Assembly: GCA_000388065.2 (NCBI GenBank)
Contig: KB932204.1
Length of the DNA: 64,000 bases
Direction: 5' to 3' (one strand)
DNA from: Fonticula alba ATCC 38817
Lineage: Eukaryota > Protista > Nucleariida
Notes under the pieces: model-generated
What the model saw: the letters and a program-made list of their open reading frames with translations, nothing else
Told to the model about the DNA's origin: nothing
The model's database searches: none
Made by a program: the position numbers and the translations under genes
Part shown: positions 1 through 64,000 of the stretch, in pieces
How positions within the stretch are numbered: the first letter of the stretch is position 1
How the letters are laid out: each line of letters begins with the position of its first letter

Positions 1-78
1 CTTTGAATGGCTCGCGCCCCGCCCCCCCCCCTTCCCCATACACTCCAAACTGCTATCGAAAACCCCGAAGGGATACGT

Positions 79-165
79 ATGGACCCCACTTCGATGGATG
101 CCCTGGCGCAGGCCCTTGATGTGAACTTGACCCTGCGGACGCTTCTGCTGCCGATCGATCCTTGA
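79..165 (+). CDS. Probable last exon of a gene entering from upstream (…MDPTSMDALAQALDVNLTLRTLLLPIDP*); weakly LRR-like
   Basis: Open frame from ATG 79 to TGA 163-165, preceded by a C-rich tract and a possible AG acceptor near 69-70. ALAQALDVNLTLRTL resembles RI-type LRR text. Too short to assign. Confidence 0.3.
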   Translation: MDPTSMDALAQALDVNLTLRTLLLPIDP

Positions 166-310
166 GCATGCGGAGTGGAAGACAGGCGAGAACCGGACGC
201 GGCCGGCGCGGTGGCCGTGCCTAGTGCTGGCGGCCACGCGACTCGGCCCTACCACGCCAGCCACGCGCGCAACCATCAAATAGCCGGATGCCTGATGTGC
301 TCCCAAGACC

Positions 311-382
311 GGGGGCTTAGCTCAGTGGTAGAGCACTCGACTCCAGATCGAGCGGTCAGTGGTTCGATCCCTCTAGTCCCCA
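311..382 (+). tRNA. trnW-CCA: tRNA-Trp (CCA)
   Basis: Cloverleaf read directly: acceptor GGGGGCT/AGTCCCC, D-arm GCTC-AGTGGTA-GAGC, anticodon arm CTCGA-CTCCAGA-TCGAG, T-loop TTCGATC (T-stem has one U.U mismatch). T-run follows at 383-391. Confidence 0.95.
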
Positions 383-1337
383 TTTCTTTTTGCTCGCCCC
401 CTCTCCGACAGCAACCCCCGGCATCGGGCCGTGTGCGTGTCTGTCTTCTTCGCCCCCCCCTCCCCCCCCCGCCCTTTTGGTGTCCTGTGTCCGAAGCTGC
501 CCCGCCCATGCCAAGGGCCGGGCCGAGGGAGGAATACACCGGAGTGGCCTTTTGCTACAACCCGGCCGTGTATCAGTTCGATGATGGTGCGTGTGCGGGG
601 CGGCGGGCGGGCGAGGGCAGACACAATCGGTCAGGGGGAACTCCGGGCGAGCGAAAGGGCGAGGCTGCGGGAGGGGAGCGGCCCGAGGAGAAGCACCTTG
701 GCCATGGCAAGCGAGGTTATGCATCTGCCCCCGGCGGGGTGGGGCTGGCGATCGGCCGCATCGGATTCCGGCCTCCCAAAAAGCGGGCCATGCGGATGCA
801 CTTGCGGCGAGCAGGGGAGCCCCCATGGCTCTCTGCGCAGCAATGGTGCCTCTCGCGGGGAGGAGGACCGGAGGCGGGCTTTTTTGGGGTGCCCGACCGG
901 GAGACCATTCGCGTGGGGGTGGGCCCTGGCCATCTCTCGGGCGGCGTCCGGGTCACCCCGAGAGACCGGGCCGGACGAAGCCCCACCCCTGGGAATCCGA
1001 GTCTGGGACCAGGCGAGACGGGCGAGGAGGTGTCGGGCAAGCAGCGCAACGGAGCGCCGGGAGGGGGATATATCGGGGTGGGAATTAAAAAACCAACCAT
1101 TAGCCCGGAATCTGGCGGAGCTCCCTTCGATCTGTTCTCTCCGACTTGCCGGGTGCTGGCCGCTGGGGGCCAGCGAGCTTCGAAAGGGGCCGCCCTGCCT
1201 CGCCGCCTCATTGCCGAGAATGGTCCCGCGCACCCGGAGAATATGGCACTCCCCTGTGAGCGGGTTCGGGGACCGGCAAGAGGAGGGGGGGGGGAAAAAA
1301 ATAAAAGCCCCGGCTGCCAGTGGCAGCACAACCATCA

Positions 1338-1411
1338 GTCCGAATGGTGTAGTCGGTTATCACATTCGCCTCACACGCGAAAGGTCCCCAGTTCGAACCT
1401 GGGTTCGGACA
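1338..1411 (+). tRNA. trnV-CAC: tRNA-Val (CAC), copy 1
   Basis: Acceptor GTCCGAA/TTCGGAC, anticodon arm TTCGC-CTCACAC-GCGAA, T-arm CCCAG-TTCGAAC-CTGGG; downstream TTTGTTTTT. Confidence 0.96.
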
Positions 1412-1529
1412 GTTTGTTTTTGACCGCCTCCTCTCGCTNNNNNNNNNNNNNNNNNNNNNNNNNNNNNNNNNNNNNNNNNNNNNNNNNNNNNNNNNNNNNN
1501 NNNNNNNNCGCGTCAGCAGTCCATCGTCC

Positions 1530-1603
1530 GTCCGGATGGTGTAGTCGGTTATCACATTCGCCTCACACGCGAAAGGTCCCCAGTTCGAACCTGGGTTCGG
1601 ACA
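1530..1603 (+). tRNA. trnV-CAC: tRNA-Val (CAC), copy 2 (A6G variant giving a G.U pair in the acceptor stem)
   Basis: Identical to copy 1 except GTCCGGA at the 5' end. Flanks differ from copy 1; downstream ACATTTT. Confidence 0.95.
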
Positions 1604-2097
1604 CTTACATTTTGCCGCGCTTGCCCGCTGGGGAGCAGGCGGGCCGGCGCACGCCTCTCTCAGGTCTCTCCGGGGCTGCGGAGAAGAGAAAGAGAAGGGG
1701 GGGGGGGGCATGGGGATAGACATTATCACTGGCCAGGTTGTGGAGGTTCGACGTGGCGTAGGGTGGTGATGTGGCGTGCGGGGAATGGAAGGGCAGGCGG
1801 GGCAATGTTGACCGGCGGCGTGCGGGGGGTTCTAGCGCGGTCCGGCTTGCTTTTGGAGCTGGTGGCGCACTTGCCGTGTGTCTCGGCTTCGCGCTCTCTT
1901 TTTTCAGTTGCTCCTCGCCGCAGGGGGGACCCGCAGCTCCCGCTGCTGGCGGTCATCCTTCTCCTCCTGCGGACCCTGGCGCGGGGCGATCTTCTCCACC
2001 GCCGCACATTGTTTGTTTGCGCCTCAAGTGGTAGTGGCGACGCGAGGAACCGTGCATCCTTCGCGGGACCTAGGCATTGTGTCAATGGGCAAAATCT

Positions 2098-2103
2098 TAT
2101 AAA
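2098..2103 (+). promoter_or_regulatory. TATA-like element about 30-35 nt upstream of tRNA-Val copy 3 (similar AT patches upstream of three other tRNAs)
   Basis: TATAAA in a GC-rich context; ATAAAA 1301-1306, AATAAATA 3299-3306 and AAATAG 277-282 lie at equivalent distances from their tRNAs. Confidence 0.45.
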
Positions 2104-2132
2104 CATTCATTGGGCAGGTGCCTTCATCATCC

Positions 2133-2206
2133 GTCCGAATGGTGTAGTCGGTTATCACATTCGCCTCACACGCGAAAGGTCCCCAGTTCGAACCTGGGTT
2201 CGGACA
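2133..2206 (+). tRNA. trnV-CAC: tRNA-Val (CAC), copy 3
   Basis: Identical to copy 1; upstream TATAAA at 2098-2103, downstream CTTTATCTTTT. Confidence 0.96.
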
Positions 2207-3336
2207 CTTTATCTTTTGACCCAGTGTCGGCTCCTTCCTCAACGCGTTCTTCGCCTGTGTGGGGGTGCTCTTTTCTCTCCGCGCCCCCCCACGCCCCCCG
2301 CTGCGGGGGAAAGGCCGGGGCGAGGGCGTGGGTTTTTCTTCCCCCGGACAAGTCGACGCGATGCCGACGGAGGGCGAGATCCGAGGGGGGGGTGGGTGGG
2401 TGGACCAAGAGCCAATGGGCGACTCCCTCCGGTCTGGCTGGAGGGGGGGTGCTGTTGCGCGCGGGGGGGGGGGGGGGGGAACGGGATTGCCCAGTCGGAG
2501 GGTTGGCCTTGGTGGGACCCCCCTCGATCGACCCGGTGGAGGGCTCTCCCGAGCCAGGCAGCAAGAAGGCCAGACGGCGGGCGGGGAGGGGCAGCGCCCT
2601 GTGCAGGGCCCATTTGCACGTTTGTATTCTCTCGCATGGCGCGGCATTCGGCTCGGCTGCTGGTGCATGTGGCCGGGGAGACTCGTTGCCTGCTGTCCAG
2701 GCTGCGGAGGCTTCGCCAGGCGGCCGCGAGCCCCGGTGATCCCCCGGCCAGGGGCCGCCTCCGGGGGGAGGGGGGAGGGGGGAGAGCATGTGGTGCCCTG
2801 TGAGCTGGGGGCATTTTGCCCGGGACAAGCGCCATGTAGGCCGTGCGAGGCAGGCCAAGGCCGATTGACCCATGCCGCTGGCCATTGAGAAGCCCTGGAC
2901 CTGCTGAATGGCATGCGGTTCGTGGCACTATGGCTCCGTGCCCGTTAGGGAGGCGGGAGGGGGAGTAGGATGTGCCGGAGTGCGGGGCTTGTCTGTTGCC
3001 CGGGGGGGGGGGGGGGCCGGCAGGGACGGCACACGAGTCACAGACCGGCACACACTGGCCGGTCGCTGGGCCGAGCCTGCCCGTCTAAGTGCCCGCGAAG
3101 GCAGCAGGGGCCAGCCCTGTTCGGGCGGCGGGCATTTCCCTCCCCCCCTGTGGTCTCGCCTGGATCTGCCCTGGATGGAGCATCATTTCCCGAGGAACAT
3201 GGCCTGGGAATGGCTCCGGCGGGGGAGGGGCCGGGCGAGCTGGATCCCCGGGCCCAAGGGGAATGCCCCCGCTGCGAGGCGCGGAATGGCGGCGAGAGAA
3301 TAAATACCATCAGGGGGAGGTTCGATTTCACCGCCC

Positions 3337-3410
3337 GTCCGAATGGTGTAGTCGGTTATCACATTCGCCTCACACGCGAAAGGTCCCCAGTTCGAACCTG
3401 GGTTCGGACA
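3337..3410 (+). tRNA. trnV-CAC: tRNA-Val (CAC), copy 4
   Basis: Identical to copy 1; upstream AATAAATA at 3299-3306, downstream CTTTATTTTT. Confidence 0.96.
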
Positions 3411-3411
3411 C

Positions 3412-3421
3412 TTTATTTTTG
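3412..3421 (+). terminator. Pol III oligo-T terminator after tRNA-Val copy 4
   Basis: TTTATTTTT immediately 3' of the discriminator base; comparable T-runs follow every tRNA in the cluster. Confidence 0.7.
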
Positions 3422-3504
3422 TCGGCGTCCCCATTTTTCGCGGCCCCTCGCGCGCGCATCTCCCGGCCCCGCTCTTCTTGTGCATGTGTGGATGTGTGTG
3501 TGTT

Positions 3505-3505
<1 letters not shown>

Positions 3506-3575
<70 letters not shown>
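3506..3575. repeat. Poly-G homopolymer (70 nt)
   Basis: Read directly; length is unreliable in short-read assemblies. Similar poly-C/G tracts border most N gaps. Confidence 0.85.
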
Positions 3576-4283
3576 CGGTTGTCCCTCCTGGCCGGGGGAG
3601 GGACAATGTGGTTTGGCCCCCTGAACGCAGCCATCTTTCTGTCGGGCTTCGGTCACCAACACCTGGTGTTTTTACTTCCTCTTGCCCTCGGTAGTGGGGG
3701 GTTTGGCCGGGCGATTGGGCGCGCGGACCCCGATCCAGCGGCCGGCCGTTCGGATGGCCAGAAGTCCTGAAAAAAGGAGCCAGCCGTCAAGGGAGCCTCT
3801 GGGCGGGTAGTGCCTTTATGGGAGCCTCCTCAAGGACTTCACACCCAGAGGTGGGTCCCACGATGGCGAGATGAAGGCCCGGACATTTGCCCGCGCGGTG
3901 CCCGGTCCTCGGAGGTGTATCTCTCTGGAGGCGATGCGGCGGATGGGGGGTGGGTGCCATCTTCTTGGGGGGCCTGTGTGGCTCGGCTCGCGGGCGGCCT
4001 TTTGCCGGGGCCAGGGCGGAGGGCAGTCATCCAGACAGGCAGCCGCCGGAGGTGCGAGCACGGTCGGAAAGGACAGGACACCAGCCAGTGTGCAGCATTG
4101 AGGTAAACACCCTCGAGGGGGGGGGGCCGGGAGTGGGCAAGGCCGGGCGCCAGCAGGGAAGGGAGGGCGAGCAGGGCTGGCATGGAGAGGGCTGACAAAT
4201 CCTCATGCGGAGGAGCGTGTATTTCCGGGAGCCCACGAGAGGGCCGAGGGCGGGACAGGGAGCCGAGAGGGGGATGCCGGCGG

Positions 4284-7200
4284 CTACTCGCCCTCGATCA
4301 GTTCGAAGTCGTCATCCGACGAGGGGGCGGGCTGGCTGGAGCCGCGGGACCCGGGGCCCGTCGGGGGCGAAGCGAGGAGCGGGCGTGGGAAGAGCAGATC
4401 GCGGGCACGCTGCAGCGTCAGCAGCGGGAGAATGCCCTGGAGGAGTTCCGGCGCCATGCTGACCGCACGACGGCCACTGGGAGCAGGGGAGGACCAGCAG
4501 GGGCGCTCGAGGGGTGTGAGTCCGGGGCCGAGGGCGAGGGACCGGCAGAGAGGCCGAGAGGCAGCGGGAGAGCCGGCACACCAGGCTGGCAAAGGGCGGC
4601 GAGAGGAGGGGAGGCCGGTGGCCGAGGTGCGAGAAGGGAGGGAGGAGGGGGAAAAAAAAAAGGCCACACGCACGTCGAGGTGGCTGCCGACATGGCACCG
4701 CGAGCAACCCCATACAGCAGGGCGAAGCCGTAGGCCAGCTGCTTTTTGGACAACTCGCGCACCACCTGCCGAAGGAGGGCCGCCGTGCTGGACACCCCGC
4801 GAAGGACCAGCCCAGCAGCCGCGCCACTTTCGGCCCCGGCGCCCGGGGTCGAAAGCGAGTAGTCCCCCGGGGCCGGGGCCGAGGGCGACTCGGACAGGGA
4901 CATGGTCGGATCGAAGAACGTGAGCAGGGTCGAGTCCAGCGGCACCAGGCGCAGGATGGTGGCCAGGGAGGAGGGCTTCCGCAGGAGGTCCCGGTAGTGC
5001 AGGGTCTTGCGCTCATTCCGGATGCGAACCTGCAGCGGGTGAATGTGAACATACTGGTAGAAGTAGGGAGCAGAGGGGGAGCCCCTGGCGGTGCCGGGGG
5101 AGCCGGAGGAAGGCTCGCCGGCGCCCGGGGCCCCAGGTCGCGAGGGCGCCTGGCCGGAGGAGGAGGCCGCCGCGGCCGACACCACGGCCGCCAGGACCGG
5201 CGACTCGGCCAGGATGTCCAGCCATGCCTCGAGGCTGGGATCCAAGGGCGAGGTGCTGGCGCTGGAGGAGCCACCCGGGGGGCCGGTGCCCGGTGACCGG
5301 CCGGTATCGACCGACAGCCGCCCGGCCGGGGGGCTCCGGCGTCCAGCCGGCGGATGGGCCCCGCCAGGGGGGTCGTGCGCCTCGCTGAACCCCGGGGTGG
5401 GCGGCGTTGTGGCCGACAGCGACAGGAACATCGACAGCGAGGCCAGGAAGTCCACGGCGTCGGCGTCGATGTACACACTGAGAGGGCGCTGTTGTTTTTT
5501 TTTTGCCCCCCCCCCACGCACAACGTGCACGAGCATCACCGGAGCAAGAGAGGGCGGAAGGTGAAGCAGCCCAAGGGCGAGACCCCGGGGCGGGGCGGAG
5601 AGGGCGACAGGGACATGGGGAGCGAGGTGAGGATATGGCTGCACAGGGGGCAGGAGCCGCGCGCGGGTGCCCGGGCGTCGGATGGCAAGAGGGGGAGGGG
5701 GGGGGGGAGCCCAGCAGGCGGGAAGGTGTGACCATCGCCACGCACCATGAACACTTCCACCCGGCGCTCGGTATTCAGGGGCTCGGTCAGCGGCCGTGGC
5801 CGGACAATGCGGAAGTCCAGCTCGGCCACCGAGCGCAGGGGCTCGCCGGTGGGAGCACCATGGGAGCTGCCCCACGCGGATGGGGGACCGGCCCCGGCCG
5901 GGTCCTCGCCGCCCTGGCCACCGGGACCCATTTGGGGGATGCTCTGGGCCGACTGATCGGATCCGAGGTAGAAAACATGCGGCGTCTGGGTGACCAAGCC
6001 GCCAGACTGGGCGGTGCTCTGCATGCCGATGTTTCCGTAGACGAGGATCTCGTGCAGCACCAGCCGCGCGTGGGACTGCGTGCCGGGCGGGTCGGCCAGC
6101 TCGCCGACCGGCACATCTTCCGGGTCGTAGTCGAGCCAGTCGACCCGCAGGCCGCGGAACCGAACGACCAGCTGCTCATTGACCACGCTGCAGGAGGCCG
6201 GCGTGAGGCCGGCCTGGACAGCCGCATCCGGCGAGCTGAAGGGCGTTGTCGGGGGGAGGGAGCCGCGGGCGCGCAGCCCCGGGCCAGCCGCCGGCCCGGG
6301 GGGATGGAGGCGCCCGGGCAGGCCGGCCGGGTGGGTGTCCTCGACCAGGCTCGAGGCCAGGCGGCTGTAGGGCCCGATGAAGGAGGGGAACTGGAGGCCA
6401 TTGTGGATGCGAAGCTCCAGGGCATCCAGCATGATGATCAGTCGCCGGGTGGGGTACAGCTGCGAGTCATTCCGCGGGACGTGGTTCCCCGGCGGGGAGG
6501 CCACCGCGTGCAGAGGGGCCGGCATGGCTGGCGTCAGCCAGGTCCCAGCGAAGTCCCCCTCGATCACGCCCTCCAGCAGGTCGCCCGATGGCCGGAGGAG
6601 ATCCAACCGCGGGGACACATGCGCCATGGGGGTGGCAGCCTCCGAGCCGGCGGCGGAGGCACCGGGCCCGGGGGAGGTCGCCGGGCCGGGCTCCGGGCCG
6701 CGGCCCGGCGCATCGGCCTTGCCATTGCTGCCGCCCTCTTCGCCGAAGTAGTAGTCCATGACGAACATGGCCAACTGCATGGTGTCAGCCGAGAGGTCGA
6801 AGCGAAGCTGGCCAAAGTCCACCTCCATGTTCTTCTGCGTGATGCCGGCCGGGTGAGTCTGCTCGGAGGCCGGGGCCGGAGAAGGGCAGCACAGCCGGCG
6901 CAAGTGCCCCCCATGGGGTGCCACATTCCGCCGGGAAGGGGGCACCGGCACGCGGGGGATCGGGAAATGGACGTCCGTCAGTTGGGGGCAATGGGGCAAT
7001 GGGGAGGGGGGGGGGGGGGGAGACGGGCCGGGGCCCATGCCCGCCGGTGCACATGCGCAGGCATGTGCACGTACCACCGAATAGGAGCCATAGCTGACCG
7101 ATGCCACGCGGCTGAGGTTCTGTCCCAGCAGGTAGTCCGACACGGCGCCGGTCGGGTTCGTCGGGATCCGGGTCCACTTCCGGCCATTCTTGAAGAGTTC

Positions 7201-8104
7201 CTCCACAAGCCGGCGCCAAAAGCGCTCAACATGGCGCGGCGACAGGAGCGGCTCCAGCAGGGAGGGCGGCTGGTACAGGGGCCAGGCGGCTTCCGGATGC
7301 TCGGAGTAGGCCAGCCGGTCGAAGGGCAGGTCGGCCCCGGCGGAGGCAACATGGCTGTGGAGCAGGCGCCAGTGGGGGATGGCAAAGAGCTCGGCCCCGG
7401 CCGGGGCCGAGATGCACAGCGAAAATGTGGGCTGCTGGTGATCCGCAGGCCAGGCCCCGGGGGTGGAGGCCCCGCCGGGGCCGCCGGCGCTCGGGGGGAT
7501 GGCCATCACCGGGGTGGTGGATGCCGGGCCACCCCCGGCGGGCCCGGGGGAAACGGGCCGGCCCCCGGGCGAGACACTCGGATCGGCCGGGCTGCCGAAG
7601 TCCTGGTGCAGCACCACCGCCGGGTGGGGGAAGCACGCCTGGCGAATGGACGGCTCCCCGAGGGAGGAGATGTCCACCAGCAGGCCATTGTAAAGGTGCC
7701 CCGAGAGGGTGTCATTGGAGTTCTGCCCCGGGCGCAGCAGGCCGCCGATGCTGTACCCGGCGGCAGGGGTGGGGTCGAATTTGTCCGGACCCCCGACATG
7801 GTGGCCGCCATGGCCGGCGGTCGATCCGGGCCCGGTCACCGGCCCGGCCTTGCCATCCCCGTGGCCCGCCTGTGTCCGGCCATAGCCCGAGGATATCGGC
7901 GGGCAGAGAGCCACCACAAAGGGAGCCGAGCAGGGGGTGGCCATGATCAGGAAGTCCGAGAAACGGAGCTTCAGCTGAGTCACCACCGATGGCCGGGTGC
8001 GCGGGCAAAGGAGCGAGAAGGGCCGAGGGCACATGCAGGACAAGCGTGTCAGTGGCGCATCGCCTGCCAGAGGGGCGCCCGGGCAAAGAAGGCAAACAAC
8101 CACG

Positions 8105-8162
<58 letters not shown>

Positions 8163-11100
8163 NNNNNNNNNNNNNNNNNNNNNNNNNNNNNNNNNNNNNN
8201 NNNNNNNNNNNNCCCCCCCCGGCCCCTCCCCGGCAAAAGTCCCCCGCAAAAGGCCAACTGCCCGGCCGGAGGGCAAGCACCCAAAAGGAACGAGGGGACG
8301 CACATCGAAGGCAGTTTCGCCGGCCAGCGGCGAGTAGCCCCGGCAGAAGGGCCCGCCCCCGTGGAAGCCATCGGACACGGTGCCGAAAGTGCTGATGGCT
8401 CGTCCGATCGGAGCAAAGAGGTCTTCCGGCGGCAGGCGCAGCACCACCGGCTTGATGTAGACAAAGAAGCGCCGGGCCCCGGACACCGTGGACACATTCC
8501 AGGCAGGGCGCCCGGCGGGTCCGCCGGGCGAAGGGAGCTCCCCGGTGACCGGGGTGGCCGACTCCACCAGGTGGTAGGTCAGCCGCGCGTCGATCAGCGG
8601 CGAGAGGTTGAACATCTCGGACAGCTGGGCCGCCGAGGCGCTCGGCACGGTGGTGCTCAACTCGGCCACCGGTCGAGCCAAGTGACTGGAGATGAGCGAG
8701 GGCGACAGGGCCCGATAGAGAAGGCAATAGGCCTGGGCCCGGGCGGTCGGATGGGTGGGCAGGGCGGCCAGCGTTTCCGGGGAGAGGGACGCCGTCCGGA
8801 GCCCCGGGGCCCCGGTGCTCAGGATGTTGACAAATGCATGGCCGATGGTCAGGTGTGCTTGGTTGACGCCCGGGCTCCCGCGAACGCCATTGATGCGAAT
8901 GACCCGGAAGCGCCCGAGGACAATGTGCAGCGTCTCGGCCGGCGGTTGGCCATACCGGTTGAGCCCCGGGCCGGCGGCCGTCTCCGAGCAGACCCCGCGG
9001 CAAAGGGCCGCGCAAAGGGGCGGCAGGCAGGCCGGCCGCGAGCTCGGGCCCGGGGCCGTGGCGGTGGGGCCGGCATTCCGCGCCGCCGCGCCCGACGGCG
9101 TGTCGAAGGACAACGGAACGTGGATCGACAGGGAGTCCAGGGACACGACGATGACCAAATCATGCAAGCTATTCGAGCCGCCGGCTGGCGGGGCGTTGCC
9201 TCCCTCGGCCGAGGGGCCTGCGAGGCTGGCCTGAAGGCCGGCCGGGCCCGGCTGCAAGCCTATGAGCCGATGCACGAAGGCGCGTGTGTGTATGTGTGTG
9301 TGTGAGAGAGAGGAACGGGGAGAAGGGCGGAGAGGGGGGGGGGGGCACGAAAAAAAGCCCATGCGCGGATACGGGCGCGAGCAAGTGCAAGCGTACCGGC
9401 CTCCTTGGGGCATGGTCGCCAAATGAGCTCGGTCGGGAGGAAGGAGCTCAATTCGTCGTAGCACACGGCGGCCAGGGCCAGGCCGCACACCGGCAACGTG
9501 GGATTCAGCAGGTAGACACTGCTCGGGGTGGGGGACCGGGCCAGGCAGGGGGCCGCTGCCAGGACGCGACACCCGACGGAGCTGTCCCCAAAAGCCAGCT
9601 CCAAATGCACGCGCGTTCGAGCCAGTGTCGCCAGCGAGGGGGACCCACGTCGAGGGGGGGCAGGCCCGCCGGCGGCGGATTGGCCCGCCTCTGTGCCGGG
9701 GACCCCGCCCGGGCCCGGGGCGCCTGTGGCCGAGGAGGAGCCACGGAGGTCGGGGCTCCGGCCCGACGGCGAGGCCGAACGCTCCCCGGGCGAGAGCCCG
9801 CTGGAGCCGGGGACGCCGGGGGCAGTCCCGGCGGCTGCCGGGCCACCGGGGCCCGAGTTGGTGGCCAGCCCGCCGGCAGGGTCGCCGAGCTGGACCGGCG
9901 GCACGCGGAAGGCCGTCAGCAGGGCCGGGCGGGAGGCATGTGCCAGGGCCGGATCGGCCACCGGGCCGATGCGCACGCGTGCCTCCAAGCTGCGAGAGTG
10001 GAAGACCGGCGGGAAGGCCGACAGGTCGCTGCCGGCCCGGGCTGGATAGTGCACACCGGGCGCCACAAGGAACACCAAGAAGTCCCCGCAGCCGGCTTCC
10101 AGATACAGGGGACAGGTGGCACGGCCGGCGGCACACCCGGCCCCGGGGGCGGGCACATGGCCGCCCAGGCCGGGCAGATGCGGCCCCCCGGTGGCCGCGT
10201 GGGGACCGGCATGGGGGGCCCCTGCCGAGGAGGGGGCCGGCGCACCGGCGGAGGCATTGGACCCGCCGGTGACGGGGCAGGCCCCCAGCCGGCTGGGCAC
10301 CGGCTCGCAGCAATGCAACCGCCGGCCGAACGCCACGCGCGTTTGGCCCAGGACCAGGAGGATTTGCACATCCGGCCGCAGGTACGGCCGGGGCCGGGGA
10401 TCGGCCCGAGGGCCGGCTGCCTTGTCGGCAGCCACCCGGCGACTGTCCGGAACCGCGATGTTTACATGCACCGGATGCGGCAGGTCCAGCAGGCCGACCA
10501 TCATCCGGCGCTGGGGCGGCTCGGCCGGACTGACCACCGGGGGTTGTGTCCGGGGGGCGGCGGCGGCGCCGCCGCCGCCGCCGGGGGGTGCAGCCTCGTC
10601 GGCCAGCTCCCCCGGTCCCGGGCCCAGCAGGGCCAGGGCCGGGAGCAGGCGATCCGGCAGGAAGGGATCCAAGTCCAAGCTCAGGTGCCCGGGCACCGCG
10701 GCGAAGATGCCCAGCAGCCCATCCGGCAGCGAGGCGTCCCCCTCGGCCGGGGCCAGGCGCTCGCACAGGTCCCGGCCGGCATGCTCCACGGCCAGGGTCA
10801 GCACCTCGGCCGGGGCACCGGCCAGGGTGGACACCCGCGGCTCGATGGCCAGAATGCGGCAGTCAGTGCTCCGGCGTTCGGTGAGCGACATTTCCCCGAG
10901 CAGGGCCAATCGCATGGAGTAAACAAAGTGCCCGTGGGGGTCATCGGGTGTTTGGGGCGGCTCGGGGCCGGTGGCCGGGTCGGCCCCCGGGCCTGGCGCC
11001 GAGGCCCCATCGCCGGCCGGGTCGCCAGGATCCAGGAAGATGGGCGTCCGGATGGTGGCAGCCGTCAGGGTGGGCTGACTGGCGGCCAGGGTCCGCCGAA

Positions 11101-14100
11101 CCGTGGCCATCAGCCCGGCCGAGGGGCTGGCGTGGGAGTTCATGCGGAAGGTGAACCCCTGATCCAGGCGCACAGACAGCCGGTCCCGGGCAGCCAGACC
11201 GGCCCCGGCCTGGGAGATGTCCAAGTGAAGAGACACCGAGTCGAAGGTGGCTGAGGCAAACCCGGCCGGGGAGGATGCGCGGGTCAACATGGTGGCGAAG
11301 AGCGGCTGCGCCTCCGGCAAGCCAAATTGCGGGGGGGGGGGGGGGGGGGGATCTCATCCTCGCACTCCCCCCACCCCATAGTCACCTCTCTCGGGGGCCG
11401 CCGCACAGCACACCGGCCCGCGCGCCGCCTGTCCGTTGTGGGTTGGTCCCTCCTCCCGGGGGGGGGCGGAAGGGAGGCATATGGCAGGCCGCGAAAAGAC
11501 CGGGGGCAAAGGCGAAAAAAAAAAGAAAGAAGAAGCCCCGACGCACCATTCATCAGGAAGCGAATGCAGCCGACGGGAACCAAAAAGAGGTTGGACAGCT
11601 CATTGAAAAGGGACATGCTCTCGGGCTGGTCAGACAGGAGATCCCCCTCGAAGAGGAGATCCCCCTCCGGCAGGTCGGCCGAGGGGGTGCCGGCCGTCGG
11701 GCTGGAGCTCAGTAGATGGGCCAGCGATTCCGACGTCAGGGACAGCGAGGAGAGGGCATCGTAGAACACTTCATCATAGTCGTCATCCTCCTCGTCGGTG
11801 CTGTCGTCGGGGCCCGTGTCCGGGGGAGACGGCGCCCGGGAGCCGGGGGTGCTGGCATGGCCCGGCTCCGGCACAACGCCAGCCGCACAGCCGGCTTCAT
11901 TGCCACGGGCAGGCGCGGTCAAGGGGCCGGGGGAATCCGGCCCGGCCAGCTCGTCGCCCGGGCCGGCGGCCAAGCTGGCCCGGTGAACCGCCGATGACAG
12001 GGCATCCAGATTGGTGCTCTGCCGGGAGGCTCGACCGGGGCGCTGCTTGGGCGAGGCCTTTTGAGATTGTCCTGGTTTTTTTTTTTTTCCCCCGCCCCCC
12101 GAGAAGATACGACAGCGCTGCGGTCAATAGCCGGAAAAGGGGGGGGGGGGAGACACAGTGGACACCGGACACCGGCCGCCCAAAGGCGGATGCCCCATTG
12201 ACGTACCCCGAATCCGGTGGAATTCATTGCGAAGCATGCGTCTGATGGTGGCCTGGCGACTGTGCACAGGTAGCCGGCATGGCCGCCGGGCGACGCGCAG
12301 CCAGGAGAGGCAGGGAAGAGGGGTCCTCGCCGAGGGTTAGGGATCCAAGAACCGGGGAGGGAGAGGAAGAGGGAGAGAGGAAGAGGGAGAGAGATTCACG
12401 TGTGGGGCCATTCGCGGGGTCGCACCGGCCCGAGGAGCTTTCAAACACTGGCCGCAGAGAGAAGGCCTGGTCGAAGGAGAACGCCGAAGGGGCACCTCCA
12501 CCCGGGGGCGCGTGGGTGCCCATGTCGGAATCCTGCGGATGGACCGGCATGAAGGAAGACTGCCCGAGATCGCCGACAGTGCCGAGGCCATGCATGGAGC
12601 TCATGGCCGACCCGGCCATGAAGCTGGACGCATTGTACAGGGACATCAGCCGACTAGGGTCAATGCTGACGGAGTTCAGGGCAATCGAGGACCGAACCGA
12701 TGGGGCCATGTAGAGCAGACTCATGAGGGAGTTCAGGCCCGGAGGCTGCTGGTGCAGTGGGTCGCCCCCGGGCGGGGGGGCGATGAAGCTGCGCAGGAAT
12801 CCCCCGGCCGCCACGGGCCCAGATTGGAAGCACCTCCGGCAGGCGGCTGACTGGTGGGCGGATTCCTGGCAGGCGCAGGTTGCCGTGGCGGCGGCCGCAT
12901 CGGCCAACCGGGAGAACCGGCTGAGGATCGCCAGCTGCCGGAGACCGACATACGATCGGACAGGCTGCCAGGCGCGGGTCGACGCATTGAAAGCAGTGAG
13001 GGCCGCGGGGTGAGTGCCATGTATGGAGGCAGAAAGGGGCGTGGAGGGGAGAAGGGGAGGGGGGGGCATGTTGCAGGTCGCGGCGAGGCGAGGCGAGGCG
13101 AGGCAAGCTCAGGCGGGTCGGATGGCAGGCGGAAGAAGAGCAGGGGACAAAGGGGAGGAGGGAGGGAAGCAGGCTGGGGCGCGGTCGGCTCGTACTCCCA
13201 CTTTCAGGTCGAAGCCCACCTCGAAGGAGGGCGCGCGCTGGGACAGGAGCGGGAAGAAGCCGGCCTGCTCGGCGCCGAGGGAAGCCGCCGACCGAGCCAG
13301 GCAGAGGGACATGCTGATGCTGGGGACTGGGGAAACCAGCGGATCGAATGGCCAGATGTGCTCCGGGGTGGAGGTCGGACGCAGGGGGTCCACCCAAACA
13401 AGCGGTCGCTCGGCATCTGCGTCGGCCGAGTCAGCCGCACGACCTTCCGGCGAGGGGGACCCGCCCGCGGCGGGCCCTCGTGGAACGCCCGGCTGTCCAA
13501 CAGCAATGTCATCCAACCACACCGACACCCCATTCAGGTGGGTGGTCAGCTGGCAGAAGGGCCGGAATTGGGGGCCCTGGGCCGGCTCGGCAGGGGGGTC
13601 GGCATCCGTTTGAGGCTCGCCGCCGGTTCGGCCGGCGGAAAAGCGATCAAGCCGGACCCCGGCCCGGGCGAGGGGCGAAAAGGCCGACAGCGAGCCGACC
13701 GCGGAGGCCGCCTCAATTTGGGCAAGAGTCATGGCATGGCACAGGTGCACGCTGAGCTCCAGGTCGCTGAGGCAGATCTTGGGACCCGGGCCGAGCAGGG
13801 GCCAGGGGAGAGGGGAGGGCGAGGGTGCAAAGGGGTGGCCAGGAGTCAGTGACACATGCATGGGGGGGGGGGGGGGGGCGGGGGTGCCAGCCAAGCCGAC
13901 AACCGGGGGGACATCTTGCCGATCCGATGCATGGACCAGCACACTCCTGGCTCGAGGGTACCTGGAGATTGTTCAGAGTCCGGTCCAGCAGCCAGCCAAG
14001 GATCGACACGCCAGAGGTAATCATTTCGGCCGGATCATCGGTCCCCGGGGCCGGGGGAGCGGCAGAGGACAGGGCCGCCGGCTTGACCAAGTCCCGCACC

Positions 14101-14228
14101 GGAACCATGACCAGGGTGACATGGGCGTTCTCCATGCCGGCAAAAAAGGTGTCTGGAGCGCAGGAACATGGGATTCACAAGTCCAGTGAGTTAGAGTGCC
14201 CCACGTAAAGATATGCATGTGCGCGCGC

Positions 14229-14295
<67 letters not shown>

Positions 14296-14848
14296 GGCGG
14301 GGGAGGAGGAAGGCAAAGCAGAGGAGAACCGCCGCACCCGAGAAGAAAGATCGCCACGGGACTTTGAGAGAGATCTTGTCCACACCGGAGGAGATAATCT
14401 GGAAGCAGAAGCCCGATTCGCCGACGGCCTCCGGCTGACGCAAGAGGGCATTGATGCGCGCCTGGTTCAGGGTGATGTGGCGAAGCTCGCCATCGATCTG
14501 GGCAGGCAAAGGGTCAGTCGGAAGGGCGAGGACCGGAGGAGGGGGGGAGGGGACATCGGGCGGGTGTCAGTTCCAGCACCAGGGCAGGAAGCCGCGCTGA
14601 GGTCCACGCACGCGGAGGAAGTCCACGCCGACCACCACGCCGTAGTTGTTCTTCTCATCGGTGAAGTCGATCCACATGCCAAGGCCACGCTTGACCAGGC
14701 GCATGAGCACGCTGCGCCAAAGGTTGTTGGCCGCCCAGGCAAGTCCCCAGCCATTGCTCGATACCTGCGGCGGGGGTTGCGGATGCAGGCCCATCATAGG
14801 GAGAGGGGGCGCTGCTTGAGCGGCGCTGTCAAACTCGGAGAAGGTCAT
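4284..14848 (-). CDS. ATG2: Autophagy lipid-transfer protein ATG2, multi-exon, with many Gly/Pro/Ala insertions
   Basis: Chorein_N-like start across exons 14848-14612 and 14497-14338: SVLMRLVKRGLGMWID…IDGELRHITLNQARINALL…FQIISSGVDKISLKVPWRSFFS|DTFFAGMENAHVTLVMVP. ATG2-type C-terminal motifs: LVVRFRGLRVDW…RLVLHEILVYGN, LSVYIDADAVDFLASL (cf. LRLNVDQDALFFL) and GVARGAMSAATST|GRRAVSMAPELLQGI (cf. GLQRGAASFGSSTASAALELSNRLVQAI). Last intron 4477-4673 (GTGCGT…CCCAG); stop TAG 4284-4286. Internal exon boundaries only partly resolved. Confidence 0.88.
14231..14294. repeat. (GT)n/(CA)n microsatellite, about 32 units, in ATG2 intron 2
   Basis: Read directly. Confidence 0.95.
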
Positions 14849-16514
14849 GCTGCAGCCAGGGGAAGGGAGGAGGGGGGACAAAGTCGGGGGAGGGGGTGAG
14901 CAGGGGAAGGTACGCAGGCAGGGGGGCGCCTAGTGTGAGATTCCGGTCAAAGCCGGTGGGGGGGGGGGGGGAGGACAGCGGATGCGCACCCGAGATTGCT
15001 GCCGGAGGCAGGTGGCTGGGCGGTGGCTGGATCCAGGAAGCATTCCGACGAGTTGCCATTCAAATTAACCACCGCGGACGCCGAGGGAGGGGCATCCTCC
15101 TCCGGGGTGGGGGATCGAACGGGGTCCATGGGATCACCCGGGGAGCGGGGAGCAGGAGCGGGGCGGGAGGTGCCGGATCCGGAGGTGCGAGGGAGCTGGG
15201 TCGGGAGGGCGGGGAGCAGGAACAGTGGCAGGAGGAGAGGGGGGGAGGGGTGGTCGTTGGCGCCGCCGGGGGGCGCCTCCAGGCCAAGCCGGGCCGTGAA
15301 ATACCCGGCAGGGCATCTGGATGGATGGATGGATGTGTGGGGGCGGGGCGGGGCGGGGCGCCGGGGGGGGCCCCCCGGAGAGCCGGCTCGAGCCCAGATG
15401 TTCCAAACAACCGGCCCCCCCCCCCCTCAAACAATTCATTGCGCGATCGGCGCGCCGGCGAAGGTGCCGGGGCTTGGGCCAGGGGCATTTGGTCGAAGCA
15501 GCGCTCCCAGGAACATGGCTGAACCGAACACGAAATTAAGACCTTTTCAACGCGCTCATCGCCTTCGCCGCTCCCCCTCCCCCAAGGGGTGCGGCGTGCA
15601 GACGGCCGCGGAAACGGACGACCCCGGTCTCCGTCCTGAGGAGCCCCTGGTCGATTGTCGCGCCGGTGGCACACGTACCAACGACGTGCCACCTTCGCCC
15701 CGCCCCCCCCCGGGCTGGCCGTGATCGGGAAGTGGCAGATCCAGGGATCGGCCGGTGCGGAGCGCGGACACGTAAATGCCCGCCGGCCGGCCCTTTGTGC
15801 CCCCCTCCCTGCACATTTTTCACCCCACCCCGCGCGCATTCTTCCCAGGTGCTGCGGGAGGCCCGACGACGCGTCCGGATGGTAGCCAGGTGGAGTGCCT
15901 TTGATGGTGGCATCGCCGGCCCTCCGGTCGCTCTCTCTGCTCGCTGTCTCTGCTCGCTGTCCCTGCTCGCTCTCACTGTCGCTGTGCTCACTCGGGAAAG
16001 TACCCCCCGAGGAGCCTGCAAAGAGGCCCACACACCCCTGGCCCGTGGGATGCCACATTTGTGAGGTCACATTCGGAGGCACATTTTCTTCGGCGCCCAA
16101 AGATACATACGCAAATGCGTATTCGGGCGAGGGTTCTACGTAATCCCGGAATGCCAACGGATCGCCGGCCATTTGCCCGCGCCTGAGCCGCTTTTTTGAA
16201 CTTCCCCGCCGGCTAGCGATCAGGCATCCCCCCTTGGGTGGTCCTTTCGTTCTTCGGGGGGTGCGTGTGTTTCCCGGCCGGACGGAGGATGCCTCGAACG
16301 GGGACCGACCAATGCCGGCTAAGGGGCTCGCTCCCCGGGCGGGGGCAGCTCGGCGAACGGTCCAAGTGCCACTCGGGAGGCGGGCCGATCGAGCGCCAGC
16401 GAGGTGACCATGACCCCTCCCCCGTCCCCCCCCCCTGCCTAGCTCGCCCTCACACTGCTCTCTCTGGCTCCTTTTCGCCACGTCTGACGCCTGCCGTCCT
16501 GGTGACCCATCCGA

Positions 16515-17826
16515 ATGGGCGATCTGCCGCAGCAGGCGCGCAGTCCGCGCACCCCTGGCAGGTCGCCCTCTTTCGATGCGGGGCGTCTTCGTCAGCCGGG
16601 ACAACATCCGCCCCGTGAAGTCCGCAAGTCGGTGGAGGTGCGTCTCGCTGGGGGTTCTCTCTCTCTCTCTCTCTCTCCGGGAATTGCCGTCGCCGGTTGC
16701 CGCATCGGCTTCCTCCTGACCGCCGGACCTTTAACATGGGCTCCCCCCCCCCCCCCCCCCCCCCCCCCCCCTGCAGCAACTCCAACACTACCTGTCCTCC
16801 AAGGAGCAGGGACAAGTCCGATCGCAGGAGCTCCATGCCCTGGCGGGCTATCTGTATCAGCCGTACTTCCTGCACAGTCCGCGCTTCGCCGAGGCCGGGC
16901 CGGCATCGCCCTTGCTGGAGGGCAACACGGGCCCGTGGGCCGAGCCGCCGCGCGCGCACGCCGACCTCGGCACTCGCCAGCTGGTGGCCTGCTGCCTGGT
17001 GGATGTCCTCATTTTGTCGGCCCCGGAGCCGCCATTCCCCGATGGTCCGACCGGGCTGCTGCGTGTCATGCGGCTGCTGGTGGATTGTCTGCTGCGCTTC
17101 GAGGCGCCGGCGGGTCCCGGCTCCGCGGACGCTGGCGCCGACATCCAGGGACAGCCCAATCGCCGGGACGCCTATCTCCTTGGGCGGCTGGCTCTGAGCC
17201 ACTCATTGGCCATCCTGCCGGCATTGCGTGACGATCCCGAGGCTCTGGCCGGGCCGCCCGGCCCCTCGGGCATGGCCCAGCCCGTTGGCCGGCATGTGGC
17301 TGCCGAGGCCGACCGGCTGGTGGCCTGCGCCCTGGCCGGCCTGCTGGGGCTCCTTCGGCGCTTGGCTCAAAGTGGCGGGGCCGATCCGCACCGCCTCCGC
17401 GAGGCAGCCTACGAATGTGCCGAGCAGCTGATCGCCGAAGGGGACCTTGTTCCGGCGCTGCTGGTGGACATGCTGCTGCTGGACAATCTGGCTGACATGT
17501 GCGGGATCCTGGCCCGCGGCATGGGGGACGCCGTGCCCCCGGCCGGGGGGGCTTTCCCCTGCCACCAGTGCCTCGGCCCGGTGACGGAGGGCACACCCTC
17601 GCCCAGCATGGAGGACTTCCTCTGACGACTGTCTCTGCTGTCCGGCCGGGTGGCCCCCGGGCCGGCGACCTCCCTGGAGCCGGGCTTCATCCGGTGCTCC
17701 TGCTTTGCCGGCTACTGCGCTCGGTCGCTGGCCGGATCGCTGGTCACCAGGCGCCTCTTCCGCGCGCTTTGGGACATTCTCGGACCCCACGTTGAGCAGG
17801 TGCGCCTTTCGCCCGCCCGTGCACAT

Positions 17827-17880
<54 letters not shown>

Positions 17881-20800
17881 CCAAGAGGATCCCTCACCGG
17901 CTATGGGCAGTGGCTGCTCGCCTCGTCGGCCAGCTCTCGTCCGGATGCTCGCATGGTGGCTGACGCGCCGGCCATGCCCGGCAGGCACCTCCCCCGGCAT
18001 GTGGTGAAAATGCGCATTCTAACAAGTCTCCCCCCTCTCCCCGCCCCGGTGCCCTGGAACACACACCCACTTCGATCGCGTCGGGAAACCCCCCACCCAG
18101 CGTTGCTCGAATCTCCTGGCTCCCGGGCCCCATGCATCGGCTGGCGATGCGCCTGTTGCCCCGGCACTGCCCCTGCCGACTCTCCTGCGGCGGCTTCCTG
18201 CCTTGCTGACCGGTGAGCCTGGGCTGCCGCCGGTGCTGGTCCATGCCCTTGGCGCGCGTGCGGCCTTTGTCGAGGGGGTCCTCCGCGTGCACCTTGGTGC
18301 TGGGGTCTTGCTGCCGGCTGGGATTCCCGCCGGGCCAACCTGTGCCGGACTCCTGGTAGCCGGCATGCTTGTGGGCCCTGGCGATCTGGCGGACCTGCTG
18401 CATGGGCTCACGGTGCGATCGGCCATCTTCACCGACACCGAGGATCCCCTGCGCCTTGACCGCTGTCCATGGGGAGACAGTCCGGGCACCTCGCCAGGGC
18501 AGCTGGCTCCCAGACCGGTGCGGCTCTTTTCCCGGGCTCTGCTCGCTGCGCCGGGGCTGTCGCGCGGCCTGTTGCTCGCGCTGCTGGTGCTGCAGCGATC
18601 TCCGGCAGCCTGGCAGCGTGGGCTCAGCTGCGGTTTGCTGGCCGGGCTGCTGGGCTGCGAGTCTTTCCATCGGGCACAATCGGCGCCGGTGATGGTCGGA
18701 GCCATGGCGCCCGACCAGTCCCCCGGCGACTTGGCCCTGGCGGTGGGGGCCAAATTCGAGCATCTCGTCTGGCCGCTGCTCTTCGAGCGCCTGCGTGATC
18801 GGGATGTCTGGGTGCGCGCGGTGGCCGCCTCCTGGCTGGGGCGTTTGGTTCGGAAGCTTGTGACCGGTGGCGGGACGGAGTCGGGGCCGGAGGCCTTGCT
18901 CCGGCGCTTGGTCGGCCCCGGTGGCCAGTCGGCCACCTTGCGGGACCTGGGCCCGGGGGTCCGGCTGCTGGTGCAGGCATCGGGCGACACGGCCGACCGG
19001 GTCCGCCTGCAAGCCACCACCACCTTGGCCAGCTTCCTGGATGCGTTGCTCCAACAGGCAGACCGGCGGGCGGGCGGCTGGCTGGGGGCGTCTTTGCGGC
19101 GCGCCTTCGCCGAGCCGGCCCCGCCGGCCGGCGACCCGGCGCCCGGCGGCCTCCCCCCGGTCGAGGGCACCGAGGGGGCTCGCAGCACCGGCATGCGGCC
19201 ATGCTTGGCCTCGGTTGTCACGCGGCTGGCGGATTCCTGCCTCCAAGCGGAGGATATCCCCTCGGCCGCCGGCGCCGGCCGGGCACTGCATCGGCTGCTG
19301 ACGCTGATGCTGGTGCTGCCGGGCGGCGCGGCCGCCCCCACCGGGCCCGAGGTCCTGCGAGAGCTCCTCTGTCGTGATCCGCTTGGGGGCTTCTGCCGGG
19401 AGTGCCACATCCCGGCGTGTGGTCGCTTGCTGGCCGGCCGGCTGGCCGGCCTGAGCGCGGCCCGGGGGCTGGCGACGCGCGCGGCCTTCGGGCTGGCTTT
19501 CCCCTGGCCCGGAGCCACGGCCGCGGGCCGCGCCTCGGCCGACGCCGGCGACCCTGGGGCCGCGATTGGCTGGCTCCTGGCACGACTGGACCCGGAGCAG
19601 CAGCAGCAGCTGGCCCGGGGCACCGGGCGCCGGGAGGCCGAGGCCAGCGCCGCGCTGCTTCGCTGCCTGGCCATCGGGGAGGCGGTTCTCCGGGCGGATC
19701 CCGGGGCGCCACTGCCCGAGGCCCTGCAGGCGCAGTTGGCACGGGCGGGCTCGGCCCCCGCCGGGCCGGATGACCCTCGCCGGCGTCGTCAGCAACTTTT
19801 GCTGGCCTTCCAGGGGGACCTGGCCCGCGGGCTCGGCAGCGACCTCGGCGCACGGCACATGGGTCGCCTGGTGCTGCTGGCCGCGGAGGAGCGCCGGCAA
19901 ACCGGCCGGACGCTGGCCATCCCGGCGGCCTTGCCCCCGCCCGGGGGCTGGTTCCTCCCGGGCTGGACCCCGGTTCAGGTGCTGGAGGTGGTCCTCGGCC
20001 GGGGGAGTCTCAGCCGGGAGGCGCTGGGCCAGGCGCGTGAGCGCCTGCGCCTGTTGGCCGGCCTTCGGCCGGACGACCCGGCGGCCGAGGCGCTGCCGGG
20101 GTCCGGGCCGCCGCGCTTCCTGTCCGCCTCGGCGGCCGGATACCTGCACGCGCTTTTGGGGGTGGGCTTCCCGCAGGAGGCCCTGACCGAGGCATTGGCC
20201 CATGGGCCGAGCCAGGCTCGGGAGTCCCTGTGGCGGCTGGCTGGCGGGCTGCTGGTCATGTGGCCGGCGGTGGGGCTCGGTCGCCAGGCCGACGCCCCGC
20301 TGCTGGATGCCGCCGTGTCGTGGCTTGCCCGGCCGGCTGCCGGTGCGGATGCCCTGGAAGCCGGCCTGGCCGTGGCAGCGGCCTGCCTGGGCGAGGGAGC
20401 GGCCGAGCCCGAGCGGCGCCTGGTCCTCGGCCTGCATGCGGCGCTGGCGGGCCTGCTCGGCCGGGGTGACGCGGCCGGGCCCTGGGGCGTCCTCTCGCGC
20501 CGGGGCCTGGTCCATATGTACCGGTGCGTGCGCCGGAGCATGCCCCGGGCCCCGGGTCACCGGCCGGACCTGGCCGCCTGCAGCCTGCTCTTTGCCCTGG
20601 TGGACCGGGTCCTGGAGGAAAGTGACATCGTCGGGCTGGATGCCCTGTGGGCGGCGGATCCGGTCGCCGCGGCGGAGTTCCTCTGTCACCCGGGGCTTTT
20701 TGGTCGAACTGCCCGGGTGCTATTGAGCTGCCTGGCCACCGGGCCGGGCGACGCGGAACGCTGGTCCGAGGGGGCGGACTTGCCCGGGGCCGGGTCGGCA

Positions 20801-22885
20801 TTGCTCCGGCCGGCGGATCGCCTGGCCGGCCGGGTGGCAGCCCCGGCCGGGCCCTGGGCCTCGCTGGCCGGCCGGGCCGAGGCCTGCCTGCTGGCGCTGT
20901 TGGCGCTGCGGCGCGCGGCGCAGGTGGCCGTGACCGCCGGCGAGGGCACGCCGCCCGGGGTGTGGCTGGACTGCTCGGCGGCCACCGACCGCATTGTCGG
21001 CGGCCCACCGGCGGCTGGGACCATGGACACGGTCCGCCGGCATGCCCTGCAGCTGGGCCAGCTGTTTGTGCAATACGCCACGGCCCTCTGCCAGAGCCCG
21101 CTGGCGGTCGGCCGCGGGACAATGGCCCCGTCCATGGGGCCCGATGCGGCCATGGCCGCGCGACTGACGGCCTTCCACCTGGTGCGCATGCGCGCGGCTG
21201 GCGAGCTGCTCCGGCTCCTTTGGTCCTCCGGCTCGGGCAGCGATGACTCGGGCCCGGCGCCGCTGGCGGTCCTGTCCCGCGTGGCCCTGTTGGCCGTCGC
21301 CCAGCCAGGCGACCTGGCCGGGGGCCTGCTGGCACATGTGGCCACCACCGGCGGCGGGTACTACGTGGCCCTGGCCGCTTGGCCGGACGGCCCGGGGGAC
21401 CCGCCGGACACGGGCCCCATCGATGGCCCGGACCATGGCCGGCCTTTGAGGGAGCTCCGCCGGTGCTTGGTCACCCGGGCGGTGGCTCACCCGGCGGCCG
21501 ACCGGCGCCTGCTGGCCCTCCTGCCGCTGGCCCTCTGCGAGCCGGTCCCGGTGCTCCTGCTTCCGGATGCCCCCGGAGAGGACCCCCTGTCGGGGGACAT
21601 TCACCCGGGGCCCTGGCCGGGGCTGGACCTGGCCGCGGGGATGGGGCTCTCCTGTCACCCGGCCACCGGGGCCCTGTGTCGGCTGCTGGGCCGTCGGCGC
21701 CTGTGGGCTCGCAGTCGGGCCACCGTGCCGCTGCTGCCGGAATTCGCCCTCCAGTATACGCTGGTCTATTTGGCCACCTGCTCGGTGAACTTGTGTGCCA
21801 GCTCCCTGGCCCCGGGGCCGAGCGCCCGGCCCGGCCACCTGCCCGGCGGCGATCCCGCCTGCTTGAGCTTGACCCTCTGCGCGGAGATCGGCGTGTCACG
21901 GTACTTCCTGGCCCAGCACTCGTTCTTGCTCGGGCCGCTGCTGCTGGTGCTGGAGGGGCTGTGCGCGGAGCCGGCCCCCGGCGGCTCGAGCACCGAGCGT
22001 CTGCTTGAGGATCTGCTGGCAGCAGGCCGCACAGCCGGCCCCATCGAGTCCGTGCCGCTGGACCAGCGCAGTGTCTCCCTCCTGGAGGGGCTGCTGAAGG
22101 ACCTCTCCCGGCGACGGGTGGCCCCGGCATCCGGGCCGATGGGGACCTCTTCGAGCGCGATGTCGCCCGGGGCGCCGAGCACCCCGGGCCCGGGGTCCGT
22201 GGCCGCGGGCCCGCTCACCGAGCTGGACCAACGCCTGCTGCTCCTTTGTCGAGTGGGATTGCTGCTGCTGCGGTCCTTCCGCCCTGATGCCGGGTTTAAT
22301 TGGCGCGCCGGGCCGCAGGATGCCCTGTCCCTGCTGACCGGCGGCGGTGGCACCGGCGGCGGTGGCACCGGCGACCGGGGGCCTGGCCCGCCACCGGGCC
22401 CCAGTGGCAGCGCCAGCGGCAGCGGTGACGGTGGCGGTGGCGGTGGGCCCCCGGCCCCGGCCCCGGGCCATGCGCAGCTCCTCGACCACGAGCTCCTGCC
22501 GCTGGTTGCGGATGGGACCGACGGGGCCGAGGATGATGGGGCCAATGTCGTCCGCCAGGCGGATCGCCTGGCTGCCTTGCTGCTCCTGTATCATGGGAGC
22601 GCCCAGCGCTTCCGCCAGGGAGCCATGGCCGCATCCGAGCCTGCGGCCAATTCCCCAATCCAGGAGCCGGCCCCGGGCGGGGACGGCCCCCCGGGCACGC
22701 CGCTGCCCGCACGAACGAACGCCTGGACCCCCGGGCAGCCGATGGGCCTCGGAGCGCTGGGGTCTCCGCCTCGAGGGGGGCTCTTTTCGCCCTTTGTCCA
22801 GACCGTCCGGCTTGGGCACGCGGCGCCAGGTGGCCCGGCCACCCCGGCGGCCCCGACCCCGGCCCGGAAACGCCGTCAGCTCTGA
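16515..22885 (+). CDS. PDS5: Sister chromatid cohesion protein PDS5 (HEAT repeats), multi-exon
   Basis: Exon 1 16515-16637, intron 16638-16776. Motifs DLGTRQLVACCLVDVLILSAPEPPF (cf. [25 protein letters not shown]), EQLIAEGDLVPALLVDMLLLDNL (cf. [21 protein letters not shown]), LLFERLRDRDVWVR and PLLPEFALQYTLVYLA (cf. LLPEYVVPYMIHLLA). Stop TGA 22883-22885. An in-frame TGA at 17623-17625 is unresolved (see findings). Confidence 0.88.
17827..17880. repeat. (GCAC)n tetranucleotide microsatellite in a PDS5 intron
   Basis: About 13 units after the GTGCGC donor near 17800; a shorter (GCAC)n lies near 23385-23412. Confidence 0.9.
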
Positions 22886-23447
22886 TCAGCGCCTCGCCCA
22901 CAATAGACCTTGAGTTAAGTTAAGCCCATTATGGTGGCGCCAAGAAGCTCCCTGGCGGGGGGGGGGCGGTTTCAGTCGCGCGAAGCGCGGCCGGGGCGGG
23001 CACCGGGCGGAACAGGGGAATACTGCATTGGGGGGTGGGTGCATCGATCAAGGGTGGTGGCGGTGGCGGTCAGCGACCATGCGGCTGCTTGCGCGTGCGC
23101 GCGCGCGTGTGTGTGTGTGAGAGAGCTGCGGCCTGGTGGTGTGCCTGGGCATTGGGCGGCGATCGTTCTCGCGGCGTGGCCCGCCGATCGGCAGGGTGGG
23201 CACTGGGCGCTGGAGAGGGCCCATATGTGCGGCCCCTGCACGGGCGAAAGCACGAGGGTGCGCCAAGCCGGAAGAAGCATCACTCCTCTCGCCCTTTGTC
23301 TTTTGCCCATCCTGCCCTCAGCTCGAATCCCATTCAGCCTTGCGTCTTCGGCCGGGCGCATTTCCACGCGGGCAAGCAGATACGCACGCACGCACGCACG
23401 CACACACGCACGCCGGTGCTTCCGCTCTCCGGCTCGCCCATCGCCGG

Positions 23448-25686
23448 ATGTTCACCGACAGCGGCTCTGCCCCGGCTGCGCGGCAGACACGCCTGCACCA
23501 GTTCTTCGGCGGCCTGGACACCAGTCTGCCGGAGTACTTTGTGCTTCACTGGGATGACCAATTGCCGCGGGCCCACTTTTCCCGGAGCTCCGATGAGACA
23601 ACCCTGCGCACTGCCTTGGGGCCGGATGTGGCCGTCGACCCGGGGGCCACCGAGAGACTGTGCATTTCCTCCATCGGCTCCTTCGAATGGCGCCAGGGGC
23701 GCCGGCGGGTGGAGCTCCTCCTGACACACGACTGCCCGGCCGGGGCCGATCGCCCGGGGAGCCTCCCATGCCGGGGCCTGGGCAGCCGATGCCGGGCCGC
23801 CGGCGCACGCCCGACCCCTTTGGCCGGGGCCGGGCTCGGATCCGGGGCCGATGAAGGGTGCTTTCCCCTGACGCCGGAGGCGCGGGCATTCATCTCTCCC
23901 GGGGCGGTGTCCATGCTGAAGAGCCACCTGCAAAAGTGCGTGCGCCGACAGCGTGCCGGTCTGGCCGTGCAAACGGCCAAACACCTGGCCACTCTCGACA
24001 TGGTACGTTGGGGCTGGTGCCTTTTCCCGGCCGGCCGGGAAAGGCCGGCCGGGCCCCATCGCTCGCCATCACTCCGGGACTGATTTGTCGTCTGCCAGAG
24101 CGAGCTCCTTCGACGGCTTCCGATCATCGCCGTGGAGGATGTGGCCGTGCACTTCCAAGTGCCGGTGGTTATTTGGCTGATGTCAGCACACTCGCGTGGC
24201 TTCCGCCTGACGGGGGCCCAATTTGACTGGGTGCTGGGCTGGGTGCATCTGCTGGCCGGGGGCGGTCTCGTGCCCTGGGCCGAGCATGGCGACCTGTCCG
24301 GGCCGGTGGTCGCCGGTCCCGGGCCGAATGCCAGAGCGGGCACCTGCTCCGAGACCAGGCCCGGCAAGGCCACCTCCGCCGCATTGGCCCCTCCTCGCCC
24401 GGACGCCGACCCGGTCCCTTTGCAAGATGCAGTCGAGGGGGCCTGCCCGGGCGCGAGCACCGCCCCGGGGCCCGGGCCCCGGGACACCGCTGGAAATGGG
24501 CCCCGATCGGCAGCCTCGGCCTGCGGCCCTGGCGCCGAAGTGCCGACCGGCGGACCGTCGACGGGCGGGCCGCTGCCCGGGATGACCCTCTGCGATCCTC
24601 CGGACTGGTCGGCCGGGTCCAGCTTCACCGTTCGTTCCGGGGCTTCATTGCTCACTTGTTGCTTTTTTTTTCTCGCCTTTCCTCCCTGTGCCCCCTCTCC
24701 CTTGAGGATCTCCCACTAACGTGTGGCCATTTGACCGGGACCCGGCCGGCCGGGGGATGAAGCTCGGCTCGGCATCGCTCTTTCGCCTGTCGGCGCCTGT
24801 GCGCGATTTGCTCCTGAGCCTGCAGCTTCGCCGGGCCTACGGCGGCATGGCCGGCGACATGGCCATGCTGGACAACATGACGCGGCGGTGGATGCGCCGC
24901 TTCGGTGGGGCCCTCGCGCCGCTGGCCGCCGAGGGCGTGCCCCTGACGGTGCCGGCCACCGAAGCGGGCATCCTGCCCGGCGGCATGCCCACCACCGGGC
25001 CCCATGCCCCGGAGTGCTCGCTGTCGGCGGCGGTGGCCATGCTTCGGGTGGCTGCCGTGCCGCTGGCCAGCCGCCGGGTGCCGGCGCTGCGGCCAGAAGA
25101 GTGGGAAATGGCCGCCATCGATCCCCACTGCTCCAGTGTGGTGCGCATGCTGCTTGCGGATCGGCTGGCCGAGGGGTCGGCACGGAAGCGCTTCGCCGCG
25201 GACAGCGGGGTCCCGGGCTCGCGGCACCCGGTTTCCTTCGTCGGGGTATGGTCGGTCCCGGGCGCCCGGCCCGGCTCTTCGTCGGCGGGGCCCGGATCTG
25301 CGGCGGCGGCGGCGGCGGCGGCGGCGACCGCGGCGGCAGCCGAGTCGGCGGATGGGGGCGATGCCGGACCCGATGGGGTGACGCTGCGTCAGTGTCGGAT
25401 CCTCCTGCGGAATGAGGCCATCCCCGAGCGGCGGATCGGCTCGCTCATGTGGCGCTTCGATGGGTCGGTCAATCGACGCCCGGCCATGGTGCTGGGCGGG
25501 TGCCGGTGCCGGGGGGCCGACCCCTCCGGCGGGGAGGAGCCCCCACCGAAGCCCTGGATCGAGGGGGAGGCCGCCCAGGGAGACGCCCTGCCGGAGCAGG
25601 AGGAGGACCGCCGCCTGTGGCAAGCCATCCGCCCGGCCGTGCACATCCTGGCCCTCCGGTACATACGTCAAAACCGCTACCTCTGA
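23448..25686 (+). CDS. Uncharacterised protein with a RarA/MgsA helical collar-like motif and no visible ATPase
   Basis: Clean intron 24003-24098 (GTACGT…CTGCCAG) joins LKSHLQKCVRRQRAGLAVQTAKHLATLDM|SELLRRLPIIAVEDV. A second intron with a CTAAC branch (24716-24720) precedes LRRAYGGMAGDM…AAIDPHCS…MWRFDGSVNRRP…LWQAIRP. Stop TGA 25684-25686. The start ATG is uncertain and an upstream exon is possible. Confidence 0.7.
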
Positions 25687-25759
25687 GCCTCCCGGGTTCC
25701 CCATTCCCGGCCGGGCCCTTTCGGTGGGCTTCTTCTGTGCGTCCGGCCGCTGCCGGCCC

Positions 25760-25959
25760 CCGGGGGTGTCGGCGGCGGCCCCGGCCAGCGAGAAGCACCA
25801 ATGCCGCGCCAATGAAGCCTTTCTGCCAACGCACACGGCATCTCTTAACTGTTGNNNNNNNNNNCCGGGGGTGTCGGCGGCGGCCCCGGCCAGCGAGAAG
25901 CACCAATGCCGCGCCAATGAAGCCTTTCTGCCAACGCACACGGCATCTCTTAACTGTTG
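25760..25959. other. 95-nt exact duplication flanking a 10-N gap (assembly overlap artefact)
   Basis: 25760-25854 is identical to 25865-25959 on either side of the Ns. Confidence 0.85.
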
Positions 25960-27244
25960 GCCATCGGCCTTCTCGCGGGGGGAAAAGGGGACGGCCGGGG
26001 GGCTGGGCGGCGGAGGGGGGGGGGGGGGGGGGGGGGGCCCCCCCACGCCCCCCAGGGGGCGGAGGCGGGTCGTTTTGGGGTTTTTTTTCTTTTTTTCCCC
26101 GGCCTTTGTCCGGGGGTTTTGGGGGGGGGGGGGGGGGGGGGGGGGAGAAGCGCCTGCCAGAGCCCCCAGGAGCCGATGCAGGATCGTTTCGGTGTTTTTT
26201 TCCTCTTTATCCCGGCCCTTGTCCCGGGGCATTCGGGGGGAGGGGGGGGGGGGGGGGGGGTGGCGCAAAGCTTGATACATCCCTGGAGGATGCCTCGGGC
26301 GTGCGATGTGTGAGACGGGGCTGCACCGGTGCCGCCCGCAGATTCGCCAGCCAGCGCGGGCGGCCCAGCGCCGGCGGAGGGGAGAGCCGGACATTGTCTA
26401 GTTTTCTTCGGGAGGGACAGACGGGGCAGGGCCGTCGATGATGCTGAGCTGGCCCCGCCTCTCTCCCGGGGGTTCGGGGGGGGACGTGGAAAAGTGACCG
26501 ACCTCCTCGGACCCAGGGCATGGGCCCTCGCCGTCAGCACCCCCCTCTCCCTCCCCCTCTTTCCCCCTGCCTTCCCCCTGCCTTCCCTTCTCCGCCTCCT
26601 CGCCCCACCCTCTCATCTCCTCTTGGCCCGTCCCTTCCAGCCGGCCGCNNNNNNNNNNNNNNNNNNNNNNNNNNNNNNNNNNNNNNNNNNNNNNNNNNNN
26701 NNNNNNNNNNNNNNNNNNNNNNNNNNNNNNNNNNNNNNNNNNNNNNNNNNNNNNNNNNNNNNNNNNNNNNNNNNNNNNNNNNNNNNNNNNNNNNNNNNNN
26801 NNNNNNNNNNNNNNNNNNNNNNNNNNNNNNNNNNNNNNNNNNNNNNNNNNNNNNNNNNNNNNNNNNNNNNNNNNNNNNNNNNNNNNNNNNNNNNNNNNNN
26901 NNNNNNNNNNNNNNNNNNNNNNNNNNNNNNNNNNNNNNNNNNNNNNNNNNNNNNNNNNNNNNNNNNNNNNNNNNNNNNNNNNNNNNNNNNNNNNNNNNNN
27001 NNNNNNNNNNNNNNNNNNNNNNNNNNNNNNNNNNNNNNNNNNNNNNNNNNNNNNNNNNNNNNNNNNNNNNNNNNNNNNNNNNNNNNNNNNNNNNNNNNNN
27101 NNNNNNNNNNNNNNNNNNNNNNNNNNNNNNNNNNNNNNNNNNNNNNNNNNNNNNNNNNNNNNNNNNNNNNNNNNNNNNNNNNNNNNNNNNNNNNNNNNNN
27201 NNNNNNNNNNNNNNNNNNNNNNNNCCCCCCCCCTCGCCTCAGCC

Positions 27245-29508
27245 ATGTCCCTCGCCACGATCCCTCAGATCTCGGCCGAATGGACACAGGTATGTCCCTG
27301 CCCTCGCCCCTCCGCCCCCGTGTGATCCCCCTTCCCTCGCGCGCCGTCCCCTCGGCACGCTTTGGCCCCCAGCCTGTCTCACCTCCTGCCGGTGCATGTG
27401 ACACCCCCCGCCACAGGTCCTCCTCGGCGAGGCGGCCTCCGTCCTGTCGGCCCTGCGCACCGCGATGGCCACACACCGGGACTACGGGACTCTGCATGTC
27501 CTGTCCCAGCGTCTGGAAGCCCTGAAGGCCGATGTGGAGCTCCACCGGGATTATGACTTCATGGCGCAGCGGGTGTGTGTTAACCACTGCCGGGTGTGCT
27601 CGCCGGCCGGGGGGCCCCCCTGGCCGGGGCAACCCGGCGGCCTGCCCAGCTGGCCGGTGTGCCTGAATGGCCCGCTGACAACGCTGCTGGAGCCGTTCCT
27701 CTGTTGTCTGGAACGTGGCCAGGCGCCGGCCGGTGTGGCAGTGTCGGTTCTCGGCAGCCTGGAGCGTCTGCTGACGGCCGGGCTCCTGCGCGCCGGGCCG
27801 ACCCCCTTCTTCTGCCTGGCCAGCAGCCAGGCCCCCTTCGCCCTGCTGCACCAGCGCATGCAGCAATCGTCCGCCCTGCTGGCCGTGTGTGGCATCCTCT
27901 CCCGCCATACCCTGGACTCGGAGGATTTCCTGGCCAGCGAGGCGGTCCTCCTGCACATCACCCAGGTCCTGCGCGCGGTGTGCGCCGTGTCGGAGCAAAC
28001 CCTGACCGAGGCATCCGCCGGGCTGGACACCTACCTGCAGCTTCTACATGGGCATTGGGCCTTCGGGGCGGCGCATGTTCCCCTGCCGGCCGATGTGGGT
28101 TGCCTCACGGACGCCGGGCTTTCCCAGGCACTGGTCATTTGCCTGTCCATTGTGACCCACCTGCGTCTGAGTGAATTCGTGCGCCAATCGGCCGAGAGTA
28201 CCTTGCATGCATTGGTCCGGCACATGGGCCGCCGGTTGCGCTTCTTCGTGCTGGTGTCCTCGCGCGTGGGGAACCCCTGCAGCCAGGCCATCCTCAAGGA
28301 CCCCGCCGCGAGTGGGGCCTCCCCTTCGGGCCGGCCGGCCCCCATGGCCGGCTCGTGCGCCTGCCCGGATGACTATCACTTTGATGAGGTGCTCCTGGCC
28401 ACGCAAATGGATCGGGCCTTTCACTTTGGCGGTGCCGGGCCCTCGGGCCCGGTGACCATTGTCCCCTCGGAGCCCACCCTGCCGGTGGCCACGGCCGGGG
28501 CCGATGCCGGCGGCGGGCTGGCCGCCATGCCGGGCTGCGCCGGCGGCACCCCGGCCCCGGAGTCTCGCGCGGCCGTTCGCTCGTCGTACCAAACCCGCGA
28601 TGGGGTCACCCCGCGCGATGGCATCGTTCACACCTCCTCCATGGCCTTCGACTTCTATGAGCGCCCGGTGTCCACCTGGTTTGCGGACCTCTTTGACCGG
28701 CTGCTGGAAGGCGAGGCCGGGGCCCGGGCCATTGCCGAGCGTGTCCGGCCCCAGGCCCGGCCTCCGGGGCTCTTTTGCGGGTCACTGGCCGCCGTGTTTG
28801 TGCTGCTGCGCTATTGCGAGGCCTTCATCAACCCGGCGGAGCTCCACAGCACCGACACCCTGCGCCTGCTGGGGCTGAACATGCTGTGTGCCCTGTTCGA
28901 GGCCGGGGCCGATGCCCTGGGGCAGCTTCGCCTGCTGGCACATGCGCGCCTGCCGCAGGTGATGAAGCACCTGTTTGGCCTGCTCGGGGCCGCCGGGGTC
29001 GGGGGTCTCGGCGGTGCTGGCCCCGGGGGCGGCGGCGTCCTCGGCGTGGCCGGCGGGCTGGGCGGAGCCGGCCCCGGCCCGAGCCCAAGCGGGCCCAAGT
29101 CCGACCGGGCGGCCGTGCTGCTGGCCATGGCATCGCGCTGCTTGCAGCTCCTTTTCCATGCGAATCCCCGCCGGCTGCGGACATATCGCATCTTCTTCCT
29201 GAAGAGTGCGGCCCGGCGCTTCCGCGATCCCGACTGCCCGGGCGATGTGAAGTTGGCCTTCTTGGAGCTTCTGCGCGCCCTGCTGGTGGACATTCCCTTC
29301 CAGGCGGCCTCCGACCCGCGGGATACCATCCTTCGCCCGATGTACCCGGAACAGGCGCTCTTTGTCAATGTCGACTGTGTCCTGGGGCTGGAGAATGTCT
29401 TCACCACCTGTGTGCGTCGGCCGTCGCCGGGCATCTCCCCTTGGCCATGTCCTTCTTTCCTTTGCCTACCCCCCTCCCCCCCCCCCCCCCCTCTCGCTCT
29501 CCTCCCCG

Positions 29509-29543
<35 letters not shown>

Positions 29544-32500
29544 GTCTCCCTCTCTCTGCCTCCCTTCGCCCTGACACGTGTGCCCTGGGCCGCATGGTGC
29601 TTCTAGCTGCAAGCGGTCAGTGAGTTTGCCTCGCCACCGGCCGGGCCCGGGGTCGGGCGGCCGGAGGACCGCTTGAAGCTCCAACTGGTGGCCGAGAGCA
29701 TCATCCAGCTGCTACTCCGGCGTTTGGTCTTCCGGTCGCGCTCGCGCGCCGGAACCGGCGCCATCGCCACCAGCGCGGTCGATGTGGCTGCCTACAATCG
29801 CGATCTCTTTGATCCGCTCACCCATGCGGCCGGGCTGGCCCACTTCGCCACATTCGATCCCACCTCGAGGGCCGACCCTGCTGGTGGTCCGGCACGCAGC
29901 CCGGACGGCCAAATGGTGGAGTATCTGCTTGTCCATGCGCGCGTGCAGAAACTTTGGCTCCTCCATGCGGCTGGCATCTTCCATGAGAGTACACACAAGA
30001 ATGCCCTGCAGCGGCTGCATGAGCGCGGGGTCATCTCTTCGGTCGACGATCACCAGGAGGTCGCTCGGTGTGTGGCCGTGCTCCCTCGCATGTTCCCTTC
30101 GCCGGGCTTGGCCCCTCTGCCCGGCTCCTGGCCTCGGCTCCTCGCCGGCCCTTGGCCCTCCCTTCCCCCGCTGAAACGTCACCTGACCCTCCTTTCCTTG
30201 CCCTCTCTCTCCTCCCCCCCCCCCTCCCGGCTATTTTCCCTCGCGCCCACCATGCCAGGCTCCTCCACTTGATGGGCTTCGCCCTCGACAAGAAGCACCT
30301 GGGGGCCTTTCTCCGGCATGGCGATAACCAGCCGATCCTGAAGGCCTTCCTCGAGCAGATCGACTTCGCCAACTTGCGCCTGGACCATGCCTTGCGGTGC
30401 GTGTGCTGCTGGCCGTCTCTCTCTCTCACACACTCGCTTTCTCTCTCTCTCTCTCTCGCATGAAGCACACCTTGCCTTGTTCTCCGCCGGGATTTGGCCC
30501 TTTCCTGGGCCATCGACCACCGGACACATGTGCCCTCCCTTGTGGGTATTTATCTCCACGCCCCTTCCCTGGCGTTGACTCTCCGCCCCTCGGCTTGGTT
30601 CTCCTCTCGCCTGGCCTCTCCTCCGGCAGCCGGACGGTCGAGTACTTCCACATTTTCGGCGAAACCCAAGTCATCGACCGTGTGCTACAGACCCTCTCCC
30701 AGGTGTATCTGTCGCAGCAGGAGCCGATCCCCGGGACTTCGGACGCCGCCACGGCCCAGGGGGTCACGGTGCATGTGGATGGGGCGTATATCTTGCTCTT
30801 CTCCATCATGATGCTGAATACCGATCAGCACCGTCCAGACCTGAAGCAGCGCATGACCGTCGAGGCGTTCCTGTCGAACAACCGAGGCATCAACAATGGC
30901 GAGGACTTCCCGAAGGAGTTCCTGACCCAGATCTACCACGACATCAAGAAGTGCGTGCCCCCGGCCGGCGGGCCCCATGGATCACGGCCCGGGGAGGAGC
31001 CCGTTCTTCCCATGCACTTCCCCCCCCCCCTTGCTGACATGTGGTCCATTCCCTCGACTGCGTGCCCGCCGGACGCGGAATGCCCTTCCCCCCCCCCCGG
31101 CACAGCGATGAGATCAAGTACCCCGAGCATTGGGACAACTCGCTGACCGACGACCTGAACTGGGGCCTGGCCACGCGGGCTCCGGCCTCGGAGGACATCC
31201 TGCGCTTTGTGGATGCGGACGATTTGTCGCTCTTGTGCGATGCCAACCTGCTGATGGCCATCGGCCCGGCCCTGGTCGACTCGCTGGCGGCCATTGTCCA
31301 CCGGCTGGGGAGCTCCCGAGCCGGGGCCGGGATCTTTGACCACCCGGCGCTGCGGGCCAGCACACGGAAGAACCTCGGCGCCGGGAGTGCACACGGTGGG
31401 GCCGGGCCCGCCGGCTCCGGCACCTCGGTGCCCGTTGGCTTCCACCACAACCATCACCTGACCCCGGGGCCGACATTTGTCCAGGCCGGGTCGTCCCGAC
31501 TGCCGCCCGATGAGCCGGCCTTTTGGGATGCCTGCTACCAGGGGTACCTGTCCGCCCAGCCGGGGCTGGATGAGCCGGCTGCCGGGCCCTCCGGCCCCGA
31601 GCTGGACGAAGACAACTGGCAGGATCCCGCCAGTGATGAGGATGCGGCAGCCATGGCGGCCGATCCGACGACCGCCATGGCCACCACCGCCGGCGCCAAG
31701 AGCACCACGGTGGCTTCGGCCTCGCCAAGCATTTCGGCCACATCGCCCAGCGCACCGGAGGCCCTGTCCCCGGTGGCCCGGGTGCTCAAACTGCTGGAAG
31801 ACCTGTCGGACATTGCGGCCGAATTTGAGAATACCTTCCTCTTCAGTCGCGTCGTACGTGCTGCCGCCCCTGCTGGCTTCCTCCGACCTGCTGGCCCTTT
31901 CGCGCCATGCGCCCTTGGCCGCGCCCGGGCCCGCATCGACCATGGTCCACCTTTGCCCCGGTGCTGACTCTGACCCTCGCCGCCATGGCCGACCGATAGA
32001 TCAACCACTTGGCCATCTTCTCCAGTCTGCTGCCCCTTTCGGTGAGCTACCTCCCTCCGCCGGAGGCTCCCTCGCCCCCGAAGGACGTGGTCTTGGTCTC
32101 CCTGTCACAGCCACTGGAGCCCATCAGCCAAGTGATGCCGCCCCTGAGCCAAGTCAATGATGAGGACCTGCTTGGGTGGCTTCGTGACCGGGGGGCCAAT
32201 CGGGAAAGGCGGCTGGCTCGCTTTGGGGCAGCCTCGGACGGCATCTGCCGGATGTCTGCCTGGCTTTTGTTCTCGCAGATCCGCAAAGTGCGTGGAATCA
32301 CCAAGGCCAGGAGCTCCTGGTCGCTGTCTCTTTCTCGGCTGCCTACTCTCGGCCTCCGGCATCGCTCCCCTCCGGCATCTGACCTGCATGTTGCTCACAT
32401 CTTTTTTTCCTTTCCTTTTCTTTTCGGCTACCTCCCTTCCTCCCTCTCTCTCTCCCCCGGACATTCCTCGCACATCAGCATCCCTCAATTGCCATTCGCG

Positions 32501-34926
32501 ACCTGAGCTCCTTCACCCTGGCGCTGGTGTGCATGCAGTCGCTGTACTCGCCACTGCGTGCCCTGCCACCGGGACTCCAGGCCACCAAGGACATCTACCG
32601 GCTGACATTCAACCTGCCAGCCGTGTCCACCTATGAGGCGACCATCTGCCAGCGTGTGAGTGCATGGCAGACGCTGGTCAGCCAGCGGAATGCCTCGCGC
32701 GCGCCATCCAGCGGGGAGTTCCTGTGGAGCGCATTGTCCTTCTTCTATTCGTCCGACACGCCGAAGGCCAGCTCGCCGGCCGGGTCGCGCGGGACCAGCC
32801 TCTCCGGGGACCCGGACGCGGCGGCCGACGCATCCGCGGCTGCCGGCGCCGCAGCCGGCAATGCCGCCACATATGCCCTGTATCCGGCCCTGCCAGCCTC
32901 CGCTGGCAATGATCGGACTCTGTCTGAGGATGCCAATGGCCAGCTTGAGGGTGCGGCTGCTGACAAGACGCGCCGGATCGTGGCCACTTGGGACTTGGGC
33001 GGGCTGCTGAGCCAACTGTCACAGACGCTGGTGTCGGCTCTGCGTGGCTCGGGCCACCGGAGCTCCCTGGATTTGGACGATTTGTTGGCGGTCCTTCGGG
33101 CTTTGTGTGCCGCGGTCCGGGGGCGCCTTTCCCCCTGTGGGGTGTTGACTCCGGCGCGCAAGCTGGCCGCTGGCCCGGGCGCCGGGAAGAAGTCCTCCAT
33201 GGGACGGTCGCAGTCGCGCTCGCGCGCTTCTTCCGGGTATCTCCCGCGATTGGCCGGGGAGACGGTCCCCGGAGGCAGTGGCCCCAGTTCGGATGCCAGC
33301 TCCGCGTCGTCCTCCTCGCTGGCTCTTTCCGGGGCCGAAACATTGCCGGATTTGCCGCCCTCCCAGCAGTCGACCGCCAGGCCGGGATCTCCCCGTCCGG
33401 AGCTGCAAGTGGTGGTGAGCGATGTGCCACCGGCAACGGGCGCCGACAGCCCTCCGGCGGGGGGGGCCCCTGCCCCGCCGGAGATGCTGGCCCTGCCAAT
33501 GGCATCGATCGAGACGGTCGAAGTGTCCACTTCCGCCGAGCCGGCGGCATCGCCCGGGGCCGCTTCGCCGACCGGCGCCGGGAGCTCGTCCACTGCGTCG
33601 TCATCCTGCTCTTCGCTGGCGGCGACAAAGGCCCTGGCATCGGGTCCCGCCCCGGGGGCCGGCCTGTCCCCGGCACATGACGATTTTGCTCCCTTTGTGT
33701 CGCCCTTTGACTTGGACTTGATCCCGGAGGGTGGCGCGGCGCTGGTTGACGGTGAGCCGGGTGCCCCGGCGGCCGCCTCGGCCAAGGTCCCGGCATTGGA
33801 CTTTGTGCTGGTGCAGCAATCCTTCGATGAGCCTGCCGCAGCCTTCTTCCTGGAGCAAGTGTATCACCTTGTGTCGGCGACGGCCGCCCTGCCGGACCCG
33901 AGCACCCCCGGCCAGCCGCTGATCTTCCGCACGTGGCCCGTGGTGCAGCAGCTCTTTGTGGATGTCCTCTCAAGCGGCACGCCCGACGGGCAGCCTGACG
34001 CCGATGCCGATGCCGCCCTGGAGTGGCCGGCCGGTTTGGTGGATCGTGTTCTCTTCTGCTATAGTGTCCTTCTGGAGGAGTGTCTGCTGCCATTGGCCGC
34101 GGCCCACCGGCCGCACTTGGCCCCGGCGTCGGTGCGTGTGTCGGGTGTTTTGCTTTTGTCTCTGGCTCTTCTTCTCCCCTGTCGCGTCCCTTCGCCTGCC
34201 TGCCTGACGGGGAGCCAACAACCACTGACACCGGTCTGCGCATCGGCCTTCCCGCCAGTTCGCCACCTTCCTCGAGGCCCTGCGCGCTCGTGGCATCGCC
34301 CAACGATTCAAGCCCCTGGTGGCGGCCAGCCTGCATCGGCTGCTTTCCCGGCATCGTGACGTGCTCCTTCGGCCGACCGATTCTGCGACCCCGGCGGCCG
34401 GCCTGGCACCCTGTCCAAATATCCGCCTTCCGCTGTTGGAACTGCTCCAGGCGGTGTGCGATGACCCGCTGGCGGCCAGTCACATTTTGGCCCTGCTGGA
34501 GGAGACGCTGTCCAGCCAGGCCACGAGCGCCGGGTTCTTCGACCCGACAGCCGGCCCGCCGGTTTCCGATCGCCATGCCTTCCATTATGGGAATGTGCCT
34601 GATACCCTGAGCATGACCATCGGCCTGCTGCTTGGGATATCGCTGGGAAGTTTGCCCATGGCTGGGACCAGCTCCGGGAGCACCACTCTCCCTGCCATGC
34701 CGCCTGGGACACTGGACATCCAGCCCCCCGGGTTGGGCGAGCGCTTCGCCACGCCGGCTCGGCGGTCGATGGTTGCGCTGGCCCTGCTGAGCCAGGTTCA
34801 TGACCGTCTATCGACGATCGGTGCGTGGGCGTTTCCTGCTGGACCTGCCTCTCTGCCATACCCTCCTGCTGGGCCTTCCCCCCCCCCCCATATGGCCCTC
34901 TCCGCTGCTCCGGTCTTGCATGCATG

Positions 34927-34958
<32 letters not shown>

Positions 34959-36825
34959 GCCCCCTCTTCCCCAAATCTATCTCACCCTGACTCTCCTCTC
35001 GCCCGGTCGTTGCCGCACATGCGCCCGTGCTTCCACACATGCAGCCCCTTTGGCTCTTGGATTTGATGAAATCTTCCGCCGGTACCAGTTGCCAATCCTG
35101 TCGGGCCTGTCGCTGAATTCCTTCCAGACCGATTGCTTGGTTCGGCGCGAGGCCGTCACGCACCTGGAGAGCTGCGTCCTGTCCAAGAGCAGCGTCCAGC
35201 CGTCTCTGTCCTGGCGGCCAAGCTCTCCGGATCCGAGCGACGAGCCGCCTGCCGCGAGCCAGCCCACCCGGGCGCCCCTCTCGTCGGATGTCTATTCGGC
35301 TTGCCTCAATAAGCTTCTTTTCCCGCTGGTCGACGGGCTGGCTCTCTCCTCGCCGGACGCCTTCATCGATGCCGCTTGCTCCTTTGCTCGGACGCCGGCC
35401 GGTCCACTGAAGGCCGCCTGGCGGGCAACCGCCCGGTCGGATGGCGATCAGCTCGGCGAGCAGCGTGTTCGTCTGACCAAAATCCTGGAAACCTTCTTCC
35501 TCAAGTACCTGGCCATCCTCTCCTGGCGGCCGGACTTCCCGGACCTGTGGCAGGCGGTTCTCCGGCGCTTTTCGGCGTATGTTCAGCAGCCGGGAGCCCA
35601 CTTGGCCCTTGGATCCATGGCCCCCGGGGCCGGTGGCGGCCCATCCGGATCCGCTGCGAATGACCACCTCCTGGACAAGGTCCCGGAATCGGTCAAGAAC
35701 ATGATCTTGGTCATGAATGCCCTCGGGGTGTTGGTCCCGCCGAGCCCGGTCCCCGGGCATGACGCCGCCGTCCTGGCGCAGCTCCAGCATCCGGCATCCG
35801 ATGGCGGCCCCGGGACCGGGACCTCGGCGGCCCCGGGGCAGCATCCTTGCCCGCGGCCGGACGTCTGGCACGCCACCTGGGAGGTGATTGCCCGGGCCTT
35901 CCCCCGGCTGATGGACAGCCTCGGACCCCTTTGGTCACAGGCAGAGGCAGCGACGGCGGCGGCGACGGCGACGGCGACGACAATGACGGCAACGATGACG
36001 GCCGCCCGTCCCACCTCGCCTGCCCCTCTCGCTGCCAACGGTGCCTCGATGGAGGCTCCCTCTGGCTCGGGACATGCGCCAGTTGCCGCCATGGCTCCTG
36101 CGCAACCCCCCGTGGCTGCTCCTCCCTCCGCGGAGGTTGCCTCGAATCCCGGGCAGACCCTTGTGAGCGCCGGGCATGTCGCCCGTGTGTCGGCGGATGG
36201 ACCTCTTGAACAACAGCCGCAGCTGCCGCAGCAACCGCCGCAGCTGCAACAGCAGCAACCACATCTGACCAATGCTCCCCATCTGAGCCCAAAGGCCGAC
36301 ATCTCCCAGTCAGCCGATCTGCTGGTGGCCCCTCCGCCCTCCGGACCTCCGGCTGCAGGCCCACCCCCCGGCATGATGGTCGCTTTGCCCTCCAACGCGG
36401 CCATCAACATGGCTCAGGCCCCGGGAATGATGCCTGCCCCGGCTGCTGATGCGACGGCTGGTCCGCAGCTGCTGCCGATGTCAGCCCCGACGATGGTGGC
36501 CCCCCCGCCGCCTGTGTCGGCTCATGCTCCGGCGCCCGTGGCATTCATGCCGCCGGTGCCTGGCAATGTGGCCCCGAATGGTGTCTACTTTCCGATCCCC
36601 ATGATGCCGCCAAACTCCTCGCCCTACCCCCTGCCGGTGGGTGTCCCTCAGTTTGTCCCGTACCTCGCGCCAGCTCAACCGGCTCAGCACCCGCAGCAGC
36701 TCCCCCATGCAGCCGGCGTGAATTCGATGGTTGCCCCCCCGCCGTTGCCCCAAGCGATGCTCGGCTCCACCGGACAACTTCCTGTTCCTCCTCCTCCTCC
36801 TCCCCCTGCCTCCCAAGGCCAATGA
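27245..36825 (+). CDS. GBF1: Large Sec7-domain ARF guanine-nucleotide exchange factor, GBF1/Gea family, multi-exon
   Basis: Exon 1 27245-27289, intron 27290-27416 (GTATGT…ACAG) gives MSLATIPQISAEWTQ|VLLGEAASVLSALR. DCB motifs LLEPFLCCL…SVLGSLERLL, SEAVLLHITQVLRAV and LSEFVRQSAESTLHALV. Sec7 motifs FHIFGETQVIDRVL and YILLFSIMMLNTDQH…MTVEAFLSNNRGINNGEDFPKEFLTQIY. HDS3 motif VPESVKNMILVM…WHATWEVI. Pro/Gln-rich tail; stop TGA 36823-36825. Confidence 0.92.
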
Positions 36826-37524
36826 ACACAACTCCCGGCTGGAGGATAGGCAAGCTCTTTCCTCGATGCCGATTTACACGCCCACCCAACTACAATACAC
36901 AGCACACTCACACATGCCGCGTCACACACCCACTGCGAGGCCCGGGGCCATGTCCCCGGCGCGGGAAGCCAACAATACTTGCGCGCCCACCCTCTCCTCA
37001 CCCCCAGAACCAAGGTCAACATCAAATGTTCACCCGAATATCTGGCAGCCAATTATGTCTGACAATAGCTCTTGATCTCGAAGTGAACCTCAAATTTATT
37101 TTAGGAGAGCGTGTCACGTGAATGGGTTCTCAGCCGATCCATGGTCGATCGCTCTTTGGCGATGGACTTCCTGCTCTCTTTGTTTTTTTTCTTTCATTCC
37201 CTCCTGTACACTGAGTCCAAACGGAGGGAGTACTACCNNNNNNNNNNGGGGGGGGAGTATGTGCGCGTTCGAGGGGTGGTGGGCGGGCATCCTTCCCTGG
37301 GTTGGGGCCAGGGGAGATTGCGTCCGCGGAGAGGCCTTTCTTAAGGGCCGACGATGCCGCTGAGCCTCAAACCGGCTCCTGTATTGCCGCTCCCTCTCCC
37401 CCCTTCTCCTCTCCCCCCCTTCTCCTCTTTTCTCCCTCCCACATACGCGCACACACACACACACACATACACATACACACACACACACGGATACTTTCTG
37501 TGACCCCTTTTTTCCTGCGCCTCC

Positions 37525-40500
37525 ATGAGCCAGGCCCCGCCGCCCCAGTCGGCGGCCGACTCTAACCCCGGGGCACCGGCTGACTCGGGCGCCTCGTCGG
37601 CCTTTGGTGTCCTACGGCGGCTGCTCTTTTTGGGGGATGCCCCCTCGGCTGATCTGGCCGCACCGGGCCCCGGCACGGCTGGTCGGCCGTCTCATGGCCC
37701 GGGCCCGGGCCCGGGCCCGGGCCCTGCCGCAGACTCCTCGTCTATCGCGAGCTCGTTCTCCTCCCTCATGGGTTTCCTCTCGCCCACCGATGAGGCATCT
37801 CATGCTGGGTCGTTTGCCGGACACGCGTCGCTGGACCACGCATCGAGCTCCACGCAGTTGACTTCCTTCCCGCCGCCGCTGTTCGTCCCGCGGTCGACTG
37901 TCGTGCCGGATTCTGGCCCCGGCTTGGAGGCAACCCTGGATCCCGCCTCGGCTGCGGGCGGATTTCCCCCACCTGACCTTGAGGCCTTGTGCACGGCTCA
38001 ACGGCCGGCGGAACTGGCGCCGGAGGAGCCCCTCACGCCGGAGGGGGAGTTTTTCGAGGAGCCGGAAACGTGTGTCGCCCCTCCGCCTTTGTGATTCCCC
38101 TCCTTGGCCTTCCCTTTGGTGGGGGAATCTTCCTTGCTGGCATCCTGTCTGACTTCCCGCTTGCAGCTTCTTCCAGACAGTGGCCGCCCTTCGGGCCATT
38201 TGGCCGCACGGGGCCGATCTCTCCATCTCCACGCGGCCAGCCACAGATGACTCCTGCTCCTCGTGTGGGGAGCGCTTCACCGGTGTTCGTCGCCAGTGCG
38301 TGCCATTCGATTGGCCGACCCCGCGTCGATGCTCTTTCCCCCCCCCCCTGGCGCCTTCCTCACTCCTTGGTTGCCCTCATTTTCCATCCTCGCCCCCCTG
38401 CTGCTTGCCAACCCTCCGATTGGCTGTCCCTCCGGCTGTTGGCCCGTTCGTCGCCCCTCGGCCTGCTCCCTGGGCCCCGCCGACCCCTGAAACAGGGTCC
38501 CCTGCCATGTGTGTGTGCGGGATTTCTGTGCGAGTTGCACCACCTCGGCCATCATCCACCTGGACCCGGCCGCCGCCTTTCCCGGTGACAGTCTCGATCA
38601 CAGCTCCGTCAGTCGACTCTGGTGCGCGGGCCCTGCCCCTGCTGCGTGTTCCCTTCTTTCCCGCCCCCCCCCCCTCCCCTTCAAGGGCAGGAAGGCACGC
38701 CTGCTGCCTTGCCCTTTGGCGCGCCACCCTCCTGACCCAATCCCGCAGTTTCCACTGCTCCTCGATCGTCGGCGACATGGCCCTGCTGGGGCCGGTGCCT
38801 CGGTGCCCGGATGCCCCGGTGCCAATCTTCTCGCTAGACTCGCCGGCTGGCGGGCTGACACGCATCCTGGCCTCGCGGCGTCTGGCCAACTCGGCGCTGG
38901 GGATTGACCTGTCTTCCGCCGCGTCTGCCGCATACCTGCTGCTATCCCGCTCGAAGATCCCCTTCTCACATGTCACCTTCGGGGTGCACATCACGACGCT
39001 CTTCCGATCTCGCCGGCTGGCGGGCTGACACGCATCCTGGCCTCGCGGCGTCTGGCCAACTCGGCGCTGGGGATTGACCTGTCTTCCGCCGCGTCTGCCG
39101 CATACCTGCTGCTATCCCGCTCGAAGATCCCCTTCTCACATGTCACCTTCGGGGTGCACATCAACTCGTATCTGGCCCCGCGGCCGGATCCCGGCGCGCT
39201 GACCGACGCGCCGGCTCCCGTGGACCCTCGACCTCGACTGGCCTTCCGAACGAACCCGAACAGCCTCGCGGACTTTGCTCTTCCTCGCCAGACGCCGGTT
39301 CTGGTTCCCCCCCAAAAGGACACTTTGGTCCGATTCCAAGTCCCCACGTCCATCGGCCCGGCCTCGCACCTGCGCACCCGCCTGGCCCTGAGGTATGCCC
39401 AGCTCCTGCCACGCCGCCTCCTGTGTCTGCCTCTCTGGGACATTTCTCACCCCGCCTCGATTCCCTTTCCTTTTCCGCCGGGCTGCTCCCGATGAAAAAA
39501 AAAATTACACCACACCCCCCGAAGCCATCTCCGCCTGTCCACCAATCAGCCGATGGCCTCGGGCCCGGAATTGCTTCGGACACCGACTTCTCCCGAGGGC
39601 GTGCTCTCCTCGGCGGGCCGCGGGCCCCCGACGCAGACGCCGCTTCCGGCCAAATCGCCGGCTGCCACGTCGTCCTCCGATCAATCGACCGCGGCTACCT
39701 CGGCCCCCACGAAGCGGCCATCCCCCCGCCAGCCGGCACCCGTTACCCCGGCCGAGCTTGCGGCCGCCAAGCTGGATCTGAATGCGGTCCCGGGAGCCCC
39801 GCCCCCGGGGGATGTGATGGAGGCCCTCGTTCGCCGAGAGCTGGCCTGCTTTGCGCCCTCCTGGTCGCATCGGCTGCTGGACATGCTGGAGCCCGACATG
39901 CTGGATCACTTCTTGCGGCTCCTGGCCCAGCTTCTTGTCAATCAGCGGCTGGCTCTCGATTGGGCCGTGATCTTGTGCCATCTGCTGGCGCCGGCGGCGC
40001 AAACCATGCTCCGGTCGAGGGCCCGCACAGAGCAGGCTCTCTTCGCGCGGCAGTTCATCCACGTGAAGAAGCTGCCCCTGTGTCCGGCGACAGCGCCCGG
40101 GCCGGAGGCCGGGGGCCAATCTGCCGCCGGGAGCCTGGCCATGCGCCGCCGCTCGGACTTTGTCGGGGGCCTGGTCTTTTCCAAGGATCTAGCGCACCGG
40201 AAGATGCCAAGCTTCGTGGCCGAGCCCCGGGTGCTGTTGCTGAAGAATGGCTTCGATTTTTCCCGACACGCCTCATCCTTCGGGCCGCCCAGCTCAGGGG
40301 CCCGGTCCGGAAGTCCCGGTGCCACGGGCCCTGGTGGCGAGTCGGTTGACACCGGCTCGGGTTCCGGCTCCGGCTCCGGCTCCGGCCCCGGCTCCGGTTC
40401 TGGCTCTGGCCCCAGCCCGGGCTCCGGCCCCGGCTCCGGTCCGGGCCCCAGCCTTGGCCCCGGGCACATGGAGCTCACCATCAATGATCGAGAGGTGGAG

Positions 40501-43500
40501 TACCATCGATCGATGATCGCGCTGCTGTATCGCAACCGGCCGGATGCCATTTTCCTTGGCGGAAGCGCCAGCCGACTGGGGATCGACATGCTCCTGCGGC
40601 AGGACCCCTCGCCGCCGGCCATCTTCACGCATGTGAAGCCGCGCATCTTGCAGCTGCTGTCGCGCCTGACCGGGGCCGAGGTGGTGGATTGGATTGACCG
40701 AAAGCCGTCCGTGGCCCTGGGCCGGTGCGAGGCGGTTTTCGTGTCTCACCATCGGGTGGGTGTCCGAGCTGGCACGGGGTCCGGCGTGAAAACCCTGACT
40801 TTCCTGACCGGGCGCGGGGAAACCCGCGTCGGGACCGTGGTCCTGTGCGGGGCCCCGGCCGCCGAGCTGACTCGGGTGAAGAATGTCCTGCTGTTCCTCC
40901 TCCACACGGTGGTATCCATGGTCCGGGAGAGCGCCCTGCGGGCCGACATGTTCATGACCCCGGCGCGACCGGTGGTCCGGTCTCTGGCTGTGGATCTGGC
41001 CCTCTGGGCGGAGGGGTCCTTGGATGGGAGCCCAAGCGACCTGGCAGGGGGGGATCCCCTGGCCCGGCCGCGGGCTGCCATCCAGCGCATTCGGGCGATG
41101 GCCGCCAAACAGGGCTTCCGCTTGGCCTATCGGAATGCCCTTCACCAGGTTCTGTTGGACTACTTGCTGCTGGTAGATGGCCAAGCGCCGGCCGGGGCGC
41201 GCCTGCCGGTGAGTGTCGCCACCAGTCTCCGGGCCAGTCGCGATACCATTCTCTCCTCCTCGCCGTCGGTGGCCTTCCCCCTGTCGAAGTGCTTGCGCCA
41301 GGCCCTGGACCGGGTGCTGCTTGGGCACCCGGCCGGCATGGAGGCCGCCTTTGAGAGCCCCTGGTCCGAGTCTTTCCCGCTGGTGCCGGCCCCGGATGGG
41401 GCTCTGGACCTTGGGTCCCTGTCCGAGGCCCAAGTGTTGGATCTCTTCCGCCGGGCGGCCACCATTCAGAATGCCGAGCATGAGCTCTGCATGCGAGATG
41501 CCCGGCTCCAGGCCATTCTGCCCACCTTGCGGCCGCTGTCACGCGGGTGCATCTCCCTGCTGACCAGTGTCGGAAATGCGCCGGGCGCGCGTGCCCCCTG
41601 CCGCCCGCCGAGCCTGCTGACCATTGTCATTAATAGCTGTGCGTCTGCGGGGGCATTGGTGGCGCTTGCTTTGCGTGCCCTTCTTTCTTTTTCCCTCGTC
41701 CGCTCGCTCGCCCCGGTCCTTCGCGCACTTCATGCCTCCATGCTCGACAATTCCCCATCCCCCTTTGCTGACTTGTAGGAGGGGCGGGGGGGCCAAAAAA
41801 AAAAAAAAAAAAAAGACCGCGACATGACGCTTGGGCACTTCATCGTGGACATTTGCCAGCAAGCCATGCCGGCCCCCTTCGCCGGGAGTTCGGCCAGCGA
41901 CAGCAACCGCCCGCGGACGGTCTATTGCACTGCCTGCACGCAGCCATACCTACTTCACACGCGCACCTTCGCCCATGGGAACACCCGGGTGGCGGTTCGG
42001 ACAAGCAAGAATCCCTCCCCCATCCCGGGGTCGCTGGAGTCCATCCATGTTTGGTCCAAGTGCAAGATTTGTTCGCTGAGTATGCTGCCTCGCTGCTTTC
42101 CCCCTGCTGCGGTCTCCTTCCGCCCTGGCCGCGGAGCTGCCTTCCCTGGCCCTGGTGCTGTCTGGTAGCTGACCCTGCTTTTGCGCCTCCATCCCCTCCC
42201 CCCCCCCTCCGCCGTGGCTCTGTAGCCTCGCCGGTGTCTCTCCTTTCGGACCAGGCCTACTCCCTGTCGGTGGGCAAGTTCTTTGAGCTCTTCTTCCACG
42301 ATCGGGCCTCGGCTCTGAGCGAGGATCTGCGCTCCGAGCGTGGGCGCTGTGAGCACTCCTTCTTCCGGGCCTGCTCCATCTTCTTCTCCTTCCAGAACAT
42401 CCAAGTGGAGTTGAATGCTCTCGAGGTCCACCGCCTGAATATTGTCCTCCCGCCGCGCCTTCTCCATGTGCCTGGGCTCATGGCGGCCCGGCTGAACCTC
42501 CCAGCGGCCGAGGTCGATTCTCGGGAGGCGGCACGCTTCGCCGTTGTGGCCAATGCATTGGGCTCCCTCTTCACCTCCATCAGCACCATGCTGCAGAGTG
42601 CGTCGCGGCCTTCGCGCAAGCCCTGGCCCTGGTTGCTGCCGTTCCTCCTTTCCATCCGGCCCCCGGCTGGGCCACCCCATGCGCCTGGCCCTTTTCTCGC
42701 CCTCCTTTATCCCTTGGCCCCCCCCCCCCCGCCCCCCTCTCACTCGCTCGCTCTCTCTCTCTCTTCCCCGCTCTCTCCCTTTGCATCTCTCGGAATAGGG
42801 GTCGCCAACTTCTTGGTGATCCCGGCCCTGGAGAAGCCGCTGGAGGCTGTGCTCAATCTCCTCAGCCAGCAGGTGGCCCTGGACCAGGCAGACTTCGAAA
42901 GCAGGCTGGCCGGCATCCAGGAGGCCGAGCGCCTGCTCCTCAGGCAACCATCGGACGCGGCCCGAAGCCGTTTGGCGGCATTGCTGGCCACACTGCCGGT
43001 GTCGCACGACCCGCGGCATCCGGTGGTGGACGCGCATCTGGCCTTCGGCGTGGCCGAGGGCATCACCGCCCTCGGGCTGGAGAATGCCTGGCAGCGCCAT
43101 CCGCCGGTGCCTTTCCTGCTGGCGGCCCTGAGCCGCGACCTGCACGAGTATTTCATCCAGTGGTCATACATCCTCCGGCATGTGGTATTCTACTATGCGC
43201 ACGGGGGCCTTCTCCTTTCCCCGGCCCAGCTGTCCCTGACAACGGTGTCGGGGTATGAAATTGCGGCGCTCAATCCGCTGGACTTCTTTGCCGTGGTGCA
43301 GCCGGCCATTCCGGCCGACATGTCGGCCGATGGCCTGAACGATGCACCGGTCGACACGCCGCCCGAAGCCGGGCCCATGCACACGCGGGTGCACTCGGGT
43401 CAGGAGTCGTCCGGATCGGCGGCGGACCTGTTGCCTGGCGCCCCGAATGAGGGGGCTGCCTCGGGGCCTCCCTCGGCGGCCCCGGCGCCATCCAGCTCCG

Positions 43501-45163
43501 AGGGGGATCTGGCGTCCAGGCAAGTGCCAGTGGCGACGTCTGCATCGGCCGATGCGCTGCCGGCCACGAGGCTGGCCATTTCCACGAGCCGGATGTCGGT
43601 GGCGGTCTCGGCCACGACGACCGGCCTCGGGACCAGTGCCCTGCCGTCGTCTCAGCTGCTGGCCGTCTTGGCAGACAAGAACATGCCCTTCGTGCGGGCC
43701 CTGCTCCGGCGGCGCCCGCACTTGGCCGCCTCGCTGGGGCCCATTTCCTGTCAGAAGGTGGCCTACCCGAAGGAGATCGATGTCATGCTGGTGGATGCGG
43801 TGATGAATCTCTCCCGGCCGGGGGCTGGAGGCCGCGACATCAGCAGCGGGTCGCCCGGTACGGCGACCCCGGCCACGGTCCCCGGAACCCCGGATGACCT
43901 TCTTTCCCCGGAGCCCTCGCGCCCGGCATCCCCAGGCCCGGGTTCCGCTGGCTCGCCCTCCTTCCCGGTCAATCCATTTGATGCCTTGCGGCCGGAGGAG
44001 CTTCCCACGGCCACCGGCATGGCCTGCTCCTCGACCTCCGACTCGGAGCCGGAGCCGGTGCCCGGCTCGGGCGAAGACTCGGCCTCGGCTGGGTGCTCGC
44101 CGTCGGGACCCACATTGACGGAGCTTCTCATGGCGGAGGTGAACAGCCAGGCAGCGGCTGAGGCCGAGGTCGCGGCACTCACCGCCCTCGAGGCTGGATC
44201 TCCGGCGGCGGCGGCGGCGGCAAACACATCATCAGTCCTGGCCGAGACCGGCGAAGTGGCGGCCATGCCGATTGGCTCGACGCTTGGCCGCGCGCCGCAG
44301 GCCACCGATACGCCGGCCTCGAGCTTTGTCGACGCTCCGGGCTACCTGCTGCCCAGTGGCTCGGGCTTCTCGCTGCCGGTGGCACTGCCGGCAGCCGGCC
44401 GCGAGCAGGCCACAGCGCCTTCGCTCGGGAGCGCCCTGGAGCCGGCCAGTGTGTCTCTACCGGCGGAGTTCCAGGTGGCCACCGGGCCTCCGCCAATCCC
44501 GGCACTTGTGGATCCTCTCCCGAAGGGAACGCTCATCTTCGAGGGGTCCGACATTCCCGTGTCTTTGGACAATCCGATGTCGATTGTGGCCTTTTGCATG
44601 AAGTGCGTGTTCCGTGGCTCCACTCTTCATATGCGCTGCTGTCCTGGCACTGACATTGGTCACTTGGTGGTCCTTCCCTGCCTGCTGCAGTTCCCCGCAG
44701 TACCGGCAGAATTTGGTGCACATCCGGAAACGCGTGCGGGCCACCAATGTTCCTGGCTCTTCTAAGACCTCGCCGCCGATGCTGGATTTGCCAATCCCCC
44801 CCCGGCCGGGGCAGGCACCTGTCAACGACGTGCCGGTGACCGCCTCCACAACCGAAGCCGAGGGGCATCCGGTGGGGGCCGGGTTGCCTGCCGCCGCCGC
44901 TGCCGCCGCCGCCGGCCATCCCCAGCCGACAGCCTCGCAGGCCGACCGCGAGGAGTATTTGGCCTCGCTGGCCTACCTATCCCACTTTTCGCCCCAGCAT
45001 CGGAAATTCGGTACGCACCACGACAATGTGGTTCTCTCTCTCTTTCTCTCTCTTTCTCTCTCTCTCTCTTTCTCTCTTTCTCTCTCTCTCTCTTTCTCTC
45101 TTTCTCGCTCTCTCTCTCTCTCTTTCTCTCCCTCTCTCGCTCTCTCTCTCTCTCTTTCTCTCC

Positions 45164-45229
<66 letters not shown>

Positions 45230-46390
45230 GGTCCTCGACTTCCTGTGTGCCCCGCCTGCCCTCTGCTCGTTTTTCTCCCCGCACGCCGAGATGAGCTTCA
45301 CGTGCTGACTTCACATGCCTCGACGACTGCCTCCCCTGCCCTACCCTCTTTCCTCTTGCCCCTGCTCTTCCTTCCCCCCCCCCCCCCCCCTGAAACCAAG
45401 ATTTCTCCCACGGCGCTACGCAATTCTCCTGCAAGATGCTCTTCCTGGATCAGTTCCACGAGCTGCGCCGACGCTGTGGCGTGGACCACCAGGCGTTCAT
45501 CGCCTCGATGTCGGACTGCCGTGCGTTCGATGCTCGGGGCGGCAAGTCCAGCGCGTCATTCTTCATCTCGGCCGATGGGCGGTTCATCATCAAGCAGGTC
45601 AACCGGCCGGAGCTCTTCTCGCTGCAGGGCTTCATGAAGGAGTACTTCAACCATATGATCGGCGTGCTGAATTGGCACCAGCCGGTGGAAAGTGCCCTTG
45701 CCAAGATCTTGGGCATTTTCCGGATCTCCATCAAGCGCCCAGGCGGGTCGATTGGCCGGACGGATTACATTGTCATGGAGAATGTCTTCTTCAGCCGGCC
45801 GAACATCAGTCGCAAGTACGACCTGAAGGGGTCACTGCGGAGCCGGTATGCGCCGTTGACCGGCGACTCGAATGATGTCCTGCTGGATGAGAATCTCCTG
45901 GAGAGTGCGTATTAATTTGGCCGTCTCTTGGGGTGTCTTCCGTTCTTCTTCTTCTTCTTTTTTTTTTTTTACATTGCCCCTTCCTCGGTTTGCTTCACCA
46001 TTTGTGGTGCTCCGTTTTGCTGACCCTGGGCCGCTTGGTGGGCCGTGGAGCATAGCCATGCACTCGGAGCCGCTGTATGTGTATCACGAGCAGAAGCACC
46101 GGCTCATGGAGGCCATTCGCAACGACTCGGAGCTGCTGGTGTCCTGCAACATCATTGACTATTCGCTTCTGGTGGGGGTGGACCCGGTGACTGGAGATCT
46201 GGTGGCCGCCATCGTGGACTACATCCGGACGTATACATGGGACAAGAAGCTCGAGCGCTGGGTCAAGGAGACCGGGCTCCTCGGGGGCGGAAGCCAGGCG
46301 CCGACCATCCTCAGTCCGCAGATGTACCAAGACCGATTCCGTCGGGCCATTGACAGCTACCTGCAGGTGGTGCCGGAGTCGCACAGCTGA
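37525..46390 (+). CDS. FAB1: 1-phosphatidylinositol-3-phosphate 5-kinase FAB1/PIKfyve (FYVE, CCT-like, CCR and PIP kinase domains), multi-exon
   Basis: FYVE cysteines across introns 38296-38495 and 38622-38748. CCT-like domain: GLVFSKDLAHRKM…PRVLLL…KTLTFLTG…GTVVLCGAPAAELTRVK. CCR: SLSVGKFFELFF…CEHSFFR. Kinase: GGKSSASFFISADGRFIIKQV, YDLKGSLRSR, DYSLLVGVD, IVDYIRTYTWDKKLERWVK, PTILSPQMYQDRFRRAI. Stop TGA 46388-46390. Confidence 0.95.
38841..39163 (+). other. False 153-nt tandem duplication joined by Illumina adapter sequence inside FAB1
   Basis: 38841-38993 equals 39011-39163. The junction 38992-39010 reads CACGACGCTCTTCCGATCT, the 3' end of the TruSeq universal adapter. Confidence 0.92.
45032..45227. 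repeat. Imperfect (CT)n polypyrimidine microsatellite, about 200 nt, in a FAB1 intron
   Basis: Read directly; lies after the GTACGC donor near 45011. Confidence 0.9.
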
Positions 46391-46711
46391 GAGCCGGCAT
46401 TTTCACATGGGGACCGACAATGGCAATATAGAATGTGTCCTGCTCGGCTCGAGAGCATCCATGGGGGTAGAAGAGGGAGAGGATCGGGCGAGAGGAGGAG
46501 AAGGAAGGAAAGGGAGTTCCCGAGGAAGAGGGGGGTGATGTGCGGATTTGCGGTCCTCCCGGTGGTGTGGTGCCAGTATCGGAAGCAGACATGCATGTGT
46601 ATTTTTGTGGAGAGAGGGGGGGGGGGGGGGGGAAGAGCGAAGCATAGGGTGGGGCTCCCTCCCGGGGGTTGCGCAGTCGCTGGAATGGGAAGCAGAACAG
46701 GGAGCAGACTC

Positions 46712-46829
46712 TTAGACAGACTCGGAAGAGTGGTAGCTGGCCTCGACGTCCTTCTCCTGGTAGGCGGGCTCGTTGTTCTCGTAGTGAGAGTGCTGGGGCT
46801 GCTGCAGGGCGGCCGGCTCAGCCTGCTGG

Positions 46830-46864
<35 letters not shown>

Positions 46865-47536
46865 CGGGGCCGAGATCGGGGCCGAGGTCTTGTTGGAAGA
46901 GGAGGAGGAAGAGGAGGTGACATTGCCGGAGATGGTGCCGAGGGGAGCGGCGTTGAAGCCACGCGGCAGAAGGTTGACAAGGGCGAGGACGGTGATGGCG
47001 ATCTTCAGGATGACCACGATAATGAGACAGCTGTAATTGGTGCTTGTTAGAGAGGCGAGAGAGGCGAGAGAGGCGAGAGAGGCGAGAGAGAGAGGGGGAA
47101 AGCAAGAGAGGACATGGCGGAGGGAAAGAACCGGTCGGGTGGGAAGCCGGACCAGAGGGAGGGAGAGGAGAGGGAACGCACACAGCGCTGAAGGCGGTCG
47201 AGGAGGCACCCCAGTAGGACTGAATGGCCAGGACGGCAATGTCGATGGCCACAGAGGCGGGGAAGGTGACGAAGACCGACAGGAGGAGGAAGTGGTTGTC
47301 GGGCAGGTTATCGGTGACCAGAGCCAGGGCAAAGAGGACCGCCGACACGCCGGTGTTGATGTACATGCCACCCATCATGGTGAAGAACTAAGACAAGAAG
47401 GAAGGGAACCCGGGAAGGCCGCGGTCAGGGAGAAGGCCAAGCAGGGGGGGGGGGGGGGGGCAGGGCAAAAAAGGGCCGGAGAATGTTGGTGACGCACAAG
47501 ACCCGCGAGGGAGAGATAAGACACGAGGCCGCGCAT
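46712..47536 (-). CDS. Small multi-pass membrane protein with a Ser/Gln-rich tail; AGTRAP-like
   Basis: Exons 47536-47498, 47387-47182 and 47030-46712 (GTGCGT donors, phases compatible). Product: MRGLVSYLSLAGL|FFTMMGGMYINTGVSAVLFALALVTDNL…FLLLSVFVTFPASVAIDIAVLAI…FSAV|CLIIVVILKIAITVLALVNLLPRGF…QQQQQQQQQ…ESV*. The Y-x-N, DI and ILK pattern resembles AGTRAP. Confidence 0.6.
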
Positions 47537-48660
47537 GGTGGAAAGAGGAAATCCTTGGCGGGCGGGAAGTGCACCGGGCGGAGAGAAGGGGAGACGAAAA
47601 GAGAGGTGAGGGGGACAGGGTCTGCTAGGACAGAGGCAGTTGTCAGGCCTTGCCGCACAAAGACCGTTCCCTTGGCGGGACCTTATATGTGTGTGTGTGT
47701 GGGCAGTCACCGGGGCGGGGGGGCGGGGGTCAGCGAGAGGCGGGGGAGGCTGATTGTCGGGGCCATCGGGAGGGGCCTCGGCCGTCGGGCTGGTCCACGA
47801 ACCCGAAACACGGACCCAACGGCCGGCCGGGGCCCGCGACGAGTCCACAATCGCGGCGGGGGGGTCTGGTCGCGGCTACGTGGGGACCCGTGCCGAGCAC
47901 CGACTTCCGGGAATGGCCCGAGCCGTGGAGCGCCAGCATTTTCTCCTCGTCCGGGAGGGGCATCCTACCCTCGCCGAAACGCGCGCCTCAGGTTCCCCCC
48001 CCCCCTGGGCCAGTTACGGGCAACATAACACACTCCAGGCGGAAGATAATCGGTGCCAACTGCCCAAATCATGCTCCAGCCCTGCAACTTGGGCGGCCGA
48101 AGGTTGCCCCATCGGCCGTCATCCCACTCAGGCGCAGGTCACAGGTCCGGCCCGCCCGGGAGGGGGGCGAGTTCCCGCGCCGAGGGGGGCAGATATACGT
48201 GGGAACTGTGCTTGGGAGGGAGATGAGTCTCGACCGGGGGGCCGCAGATGGTGACCGCCCACGGCCGGAGGGTAAAATGCCACGCCCGGATGGATTGGGC
48301 CCAGAAGGGGGGAACGGAAAATTATACATACCCTTGCGCATGCGTGGGGGGTATGCATGCCCCCCCCTACCCCGGCACGCGGGCGCAGAGGAGCACGCAT
48401 CCGGAAAAAGAGCATCCTCAAGACCGCCGAGGCCGCGTGTGCCACTCCAGACCGAGGGGGGGGGGGGGGGAGGAGACGGGCACCCCTCGCCGTGCCGCGC
48501 CAGACAAGACCACACATGCATCCAAGAGTCGGCAGCTTGTGTCTCCGTGAGGCCCGGCCCGCGTCCAGGTGAAATGGCGTTCCCGAAAGGGGCGCATCTT
48601 CCGTCGCGCCCCAGCCGGAGCCGCGTGGATTCTTTTGCCGGCCTGGGATGGGCCCGGACC

Positions 48661-48868
48661 ATGGGACCGAGATCTAAGAGAGCCCACAAGGACTTCTGGC
48701 CTCTTCTCCCCGAGCTGCTTTCCATCGCGACTGCCATCTCCCTGTACGTGGCCTGCCCTGTCCCTCTCTCCTCCCCGTCCCCGTCCCCCTCTTCCCTCTG
48801 TTTTTTTTCCGTGCAGGAATGACTATAAATTGCACGTCCGTCTGAGCCTTTGGTCCTCCCTTTTATAG
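48661..48868 (+). other. Spliced orphan transcript or micro-ORF (44 aa from ATG 48661; 73 aa from ATG 48574)
   Basis: Well-formed intron 48744-48816 (GTACGT, pyrimidine tract, GCAG). A second acceptor-like CTGAC…TTTTTAG ends near 48979. No recognisable protein motif. Confidence 0.3.
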
Positions 48869-50028
48869 GTCCATCGGTTATCCATGATAGTGAGATTTCT
48901 GTATTACCGCACATCCCCCCCCTCCTCCTCTTTCCTTCCTTCCTTCCACCCTCCTCTGACATTTTCCTCCCCTTTTTAGTGTCCGTGAGATCCAGCATCC
49001 GGCTGATCGCTCGTTCAAGAGCTCCCTTTCTTTTAATAATTGAGCATTTGGGATCGTCGCGATCGGGACATCAGGGGGGGGGGAAGATGCGAGCGCGCAT
49101 TGCGAGGGGGGGGGAGTGAGAGGGGCAAGTTGGGTGGTTTTGATGAAGGCCCAGTGTCTGGTGACCCGGTGCGCCTGTCGGGCGGGGGGGGGCCGGTGCA
49201 TCCCCGATGTCTCTCTGCGCGCACACCTTGCTGTGCACTTCCATAAGAGAGGAGACCCTGCGGCAAGAGAGCGAGACACCTCCTTCTGTGCCCCTAGGAA
49301 GAGAACTATCCACACTCGACAGTGGGAGACACCGAGGAGGCCCGAGCGGAGGATCTCGGCCAGATACACGCGGCCGTGCGTTTCCCCCCCCCCCCCGACC
49401 CCCCCCCCCCCCCCCACCACCCTCTCCCCCATCCCCTAACTCACAACTCCCCACTCTACTTTCTATTTATTTCTTAGTTGTTACTATTCACGTCATGTTT
49501 TTTCCTATTCTCTACTTCTTTTCTTCCTTCTCTCGCTCTCTCTCTCTCTCTTTCTCTCCTTCTCTCTCTCTTNNNNNNNNNNNNNNNNNNNNNNNNNNNN
49601 NNNNNNNNNNNNNNCCCCCCCCCCCCCCCCCCCGAGCAAGGTGCACTTCTTTTTCTATGTAAAGATTTATTTGGGATTGTCGAATTTGCTCTTCGTTTCC
49701 GGACAAGGGCAGCTGTTTTTCCCCTTTCCCACGCACAGCCCAGTTCTTCCTCCTTCTGTCTCCTCGCTCTTGCGCTCTCTGTCCCTCTTCCTTGCCGAGA
49801 CACGCAAGGGGTCTAAATCTCTCCTCGGTCGGCCGGCCGGCCGGCGCCGCGCCCAGGATATGGCCGGGCACAGCAGCACGCGGCAGACCGCCCGCCAACC
49901 GAGGAAGAAGGGATTTCTCCGAGCAACGTAACAAAGAGATCTGGCGCGAGGAAGGACTAAAGGGATCCCCCAGAGGGAGAGAAGGATACACCGGGCGAGT
50001 GTGAGAGGAGACAGATGGCTCACGCGCC

Positions 50029-52680
50029 CTAGGAGGTGGGCGCCGCGAACAGCGGGTTGTCGGCGGTCGTGGTGCGCGACGTGAACAGGGGATTGTTGTT
50101 GTCGGTGCCGCCCAGATCGGCCGCCTGCTTGCTGCTTGCCAGGAGGCCATTCTTGGCGGCGTACTTGACGGCGAAGACGGCTCCGGCGGCCACCAGCCCG
50201 GCGGCGGCCACCGCGCCGACGGCGATGCCGACAATGGCCCCGGTGCCGAGGTTCGAGCAGGCGTCCTCCGGGCGGACACACTGATCGCACGAGTCCACCA
50301 CCATCGGCGGGTTCTGCTGGTCGGCCAGGAACCAATTGCCGCCGCAATCCTGCATGCAGATCTCCCGGTTGGCCTCGACATCGGCGGCCGGGATGCACTG
50401 GCCGCAATCGGTCAGGACCATGTCCCCGCCGAAGCGCCCACTGCAATCCGGCAGGCAGGCCTCGCTCTCCTCCCACTTGCCATCCCAATCGGTCGGCACA
50501 CAGAAGCCGCACGAGTCGAGGGTCTCGAGCTTGAAGCACTCGCCCGTTCCACAGGGGCTCAGGTCCTGGTTGCAGACATATGTCCCGGTGGAGGCGGCCA
50601 CCAGGCCGGAGGCGGCAGCGGCCGCCGGCGATTCGTCGCCCAGGCTGTTGCAGCACATGCCGCACTCGTCGAAAAGCTCGTACTGGTCGACACCGGCCAG
50701 GACCACGTCACCCGGGCACCGGCCACAGCGGTCACGCTCGCGCACCGTGCCGTCCTTGGTCACATCGCAGGCATTGGTCTCCGGGCACTGGTGGCAGGCC
50801 TCGAAGGAGGTGTCCGTGTAGAGGTCATGGCACCGAACCAGGAGCCCGGCCTCGTAGGGGTCCTCCTCCGGCGAGGAGAGGCACCCGCACTCGCGGCCCT
50901 CGGCCATCACCAGCTGGGCATTGAACTTCGGGTCATCCGGGCTGGAGTGGCAGATGCCACACCGGTCGGAGTTCCGGTTGAAGTTGCTCAAGTCCGCGGC
51001 CTGGTGGCACTCGCCGCAGAAGTCCACCGCCGCACGGCGGGCATCCGTCACCAGCAAGTACTTGCCACTGCAATCGGCCGTGCAGGACTCCTCCGAGTTG
51101 TAGCCCGGGGTAATGCGACACAGGCCGCAGGGGTCCAGGTCGGCGTTCCACTCGGCCGAGCCGACCAGCCGGCAGACGCCGCAATCGTCGCGCTCGCTCT
51201 TGGGCTTGGTGTTGGACAGGTGATGGGCCCCGGCGCAATCCTGCACACACCACGGCTCCTCCGAGTCGCTGAGCCGGCAGCGGCCGCACTTGTCCACGAA
51301 GGCCGCTCCGCCCCAGGTCCCGGCGCAGTCCTTCTGGCAGGAGTACTCCTGCTTCGGCTGGGCCGGCATGCACTTGCCGCATGGGTCGACCCAGTGCTGG
51401 GCGCCGCTCTCCGGGGTGTTGGGATTGGCGTCGGCCTTCTCGGCGGCAAACCAAATGCCAGCGCAGTCGCGCTTGCAGCGGGCATGACGCTCGGGCGCCG
51501 CCGAGCCGGCCGCTCCACCGGCTGGCCGGGCGTCGAAGCAGAGCCCGCACTCGTCCAGACGATGGCGCGCCCCGGCCGGGGCCAGGTAATGGTCCCCGGC
51601 GCAGTCGACCAGACACTGGCACTTGTCCGACCCCGGGGGACAGGTGTTTCGATCCTCCAGGCTGCACAGCAGCTGGCCGCAGGGGTCCTTCCCGCGGACG
51701 CCATTGCACTTGCCGCATTCATTCTTGTCGGCATTGGTGCCGCCACAGACGCCGCACTCATCGCGCGCCACCACGCTCTTGGGATCCGAGGTGTACACTT
51801 CGCGGCAGGAGTCCCAGACACATGCCGGGGCCGGGGGTGGTCCCTGCCCACCGGGGCCCGGGGCCACACGATGGCAGGTCCCGCAGGCGTCGACCTCATT
51901 CTCGGGCGCGGTCTTGCCTTCCATGAAGTAGGCCCCGGCGCAGTCCTTCTGGCATTTCTCATGCACGCGGGCGGCCCACTTGCCGGGGCTGGGAGCATAG
52001 CCGGGCATGCAGTTGCCGCATGGGTCGGTCAGGTTGGCCGGCTCCTCGGTGTCCTGGCGGTAGTATTGGTTCTTGCAGTCGCGCTGGCAATCGGTGTGGG
52101 TCTGGCCGCCGGCCGTGCAGAAGCCGCATTGGTCGAGGCTGAAGGCCGGCTCCTCGCCCTGCTGGTACTTGTTGCCCTTGCAGTCGGTGCTGTGGGGACG
52201 ACACGGGGGGGGGTCAGTCATTTTTCCGGGAGCGCGTATGCGGGGGGGGNNNNNNNNNNNNNNNNNNNNNNNNNNNNNNNNNNNNNNNNNNNNNNNNNNN
52301 NNNNNNNNNNNNNNNNNNNNNNNNNNNNNNNNNNNNNTGAGAGTATTTCGCAGGGGGGCCGGTGAGCTTCGAGCTGGCAGCGGCCTCCGATGGCCTTATA
52401 ATATGGGAGGGCTGTGCGGCAGGAGTCGAGCATGTCGTCTCGGGTCTCTCTCTCATACACCTACTATGCACATGCGTGCGTGTGCGTGTGTGTCTCGGGA
52501 ATGCGCAAGAGGGGGTCCCTTGAAGGGGCGCCAACCGGAAATACAATAGGCGAGAGGCTGGCGCCCGGGGGTCTATCCCTCCGCGGAGCATTCGCCGGCG
52601 CCGCTGGCGGCGTTGTCTTCGCACATACACATACACATTTGGACACACTTGCACACTGGGACTCAGGAGACACGATAGCG

Positions 52681-52712
<32 letters not shown>

Positions 52713-55700
52713 GCATGGCACAAGGAGCTACGGCGGGACGGGTTGAGGGACCACACAGGGGTACGTACAGGCATTGGCAATTGGATGTGCAGGTGTCCAG
52801 CGTGCAAAGATTCACCCCGCAGCCATTCTTGCCCATCTTGTACTTCGGGGAGTTGGGGCAGTTGCCACACGGGTCCTTCTGGTAGGTGACCCCCGGGCAC
52901 ATGCGGCAGGCATCGAGATTCTGGTTGAGGTCGGTCACATCGCGGCCGGTGGCCGGGTCGATGCGCTGCTTGACGCAGATGCCGCACACGTCCTGCACAT
53001 AGAAGTCCTCGCCCTCGCGGACCCACTCCTTGCGGCAGTCCTGCTCGCAACGGGCCGGGTTCTTGCGCGAGGTGCACTTGCCGCACTGATCGACGAAGTT
53101 CTCCGACTGGGCCTTGGCACTGTCGTACCACTTGCCGGCGCAGTCCTTGACGCAGGTGTTGGAGCTGGAACGCGGCAGGCACTGGCCGCACTCATTCAGC
53201 ACATTGGCCGGCGTGTCGCCACGACGGTAGCGGGCCCCCTTGCAGTCGGTCAGGCAATTGTCCGGCGGGCTGCTGGCCGGGTGGCACTGGCCGCAGGCGT
53301 CACGGACATTGGCCGGCGAGGTGCCGGTGTACCACTGGCCGGCGCAATCCTGGGCACAGGTGCACTGGTCGGGGCTCTTCTGGCAGAAGGCCGCCTGCTC
53401 CAGGCGACAAAGGGGCACACCGCAGGGGTTGAGCCCGCGCGGGCCATTGCACTCGCCACAGGCGTTCTTCTGCTTGTTCTCGCCCCAGCAGATGCCGCAA
53501 TCGTCCTTGTTCTTGTTGGGGTTGGTGCCGGCCGGCAGGCACTGGCCGCAGTCATCCACAAAGTGCATGGCGGCCTGGCTGGTGCGCCAGGCCCCGGAGC
53601 AGTCCTTCTTGCAGAAGGCCCCCCCATCGACGGTGGTGCATTGGCCGCATTGGTTCTTGCGGGGGGGTTGGACAAAGTGCTCGGACCCGGCAAGGCACTT
53701 GACCGCCAGGCCGGCCTTCCAGCCGGTGGCCAGGTAGTGCGCACGGAAGCCGGCCTTGTCCGAGTCGGAGGTCAGACCGGCGGTGGGGTTGGCCGCGCGA
53801 TAGGCGGCCACATCCGGCTGGCAGGCCTTCAGCGAGATGTTCCACTCGTGCTTCGTGCGGAAGGCCTCGCAGGCGAAGGGCTCCAGGTTGTCCGCGCGGG
53901 CCTTGGTGGCCAGCGCACGGGCATCCTCGCGGAACTTGCTGTCGGCCACCAGGGAGCTGATCGGATCAAACCACGCCGGGCAGATGTCATTCTGCATGTT
54001 GACATTCTTCGGCAGCCCCGAGCGGAAGAAGTTGCCGGAGCAATCCTTTTCGCACCAGCTGCTGGTGGCACCGTCGAGGGTGCAAACGCCGCACTGGTCG
54101 AAGCGGAAGGGGCCGTTGCATGTGCCATTGCAGTCGACCTTGGCCGGGCCGCCGCACACACCCTTGCAATCGAAGACCTGGGGGGGGAGTGGCGGGTTGT
54201 TGGTGGAGCGGGGGCGAGGATTTTCAGCAAGTCCAGTGAGAAGGCCGGCCACGCGAGGAAAGGGCCCCGGAGGCGAGCCGCGGGCCACGGAGGTAACCGT
54301 GGAATGTGCAACATGTCAGTCATCGGGGGAGGGGGTTCTTTCCACTTGGGTATGGGGACTCCCGGCCTGGTGGGGGTCCAGGGAACGGTGCGGGGCGCGG
54401 GTGCCGGGCAAATGGAGCGATGGGGGGGAGAGCGAGACAAACAACAGCCAGGGCCAAGAAAAAAGGCATGGCACCATGGCACGGCCGTCGGTGGCCCCGC
54501 TTGAGGACATGCCACCCGGGCGGCGGGCGCCCCAATTCGGCACCGTACCTTGCCACTATGGCGGACCCCATCGCAGCCGCAGACATCCTTCGGCGGGAGG
54601 CAGGCGTCCTTGGTGCAGGTATACTCCATGCACCGGTCGTCGCACTTGGTCACCACGTCGGTCACCTGGATGAACATGTTCTTGACGAAGTTGTGCGCGT
54701 AGACATCCTGGACGACCTTCTCGATCTGGAACAGACGAATGGTACTGCCGGCATCCAGCATTTGGCCCTGGATGGAATTCCGGGCCAGGGGATCGGCACG
54801 CACGCGCTTGTGCGTGGCGTGCGGGTCGTACCCGGAGAGGTCGCCATTTTCGACATTGAGGTTGGCCTCGCCGAATTGGGCGCTCGTCAGGCAGGTGTTC
54901 TCGTCGTCGAACTTGGAGGGGACGGCCATGAAGACGGTCACCCCGCGGCGGATGAGGATGTCGGCCGTCAGGTCGACCTCCTGCTGGAACTTCTCGAAGT
55001 TGGCCGGGGTCATGGCATTCCGGCCGAGGTTGACGTTGGACTCCGGGGGGCAGAAGAAGCGCCCGGTCGGCTGGCCGGACACCAGGTTGTCCAGCGACAC
55101 CGGCGGATCGCTGTCCTCATCGGTGAAGAGCATCAGCACCGGGTGGGCATCGGCGCGCCAGATGGTGTTGACATTGTGGTCCCGACGGTTGGCCTGGAAG
55201 ACACCGCGAATGGTCTCGAGGGTGCCTTCGTGGCCGCCGTATGTGGAAATCATCGAAATGACCTGCTCAAACTCCTCCAGGGTGTAGTCGTTCAGCGGCT
55301 GGAGGGGGGAATGAGGGGGGGAGGGGGGCACCGGGTGGGGGGTGCGGGACCGGGGGAAGGGCAACCAGTCAGGAACACAGTCATCGGAACGGGGCTCGCG
55401 GCTGCTTGTGCTCGGTGATCGTTGCGATCCGAGAGGATGGCGGCAGGGCGGGACGGGCTTGCCCAACGGATCTGACCCCTTGGTTGGGGGGGTCATCTCG
55501 CCGGAACCGGCCCCCGGACAGGATCAAGGCCAAGTGTGTCGGGGTCAAGTGGAGTGGCTACGCACGGTGAACTTCTTGTCCATGACCGGACCGCGGCCGG
55601 AATAGGTGACGATGGCCACATGGGCGTCGACGTCCGTCTCGGTGAGGAGATTCAGCCAGGTTCGGAGGACTGTGGGGACGGTTAGCGGTGGATGCGACAT

Positions 55701-56156
55701 GCGGCGGGAACCCCATCCGCCCATCAGCTCCCTCTCGGGACATCGATCAGTCGCCTGGGAGAGGCATGCCCCGGGGTCNNNNNNNNNNNNNNNNNNNNNN
55801 NNNNNNNNNNNNNNNNNNNNNNNNNNNNGGGGGGAGGGGGGCGGGGCTTCGAGACCCGGGAAAAGCGCACCATTCTTCACTGCCAGGATGGAGGGGTCCA
55901 TGGACACCGAGACATCGAGCAGGATCAAATAATCGACCTTGGTCCGAGGCGTGACCCCGGCGCACTCGGGGGCATAGCACCGAGGCGGGCCACAGAGGCC
56001 GCCCTTGGGCTGGGCAAGGGCGAGGGCTCGGACACTGGTGGTTCCAATGCTGCAAACCACCAGCAGGGCCAGCAGGCCGAGGGAGACAATGGTTCGCCAG
56101 CCGAAAGGCACCCGGGAGGGGGCAGGGGTGCCGCCGGTGTGGAGTAAGTCCGACAT
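50029..56156 (-). CDS. Type I membrane adhesion-receptor candidate: signal peptide, integrin beta-I-like vWA (MIDAS), Cys-rich repeat stalk, Gly/Ala TM helix, double NPxF tail (integrin-beta/Sib-like)
   Basis: Exons 56156-55871, 55669-55566, 55298-54549, 54177-52769 and 52189-50029 sum to 4710 nt (1569 aa plus stop), with GT..AG ends and matching phases. Hydrophobic N-terminus IVSLGLLALLVVCSIG; YLILLDVSVSM; GGHEGTLE; WRADAHPVLMLFTDEDSD; about 25 [DN]-x-C-G-x-C motifs; TM AIVGIAVGAVAAAGLVAAGAVFAV; tail NNNPLFTSRTTTADNPLFAAPTS*. Confidence 0.85.
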
Positions 56157-58560
56157 GCTGGGCACGCCTTCAGGACCGCACGCCGGGACAGAGGCACGGG
56201 CCAAGGGGGCAGGGTTCCCTCTGTGTGGGGGGGGATGGTGCACGCCGGTCAGTTGTGGGGTATGCATCGAGTCCAAGCAAGACCTCCGTGCCAGATGGTG
56301 GGAACCAAAACACGACAAGAGCGCCATGGGGAGGAGTTGTGGGTGTGGAACGTACACGGCAACTTAAAAGGCGAGACACCGAATGGCTTGATAGACGGGC
56401 AGGCGACTTCGGGGCAGAAGGAGCCCAAACGGCCGTCCGATTGTAGGACGGGCACTGGCGTGGGATGAAAGATGCAAGCAGGGGCAAAGGGTGAGGAGGC
56501 GCGGGGCGCAAGTTGGGGGATTGGGCACAGATGAAGAAGAGAGGGGAGCCAGGAACACCGCTTTGAATGCACATCGCCATTTCCCGGCGCTCAGGTGGAT
56601 TATATAGGTGCATTCGGGGGCAGGCGGGGGCAAGAGGAACACCTGGACGGGCGAGGTCGCGAGGGTGCGTGCATGTCCTGGGACGCCATGCTCGCCACGT
56701 CGCGCCCCCACCTCCTTGACCTCGCCTGGCTCTGCTGCTGGGGTCCTGGGCCGCAGGGCATGCGGTGTGATGGTCGAGAGCGGGCAGGGGTAGGAGGTGG
56801 GGAAAGGGCCGGCGCCTTGGGCGCCACGGGCCGGAGAGGGCCGTCTCGGAAGCGTAACACGTCAGAAGATCGCGGCGGTGTTGCCGGCCGCCGGAGTGGG
56901 GATCGGGCCAGCCTGCCTATTTCCCGCCCTCTTGGCCCCTCCCTCGCCGAACTACGTCTCGGCCTGCTCGGAGGGCGCCAGGCGGCCTGGATGCCCGGGG
57001 GCCCAGTGCCTCCTCCTTTGCAATCTCTCGGACTTGGCTCCTCGGTTGCGGGAGGCATTTCCAGCATGTTGCCAGACTCGGCACATTTCCGGGGATTCTC
57101 CCCTTTCAGCAACCACCACCCATAAGCGGGTTGGAAATCCGCCAGACCGGTTGAATGCTCAGGGAACACATCTTAGCCCCGCACCTCGGCACTGGGCCGA
57201 CCAGGAAACGAGGCCGAAAGTTGGTGGACATGCAGGATACGCATGGGCTCGATAGGCCGCCCGCCTGCAGGGCCCCAGATCCTGCCCCCATGTTCGGGCG
57301 GCTGTCCCCCCCCCCCCGCCTCCCGCGTCCACGAATGGAGGTGAGCATTGAGCCTTGGCTCCTTTCGAGCGGGATGCTCCCCGAGTCGGCGGTCGCGTGC
57401 CAGGCAAGAGGGAATCCCTCGAGGCGCCCTGGGCCGGGTCGCCGAGCAAATTGAGAGCCACACCCAGGGGGGACGGCAGGAATGCGAAACCCTCTCCCGG
57501 AGTGGGGGCGAGGGGCTCGAGCCGCTGGGAGATTGCCAGGTAACCTCTTTCACTGGGACATCCCCCCTGTGGAAATCGATCCCAGGAGACAGAGCCGAAA
57601 GAGGGAAAGGGCTCCATATGTAGGGGATGGGTCGTGGCCGCGCGGCGTGCCGTACTGCAGCTCGGGCCACACATTGCTCGCTTGCGGTGTTCGGCAATGG
57701 GCTCCCCACTCGCGCGAGCACAGCCACCTTGGGGGCATGTCCTGGCTTTCGACCACGCCAGCACGGCGTCGCGGCCGTGGGCAGGGGCTTCCTCCTGAGG
57801 GTGCCACGGGAGTGCCAGCTTCAAAACCAGGCCATTGCCACGGGGCCACAATGCGCTCGTCATCCGATCGCAACAGGAAATTAAGCGCCCAGGCTCCATA
57901 CCCGGGGGATCCTTCCCCTCGCCATGCCTCGCCCTGGCATCTCGCCCGGGCCCTTGGGGCTGGTGTGTCAGAATGAGGGCGGCAAGGGGGGCTGTTTTTC
58001 TTGCTTACTCGGCAATGGGTCGTCTCCCCAACGACAATCCTCGCACAGGCCCCGGTGAATATAAACATGCCCTCGGGACACAGCAGCAGGCTCCCGGCAG
58101 GGACTGCTCATGGTAGGCCCTCGCCGCTCCCGGCCTCCGTCCAAGGCGACACCCTTCATCGATGGGGACCGAGGTCGGGGGCGCCATTTCCCGCGCCGGA
58201 TGGCTGGCACCCGCCAAGTGGGCGCCGCTCGACAATGGGCCCGATGCCGAGAACCCAGCAAGCCAACACTATGTCCGCAGGGAGGGGGGCGGGGGGTGGG
58301 CCAGGGGCGGGCTAGTGTCATGCTGGAGAGGGGCCCGGGGGGAGCCCCGGTGTGTGGAGCCCACCCCACCAAGGCACGACCATGCGCCGGGCTCGGGGGC
58401 CTCGCATCTGGAAATGTATAACTGTCGAGGAGCGTGCGCGCCTCGGCCCCGAAGGAGATCCAGAAAGAGGCCATAGAGAACTGCATCTGTCCCCGGGACC
58501 GACGAAACTGGACAACCCTCCACTGCCAAGGGGTACGAGCGAGAGGGAGAGGGAGGGAGC

Positions 58561-58623
58561 GAATTAATCCGCACCATGGGTGCCCCCCCCCCCCNNNNNN
58601 NNNNGAATTAATCCGCACCATGG

Positions 58624-58638
<15 letters not shown>
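58561..58638. other. Short duplication flanking a 10-N gap (assembly overlap artefact)
   Basis: GAATTAATCCGCACCATGGGTG plus poly-C at 58561-58594 is repeated from 58605. Confidence 0.8.
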
Positions 58639-58672
<34 letters not shown>

Positions 58673-59683
58673 CTCCCACTTGCGCGCGGCCCATGGCGAG
58701 TGGGACAATGAGGCATATGAAACCAGGGCCCAACCCCAACCGTACCTTGGCGCGACAAGAGGGGAAGAGGGGGGCACTTCAGGGGGCGGGCTCCCTGCTC
58801 AGTAAGGCCAATCCAGGGACTAAGGCACCGTGATCCGGCATGCAGGCATCGATCGGGAGCAGAGAAAAGGCAGGCGGGTGCGCATTCGGGCGCGCCGGCC
58901 GGCCCGGCTCCCGGCCTCTCCTTGGCCCCCTCACGAGGCCTCGCCGCCTTTTTTTCGCCCTCCTCCCCGCCACCCACACTCCCCCCCCCCCTTGGGATGG
59001 AGAGGGGGCGAGGGGGCAGGGAGCATCTGGGCGAGGGACAAGGGAATATACGCGACCGGAGGGGGGGAGGAGCCGAACCTGCGCACTTCGGGGAACGATT
59101 AATTCCCTTGTCATCGGTCGGGCTCGGGTCTCGGCGTGAGCAACCCCCTCTTGGATGCCTGATGCGGACGGAAGTGGCCGCCGCCCCCCCCCCCCCCCCC
59201 CCCCGGTGCACTCCAAAAGTGTTGGACGCACGGGTGCATGCGCCACGGCCAGTCCCACTATTACCCACAATGTGCGGGCTGATCCGTCCAACTTCACGTG
59301 ATCGAGTTCAAACTATCTCTGGATCTTCCAGTGCCCTCTACAAACCGCAGCTTGCCAGGGAGGTCCGGGGGCAGGAGGCCCCCAGTATCGGCCTGATGAA
59401 CCATCGCTCCTGCTGCTGCCCAGACGGAGGGGAGGACGGCCACACTCTTCGAAACTCGCCGAAGGACCCCTCCTCAAGCCCGCGGCTTTGAGGTGAAAAT
59501 TGCCCTTCAGACGCCAGGCCGAGGAAGCAATGGGCGCTGGGGCAGCCCCACCCAGACCCTCCCTCCCAGCTGCTTTTCTGTCGGACTCTGCCTCCGCCGT
59601 CCCCCGCGCGCGCCTCCGCACTCTGCATACTTCGCCTCTCTGTCCCTCTCTCTCTCTCCCTGCCTCCTTGACGGCTTGCTGCC

Positions 59684-62600
59684 ATGGAAATCGCCATGGA
59701 TCAAGCCGTGGCAGCGGCGATGCCCGCTAGCACGGCGACCGATGTGTCACCCTTCATCGGGATTTTGCTGGCGGTCAATGAGCGCGCCGGGCACAAGCTG
59801 ACTTTTGCATACCCCCCGGCGCCCGGGTTCGTCGTGCCGGCAGATCTAGATGAAGCACACCCGGGCGCCGCCGGCACAGGTAGCCCCCCCGGGCCCAAGG
59901 GCGATCTCGGCCTCGGCTCCGATCTGCCGATTGACTTGGCCGGCTTTGAGCCCTTCATCGCGGCATCGGACTTCCGCCCGGGGCTTGGAGACTATGCCGA
60001 ACACTTCCTTTCGGAGGCCGATTTGACTGAAGGCGGCTCCGACCGGTCGGGCCTCGAGTCAGGGGGTGGGTCTTCGGACTCGGGCGCCGGTGCGCCTGCC
60101 TCATCTCACCAGCCCCCTCATGGGGAGGTTGCCACGCTGCCATCCACCGTCGCCCTTGCCTTCCCTCTCCTCACCTTGCCCCCACCCCCCCTCCCTCCTT
60201 GGGGCATCGGCCTTCCCAGCACATGTCGCCCCGTCACAGTGGTCCGTCTGTCCGTTGCATGAAACGCCGGATCCCTTGCACATGTGTGACATGTGTGCCG
60301 GGGTCGTCGGTGCCAGCACTTCCTCTCCCGGGAGCCCTACTTCCCAGCCGGCATCCGGCACCACGGCTGCCCTTGGATCGACGATGCCGAGTGCCAGTAC
60401 CACCGGCTCCAGCACGCCCGGCACCGCACCACCCGGGCCGGTCTCCACCGGTAGTGGCGGCAGCGGTAGCAGTGCGCCGGCGACCACCGGCGGCGGCCCA
60501 TCTTCCAGCTCCACCAGCAGCACCCTAACTCGGGCACAGGCTTTTGGCGGCCATCTTTTCGGCATCGACATTCACTATCTCTCGGATCTGCTGACTCCCC
60601 GGCGGGCAAGCTGCAACAAGCGCTTTGAGCTGGGTGTTGATGATGTTCTCTTCATCGGCCACCCGATCGAGGTGCATCCGGGCCCGGGGTCCAGGGCCCT
60701 CGGCACCGAGTCCGGCCCGAGTCTTGAATCGCGCACCGGGCTCTACCTGTCCGAGTCCTTTTCTTCCGGAGCCGGTGGAGGGACCGGCCTGGCCGGGGCT
60801 GGCACTGGCATCGGGACCGGAGGGCCGGCGCTCGCCACCGGTATCAGCAACGGCGGCACGGTCAAGGCCACCGGTTCGCCGCATCTGCACCATGAAGATG
60901 CTCAGGATGCTGGCCGGGCATCCGAGCTCCAGCTCTTCCACGTCGTGCTTGTGGCCCGTCGGTCGGCCTCGCGGTCGGTGGTCGATCGGGCATATGATCT
61001 GGTTGTGCGCCGGGCAGCCAACATCCTGGCCCGGGAGCAATCGCGCACCGGATATGTCACCCGTGAGTGCTCCCTCTTGGCGGACACGGTGGCTAAGTAT
61101 CAGGGTGGCACGCCGGCCGGGGGAATGCAATCGATCGAGTCGGCCGTCATGCGGGAAATCCTTCGCCGGAGCGACTTGGCCCGCGGGCTGGCGCGAATGT
61201 TCGACTGCCTCGGGGATCGACGCCCGCTGGGCGGTGCCCAGGTGCCCAGGGCCCTGTCAGGCCGCGAGCATGAATCCCACTCGCTGCCGGTGCCGACCTT
61301 TCGCGAGGTTACATTCAATCGGTGGATTCGCCTGCCGGTTCCGACCGCCACGACGATCCTGCGGCCGCCTGTCATCGGCACCGAGGCGGCCGTCGGGGCT
61401 GACTCCGCGGGCCAGTTGGAGGACGATTTGGATTCGGTGTCGGTGGCCATCCGCCCATTTCACACGTTGCTGCTGACATGCCAAATTGGCGAGGATGTCC
61501 AATCAAATCACCAGGCAAATGCGCTTGGCGCCCGGAAGGGCCGTCACCTGTCTGGGCATTTCAATGCCTTCGAACTGTCGGAGCTCCTGCACGTGAACTC
61601 CGACTCGGACGAGGAACTCCCCGAGGAGGCCGACCACGAGCCGGCTCGGCGACCGCGCATGACGCACAAACAGCGTGTCCTTGCGGCCCTGCCTGGGGGG
61701 TTTTCCTCCCTCCTGCGTGAGCTGGTCATCGCATCCGATCCCTTCACCTGGTGCGCTTTTGGTCAGATCACCGGGCACCCTCGTTTGGCTTTGCGTGTTC
61801 TCTCCCGCCCCGGTGCCCTCGCTGCGCACTCACATGCCCATTCAAATGCCTCCAACACACACACACACACACACACACATCTATATTTATCTTTATTTTT
61901 GTACCTATCCGCGTGCATACTTGGGCTGCCCAGCTTTTCCGACCTCCAGGCCGGCCTCTGTGTGCCGGATCTCCCGGGGGTTGGGTCGGTTCCAGCGGCA
62001 CTGACAGCCGCCGCAAGACACCTGGTTTCCTGGGGCCTGGCCGTCGTGTGCTATCCTCCGCGGGGGTTTTCGCGCTTCCTCCCGCGCGTGGTCCCCGAGA
62101 CATGGGCCCTTGCCCAGCGGGAGTACGCCGAGCGCTTTGGCCATCGGTGGGACTCAAGTCCGATCGGAGCCGGGCGCTGGCTCGGTGACCTCGCCCACCT
62201 ACTTGGGCTTTTTGCCCGCGGTGCCCCCTTGCAGGAGGTCATGACCATGGCGACAGCCGGCTTGAAGCATCCGGGCCAGGGCCGGGGCTCTCTCCTTCGG
62301 CGGCTTGTGTGGTTGCTCCGGCGCGGGCTGGTGGAGGAATTGCACGTCTTTCCGAGGCTCCTTCCTCCCTTTGCCCCGGTCGGCTTGGCTCCCGGGGTTG
62401 CGATGCCACTGGCGGCGGAGCGTTTTGCCCGCGCGACGCAGCTGCTACGCGATGCCCTGGCTCGGCCGGTGGCCGGTCCGGCTTCGAGCTCGTTGCCGAT
62501 GTTGGCACCGGCATTCCCCATGCCAGCGGGGCTTGCTGTACATGGTACCCCCGGACCGGCCTTCTCCCCGCTCGGGTCACTCGATGGGAGCCTGGGGAAT

Positions 62601-63732
62601 TTTGGGATGATGGACTTTTCGTCCCTTGCCCCGGGGCTCTTTTCGCCCTTGGGCGTGGCCGGCGAGGCCATGCCGATGCCGATGCCGATGCCGATGCCGA
62701 TGCCGATGGATTGGGCCGCCTCGATGGCGGCACTGATGCCTCTCCAACTACAAGCCATGCCTCCGACGGCCCATGCGCTGGGATTGCCGCTGCCAGAGCA
62801 GCTACCCGTGGAACAGCTGTCCTTGGAGTCTGTGCCACAGCAGCCCCGCCACCATGCCCATCAGCAGCTTTCGTCGCAACACCACCAGTATCCACTTGGA
62901 CTGTCCTGGGGCGAGGGCGACAGCCAGGGCTTCTTGGCGGCCGGGCTGGAATCGCACGCTCCCCTGGATGAGACTGACCTTCTCCGGGCATCGGGAGCCG
63001 GTGGCCCGGGTCTCACGTCGCACGAGGGCCACCCAGCCGGCGGAGGGGCTCATGCACCGCGAGGTCGTGCGGCAGTGGCGGCGGCGTATGCCGCGGCGGC
63101 CGCGGCCGAAGCAGCCTCCGGCGCCCCCTCGCCACACATGGTGGCCTCCAATGCTGACGATGTGCCGGCCGGCCATCGTCACTCGCTGGAGGACGATCTG
63201 CACCATGGGTCCGGGGGCCCGGTGGGTGGCCTTCATGCGACTCCGCCGGCGCTCGGGCGCTTTGAGGCGCCGCCCGGGTCGGAAGCGCTCGACCCGCTGC
63301 ACTCGGGATGCCATCTCCTTTCGGAACGCGATGAGCGCTATTGCTTCCTGCTGAAACTGTGCGTCCTCCTCCCTCTTGCTCGGCCATCTTTGCTCCCCCT
63401 CCTGCCCTCTGATGCTCTGGCGGAATCTTGCCACCAAACGATGGTTCAAATTGTAACATATGCCCTTTGGCTGGGGACGCCTCCCTTGTTTATTGCTTTG
63501 CTTTCCTCCCTCCCTCCCTCCTTGTTGATCCCCTCTTCGACCTCGCGCCAGGATCTGGCCCCTGCTTGATGGTGAGCATACTCTGCATGCGATCTGTTGG
63601 CACCTGCAGCAGCTCGGCGAACTCAGCCCGACCGTGGTCCCAGGCCGGAGGACAAACACACCGGACGATGTGTATCACCTGCTGGGGCTGTTGCGTGATG
63701 TGGGGGTGTGCGTGTCCTTGATTTCCCCGTGA
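59684..63732 (+). CDS. NPR3: Nitrogen permease regulator 3 (GATOR1/SEACIT subunit NPR3/NPRL3), multi-exon
   Basis: FIGILLAVNERAGHKLTFAYP (cf. [20 protein letters not shown]); LSDLLTPRRASCNKRFELGVDDVLFIGHP (cf. [29 protein letters not shown]); EQSRTGYV; SDLARGLARMFD; IRPFHTLLL; ARHLVSWGLAVVCYP. Last intron 63359-63551 gives LLKL|IWPLLDGEHTLHAI…SLISP*, stop TGA 63730-63732. Confidence 0.9.
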
Positions 63733-64000
63733 TCTTGTAAGAATGTAAAGCTGGCCTCTGCCGTTCCAGCCACGTTCGAGGCGCGGGCGGCGGTGGTGGA
63801 GAAACGGAGCGCAACGTGTCTGGCGTGTGTCTGGGCCCCCGAGCATGCATCGCTTGTCAGGCAGCCTGTTGAGCGTGGCCTTGTCAGCACGAACGGACAG
63901 TCGGGAGCGGCAAAGGGAGGATCCCGGCGCGTGTGGGCGGGGGGGGGGGGGGGGGGGGTGTAGGGAAGAACATGCTCCTCTGGCCCGCTCTCCCCCCGCG

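What the first reader, a model, noticed from the sequence alone, without database searches (positions are those of the whole stretch)
50029..56156. Integrin-beta/Sib-like adhesion receptor with a non-integrin cysteine-repeat stalk
Seen in sequence: a five-exon, phase-consistent gene of about 1569 aa with signal peptide, MIDAS-bearing vWA domain, roughly 1200 aa of Cys repeats, one Gly/Ala-rich TM helix and a short tail with two NPLF motifs. Established: this head/TM/tail combination defines animal integrin beta chains and Dictyostelium Sib proteins, and canonical integrins are regarded as absent from fungi. Inference: if this genome is a fungus-related amoeba (Fonticula-like, aggregative), this is a candidate integrin-type adhesion or phagocytosis receptor that kept the functional ends but replaced the hybrid/I-EGF leg with a different repeat. 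No integrin alpha is present in this window.
Basis: partly seen in the sequence, partly recalled or inferred. Interest (0 to 1): 0.9.

Follow-up and report, generated by a model that had tools for sequence, protein, structure and literature searches.

The report
Integrin-like adhesion receptor in Fonticula
A slime-mould-like relative of fungi, said to lack integrins, carries a real gene for a single-pass surface receptor with a metal-binding grip domain, a long cysteine-rich rod and an integrin-beta-style tail; it belongs to an undescribed family also present in chytrid fungi and an apusomonad.

Summary
My five-exon model on the minus strand gives 1569 aa and is identical to the public protein H696_03181 of Fonticula alba, annotated only as a hypothetical VWFA protein. 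Both N gaps lie inside introns.

- **Stalk:** a 30-35 aa, four-cysteine repeat shared with bacterial surface proteins. It is absent from Pfam and NCBIfam and has no match among solved structures.
- **Tail:** the 14 closest homologues keep a GxxxG membrane helix. All 27 relatives with complete tails keep NPx[YF]-x8(7)-NPx[YF] 21-27 residues after the membrane helix, which is the integrin-beta geometry. Integrin beta tails are the best PDB matches.

The family includes unnamed protist transcripts and Thecamonas. A sister group occurs in Synchytrium and Neocallimastigomycota-type proteins.

My best reading is a Sib-like, single-chain receptor for adhesion or phagocytosis that recruits talin-type adaptors. 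That function is inferred, and a talin gene in Fonticula was not verified.

The scan found a paralogue before on other DNA of this genome (s1-065348). I rate it a new variant of a known kind.

The parts
50029..56156 (-). Whole gene (ATG 56156 to stop 50029-50031), 5 exons, 1569 aa; equals public H696_03181 of Fonticula alba
55871..56156 (-). Exon 1: signal sequence (aa ~16-45), CGPPRCY..C cysteine cap, first vWA strand with MIDAS DVSVS (55902-55916)
55670..55870 (-). Intron 1 (GT..AG, phase 1), contains N gap 55779-55828
   Evidence: the junction runs without indels against homologues
55566..55669 (-). Exon 2: vWA helix 1 and strand 2
54549..55298 (-). Exon 3: rest of the vWA domain (invariant E154, TDEDSD 189-194, family-specific inserts with Cys213/Cys266) and the CxxxC..CGCDGV cysteine knob
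54645..55937 (-). vWA (MIDAS) head domain, aa ~74-348, spanning exons 1-3
52769..54177 (-). Exon 4: first half of the cysteine-repeat stalk, including a conserved low-Cys insert at aa ~440-555
52190..52768 (-). Intron 4 (GT..AG, phase 2), contains N gap 52250-52337 and a (GA)n microsatellite at 52680-52712
50254..54644 (-). Cysteine-rich stalk, aa 349-1495: repeats of C-x2-DC-x-G ... D-x-CG-x-C (30-35 aa in the regular stretches, 4 Cys)
   Evidence: model pLDDT 91, all beta-hairpins; no PDB match
50029..52189 (-). Exon 5: second half of the stalk, membrane helix, cytoplasmic tail and stop
   Evidence: the only part covered by contigs of the probable RNA runs
50167..50244 (-). Gly/Ala-rich transmembrane helix (aa ~1499-1524) with GxxxG (G1504, G1508) invariant among the 14 closest homologues
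50032..50166 (-). Cytoplasmic tail (45 aa): KYAAKNGL..., NPLF (50083-50094), TSRTTTAD linker, NPLF (50047-50058)

Best explanation
The gene encodes a type I, single-pass surface receptor of Fonticula alba.

Shown here: a metal-ion-dependent (MIDAS) vWA domain sits at the N-terminal, membrane-distal end. It is carried on about 1,150 residues of cysteine-rich repeats whose modelled segment is all beta-hairpins. A membrane helix with a conserved GxxxG motif follows, then a 45-residue tail with two NPLF motifs eight residues apart, starting about 26 residues after the membrane.

Inferred: the head binds ligands on substrata, prey bacteria or other cells through its metal site. The tail's first NPLF recruits a talin-type FERM/PTB adaptor, and the second NPLF plus the Thr-rich linker may recruit a kindlin-like one. 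This would couple the receptor to actin for adhesion, crawling, phagocytosis or the collective behaviours of Fonticula, as shown for Dictyostelium SibA-talin A.

It is not a canonical integrin beta and not a Pfam-defined Sib protein. It belongs to an undescribed family (CGPxxCY cap, vWA, CGCDG knob, Cys repeats, GxxxG membrane helix, KNGL, NPLY-x8-NPLY). Its head and tail are shared with chytrid, Neocallimastigomycota-type and apusomonad proteins.
For: - **Gene model and identity:**
- **Head:** Pfam VWA is above its cut-off and the model has a confident vWA fold. DxSxS, E154 and the TDEDSD motif are invariant or nearly so in 18 modules from Fonticula, Thecamonas, Synchytrium, Neocallimastix and unnamed protists. 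Foldseek ranks integrin beta chains first in PDB and Swiss-Prot.
- **Family:** collinear full-length homologues exist (E 2e-95 to P0003). The family head HMM hits each vWA module of the multi-vWA proteins with membrane helix and two NPLY motifs at about 1e-25 plus 1e-17. Named members are Thecamonas AMSG_02252, Synchytrium SmJEL517_g04093 and a Neocallimastix lanati protein.
- **Tail:** 27 of 27 proteins with a complete tail keep NPx[YF]-x8 (24) or x7 (3)-NPx[YF], 21-27 residues after the membrane helix. The tail profile's best PDB hits are integrin beta7 (E 0.0014), beta2 (0.005) and beta1. Integrin_b_cyt is the only Pfam family matched by all 14 tails, sub-threshold.
- **Literature:** SibA-talin A force coupling through NPxY tails (PMC12686525, PMC9197732).
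Against: - Function is wholly inferred, with no binding, localisation or knock-out data.
- A talin, kindlin or other FERM partner in Fonticula was not verified. Only unchecked first-stage notes mention FERM and vinculin genes.
- NPxY/F motifs also serve as endocytic and recycling signals.
- The integrin-tail match is short (20 residues) and below Pfam's cut-off (19.2 against 23.4 bits), so convergence cannot be excluded.
- The membrane-proximal integrin motif is not matched.
- Transcription is supported only for exon 5 by low-depth contigs, and splicing was not observed.
- Toret et al. 2022 (PMC9097593) state that F. alba has no obvious integrins or Dictyostelium-like adhesion molecules, so this protein has been overlooked or judged unrelated.
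Confidence: 0.6

Rival explanations
1. An endocytic or scavenger receptor. The vWA head and rod capture particles or solutes, and the NPLF motifs act as clathrin-adaptor (Dab2/ARH/Numb-type PTB) or SNX17-type sorting signals, as with FxNPxY in LDL-receptor relatives. There would be no mechanical coupling to actin.
For: The NPx[YF] motif class is shared with endocytic signals (established knowledge). The tail match to Integrin_b_cyt is sub-threshold and limited to the NPxY region. No talin partner was verified here.
Against: The pair of motifs at exactly x8 spacing, 21-27 residues from the membrane, is conserved in 27 of 27 relatives and matches integrin beta geometry. Endocytic receptors normally need one motif. 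Integrins and Sibs themselves use the same motifs for both talin binding and trafficking, so the two roles are not exclusive.
Confidence: 0.15
2. A true but highly derived integrin beta orthologue. It would pair with an FG-GAP alpha-like chain of Fonticula and have lost the PSI, hybrid and I-EGF domains.
For: Foldseek ranks integrin beta first. An invariant Glu (E154) stands where integrin beta has its MIDAS Glu (inferred). Integrin_beta gets near-threshold hits in 3 of 13 family heads and 8 of 18 superfamily modules. The tail geometry matches. Unchecked notes report FG-GAP receptors with a KRGFFR tail in this genome.
Confidence: 0.07
3. A structural or cell-cell/matrix adhesin whose tail motifs are incidental to actin coupling. 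One example would be a stalk- or sorocarp-matrix or cell-coat protein built from a bacterial-type cysteine-repeat module, possibly acquired by gene transfer.
For: The stalk repeat is otherwise found in bacterial secreted or surface proteins that carry choice-of-anchor Q, T9SS, CBM96 or dockerin domains. Bacterial PEP-CTERM proteins share the head subtype.
Against: The whole architecture, including the eukaryote-type membrane helix and tail, is conserved across distant eukaryotes. The gene has four spliceosomal introns and host-like GC.
Confidence: 0.12

Closest known systems
Dictyostelium Sib proteins (SibA-E, 'similar to integrin beta')
   Same: Single-chain type I receptors with an extracellular vWA domain, a Gly-rich membrane helix and a short tail with two NPxY-type motifs. 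In Dictyostelium the membrane-proximal motif binds talin A (PMC9197732, PMC12686525). This is the best functional analogue.
   Different: Pfam vWA_SIBA-E (PF24909) is not matched by the Fonticula protein or any of 13 family heads. It appears only at sub-threshold level in 4 of 18 modules of the wider superfamily. Here the vWA is N-terminal and followed by about 1,150 aa of Cys repeats, whereas Sibs are described as lacking a Cys-rich stalk (10.1101/2020.04.29.069435). No Sib sequence could be fetched for direct alignment.
Animal and protist integrin beta chains
   Same: MIDAS vWA head with an invariant Glu at the second metal-ligand position (inferred). A cysteine-rich extracellular leg. A membrane helix with small residues. 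A tail with NPxY/F-x8-NxxY/F about 25 residues from the membrane and a Ser/Thr-rich linker. Integrin beta7, beta2 and beta1 tails are the best PDB profile hits, and integrin beta chains are top Foldseek hits for the head.
Uncharacterised VWFA proteins: Thecamonas trahens AMSG_02252, Synchytrium microbalum SmJEL517_g04093, a Neocallimastix lanati multi-vWA protein, and unnamed transcripts
   Same: The same vWA subtype (DxSxSM, GGxExGLE, TDEDSD, YQxEID, QYGxP, SLQxQxL..R.F) and, in most, a signal peptide, a membrane helix and an NPLY-x8-NPLY tail. These are true relatives.
   Different: The fungal group has one to three vWA modules, little cysteine and often a pAdhesive_15 domain instead of the Cys-repeat stalk. 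It forms a separate clade from the Fonticula/Thecamonas/unnamed group. None has a described function.
Acanthamoeba mannose-binding protein and Entamoeba Gal/GalNAc lectin heavy chain
   Same: Amoebal adhesion receptors with integrin-like cytoplasmic tails carrying potential talin-binding motifs, as discussed in PMC12686525. That their ectodomains are cysteine-rich is recalled from my own knowledge, not taken from that paper.
   Different: No vWA head. No sequence relation was tested here, so this comparison is a lead only.

Membership tests
Integrin beta chain | Beta-I domain matching Pfam Integrin_beta (PF00362) above its cut-off (24.8 bits) | tested here: not met
   No hit for P0022 at E<=0.1 or for its head at E<=1. 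3 of 13 family heads and 8 of 18 superfamily modules give weak hits; P0025 scores 23.2 bits as a whole protein, and the best E-value among isolated heads is 4.5e-6.
Integrin beta chain | PSI domain and a hybrid domain into which the beta-I domain is inserted | tested here: not met
   The head model shows a short Cys cap, then the vWA strands and helices, then a small Cys knob, with no flanking beta-sandwich. No PSI hit in Pfam.
Integrin beta chain | I-EGF repeats and beta-tail domain in the leg | tested here: not met
Integrin beta chain | MIDAS DxSxS plus Glu and Asp ligands; ADMIDAS and SyMBS sites | tested here: inconclusive
   DVSVS 81-85, invariant E154 and TDEDSD 189-194 are conserved. 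The acidic pair after 'SM' (ADMIDAS position) is not conserved in the family.
Integrin beta chain | Cytoplasmic domain matching Pfam Integrin_b_cyt (PF08725) above 23.4 bits, including the membrane-proximal segment | tested here: not met
   13.3 bits on the whole protein and 19.2 bits on the isolated tail. Only profile positions 25-44 of 44 are matched; 14 of 14 family tails hit below threshold.
Integrin beta chain | NPxY/F - x8 - NxxY/F pair about 25 residues from the membrane | tested here: met
   NPLF-x8-NPLF begins 26 residues after the membrane helix. The same holds in 27 of 27 relatives with tails (x8 in 24, x7 in 3), at 21-27 residues. It aligns to beta7, beta2 and beta1 tails.
Integrin beta chain | Obligate heterodimer with an FG-GAP alpha chain | not testable with these tools
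   No alpha-like gene lies in the window (tblastn and ORF scans). Unchecked notes mention FG-GAP receptors elsewhere in the genome.
Dictyostelium Sib family | Sib-type vWA-like domain (Pfam vWA_SIBA-E, PF24909, cut-off 27 bits) | tested here: not met
   0 of 13 family heads at E<=1. 4 of 18 superfamily modules match only at E>=0.009. The model is present in the library, since P0069 scores 28.2 bits.
Dictyostelium Sib family | Type I protein with extracellular vWA, Gly-rich membrane helix and a tail with two NPxY motifs | tested here: met
   The Sib description is taken from PMC9197732.
Dictyostelium Sib family | Tail binds talin; loss reduces adhesion and phagocytosis | not testable with these tools
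   This needs experiments.
Undescribed family (CGPxxCY cap - vWA - CGCDG knob - Cys repeats - GxxxG membrane helix - KNGL - NPLY-x8-NPLY) | Collinear full-length similarity and all signature motifs | tested here: met
   BLAST E 2e-95 to P0003 and 4e-83 to P0001 over head and stalk. Head alignment of 13 sequences has 20 invariant columns. Tail alignment of 14 sequences has invariant GxxxG and NPL. Only 48 proteins at E<=1e-3 among 1.84 billion representatives for the exon 3 query.

The most novel reading that the evidence does not exclude
H696_03181 is the Fonticula member of an ancient, undescribed family of single-chain, integrin-beta-like receptors that pre-dates the opisthokonts. The family combines a MIDAS vWA head of one specific subtype, a GxxxG membrane helix and an NPxY-x8-NPxY tail. 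It survives in apusomonads, Fonticula, chytrids and anaerobic gut fungi. It would be the missing membrane anchor for the talin-vinculin-paxillin scaffold in the 'integrin-less' Holomycota. Its tail would share ancestry with, rather than converge on, the integrin beta tail.
Probability: 0.35. Interest if true: 0.85.

Novelty: new variant of a known kind. Interest (0 to 1): 0.66.

Why it matters
Published surveys say three things. Holomycota lack integrins (10.1101/2020.04.29.069435). F. alba has no obvious integrins or Dictyostelium-type adhesion molecules (PMC9097593). Sib proteins are confined to dictyostelids (10.1101/2020.04.29.069435). [quoted passage not shown]

This gene and its relatives in Synchytrium, Neocallimastigomycota-type proteins and Thecamonas are concrete candidates for that anchor. 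The NPxY pair sits at the integrin spacing and distance from the membrane in every member that has a tail.

That makes an open evolutionary and cell-biological question directly testable, through tail-talin binding, localisation and knock-outs in Fonticula or a tractable chytrid. It also bears on whether talin-based force coupling preceded heterodimeric integrins (PMC12686525). In addition, the stalk repeat is an unannotated cysteine module, shared with bacterial surface proteins, with no solved structure.

Tried and rejected
- **Exon pieces:** Pfam and PDB sequence searches on single exons gave nothing except a weak Integrin_b_cyt hit, because the vWA is split by introns. The full protein was needed.
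- **ESM Atlas feature searches:** only generic vWA clusters below 0.9.
- **Word-index search with the head (aa 40-400):** only 3 proteins, none named apart from the query itself.
- **Real Dictyostelium Sib sequences:** the third word-index search, with P0053, returned Neocallimastigomycota-type proteins, not Sibs. The Cornillon 2006 paper is not held. No direct Sib alignment or joint phylogeny with integrin beta was therefore possible.
- **Beta-I versus alpha-I discrimination by structure:** Foldseek favours integrin beta, but VIA-align Z does not discriminate. I rejected the claim of a specific beta-I head.
- **RNA-seq confirmation of splicing:** the only holders are tiny 2012 runs with contigs on exon 5 only.
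- **Organism of the unnamed homologues:** run accessions SRR10968375, SRR28397937, ERR11260139, SRR33375175 and SRR31163103 appear in no held paper. Their contigs have 42-58% GC, so they are unlikely to be AT-rich dictyostelids.
- **Talin in Fonticula:** literature searches and the scan's own notes gave no verified answer.
- **Paralogues in the window:** none by tblastn.
- **Stalk repeat in libraries:** not in Pfam or NCBIfam.
Full report
**1. What is in the sequence**

The finding lies on the minus strand. Six-frame translation and splice-site inspection give five exons: 56156-55871, 55669-55566, 55298-54549, 54177-52769 and 52189-50029. The four introns are all GT..AG, of 201, 267, 371 and 579 nt. 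The phases are consistent, the CDS is 4710 nt and the protein is 1569 aa.

An exhaustive HMMER search with exon 3 returned a 1569-aa protein, P0022, at 100% identity. It is letter-for-letter my model. Its sources name it 'hypothetical protein H696_03181 [Fonticula alba]' and 'VWFA domain-containing protein'.

**2. The gaps**

N gap 55779-55828 is inside intron 1 and N gap 52250-52337 is inside intron 4. All nearby gaps abut long G or C homopolymers, which suggests unread homopolymer tracts.

- The first three exon junctions run without indels against 12 homologues.
- The exon 4/5 junction rebuilds 'CL|TDCKG', the same repeat start as at aa 688-694.
- A single BLAST alignment to P0003 spans aa 28-1020 across all four junctions.

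Nothing therefore requires missing coding sequence, though an in-phase extra repeat hidden in the intron 4 gap cannot be excluded.

RNA evidence is thin. Four small 2012 runs, probably RNA, give 12 short contigs, all within exon 5 (50270-52175). None falls in introns or upstream exons, and no splice joint was seen.

**3. The head**

On the full protein Pfam gives only VWA (25.7 bits, cut-off 23.8, aa 77-194) and a sub-threshold Integrin_b_cyt. There is no Integrin_beta and no vWA_SIBA-E.

An AlphaFold model of aa 50-385, built on 13 homologues, is confident (pLDDT 81, pTM 0.82). It shows a vWA fold with two family-specific inserts and a C-terminal cysteine knob, and no hybrid-type sandwich around it.

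The structure searches give a mixed signal:
- Foldseek puts integrin beta chains in all top 50 PDB places and the top 16 Swiss-Prot places, at E 1e-9 to 1e-7 and TM about 0.41.
- A sequence profile of the head hits collagen VI, alpha-2 I domains and beta-8 equally.
- In AlphaFold-DB clusters, three unnamed VWFA proteins (E 1e-16 to 1e-12, TM 0.58-0.64) stand far above integrin beta.

I conclude that this is a MIDAS vWA domain of its own subtype, with at most a weak leaning towards beta-I. Conserved residues are DxSxSM (81-86), E154, E158, R161, T189-D-E-D-S-D194, E237, Q271, S305, Q307 and R318. The invariant E154 stands where canonical vWA domains have the MIDAS Thr and integrin beta has a Glu. 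That reading is an inference from the alignment register.

**4. The stalk**

Residues 349-1495 hold about 127 cysteines. The unit is C-x2-DC-x-G ... D-x-CG-x-C, with four Cys and a 30-35 aa period in the regular stretches.

On its own the repeat finds bacterial secreted or surface proteins carrying choice-of-anchor Q, T9SS tails, CBM96 or dockerin domains. It aligns in register with their 28-30 aa repeats. It is in neither Pfam nor NCBIfam.

**5. Membrane helix and tail**

In 14 family tails a GxxxG pair (G1504, G1508), 'K.G' and both NPL motifs are invariant.

Across 27 proteins of the wider superfamily the tail is NPx[YF]-x8 (24 proteins) or x7 (3 proteins)-NPx[YF]. It starts 21-27 residues after the membrane helix.

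A profile of the tails searched against all PDB sequences puts integrin beta7 first (E 0.0014, covering membrane helix plus tail), then the beta2 tail (0.005) and beta1 (0.017). Integrin_b_cyt is the only Pfam family that all 14 tails match. Every match is below the cut-off and covers only profile positions 25-44, the NPxY region. The membrane-proximal integrin segment is not matched.

**6. Relatives**

Only 48 proteins reach E<=1e-3 among 1.84 billion representatives. They fall into three sets.

- *Collinear relatives.* These share the cap, vWA, CGCDG knob, Cys repeats, membrane helix and NPLY pair. They come from unnamed transcript-like contigs of 42-58% GC and from Thecamonas trahens AMSG_02252.
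- *A second group with the same head subtype and tail but little cysteine.* It includes Synchytrium microbalum SmJEL517_g04093, an Obelidium fragment, and multi-vWA proteins related to a Neocallimastix lanati protein.
- *Bacterial proteins.* Some PEP-CTERM-like proteins share the C-terminal half of the head.

A maximum-likelihood tree of 26 head modules separates a Thecamonas + Fonticula + unnamed clade (support 91/80) from the fungal clade (98/97). Fonticula sits on a long branch.

Integrin_beta is weakly hit by 8 of 18 modules and vWA_SIBA-E by 4 of 18. This suggests a distant kinship with both, which I could not resolve because no integrin or Sib sequences were retrievable.

**7. Interpretation**

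Shown: a real, intron-containing Fonticula gene encodes a type I protein with a MIDAS vWA tip, a long disulfide-rich rod, a GxxxG membrane helix and an integrin-geometry NPLF pair. It belongs to a conserved family.

Inferred: it is an adhesion or phagocytosis receptor that recruits talin-type adaptors, working like Dictyostelium SibA (PMC9197732, PMC12686525). The lack of an integrin-type membrane-proximal segment fits a single-chain mode. So does the co-occurrence of a relative in Thecamonas, a genus reported to have canonical integrins (PMC5042518, as Amastigomonas). The conserved GxxxG may mediate self-association.

Rival readings are an endocytic receptor, a derived true integrin beta, and a matrix or coat adhesin. 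They are scored in their own section.

**8. Literature and novelty**

- Kang et al. report Sib proteins only in dictyostelids and no integrins in Holomycota (10.1101/2020.04.29.069435).
- Toret et al. say F. alba lacks obvious integrins and Dictyostelium-like adhesion molecules (PMC9097593).
- Calkins and Youssef ask what anchors the retained focal-adhesion scaffold in basal fungi (PMC5042518).

I found no description of this family. The scan had already flagged a paralogue on another piece of this genome. Its follow-up agent reached a similar reading (s1-065348), which is not independent evidence. I rate this a new variant of the known integrin-beta-like/Sib-like receptor kind.

Noticed in passing
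window 49573-49633, 52243-52337, 55779-55845: All three N gaps near the gene abut long C or G homopolymer runs. They look like unread homopolymer tracts rather than joins of unrelated DNA.
   Followed up: partly
window 52680-52712 and 49500-49572: A (GA)n microsatellite lies inside intron 4 and a long (CT)n tract lies just 3' of the gene. Read laying reported reads cut at 52671-52720.
   Followed up: no
window 60066-63566 (+): A long ORF with a clear NPR3 domain (PF03666, E 2e-27), which marks nitrogen permease regulator 3 of the SEACIT/GATOR1 complex. ORFs at 39553-41775 and 41853-44762 gave no, or only weak, Pfam hits.
   Followed up: partly
P0022 aa ~440-555 (window ~53513-53860, exon 4): A conserved insert of about 115-130 aa with few cysteines lies between the first Cys repeats. 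It is present at the same place in homologues (P0001, P0003, P0023). It may be a separate small domain and was not modelled.
   Followed up: no
L002 and L005 (run SRR28397937); L003 and L007 (run ERR11260139): Two different family members occur in each of two unnamed samples (P0029 and P0040; P0025 and P0026), so the family is multi-copy in other organisms too. L002 is a gene-dense genomic contig with apparently intron-poor gene calls.
   Followed up: partly
P0007, P0010, P0009, P0012, P0020 (bacterial metagenome proteins): Tandem arrays of the same four-cysteine repeat (C-x2-DC-x-G-x-WGG..D-x-CG-x-C), 28-30 aa in the regular arrays (P0007, P0010, P0009, P0012) and up to 37 aa in P0020, occur in bacterial surface proteins. 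They sit next to choice-of-anchor Q, T9SS or beta-helix domains. This module has no Pfam or NCBIfam model and no solved structure.
   Followed up: partly
P0039 and P0051: Short Cys-free proteins end in a PEP-CTERM-like sorting signal and share the C-terminal half of this vWA subtype (LQ.Q.L.AG...R.FD...FV.NF). The head subtype therefore also exists in bacteria.
   Followed up: partly

What the first reader, a model, noticed from the sequence alone, without database searches (positions are those of the whole stretch)
50029..50240. Cytoplasmic tail nearly superimposable on integrin beta-2, with talin/kindlin-type NPxF pair and TTT motif
Seen: NNNPLFTSRTTTADNPLFAA, with NPLF at 50083-50094 and 50047-50058, 12 residues apart and separated by S-R-T-T-T. 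Established: the human beta-2 tail reads [21 protein letters not shown], with the same 12-residue spacing; the proximal NPxF binds talin, while the distal NPxF and Thr triplet engage kindlin, filamin and 14-3-3. The TM (GAIVGIAVGAVAAAGLVAAGA) is more like the Gly/Ala-rich Sib TM than an animal integrin TM. Inference: the tail is under selection for PTB/FERM-domain binding.
Basis: partly seen in the sequence, partly recalled or inferred. Interest (0 to 1): 0.82.

Follow-up and report, generated by a model that had tools for sequence, protein, structure and literature searches.

The report
Integrin-beta-like tail of Fonticula receptor
The amoeba Fonticula alba, whose lineage is said to lack integrins, has a surface receptor whose short intracellular tail carries the same paired docking motifs as animal integrin beta tails; this tail is conserved across a family not described in the papers I could search, so it probably links the receptor to the cell's actin machinery.

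Summary
Window 50029-50241 (minus strand) encodes the membrane span and 45-residue tail of a five-exon, 1569-aa gene. My gene model is identical to Fonticula alba H696_03181 (XP_009495340.1).

- **Match to integrin beta.** The tail has two NPLF motifs 12 residues apart flanking TTT. Its only PDB match is the integrin beta-2 tail peptide (13/20 identical, E 0.0095). It hits Pfam Integrin_b_cyt below threshold (20 bits against 23.4), and only on the distal half of the profile.
- **Not chance.** The F. alba paralogue H696_05029 and 15 unnamed environmental protein clusters share the architecture. It consists of a VWA head, a D-x-C-G-x-C stalk, a G-x3-G-x3-G membrane span and a tail of the form [KR]YAxKNGLxG … NPL[YF]-8 residues-NPL[YF], ending 2-13 (mostly 2-3) residues before the C-terminus. 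The motif spacing never varies.
- **Selection.** The membrane span and motif module are more conserved than the ectodomain.
- **What does not hold.** TTT is not conserved; only beta-branched residues at linker positions 4 and 6 are. The integrin membrane-proximal motif is absent. Kindlins are reported to be animal-only.
- **Untested.** Binding to talin or another FERM protein could not be tested.

The scan had already noted the same kind of tail on other DNA of this genome (s1-065907, s1-065348). I class it as a new variant of a known kind.

The parts
50029..56156 (-). Whole gene: five exons encoding 1569 aa, F. alba H696_03181 / XP_009495340.1 / A0A058Z933
   Evidence: Exon model from splice sites and spliced translation. 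The model is identical to database protein P0001, which is named.
55871..56156 (-). Exon 1: start codon, signal sequence, CGPxxCY motif and the start of the VWA domain with DxSxS (DVSVS)
   Evidence: The Cys motif and D81/S83/S85 are invariant in the family.
55566..55669 (-). Exon 2: VWA helix 1 and strand B
   Evidence: Pfam VWA covers residues 77-194.
54549..55298 (-). Exon 3: the rest of the VWA head and the Cys-rich neck
   Evidence: Structure model at mean pLDDT 77.
52769..54177 (-). Exon 4: first part of the D-x-C-G-x-C / DCxG repeat stalk
50245..52189 (-). Exon 5, extracellular part: the remaining stalk repeats
   Evidence: Contigs of the RNA? runs cover 50270-52149.
50167..50241 (-). 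Membrane span G1500-V1524, a Gly/Ala-rich G-x3-G-x3-G zipper
   Evidence: G1500, G1504 and G1508 are invariant. 77% identical to the paralogue.
50101..50166 (-). Membrane-proximal tail K1525-D1546 with the family motif [KR]YAxKNGLxG; not integrin-like
   Evidence: Alignment A1. Y1526, K1529 and G1531 are conserved. Pfam profile positions 1-24 are not matched.
50083..50094 (-). Proximal NPLF (N1549-F1552)
   Evidence: N1549, P1550 and L1551 are invariant in the 10 full-length members. It aligns to NPLF of integrin beta-2.
50059..50082 (-). Eight-residue linker TSRTTTAD (TTT at 50065-50073). The family keeps a beta-branched residue at position 4 in 15 of 17 members and at position 6 in 16 of 17.
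   Evidence: Alignment A1. The same pattern is visible in the beta-2, beta-7 and beta-3 tails printed.
50047..50058 (-). Distal NPLF (N1561-F1564)
   Evidence: N1561 and P1562 are invariant.
50029..50046 (-). Last five residues AAPTS and the stop codon; most relatives have 2-3 residues here (range 2-13)

Best explanation
The stretch encodes the membrane span and cytoplasmic tail of a type I adhesion-type receptor of Fonticula alba. The receptor has a VWA head, a long D-x-C-G-x-C cysteine-repeat stalk, a glycine-zipper membrane span and a 45-residue tail.

The last 23 residues of the tail form a conserved docking module: NPL[FY], eight residues with beta-branched side chains at positions 4 and 6, a second NPL[FY], and then (in most family members) 2-5 residues to the free C-terminus. 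This is the same layout as the distal half of animal integrin beta tails.

Shown here:
- The module exists and is selected.
- It is specifically integrin-beta-like in sequence.

Inferred:
- The proximal NPLF forms the turn that inserts into the PTB-like F3 lobe of a FERM protein. Talin is the most likely partner, as shown for Dictyostelium SibA and animal integrins.
- The linker adds a beta-strand to the partner's sheet.
- The distal NPLF, near the C-terminus, binds a second FERM or PTB adaptor.
- Together these would couple the receptor to actin during crawling, phagocytosis or collective invasion.

The precise likeness to beta-2 (Phe instead of Tyr, and TTT) is specific to F. alba and probably coincidental.
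For: - Translation and coordinates.
- Gene model identical to XP_009495340.1 of F. alba.
- Only PDB hit of the tail is the integrin beta-2 tail, 13/20 identical, E 0.0095.
- Pfam Integrin_b_cyt at E 5.7e-4 for this tail and hits for 13 of 17 family tails.
- Family tail profile against PDB: every hit that covers the tail region is an integrin beta (beta-7 E 0.0057, beta-2 0.015, then beta-3 and beta-1).
- Conservation of both motifs: the 8-residue spacing is kept in all 17 aligned tails, and in 15 of them both motifs read NPx[YF]. Those 15 include the paralogue H696_05029.
- Mean pairwise identity is 0.48 for the motif module and 0.43 for the membrane span, against 0.32 for the head and 0.34 for the stalk. 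Against the paralogue the figures are 0.60 and 0.77 against 0.23 and 0.34.
- Head context: all 50 top Foldseek PDB hits are integrin beta chains. The top AFDB Swiss-Prot hits are integrin beta-8, -4, -3 and -6. 3 of 10 family heads hit Pfam Integrin_beta.
- Literature: the membrane-proximal NPxY of SibA is essential for talin A binding (PMC9197732), and SibA-talin carries force (PMC12686525).
Against: - No binding data of any kind exist for this tail.
- I could not verify that F. alba encodes a talin with an F3 lobe.
- All matches to integrin tails fall below Pfam's curated threshold (20 against 23.4 bits) and have marginal E-values.
- The membrane-proximal helix motif and the Trp upstream of the proximal NPxF are absent. 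From established knowledge of integrin tails, both contribute to talin F3 binding.
- Kindlins are reported as animal-only.
- Short linear motifs of this kind can arise by convergence. Entamoeba Hgl lectin and Acanthamoeba MBP are cited as non-integrin receptors with beta-integrin-like tails.
- VIA-align does not separate the head from other VWA classes: Z is 15-17 for integrin beta, alpha-I, vWF A1 and a bacterial pilus adhesin alike.
Confidence: 0.6

Rival explanations
1. The two NPLF motifs are membrane-traffic signals. They would be read by PTB-domain clathrin adaptors (Dab2, ARH or Numb type) for endocytosis, or by a sorting-nexin FERM domain (SNX17 type) for recycling, and not by a cytoskeletal linker. 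This is not exclusive of the main explanation, because integrin tails do both.
For: The conserved position of the distal motif near the C-terminus would suit a sorting adaptor equally well. Surface levels of SibA are controlled by sorting in the endocytic pathway (PMC3279395 abstract).
Against: The classic endocytic form FxNPxY needs an aromatic residue two positions before the Asn. Here that position is N (proximal) and A (distal), and N or variable polar residues across the family. The invariant 8-residue spacing with a beta-strand-like linker, and the specific match to integrin beta tails rather than to LDL-receptor-type tails, fit the adhesion-receptor layout better.
Confidence: 0.2
2. The tail is a convergent look-alike on a receptor unrelated to integrins. 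It would bind a partner that is neither a FERM nor a PTB domain, for example a lineage-specific adaptor that recognises the conserved [KR]YAxKNGLxG plus NPLY unit.
For: The membrane-proximal motif is strongly conserved yet has no counterpart in integrins. No hybrid, PSI or I-EGF domains are detected. The stalk repeats have their best non-family matches in Bacteroidota proteins. VIA-align does not single out integrin beta for the head.
Against: Three separate parts of the protein point to integrin beta. These are the head, a protein-language-model lead for a family member (score 0.75, a lead only) and the tail. NPx[YF] turns are known mainly as ligands of PTB-fold domains.
Confidence: 0.15
3. 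The resemblance to integrin beta-2 is a chance match in a low-complexity tail.
For: All E-values are marginal.
Against: About 7e-7 motif pairs are expected per tail. Both motifs and their spacing are conserved in 15 of 17 protein clusters below 50% identity. 13 of 17 tails hit the same Pfam model.
Confidence: 0.02

Closest known systems
Animal integrin beta cytoplasmic tails (Pfam PF08725 Integrin_b_cyt; beta-2, beta-7, beta-1, beta-3)
   Same: - Single-pass type I receptor with a VWA head carrying DxSxS.
- Tail of about 45 residues.
- Proximal NPL[YF], an 8-residue linker with beta-branched residues at positions 4 and 6, a distal NPx[YF], and a few residues to the C-terminus.
- 13/20 identity to beta-2 over this module.
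   Different: - No membrane-proximal integrin motif and no Trp before the proximal motif.
- Its own [KR]YAxKNGLxG motif instead.
- Glycine-zipper membrane span.
- No PSI, hybrid, I-EGF or beta-tail domains detected.
- The stalk is made of D-x-C-G-x-C repeats.
- Pfam gathering score not reached.
Dictyostelium Sib proteins (SibA-E, 'similar to integrin beta')
   Same: By published description, Sib proteins have an extracellular VWA domain, a glycine-rich single membrane span and a tail with two NPxY motifs. The membrane-proximal motif binds talin A. They occur in an amoeba without canonical integrins.
   Different: - No Sib sequence was available to the tools, so there is no direct alignment.
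- None of the 19 hits with an NPx[YF] near the C-terminus has the length I recall for Sib proteins (about 1900 aa, from memory), and none that I looked up carries a name other than F. alba.
- Sib proteins are absent from the top 30 Swiss-Prot structural matches of the head, which are mostly integrin beta.
- Kang et al. report Sib only in dictyostelids, lacking the three cation sites and a cysteine-rich region.
Amoebozoan 'type I' and Rigifila integrin beta homologues (Kang et al., preprint 10.1101/2020.04.29.069435)
   Same: Described as vWA plus a stalk motif DXCGXCGGX(3-6)CXGC in several copies, plus an NPXY/F tail, without the LLXXXHDRKE motif. The window protein has 21 D-x-C-G-x-C units, some of which read D-x-C-G-x-C-G-G. 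It has the same kind of tail and also lacks that motif.
   Different: - Those proteins are described with PSI domains and 3-7 stalk motifs, against far more repeats and no PSI hit here.
- No sequence comparison was possible.
- The same paper states that Holomycota lack integrins.
Integrin-like tails on other amoebal lectins (Entamoeba Hgl, Acanthamoeba MBP)
   Same: These are non-integrin receptors of amoebae whose cytoplasmic tails are reported to resemble beta-2 or beta integrin tails, or to carry NPxY (PMC12686525).
   Different: Their ectodomains are unrelated lectins. They were not compared here.

Membership tests
Canonical integrin beta | Beta-I type VWA domain with a DxSxS MIDAS | tested here: inconclusive
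   DxSxS and further acidic positions are invariant. Pfam calls a generic VWA for all 10 family heads and Integrin_beta for only 3 of 10, not for this protein. The Foldseek top 50 are all integrin beta, but VIA-align gives Z 15-17 to several VWA classes. ADMIDAS and SyMBS were not assessed.
Canonical integrin beta | PSI and hybrid domains flanking the beta-I domain | tested here: not met
   No Pfam PSI_integrin or hybrid match. The VWA starts about 15 residues after a short CGPxxCY motif. The model shows no beta-sandwich.
Canonical integrin beta | I-EGF stalk and beta-tail domain | tested here: not met
   No EGF_integrin or other Pfam hit on 1190 residues of stalk. The repeats are of D-x-C-G-x-C / DCxG type.
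Canonical integrin beta | Membrane-proximal tail motif (KLLxxxHDR[RK]E type) | tested here: not met
   Pfam Integrin_b_cyt aligns only profile positions 25-44 of 44. The family has [KR]YAxKNGLxG instead.
Canonical integrin beta | Two NPx[YF] motifs separated by an 8-residue Ser/Thr-rich linker near the C-terminus | tested here: met
Canonical integrin beta | Pfam Integrin_b_cyt gathering score (23.4 bits) | tested here: not met
   15.7-20 bits.
Canonical integrin beta | Heterodimer with an integrin alpha subunit | not testable with these tools
   Earlier first-reader notes mention FG-GAP receptors with a KRGFFR-like tail elsewhere in this genome. These notes are unverified.
Dictyostelium Sib | VWA, glycine-rich membrane span and a tail with two NPxY motifs | tested here: met
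   The architecture matches the published description.
Dictyostelium Sib | Sequence relatedness to SibA-E | not tested
   No Sib sequence could be obtained through the tools. Indirectly, no protein of the length I recall for Sib (about 1900 aa, from memory) and no named dictyostelid protein appears among the tail-bearing hits, and no Sib appears in the top 30.
Dictyostelium Sib | Tail binds talin through the proximal NPxY | not testable with these tools
   Needs a binding assay or a complex prediction.
Amoebozoan type I integrin beta (Kang et al.) | vWA, DXCGXCGG-type stalk motif and NPXY/F tail, without LLXXXHDRKE | tested here: met
   Met at motif level only: 21 D-x-C-G-x-C units including DECGVCGG, the tail and absence of the proximal motif. 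Compared with the description, not with sequences.
LDL-receptor-type endocytic signal | Aromatic residue two positions before the Asn (FxNPxY) | tested here: not met
   That position is N (proximal) and A (distal) here, and N or polar residues across the family.

The most novel reading that the evidence does not exclude
This family may be a true, divergent integrin beta lineage retained in nucleariids, the fungal side of the opisthokonts. If so, integrin beta was not lost at the base of Holomycota. [quoted passage not shown] The distal motif would originally have served another FERM or PTB adaptor.
Probability: 0.35. Interest if true: 0.8.

Novelty: new variant of a known kind. Interest (0 to 1): 0.62.

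Why it matters
Published accounts say the F. alba genome lacks obvious integrins and Dictyostelium-like adhesion molecules (PMC9097593). They also say Holomycota lack integrins. How F. alba cells grip surfaces and each other during collective invasion is stated to be unknown.

A receptor family whose head, and above all whose tail, follow the integrin beta plan gives a concrete candidate for that missing receptor. It also offers a second non-animal system, besides Dictyostelium SibA, for asking whether talin-type force coupling through a paired NPx[YF] tail is ancestral or convergent. A 2025 study names that question as open (PMC12686525).

The comparative data also narrow what matters in the tail. 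The two motifs, their spacing, two beta-branched linker positions and closeness to the C-terminus are kept. The TTT triplet is not.

Tried and rejected
- **Word-index protein searches.** Searches with the tail region of the window exon and of P0036 found nothing but the query itself. The family profile found no named relatives.
- **ESM Atlas.** The search on the last exon and the search on the tail alone gave only generic single-pass or Cys-rich look-alikes.
- **Chance.** Rejected as an explanation.
- **TTT as a conserved regulatory site.** Rejected.
- **Kindlin as the partner.** Judged unlikely, because kindlins are reported as animal-only.
- **Talin, kindlin or PTB proteins in F. alba.** Papers and earlier scan notes did not confirm any. 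The notes list only talin-head-like F0-F1 fusions, FERM proteins and a vinculin, all unverified.
- **Key papers.** Cornillon 2006 and Kang 2021 are not held. I used the Kang preprint instead.
- **Read laying.** The first request failed because of a short piece beside an assembly gap.
- **Broad focal-adhesion literature search.** It returned only animal papers.
- **Accession search.** No paper cites the two F. alba accessions.
- **Origin of environmental relatives.** No organism could be assigned to any of them.
Full report
**What is there.** On the minus strand, window 50029-52189 is the last exon of a five-exon gene. The exons are 56156-55871, 55669-55566, 55298-54549, 54177-52769 and 52189-50029. 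I placed them from GT/AG sites and reading-frame continuity. The spliced product is 1569 aa. It is letter-for-letter identical to database protein P0001, which is hypothetical protein H696_03181 of Fonticula alba (XP_009495340.1, UniProt A0A058Z933, 'VWFA domain-containing protein'). An earlier scan note had named the organism, and this confirms it independently.

The protein contains, in order:
- a signal sequence;
- a short CGPxxCY motif;
- a VWA domain with DxSxS (Pfam VWA);
- a Cys-rich neck;
- about 1100 residues of stalk with 21 D-x-C-G-x-C units;
- a Gly/Ala-rich membrane span (G1500-V1524, window 50167-50241);
- a 45-residue tail (K1525-S1569).

**The observation.** The tail ends ...DNNNPLFTSRTTTADNPLFAAPTS-stop. 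They are the only NPx[FY] motifs in the protein. About 7e-7 such pairs are expected per tail, and none occurs in 94,000 residues of other open stretches of the window.

The likeness to integrin beta-2 holds when tested against tool-supplied sequences:
- The only PDB sequence matching the tail at E up to 10 is the beta-2 tail peptide of entry 2jf1. It has 13/20 identities, no gap and E 0.0095.
- Pfam Integrin_b_cyt matches at E 5.7e-4 and 20 bits.

That Pfam score is below the curated 23.4 bits. It covers only the distal half of the profile (positions 25-44 of 44). The membrane-proximal half of integrin tails is not present.

**Expression.** Contigs from three small 2012 runs flagged 'RNA?' cover 49946-52149 at 100% identity. 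That span is the tail, part of the 3' UTR and nearly all of the last exon. Nothing real lies on the intron or on the 3.6 kb upstream. The pattern fits 3'-biased cDNA, but depth is about 3 and no splice junction was captured.

**Is the tail conserved?** An exhaustive HMMER search of 1.84 billion cluster representatives with the last exon returned 150 hits at E up to 0.001, the listing limit. Most match only the stalk repeat. Among the best of those are Bacteroidota surface proteins.

Nineteen hits carry an NPx[YF] in the last 70 residues; for two of them (P0075, P0136) this looks incidental. The remaining 17 end in the family tail, and I aligned 16 of them (P0138 ends in unrelated sequence), using the full-length paralogue P0151 in place of its fragment P0005. 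These include a second F. alba protein, H696_05029 (1187 aa). P0075, added to the list from the hit table, has a Gly-rich span but a different tail and was not aligned. All the others whose sources I looked up are unnamed environmental sequences from JGI, Logan, ENA or SRA-read collections.

The full-length members share one architecture: signal, CGPxxCY, VWA with DxSxS, Cys stalk, membrane span and tail.

The alignment of 17 membrane spans plus tails (A1) gives a family consensus:
- G-x3-G-x3-G in the membrane span;
- [KR]YAxKNGLxG just inside the membrane;
- a conserved Asp followed by G-A-S-N-x;
- NPLY, K-x-x-[TV]-x-[VTI]-x-x, NPLY;
- 2-3 residues to the C-terminus in most members (up to 13 in one).

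Both motifs are intact in 15 of 17 sequences. The other two have NSLY or SPLY at the proximal site. The 8-residue spacing never varies.

Mean pairwise identity is 0.48 for the motif module and 0.43 for the membrane span, against 0.32 for the head and 0.34 for the stalk. Between the two F. alba paralogues the figures are 0.60 and 0.77 against 0.23 and 0.34.

**What is and is not integrin-like at family level.**
- 13 of the 17 tails hit Pfam Integrin_b_cyt at E up to 0.1; the best E-value (8.6e-4) and score (19.4 bits, below the 23.4-bit threshold) belong to this window's protein.
- A profile of A1 searched against PDB finds integrin beta-7 (E 0.0057, aligned from the membrane span to the C-terminus), beta-2 (0.015), beta-7 peptide (0.052), beta-3 and beta-1.
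- Every hit covering profile positions 49-74 is an integrin beta. All other hits match only the glycine-zipper membrane span (APP, PsbJ and similar).
- The beta-branched residues at linker positions 4 and 6 are also present in the beta-2, beta-7 and beta-3 tails printed. So is the position of the distal motif a few residues from the C-terminus.

The following are not shared or not conserved:
- TTT occurs in this protein only. The paralogue has T-Q-T.
- The integrin membrane-proximal motif is replaced by a family-specific motif.
- The Trp that precedes the proximal motif in beta-2 (printed) is absent.
- Both F. alba paralogues use Phe in both motifs. Nearly all environmental relatives use Tyr.

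The 'beta-2-like' look of this particular tail is therefore a lineage feature laid over a more general integrin-beta-like plan.

**Context of the rest of the protein.** A model of the head (residues 46-400, ten-sequence alignment) has mean pLDDT 77.
- The 50 best Foldseek matches in PDB are all integrin beta chains.
- In AFDB Swiss-Prot the top matches are integrin beta-8, -4, -3 and -6, with no Sib protein in the top 30.
- TM-scores are about 0.4. VIA-align gives Z 15-17 equally to integrin beta, alpha-I, vWF A1 and a streptococcal pilus adhesin.
- The fold is therefore certainly VWA, while the beta-I subtype is only suggested.
- Pfam calls a generic VWA in 10 of 10 family heads and Integrin_beta in 3 of 10.
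- A language-model search with an environmental member lists only integrin beta clusters among its nearest. The score is 0.75, which is a lead only.
- No PSI, hybrid or I-EGF domain is detected.

The stalk motif resembles the DXCGXCGG… motif that Kang et al. describe for amoebozoan 'type I' and Rigifila integrin beta homologues. Those also have NPXY/F tails and lack the LLXXXHDRKE motif. I could not compare sequences.

**Mechanism.** I favour the tail as an adaptor-docking module that couples the receptor to the actin cortex through the PTB-like F3 lobe of a FERM protein. Talin is the first candidate (confidence 0.6). The basis is the specific sequence plan shared with integrin beta tails, together with two published results. 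The membrane-proximal NPxY of Dictyostelium SibA is essential for talin A binding. The SibA-talin link carries piconewton forces without integrins.

- Shown: the existence, conservation and integrin-beta-like sequence of the module.
- Inferred: the identity of the partners, the roles of the two motifs, and any regulation through the Thr residues.
- Against: there are no binding data, I could not verify a talin in F. alba, and the proximal helix and Trp are missing.

The main rival is a traffic signal for PTB clathrin adaptors or SNX17-type recycling (0.2). It is not exclusive of the main explanation. The lack of the aromatic residue of FxNPxY weakens the LDL-receptor-type version. A convergent tail with a non-FERM partner gets 0.15. 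Chance is excluded.

**Known or new.** Paired NPxY/F tails on VWA receptors are known from integrins, Sib proteins and amoebozoan integrin beta homologues. This is therefore not a new kind of thing. However, papers state that F. alba lacks obvious integrins and Dictyostelium-like adhesion molecules and that Holomycota lack integrins. No held paper cites either F. alba accession.

The family as defined here has no named member outside F. alba. Its definition is a VWA head, a D-x-C-G-x-C stalk, a glycine zipper, the [KR]YAxKNGLxG motif and two NPL[YF] motifs. I class it as a new variant of a known kind.

The scan had already met the same kind of tail elsewhere in this genome. Notes s1-065907 and s1-065348 probably refer to the paralogue H696_05029. 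A follow-up there reached a similar view of head and tail. I treated that as a lead and re-derived everything here.

**Limits.** All three word-index searches were unproductive. Sib and amoebozoan integrin beta sequences were not obtainable. No complex prediction was possible. The origin of the environmental relatives is unknown.

Noticed in passing
window 50245-54177 (-), exons 4-5: The stalk holds 21 D-x-C-G-x-C and 16 DCxG units. Outside the family, the best matches of one repeat unit (query residues about 263-322 of the last exon) are Bacteroidota surface proteins annotated as gliding-motility-associated-like, PKD-repeat or HYR-domain proteins.
   Followed up: partly
window 55950-56010 (-), residues about 50-70 of P0001: A short motif C-G-P-x-x-C-Y-x(3-5)-C sits directly after the signal sequence and about 15 residues before the VWA DxSxS. 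Its Cys, Gly and Tyr positions are invariant in all 10 full-length family members. It could be a minimal PSI-like cap or a disulphide staple.
   Followed up: no
window 50167-50241 (-): The membrane span carries an invariant G-x3-G-x3-G glycine zipper. The family profile cross-matches the APP and PsbJ membrane helices in PDB. In Dictyostelium, TM9/Phg1 proteins control the surface level of SibA (PMC3279395), which suggests a similar dependence here.
   Followed up: no
proteins P0019/P0154/P0156 versus P0155/P0157 (environmental homologue cluster): Proteins that differ at only three aligned columns (of 778) upstream of the membrane span and tail carry two different C-terminal tails. One has NSLY...NPLY plus a 13-residue extension. 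The other has NPMY...NPLY plus 3 residues. This looks like alternative last exons or a recent tail swap, reminiscent of integrin beta-1 tail isoforms.
   Followed up: partly
window 52250-52337 and 55779-55828; also 52690-52720: Two assembly gaps (runs of N) lie inside introns 4 and 1 of the gene. Intron 4 also holds a (CT)n microsatellite. The public protein model spans both gaps, and the VWA alignment shows nothing missing across the intron 1 gap.
   Followed up: partly
tails of P0001 and P0151 versus environmental relatives (alignment A1): Both F. alba paralogues have Phe in both motifs (NPLF and NPLF). In the environmental relatives all 15 proximal and 13 of 15 distal motifs end in Tyr (two distal motifs end in Phe). 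This may reflect loss of tyrosine-phosphorylation control in F. alba.
   Followed up: no
locus L001 (JGI contig, 9.8 kb): The environmental family member P0152 is an uninterrupted 2934-nt gene beside a DEAD/GUCT helicase gene on a 55% GC contig. The same protein occurs on 21 contigs from several samples, so its unknown eukaryotic host is common in those environments.
   Followed up: no

What the first reader, a model, noticed from the sequence alone, without database searches (positions are those of the whole stretch)
55060..55935. vWA domain with beta-I-type rather than alpha-I-type MIDAS features
Seen: VDYLILLDVSVSMD (DxSxS at 55902-55916), then YGGHEGTLE and IWRADAHPVLMLFTDEDSD. Established: integrin beta-3 has DLSYSMKDD, DAPEGGFD (MIDAS Glu rather than Thr) and IGWRNDASHLLVFTTD. 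The WRxDA…L(V/M)(F/L)xTD match and the Glu are beta-I-like. The ADMIDAS DD pair appears only partly kept (SMDPS). Inference: metal-dependent ligand binding with altered allosteric regulation.
Basis: partly seen in the sequence, partly recalled or inferred. Interest (0 to 1): 0.7.

Follow-up and report, generated by a model that had tools for sequence, protein, structure and literature searches.

The report
Glu-type MIDAS vWA head, Fonticula receptor
The stretch encodes, in three exons, the metal-binding head of a Fonticula alba surface receptor; it shares one integrin-beta hallmark (a glutamate at the metal site) but belongs to a separate vWA subfamily that is commonest on bacterial surface proteins, so it is integrin-like in design, not an integrin beta-I domain.

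Summary
Observation confirmed. The motifs lie where stated, on the minus strand, in a spliced gene, H696_03181 of Fonticula alba (1569 aa, annotated 'hypothetical'). The N gap lies inside intron 1. The public model, an intron-free paralog and 12 homologs all run gap-free across the exon 1/2 junction, so no residues are missing.

Interpretation partly supported. Glu154 (GGHE) is conserved in 97 of 100 homologs. It sits in the alpha2-alpha3 loop, where MIDAS Thr or Glu sits. In a profile alignment it pairs with the MIDAS Glu of integrin beta-8.

The other beta-I features fail:
- Pfam Integrin_beta matches 1 of 100 members, against 98 for VWA.
- There is no ADMIDAS pair, no SyMBS ligands, no SDL and no hybrid domain.
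- 'RxDA...TD' is generic vWA.

The domain belongs to a 'GGxE...TDEDSD' vWA clade. Members are bacterial PEP-CTERM surface proteins, chytrid fungi, unnamed environmental eukaryotes and two Fonticula genes.

The likely function is metal-dependent adhesion by a single-chain receptor coupled to talin; this is inferred, not shown.

This scan had already noted the same gene in this window (tail, stalk, whole receptor). No model coordinates were available, so the Glu-to-metal distance is untested.

The parts
55871..56156 (-). Exon 1 (residues 1-95 plus one base). Holds the start codon, a signal-peptide-like hydrophobic stretch, the CGPPRCYAPEC motif, strand beta1 and the MIDAS DVSVS.
   Evidence: Translation. 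Identical to the N-terminus of P0005. GT donor at 55870-55869.
55902..55916 (-). MIDAS D-x-S-x-S (D81, S83, S85).
   Evidence: D81 is kept in 98/100 and S85 in 98/100 homologs; S83 is S or T.
55670..55870 (-). Intron 1 (GT...AG), which holds the assembly gap 55779-55828.
   Evidence: no residues are missing at the junction.
55566..55669 (-). Exon 2 (residues 96-130): second half of helix alpha1, then strands beta2 and beta3.
55299..55565 (-). Intron 2 (GT...AG).
54549..55298 (-). Exon 3 (residues 131-380): alpha2, the Glu loop, alpha3, beta4 with TDEDSD, a long insert, alpha5 to alpha7, and the Cys-rich connector KCDDRC...CGCDG.
55227..55229 (-). Glu154 codon (GGHE), at the position of the MIDAS Thr (alpha-I) or Glu (beta-I).
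   Evidence: 97/100 conserved. In the alpha2-alpha3 loop of the model. Aligned to the Glu of TPEGGFDAM in integrin beta-8.
55107..55124 (-). T189-D190-E191-D192-S193-D194: the MIDAS Asp followed by an invariant acidic cluster, the clade's signature.
50029..54548 (-). Rest of the gene, given as context: Cys-rich DxCGxC stalk, Gly-rich transmembrane helix and a tail with two NPLF motifs. These exons were not mapped individually here.
   Evidence: P0005 sequence. Translation of the last exon's end.

Best explanation
The stretch encodes the extracellular head of a type I membrane receptor, Fonticula alba H696_03181. The head is a roughly 330-residue vWA domain with an intact MIDAS (D81, S83, S85, E154, D190). 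It belongs to a distinct vWA clade defined by DxSGSM ... GGxE-x-G-L-E-A-I-R ... TDEDSD and by a long C-terminal elaboration. That clade is abundant in bacterial surface proteins (PEP-CTERM-sorted proteins and large multidomain adhesin-like proteins). In eukaryotes it is fused to a Cys-rich stalk, a transmembrane helix and an NPxF/Y tail. The head most likely binds Mg2+ or Mn2+ at the top of the beta-sheet and captures an acidic group of a ligand as the sixth coordination partner. Glu154 supplies a carboxylate where alpha-I domains use Thr, as in integrin beta-I. The invariant E191, D192 and D194 next to the MIDAS Asp may form an adjacent second cation site. The receptor appears to work without an integrin alpha subunit, and links to talin through its tail. 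Shown: the gene structure, the fold, the conservation and the family placement. Inferred: metal binding, the ligand, the second site and any allostery.
Against: No coordinates of the model were available, so contact between Glu154 and a metal is inferred only from topology and alignment. No RNA evidence was obtained. The ligand is unknown. Some family members replace the MIDAS Asp (TNEDSD, TAEDSD), so not every member need bind metal in the canonical way. Foldseek does rank integrin beta chains first, and one member (P0003) nearly reaches the Integrin_beta cut-off, so a specific kinship with beta-I is not excluded. FG-GAP-type repeats exist in the genome, so a propeller partner is not excluded either.
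Confidence: 0.68

Rival explanations
1. It is a true but very divergent integrin beta subunit. On this reading the head is an orthologue of the beta-I domain that has lost the PSI and hybrid domains, the SDL, the ADMIDAS and the SyMBS, in a lineage said to lack integrins.
For: Glu at the MIDAS position, and the E-x-G-[LF]-[ED]-A-[IM] helix start aligned with integrin beta-8. The 19 best Foldseek hits are integrin beta chains. P0003 scores 23.2 bits on Integrin_beta against a cut-off of 24.8. Weak Integrin_b_cyt hits on the tails. The stalk motif DxCGxCGG resembles the amoebozoan ITGB stalk motif described in bioRxiv 10.1101/2020.04.29.069435.
Confidence: 0.17
2. It is a Sib-type receptor, that is, a homologue of Dictyostelium SibA-E and not a family of its own.
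For: The overall design is the same: vWA head, Gly-rich transmembrane helix and two NPxY/F motifs that bind talin in Dictyostelium (PMC9453864).
Against: Pfam vWA_SIBA-E (PF24909) matches neither P0005 nor any of 100 relatives nor the genome. The model itself works, since it gives a weak hit on a bacterial protein. Sib proteins are reported to lack the cation motifs and a C-terminal cysteine-rich region (Kang et al. preprint, 10.1101/2020.04.29.069435), whereas this head keeps the MIDAS and has a long Cys-rich stalk.
Confidence: 0.08
3. The head is not an adhesin. On this reading the MIDAS serves a structural or enzymatic-partner role, or the gene is a barely expressed relic of a bacterial gene transfer.
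For: No reads were laid in four RNA runs carrying the species label. The closest relatives are bacterial.
Against: The reads result is no test, because the organism was not shown to be in those runs. The gene has spliceosomal introns, an intact 1569-codon frame, a paralog, and conserved relatives in chytrids and environmental eukaryotes with the same tail. The MIDAS and its flanking residues are under strong conservation.
Confidence: 0.07

Closest known systems
Integrin beta I (beta-A) domain, Pfam PF00362
   Same: vWA fold. DxSxS followed by Glu (not Thr) followed by Asp at the MIDAS. The helix start E-x-G-[LF]-[DE]-A-[IM]. A long loop after beta4. The context of a Cys-rich stalk, a transmembrane helix and a tail with two NPxY/F motifs.
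   Different: Below the Pfam cut-off. No ADMIDAS Asp pair (D87-P88-S89 here). No SyMBS ligands (T149-Y150-G151-G152 before H153-E154). No specificity-determining loop (beta2-beta3 is a 4-residue turn). Not inserted in a hybrid domain; about 20 residues precede it. No PSI domain and no detected alpha subunit. It has the invariant TDEDSD cluster instead.
Bacterial vWA + PEP-CTERM surface proteins (about 325 aa, unnamed; Gammaproteobacteria, Planctomycetes, Nitrospira, Vicinamibacterales)
   Same: They cover the same domain over about 80% of its length (E down to 3e-65), with the same DxSxSM, N-x-N-P-E-A-G-L-E-A-I-R, TDEDSD, QYG and SLQAQ motifs.
   Different: They have no CGPxxCY or CGCDG flanks, no stalk, no transmembrane helix plus NPxY tail. 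They are sorted by exosortase. Their Glu is preceded by NxNP, which recalls the integrin SyMBS; in Fonticula it is preceded by GGH.
Dictyostelium SibA-E ('similar to integrin beta'), Pfam PF24909
   Same: A single-chain receptor with a vWA head, a Gly-rich transmembrane helix and a talin-binding tail with two NPxY motifs, in an organism without integrins.
   Different: No match to the Sib vWA model. A Cys-rich stalk in place of bacterial-type R repeats. The MIDAS is retained.
Integrin alpha-I and generic vWA domains (PF00092: vWF A1/A3, collagen VI, anthrax toxin receptor 2, PitA)
   Different: Those use Thr at the fourth MIDAS position and TDG after beta4. They are about 190 residues long, against about 330 here.
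Amoebozoan/Rigifila 'type I ITGB' (Kang et al., bioRxiv 10.1101/2020.04.29.069435)
   Same: Stalk motif of the DxCGxCGG type, an NPxY/F tail, and a variable ADMIDAS.
   Different: Those are reported with PSI domains and a conserved SyMBS, and were found as Integrin_beta homologues. No sequence of theirs was available here for a direct comparison.

Membership tests
Integrin beta-I domain (PF00362) | Scores above the Pfam Integrin_beta gathering cut-off (24.8 bits). | tested here: not met
   P0005 has no hit at E <= 1. 1 of 100 relatives has a hit at E <= 0.01 (P0003; 23.2 bits for the whole protein). No hit in the genome.
Integrin beta-I domain (PF00362) | MIDAS made of DxSxS, Glu (beta3 E220) and Asp (beta3 D251). 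| tested here: met
   D81, S83, S85, E154 and D190 are present and conserved. E154 aligns with the Glu of TPEGGFDAM in beta-8. Its topological position in the alpha2-alpha3 loop fits. The distance to a metal was not measurable.
Integrin beta-I domain (PF00362) | ADMIDAS Asp pair three and four residues after the last MIDAS Ser (beta3 D126, D127; numbering from established knowledge). | tested here: not met
   The window has P88 and S89 there. Eukaryotic relatives vary. Bacteria have Gly and Glu.
Integrin beta-I domain (PF00362) | SyMBS ligands before the Glu (beta3 N215, D217, P219) and after beta2 (D158). | tested here: not met
   The window has T149-Y150-G151-G152-H153. Only the bacterial relatives have N-x-N-P before the Glu.
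Integrin beta-I domain (PF00362) | Specificity-determining loop, and insertion of the domain into a hybrid domain preceded by a PSI domain. | tested here: not met
   In the AF2 topology beta2 (109-118) and beta3 (123-131) are joined by a short turn. Only about 20 residues (CGPPRCYAPEC...) precede beta1, and a Cys-rich connector follows alpha7 directly.
Integrin beta-I domain (PF00362) | Closer in structure to beta-I than to other vWA domains. | tested here: inconclusive
   Foldseek: beta8 and beta3 come first (E 7e-9, TMq 0.44-0.47) against alpha-M I (1.9e-7, TMq 0.39). VIA: PitA 17.5, integrin beta1/beta3 17.4, Rpn10 17.3, ITIH 17.1-17.3, vWF A1 16.9. These are tied.
Integrin beta-I domain (PF00362) | Works as a heterodimer with an alpha-subunit beta-propeller. 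| tested here: inconclusive
   No Integrin_A_Ig_1 match in the genome. FG-GAP-type repeats do occur. No binding test was run.
vWA domain (PF00092) | Scores above the Pfam VWA cut-off (23.8 bits) and has the alpha/beta Rossmann-like vWA fold. | tested here: met
Sib family vWA (PF24909) | Matches the vWA_SIBA-E model. | tested here: not met
   No hit for P0005, for 100 relatives or in the genome.
Sib family vWA (PF24909) | Receptor design of vWA head, transmembrane helix and two NPxY/F motifs that bind talin. | tested here: met
   The tail ...NNPLFTSRTTTADNPLF... follows a Gly-rich transmembrane helix. Talin is present in the genome. Binding itself was not tested.
'GGxE/TDEDSD' vWA clade (unnamed; bacterial PEP-CTERM proteins and eukaryotic receptors) | DxSxSM, G-x-E-x-G-L-E-A-I-R, [TS]DEDSD, QYG and a C-terminal elaboration of about 140 residues. 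| tested here: met
   Alignments A2 and A3. Column counts. E down to 3e-65 for the profile.

The most novel reading that the evidence does not exclude
The head marks an undescribed family of alpha-independent, integrin-beta-like adhesion receptors in Holomycota (Fonticula and chytrids) and other protists. On this reading its Glu-type MIDAS vWA domain, shared with bacterial exosortase-sorted surface proteins, is the sister or precursor form of the integrin beta-I domain. The integrin beta 'design' (Glu-MIDAS head, Cys-rich stalk, talin-binding tail) would then predate and outlast canonical integrins in the fungal lineage.
Probability: 0.25. Interest if true: 0.75.

Novelty: new variant of a known kind. 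Interest (0 to 1): 0.5.

Why it matters
Fonticula alba is the cellular slime mould on the fungal side of the opisthokonts. Its genome is said to lack obvious integrins and Dictyostelium-like adhesion molecules (PMC9097593), and Holomycota are said to be devoid of integrins (bioRxiv 10.1101/2020.04.29.069435). Yet this gene, a paralog and chytrid relatives (one of which, Synchytrium P0215, also carries the TM helix and NPxF/Y tail) encode a metal-site vWA head joined to a talin-type tail. That gives a concrete candidate for cell-substrate or cell-cell adhesion in these organisms. It also gives a testable link between bacterial surface vWA proteins and integrin-like receptors. For the narrow claim, the result is a caution: a Glu at the MIDAS is not diagnostic of a beta-I domain.

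Tried and rejected
RNA evidence for the splice junctions: four RNA runs with the species label laid 0 reads on 54100-56400.

Single-exon searches gave nothing: Pfam on each exon, PDB phmmer on exon 3 and on the paralog, and a word search with the window ORF for candidates of 305-971 aa.

The joined sequence I used is the database protein P0005, returned.

The ESM Atlas feature search and the shape search gave only generic vWA leads (scores 0.83-0.87; TM 0.52-0.56).

The wide family profile (A3) against the PDB found no integrin beta at E <= 0.01.

An IQ-TREE 'quick' run did not finish. FastTree was used in its place; it gives SH-like support only and warns of long branches.

The origin of the environmental relatives could not be named; they sit on Logan contigs of SRR28397937 and ERR11260139.

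No paper cites the gene's accessions. Nothing was found on chytrid vWA/talin receptors. PMC8812817 is not held.

Complex prediction was not used, because no protein-protein binding is claimed.

Rejected readings: contamination by bacterial DNA (the gene has introns and a eukaryotic stalk and tail), and a hidden exon in the gap (the homolog alignment is gap-free across the junction).
Full report
WHAT IS THERE.
The finding lies on the minus strand of a GC-rich (about 65%) eukaryotic window. DVSVS is at 55916-55902. YGGHEGTLE has its Glu codon at 55229-55227. IWRADAHPVLMLFTDEDSD has TDEDSD at 55124-55107.

They are not in one open frame. The gene is spliced:
- exon 1: 56156-55871
- intron 1: 55870-55670 (GT...AG)
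- exon 2: 55669-55566
- intron 2: 55565-55299
- exon 3: 55298-54549

The big protein search returned the public product of this gene, P0005. This is H696_03181 / XP_009495340.1 / A0A058Z933 of Fonticula alba, 1569 aa, named only 'hypothetical' or 'VWFA domain-containing'. Its sequence has exactly these junctions.

THE ASSEMBLY GAP.
The 50 N at 55779-55828 lie inside intron 1, 41 nt from the donor and 108 nt from the acceptor. Three independent lines show that nothing coding is lost:
- A paralog elsewhere in the genome (G000:C8; L002:1153-2229, 359 aa) has no intron through the whole domain and is colinear with exons 1, 2 and 3.
- In the family alignment A2 the stretch from DVSVSMD to IVTYSG aligns with 12 homologs without a single gap.
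- AlphaFold models one uninterrupted helix alpha1 (residues 84-104) across the junction at residues 95/96.
RNA reads could not be brought to bear, because four runs under the species label laid no read at all.

WHAT KIND OF DOMAIN.
Single exons match nothing in Pfam or the PDB. The whole domain does match. Pfam VWA (PF00092) scores 25.7 bits on P0005 and 28.9 bits on residues 50-380, against a cut-off of 23.8. It scores 30.7 bits on the paralog.

With a 100-sequence alignment (A3), AlphaFold2 gives a confident model (pLDDT 87.7, pTM 0.86). The order of elements is the canonical vWA order:
- beta1 72-81, then the DxSxS loop
- alpha1 84-104
- beta2 109-118 and beta3 123-131
- alpha2 134-146
- the loop with Glu154
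- alpha3 156-163
- beta4 182-188, ending in T189-D190
- a long, partly disordered insert, 195-227
- alpha5 228-247 and beta5 251-256
- further helices, then beta6 317-321 and alpha7 328-347
- a Cys-rich connector, C349 to C372

About 20 residues with three Cys (CGPPRCYAPEC) precede beta1.

IS IT BETA-I-LIKE?
Points in favour:
- Glu154 occupies the loop before alpha3, the topological place of the fourth MIDAS ligand. By established knowledge that ligand is Thr in alpha-I domains and Glu220 in integrin beta3.
- Glu154 is conserved in 97 of 100 homologs, as strongly as the DxSxS motif.
Searched against all PDB sequences, it finds only integrin beta-8 chains below E 0.1 (best E 0.0075, 19.4 bits). 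The family Glu aligns with the Glu of TPEGGFDAM, and fRsdarkvliLvTDEDSD aligns with WRKEAKRLLLVMTDQTSH.
- Foldseek puts 19 integrin beta chains first (E 7e-9 to 2e-7, TMq 0.44-0.47), ahead of the alpha-M I domain (1.9e-7, TMq 0.39).

Points against:
- With the eukaryotic profile A2, alpha-2 I (E 4e-7) beats beta-8 (1.4e-5). With the wide profile A3, no integrin beta appears at E <= 0.01.
- Pfam Integrin_beta matches 1 of 100 members (P0003, just under the cut-off), while VWA matches 98. vWA_SIBA-E matches none.
- The beta3 ADMIDAS positions are P88 and S89 here and vary in relatives. The SyMBS positions are T-Y-G-G.
- There is no specificity-determining loop and no hybrid or PSI domain.
- The 'WRxDA...TD' match is the generic vWA beta4 motif. 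Integrin alpha-L matches those profile positions too. W177 is Phe or Tyr in most homologs, and only R178 and A181 are conserved.

WHAT IT REALLY BELONGS TO.
The exhaustive search with the paralog found nine full-domain relatives, P0001-P0009 (E 4e-29 to 4e-15). One of them, P0005, is the window's own product. All but the 497-aa P0001 (no transmembrane helix or tail) show the same design:
- signal peptide
- CGPxxCY
- this vWA head
- C..C.Y.C...CLPP..ICGCDG
- a DxCGxC-rich stalk
- CGNG..GEECD
- a Gly-rich transmembrane helix
- a tail KNGL...NPLY...NPLY

A word search with their profile found 149 further proteins, down to E 3e-65, covering about 80% of the domain. Most are bacterial proteins of about 325 aa that consist of this vWA domain plus a PEP-CTERM sorting signal (Gammaproteobacteria, Planctomycetes, Nitrospira, Vicinamibacterales). 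There are also proteins of chytrid fungi (Chytriomyces, Synchytrium, Podochytrium, Irineochytrium). The Synchytrium protein P0215 also has a transmembrane helix and an NPLF...NPLY tail.

Of the remaining 107 hits of the exhaustive search, 56 carry the same GG-x-E-x-G...A plus [TS]DEDSD signature. These are large bacterial surface proteins with metallophosphatase, cohesin/dockerin, M23 or TIG domains.

The invariant features of the clade are DxSxSM, E154 with G-L-E-A-I-R after it, R178, and T-D-E-D-S-D. In a FastTree the ten stalk-type eukaryotic heads, the four chytrid heads and P0015 (a row I had grouped with the bacteria; its origin is uncertain) fall on one side of a branch with SH-like support 97, against the bacterial proteins. 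This tree has long branches and no bootstrap.

The Glu-type MIDAS is thus a property of a broad, mostly prokaryotic vWA clade, not a mark of integrin beta. The bacterial members have N-x-N-P before the Glu, which recalls the integrin N-x-D-x-P-E. That is a lead towards a deeper kinship, and it is not tested here.

HOW IT PROBABLY WORKS (INFERRED).
D81, S83, S85, E154 and D190 would hold Mg2+ or Mn2+ on the top face, and a ligand carboxylate would complete the coordination shell. Glu instead of Thr adds a negative charge to the first shell. In integrins that Glu is shared with a neighbouring Ca2+ site. Here the invariant E191, D192 and D194 directly after the MIDAS Asp are the obvious candidates for such a neighbour.

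The N- and C-termini leave the domain together through Cys-rich segments into a long stalk. The stalk ends in a Gly-rich transmembrane helix and a tail with two NPLF motifs separated by TTT. The genome encodes talin (Talin_middle plus I/LWEQ in one 2415-codon open frame).

By the same six-frame method the genome has no Integrin_beta, Integrin_A_Ig_1 or Sib-vWA match. FG-GAP-type repeats do exist, so a propeller partner is not excluded.

LITERATURE.
- Toret et al. state that the F. alba genome lacks obvious cadherins, integrins and Dictyostelium-like adhesion molecules (PMC9097593).
- Kang et al. state that Holomycota are devoid of integrins, describe an amoebozoan ITGB stalk motif DXCGXCGGX(3-6)CXGC, and report that Sib proteins lack the three cation motifs (bioRxiv 10.1101/2020.04.29.069435).
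- SibA's design and talin binding are summarised in PMC9453864.
- No held paper cites this gene's accessions.

EARLIER NOTES OF THIS SCAN.
Earlier notes on the same window had already flagged the tail, the stalk and the whole receptor. I re-read the tail and confirmed the organism myself.

VERDICT.
It is a new variant of a known kind. The interest is moderate. It rests mainly on the undescribed receptor family in a lineage thought to lack integrin-like adhesion receptors, and on the bacterial kinship of its head.

Noticed in passing
L002:1153-2229 (G000:C8:1691319-1692395, + strand): A second Fonticula gene of the same family. Its head domain (359 aa, DFSGS ... GGYE ... TDEDSD) is encoded without introns and is 30% identical to the window's exon 3. 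A GTATGT donor follows ...VRHGPH.
   Followed up: partly
P0215 (Synchytrium endobioticum SeMB42_g04880); also P0212, P0225, P0232 (other chytrids): Chytrid fungi have the same vWA head. The Synchytrium protein continues into a Ser/Ala/Pro-rich stalk, a transmembrane helix and a tail with NPLF and NPLY. An integrin-beta/Sib-like receptor therefore exists inside Fungi. The other chytrid models end in odd His/Tyr/Asn-rich tails that look like mispredicted 3' ends.
   Followed up: partly
P0118, P0121, P0129, P0196, P0200 and about 80 others: Bacterial proteins of about 325 aa made of this vWA domain plus a PEP-CTERM (some VPDSG- or IPTL-CTERM) sorting signal. They carry N-x-N-P-E-A-G-L-E-A-I-R, which resembles the integrin SyMBS/MIDAS stretch N-x-D-x-P-E-G-G-F-D-A-I more than the eukaryotic members do.
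   Followed up: partly
G000:C5:913728-920340 (+): Talin gene of Fonticula: Talin_middle (E 9e-37) and I/LWEQ (E 7e-29) in one 2415-codon open frame. A second I/LWEQ gene lies at C1:2305623-2306493.
   Followed up: no
L005:3157-5646 (G000:C4:3031656-3034145, - strand), about 165 kb beyond the window: An 830-codon open frame with FG-GAP_3 (E 2.6e-10) and FG-GAP (E 5e-8) repeats. 20 FG-GAP-type matches occur genome-wide. I did not examine whether any is an integrin-alpha-like propeller with a transmembrane helix.
   Followed up: partly
P0001, P0008, P0025 (TNEDSD) and P0006 (TAEDSD, DSSRS): Four environmental family members replace the MIDAS Asp after beta4 with Asn or Ala, yet keep Glu and EDSD. 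This hints that the EDSD cluster, not the canonical Asp, is the constrained element.
   Followed up: no
window 54100-56400: Four large RNA-seq runs listed under the same species label (X8, X9, X10, X13) gave not one read on this gene. Either the label is loose or the gene is silent in those samples.
   Followed up: no
window 26001-28000: GC fraction drops to 0.50 in a window that is otherwise 0.60-0.76 GC. This may be another assembly gap or an AT-rich insert.
   Followed up: no
L003 (Logan SRR28397937 contig, 15.3 kb): The family member P0006 sits intron-free in a very gene-dense contig, next to alpha-amylase and a GT5 glycogen/starch synthase. The organism is not identifiable here.
   Followed up: no
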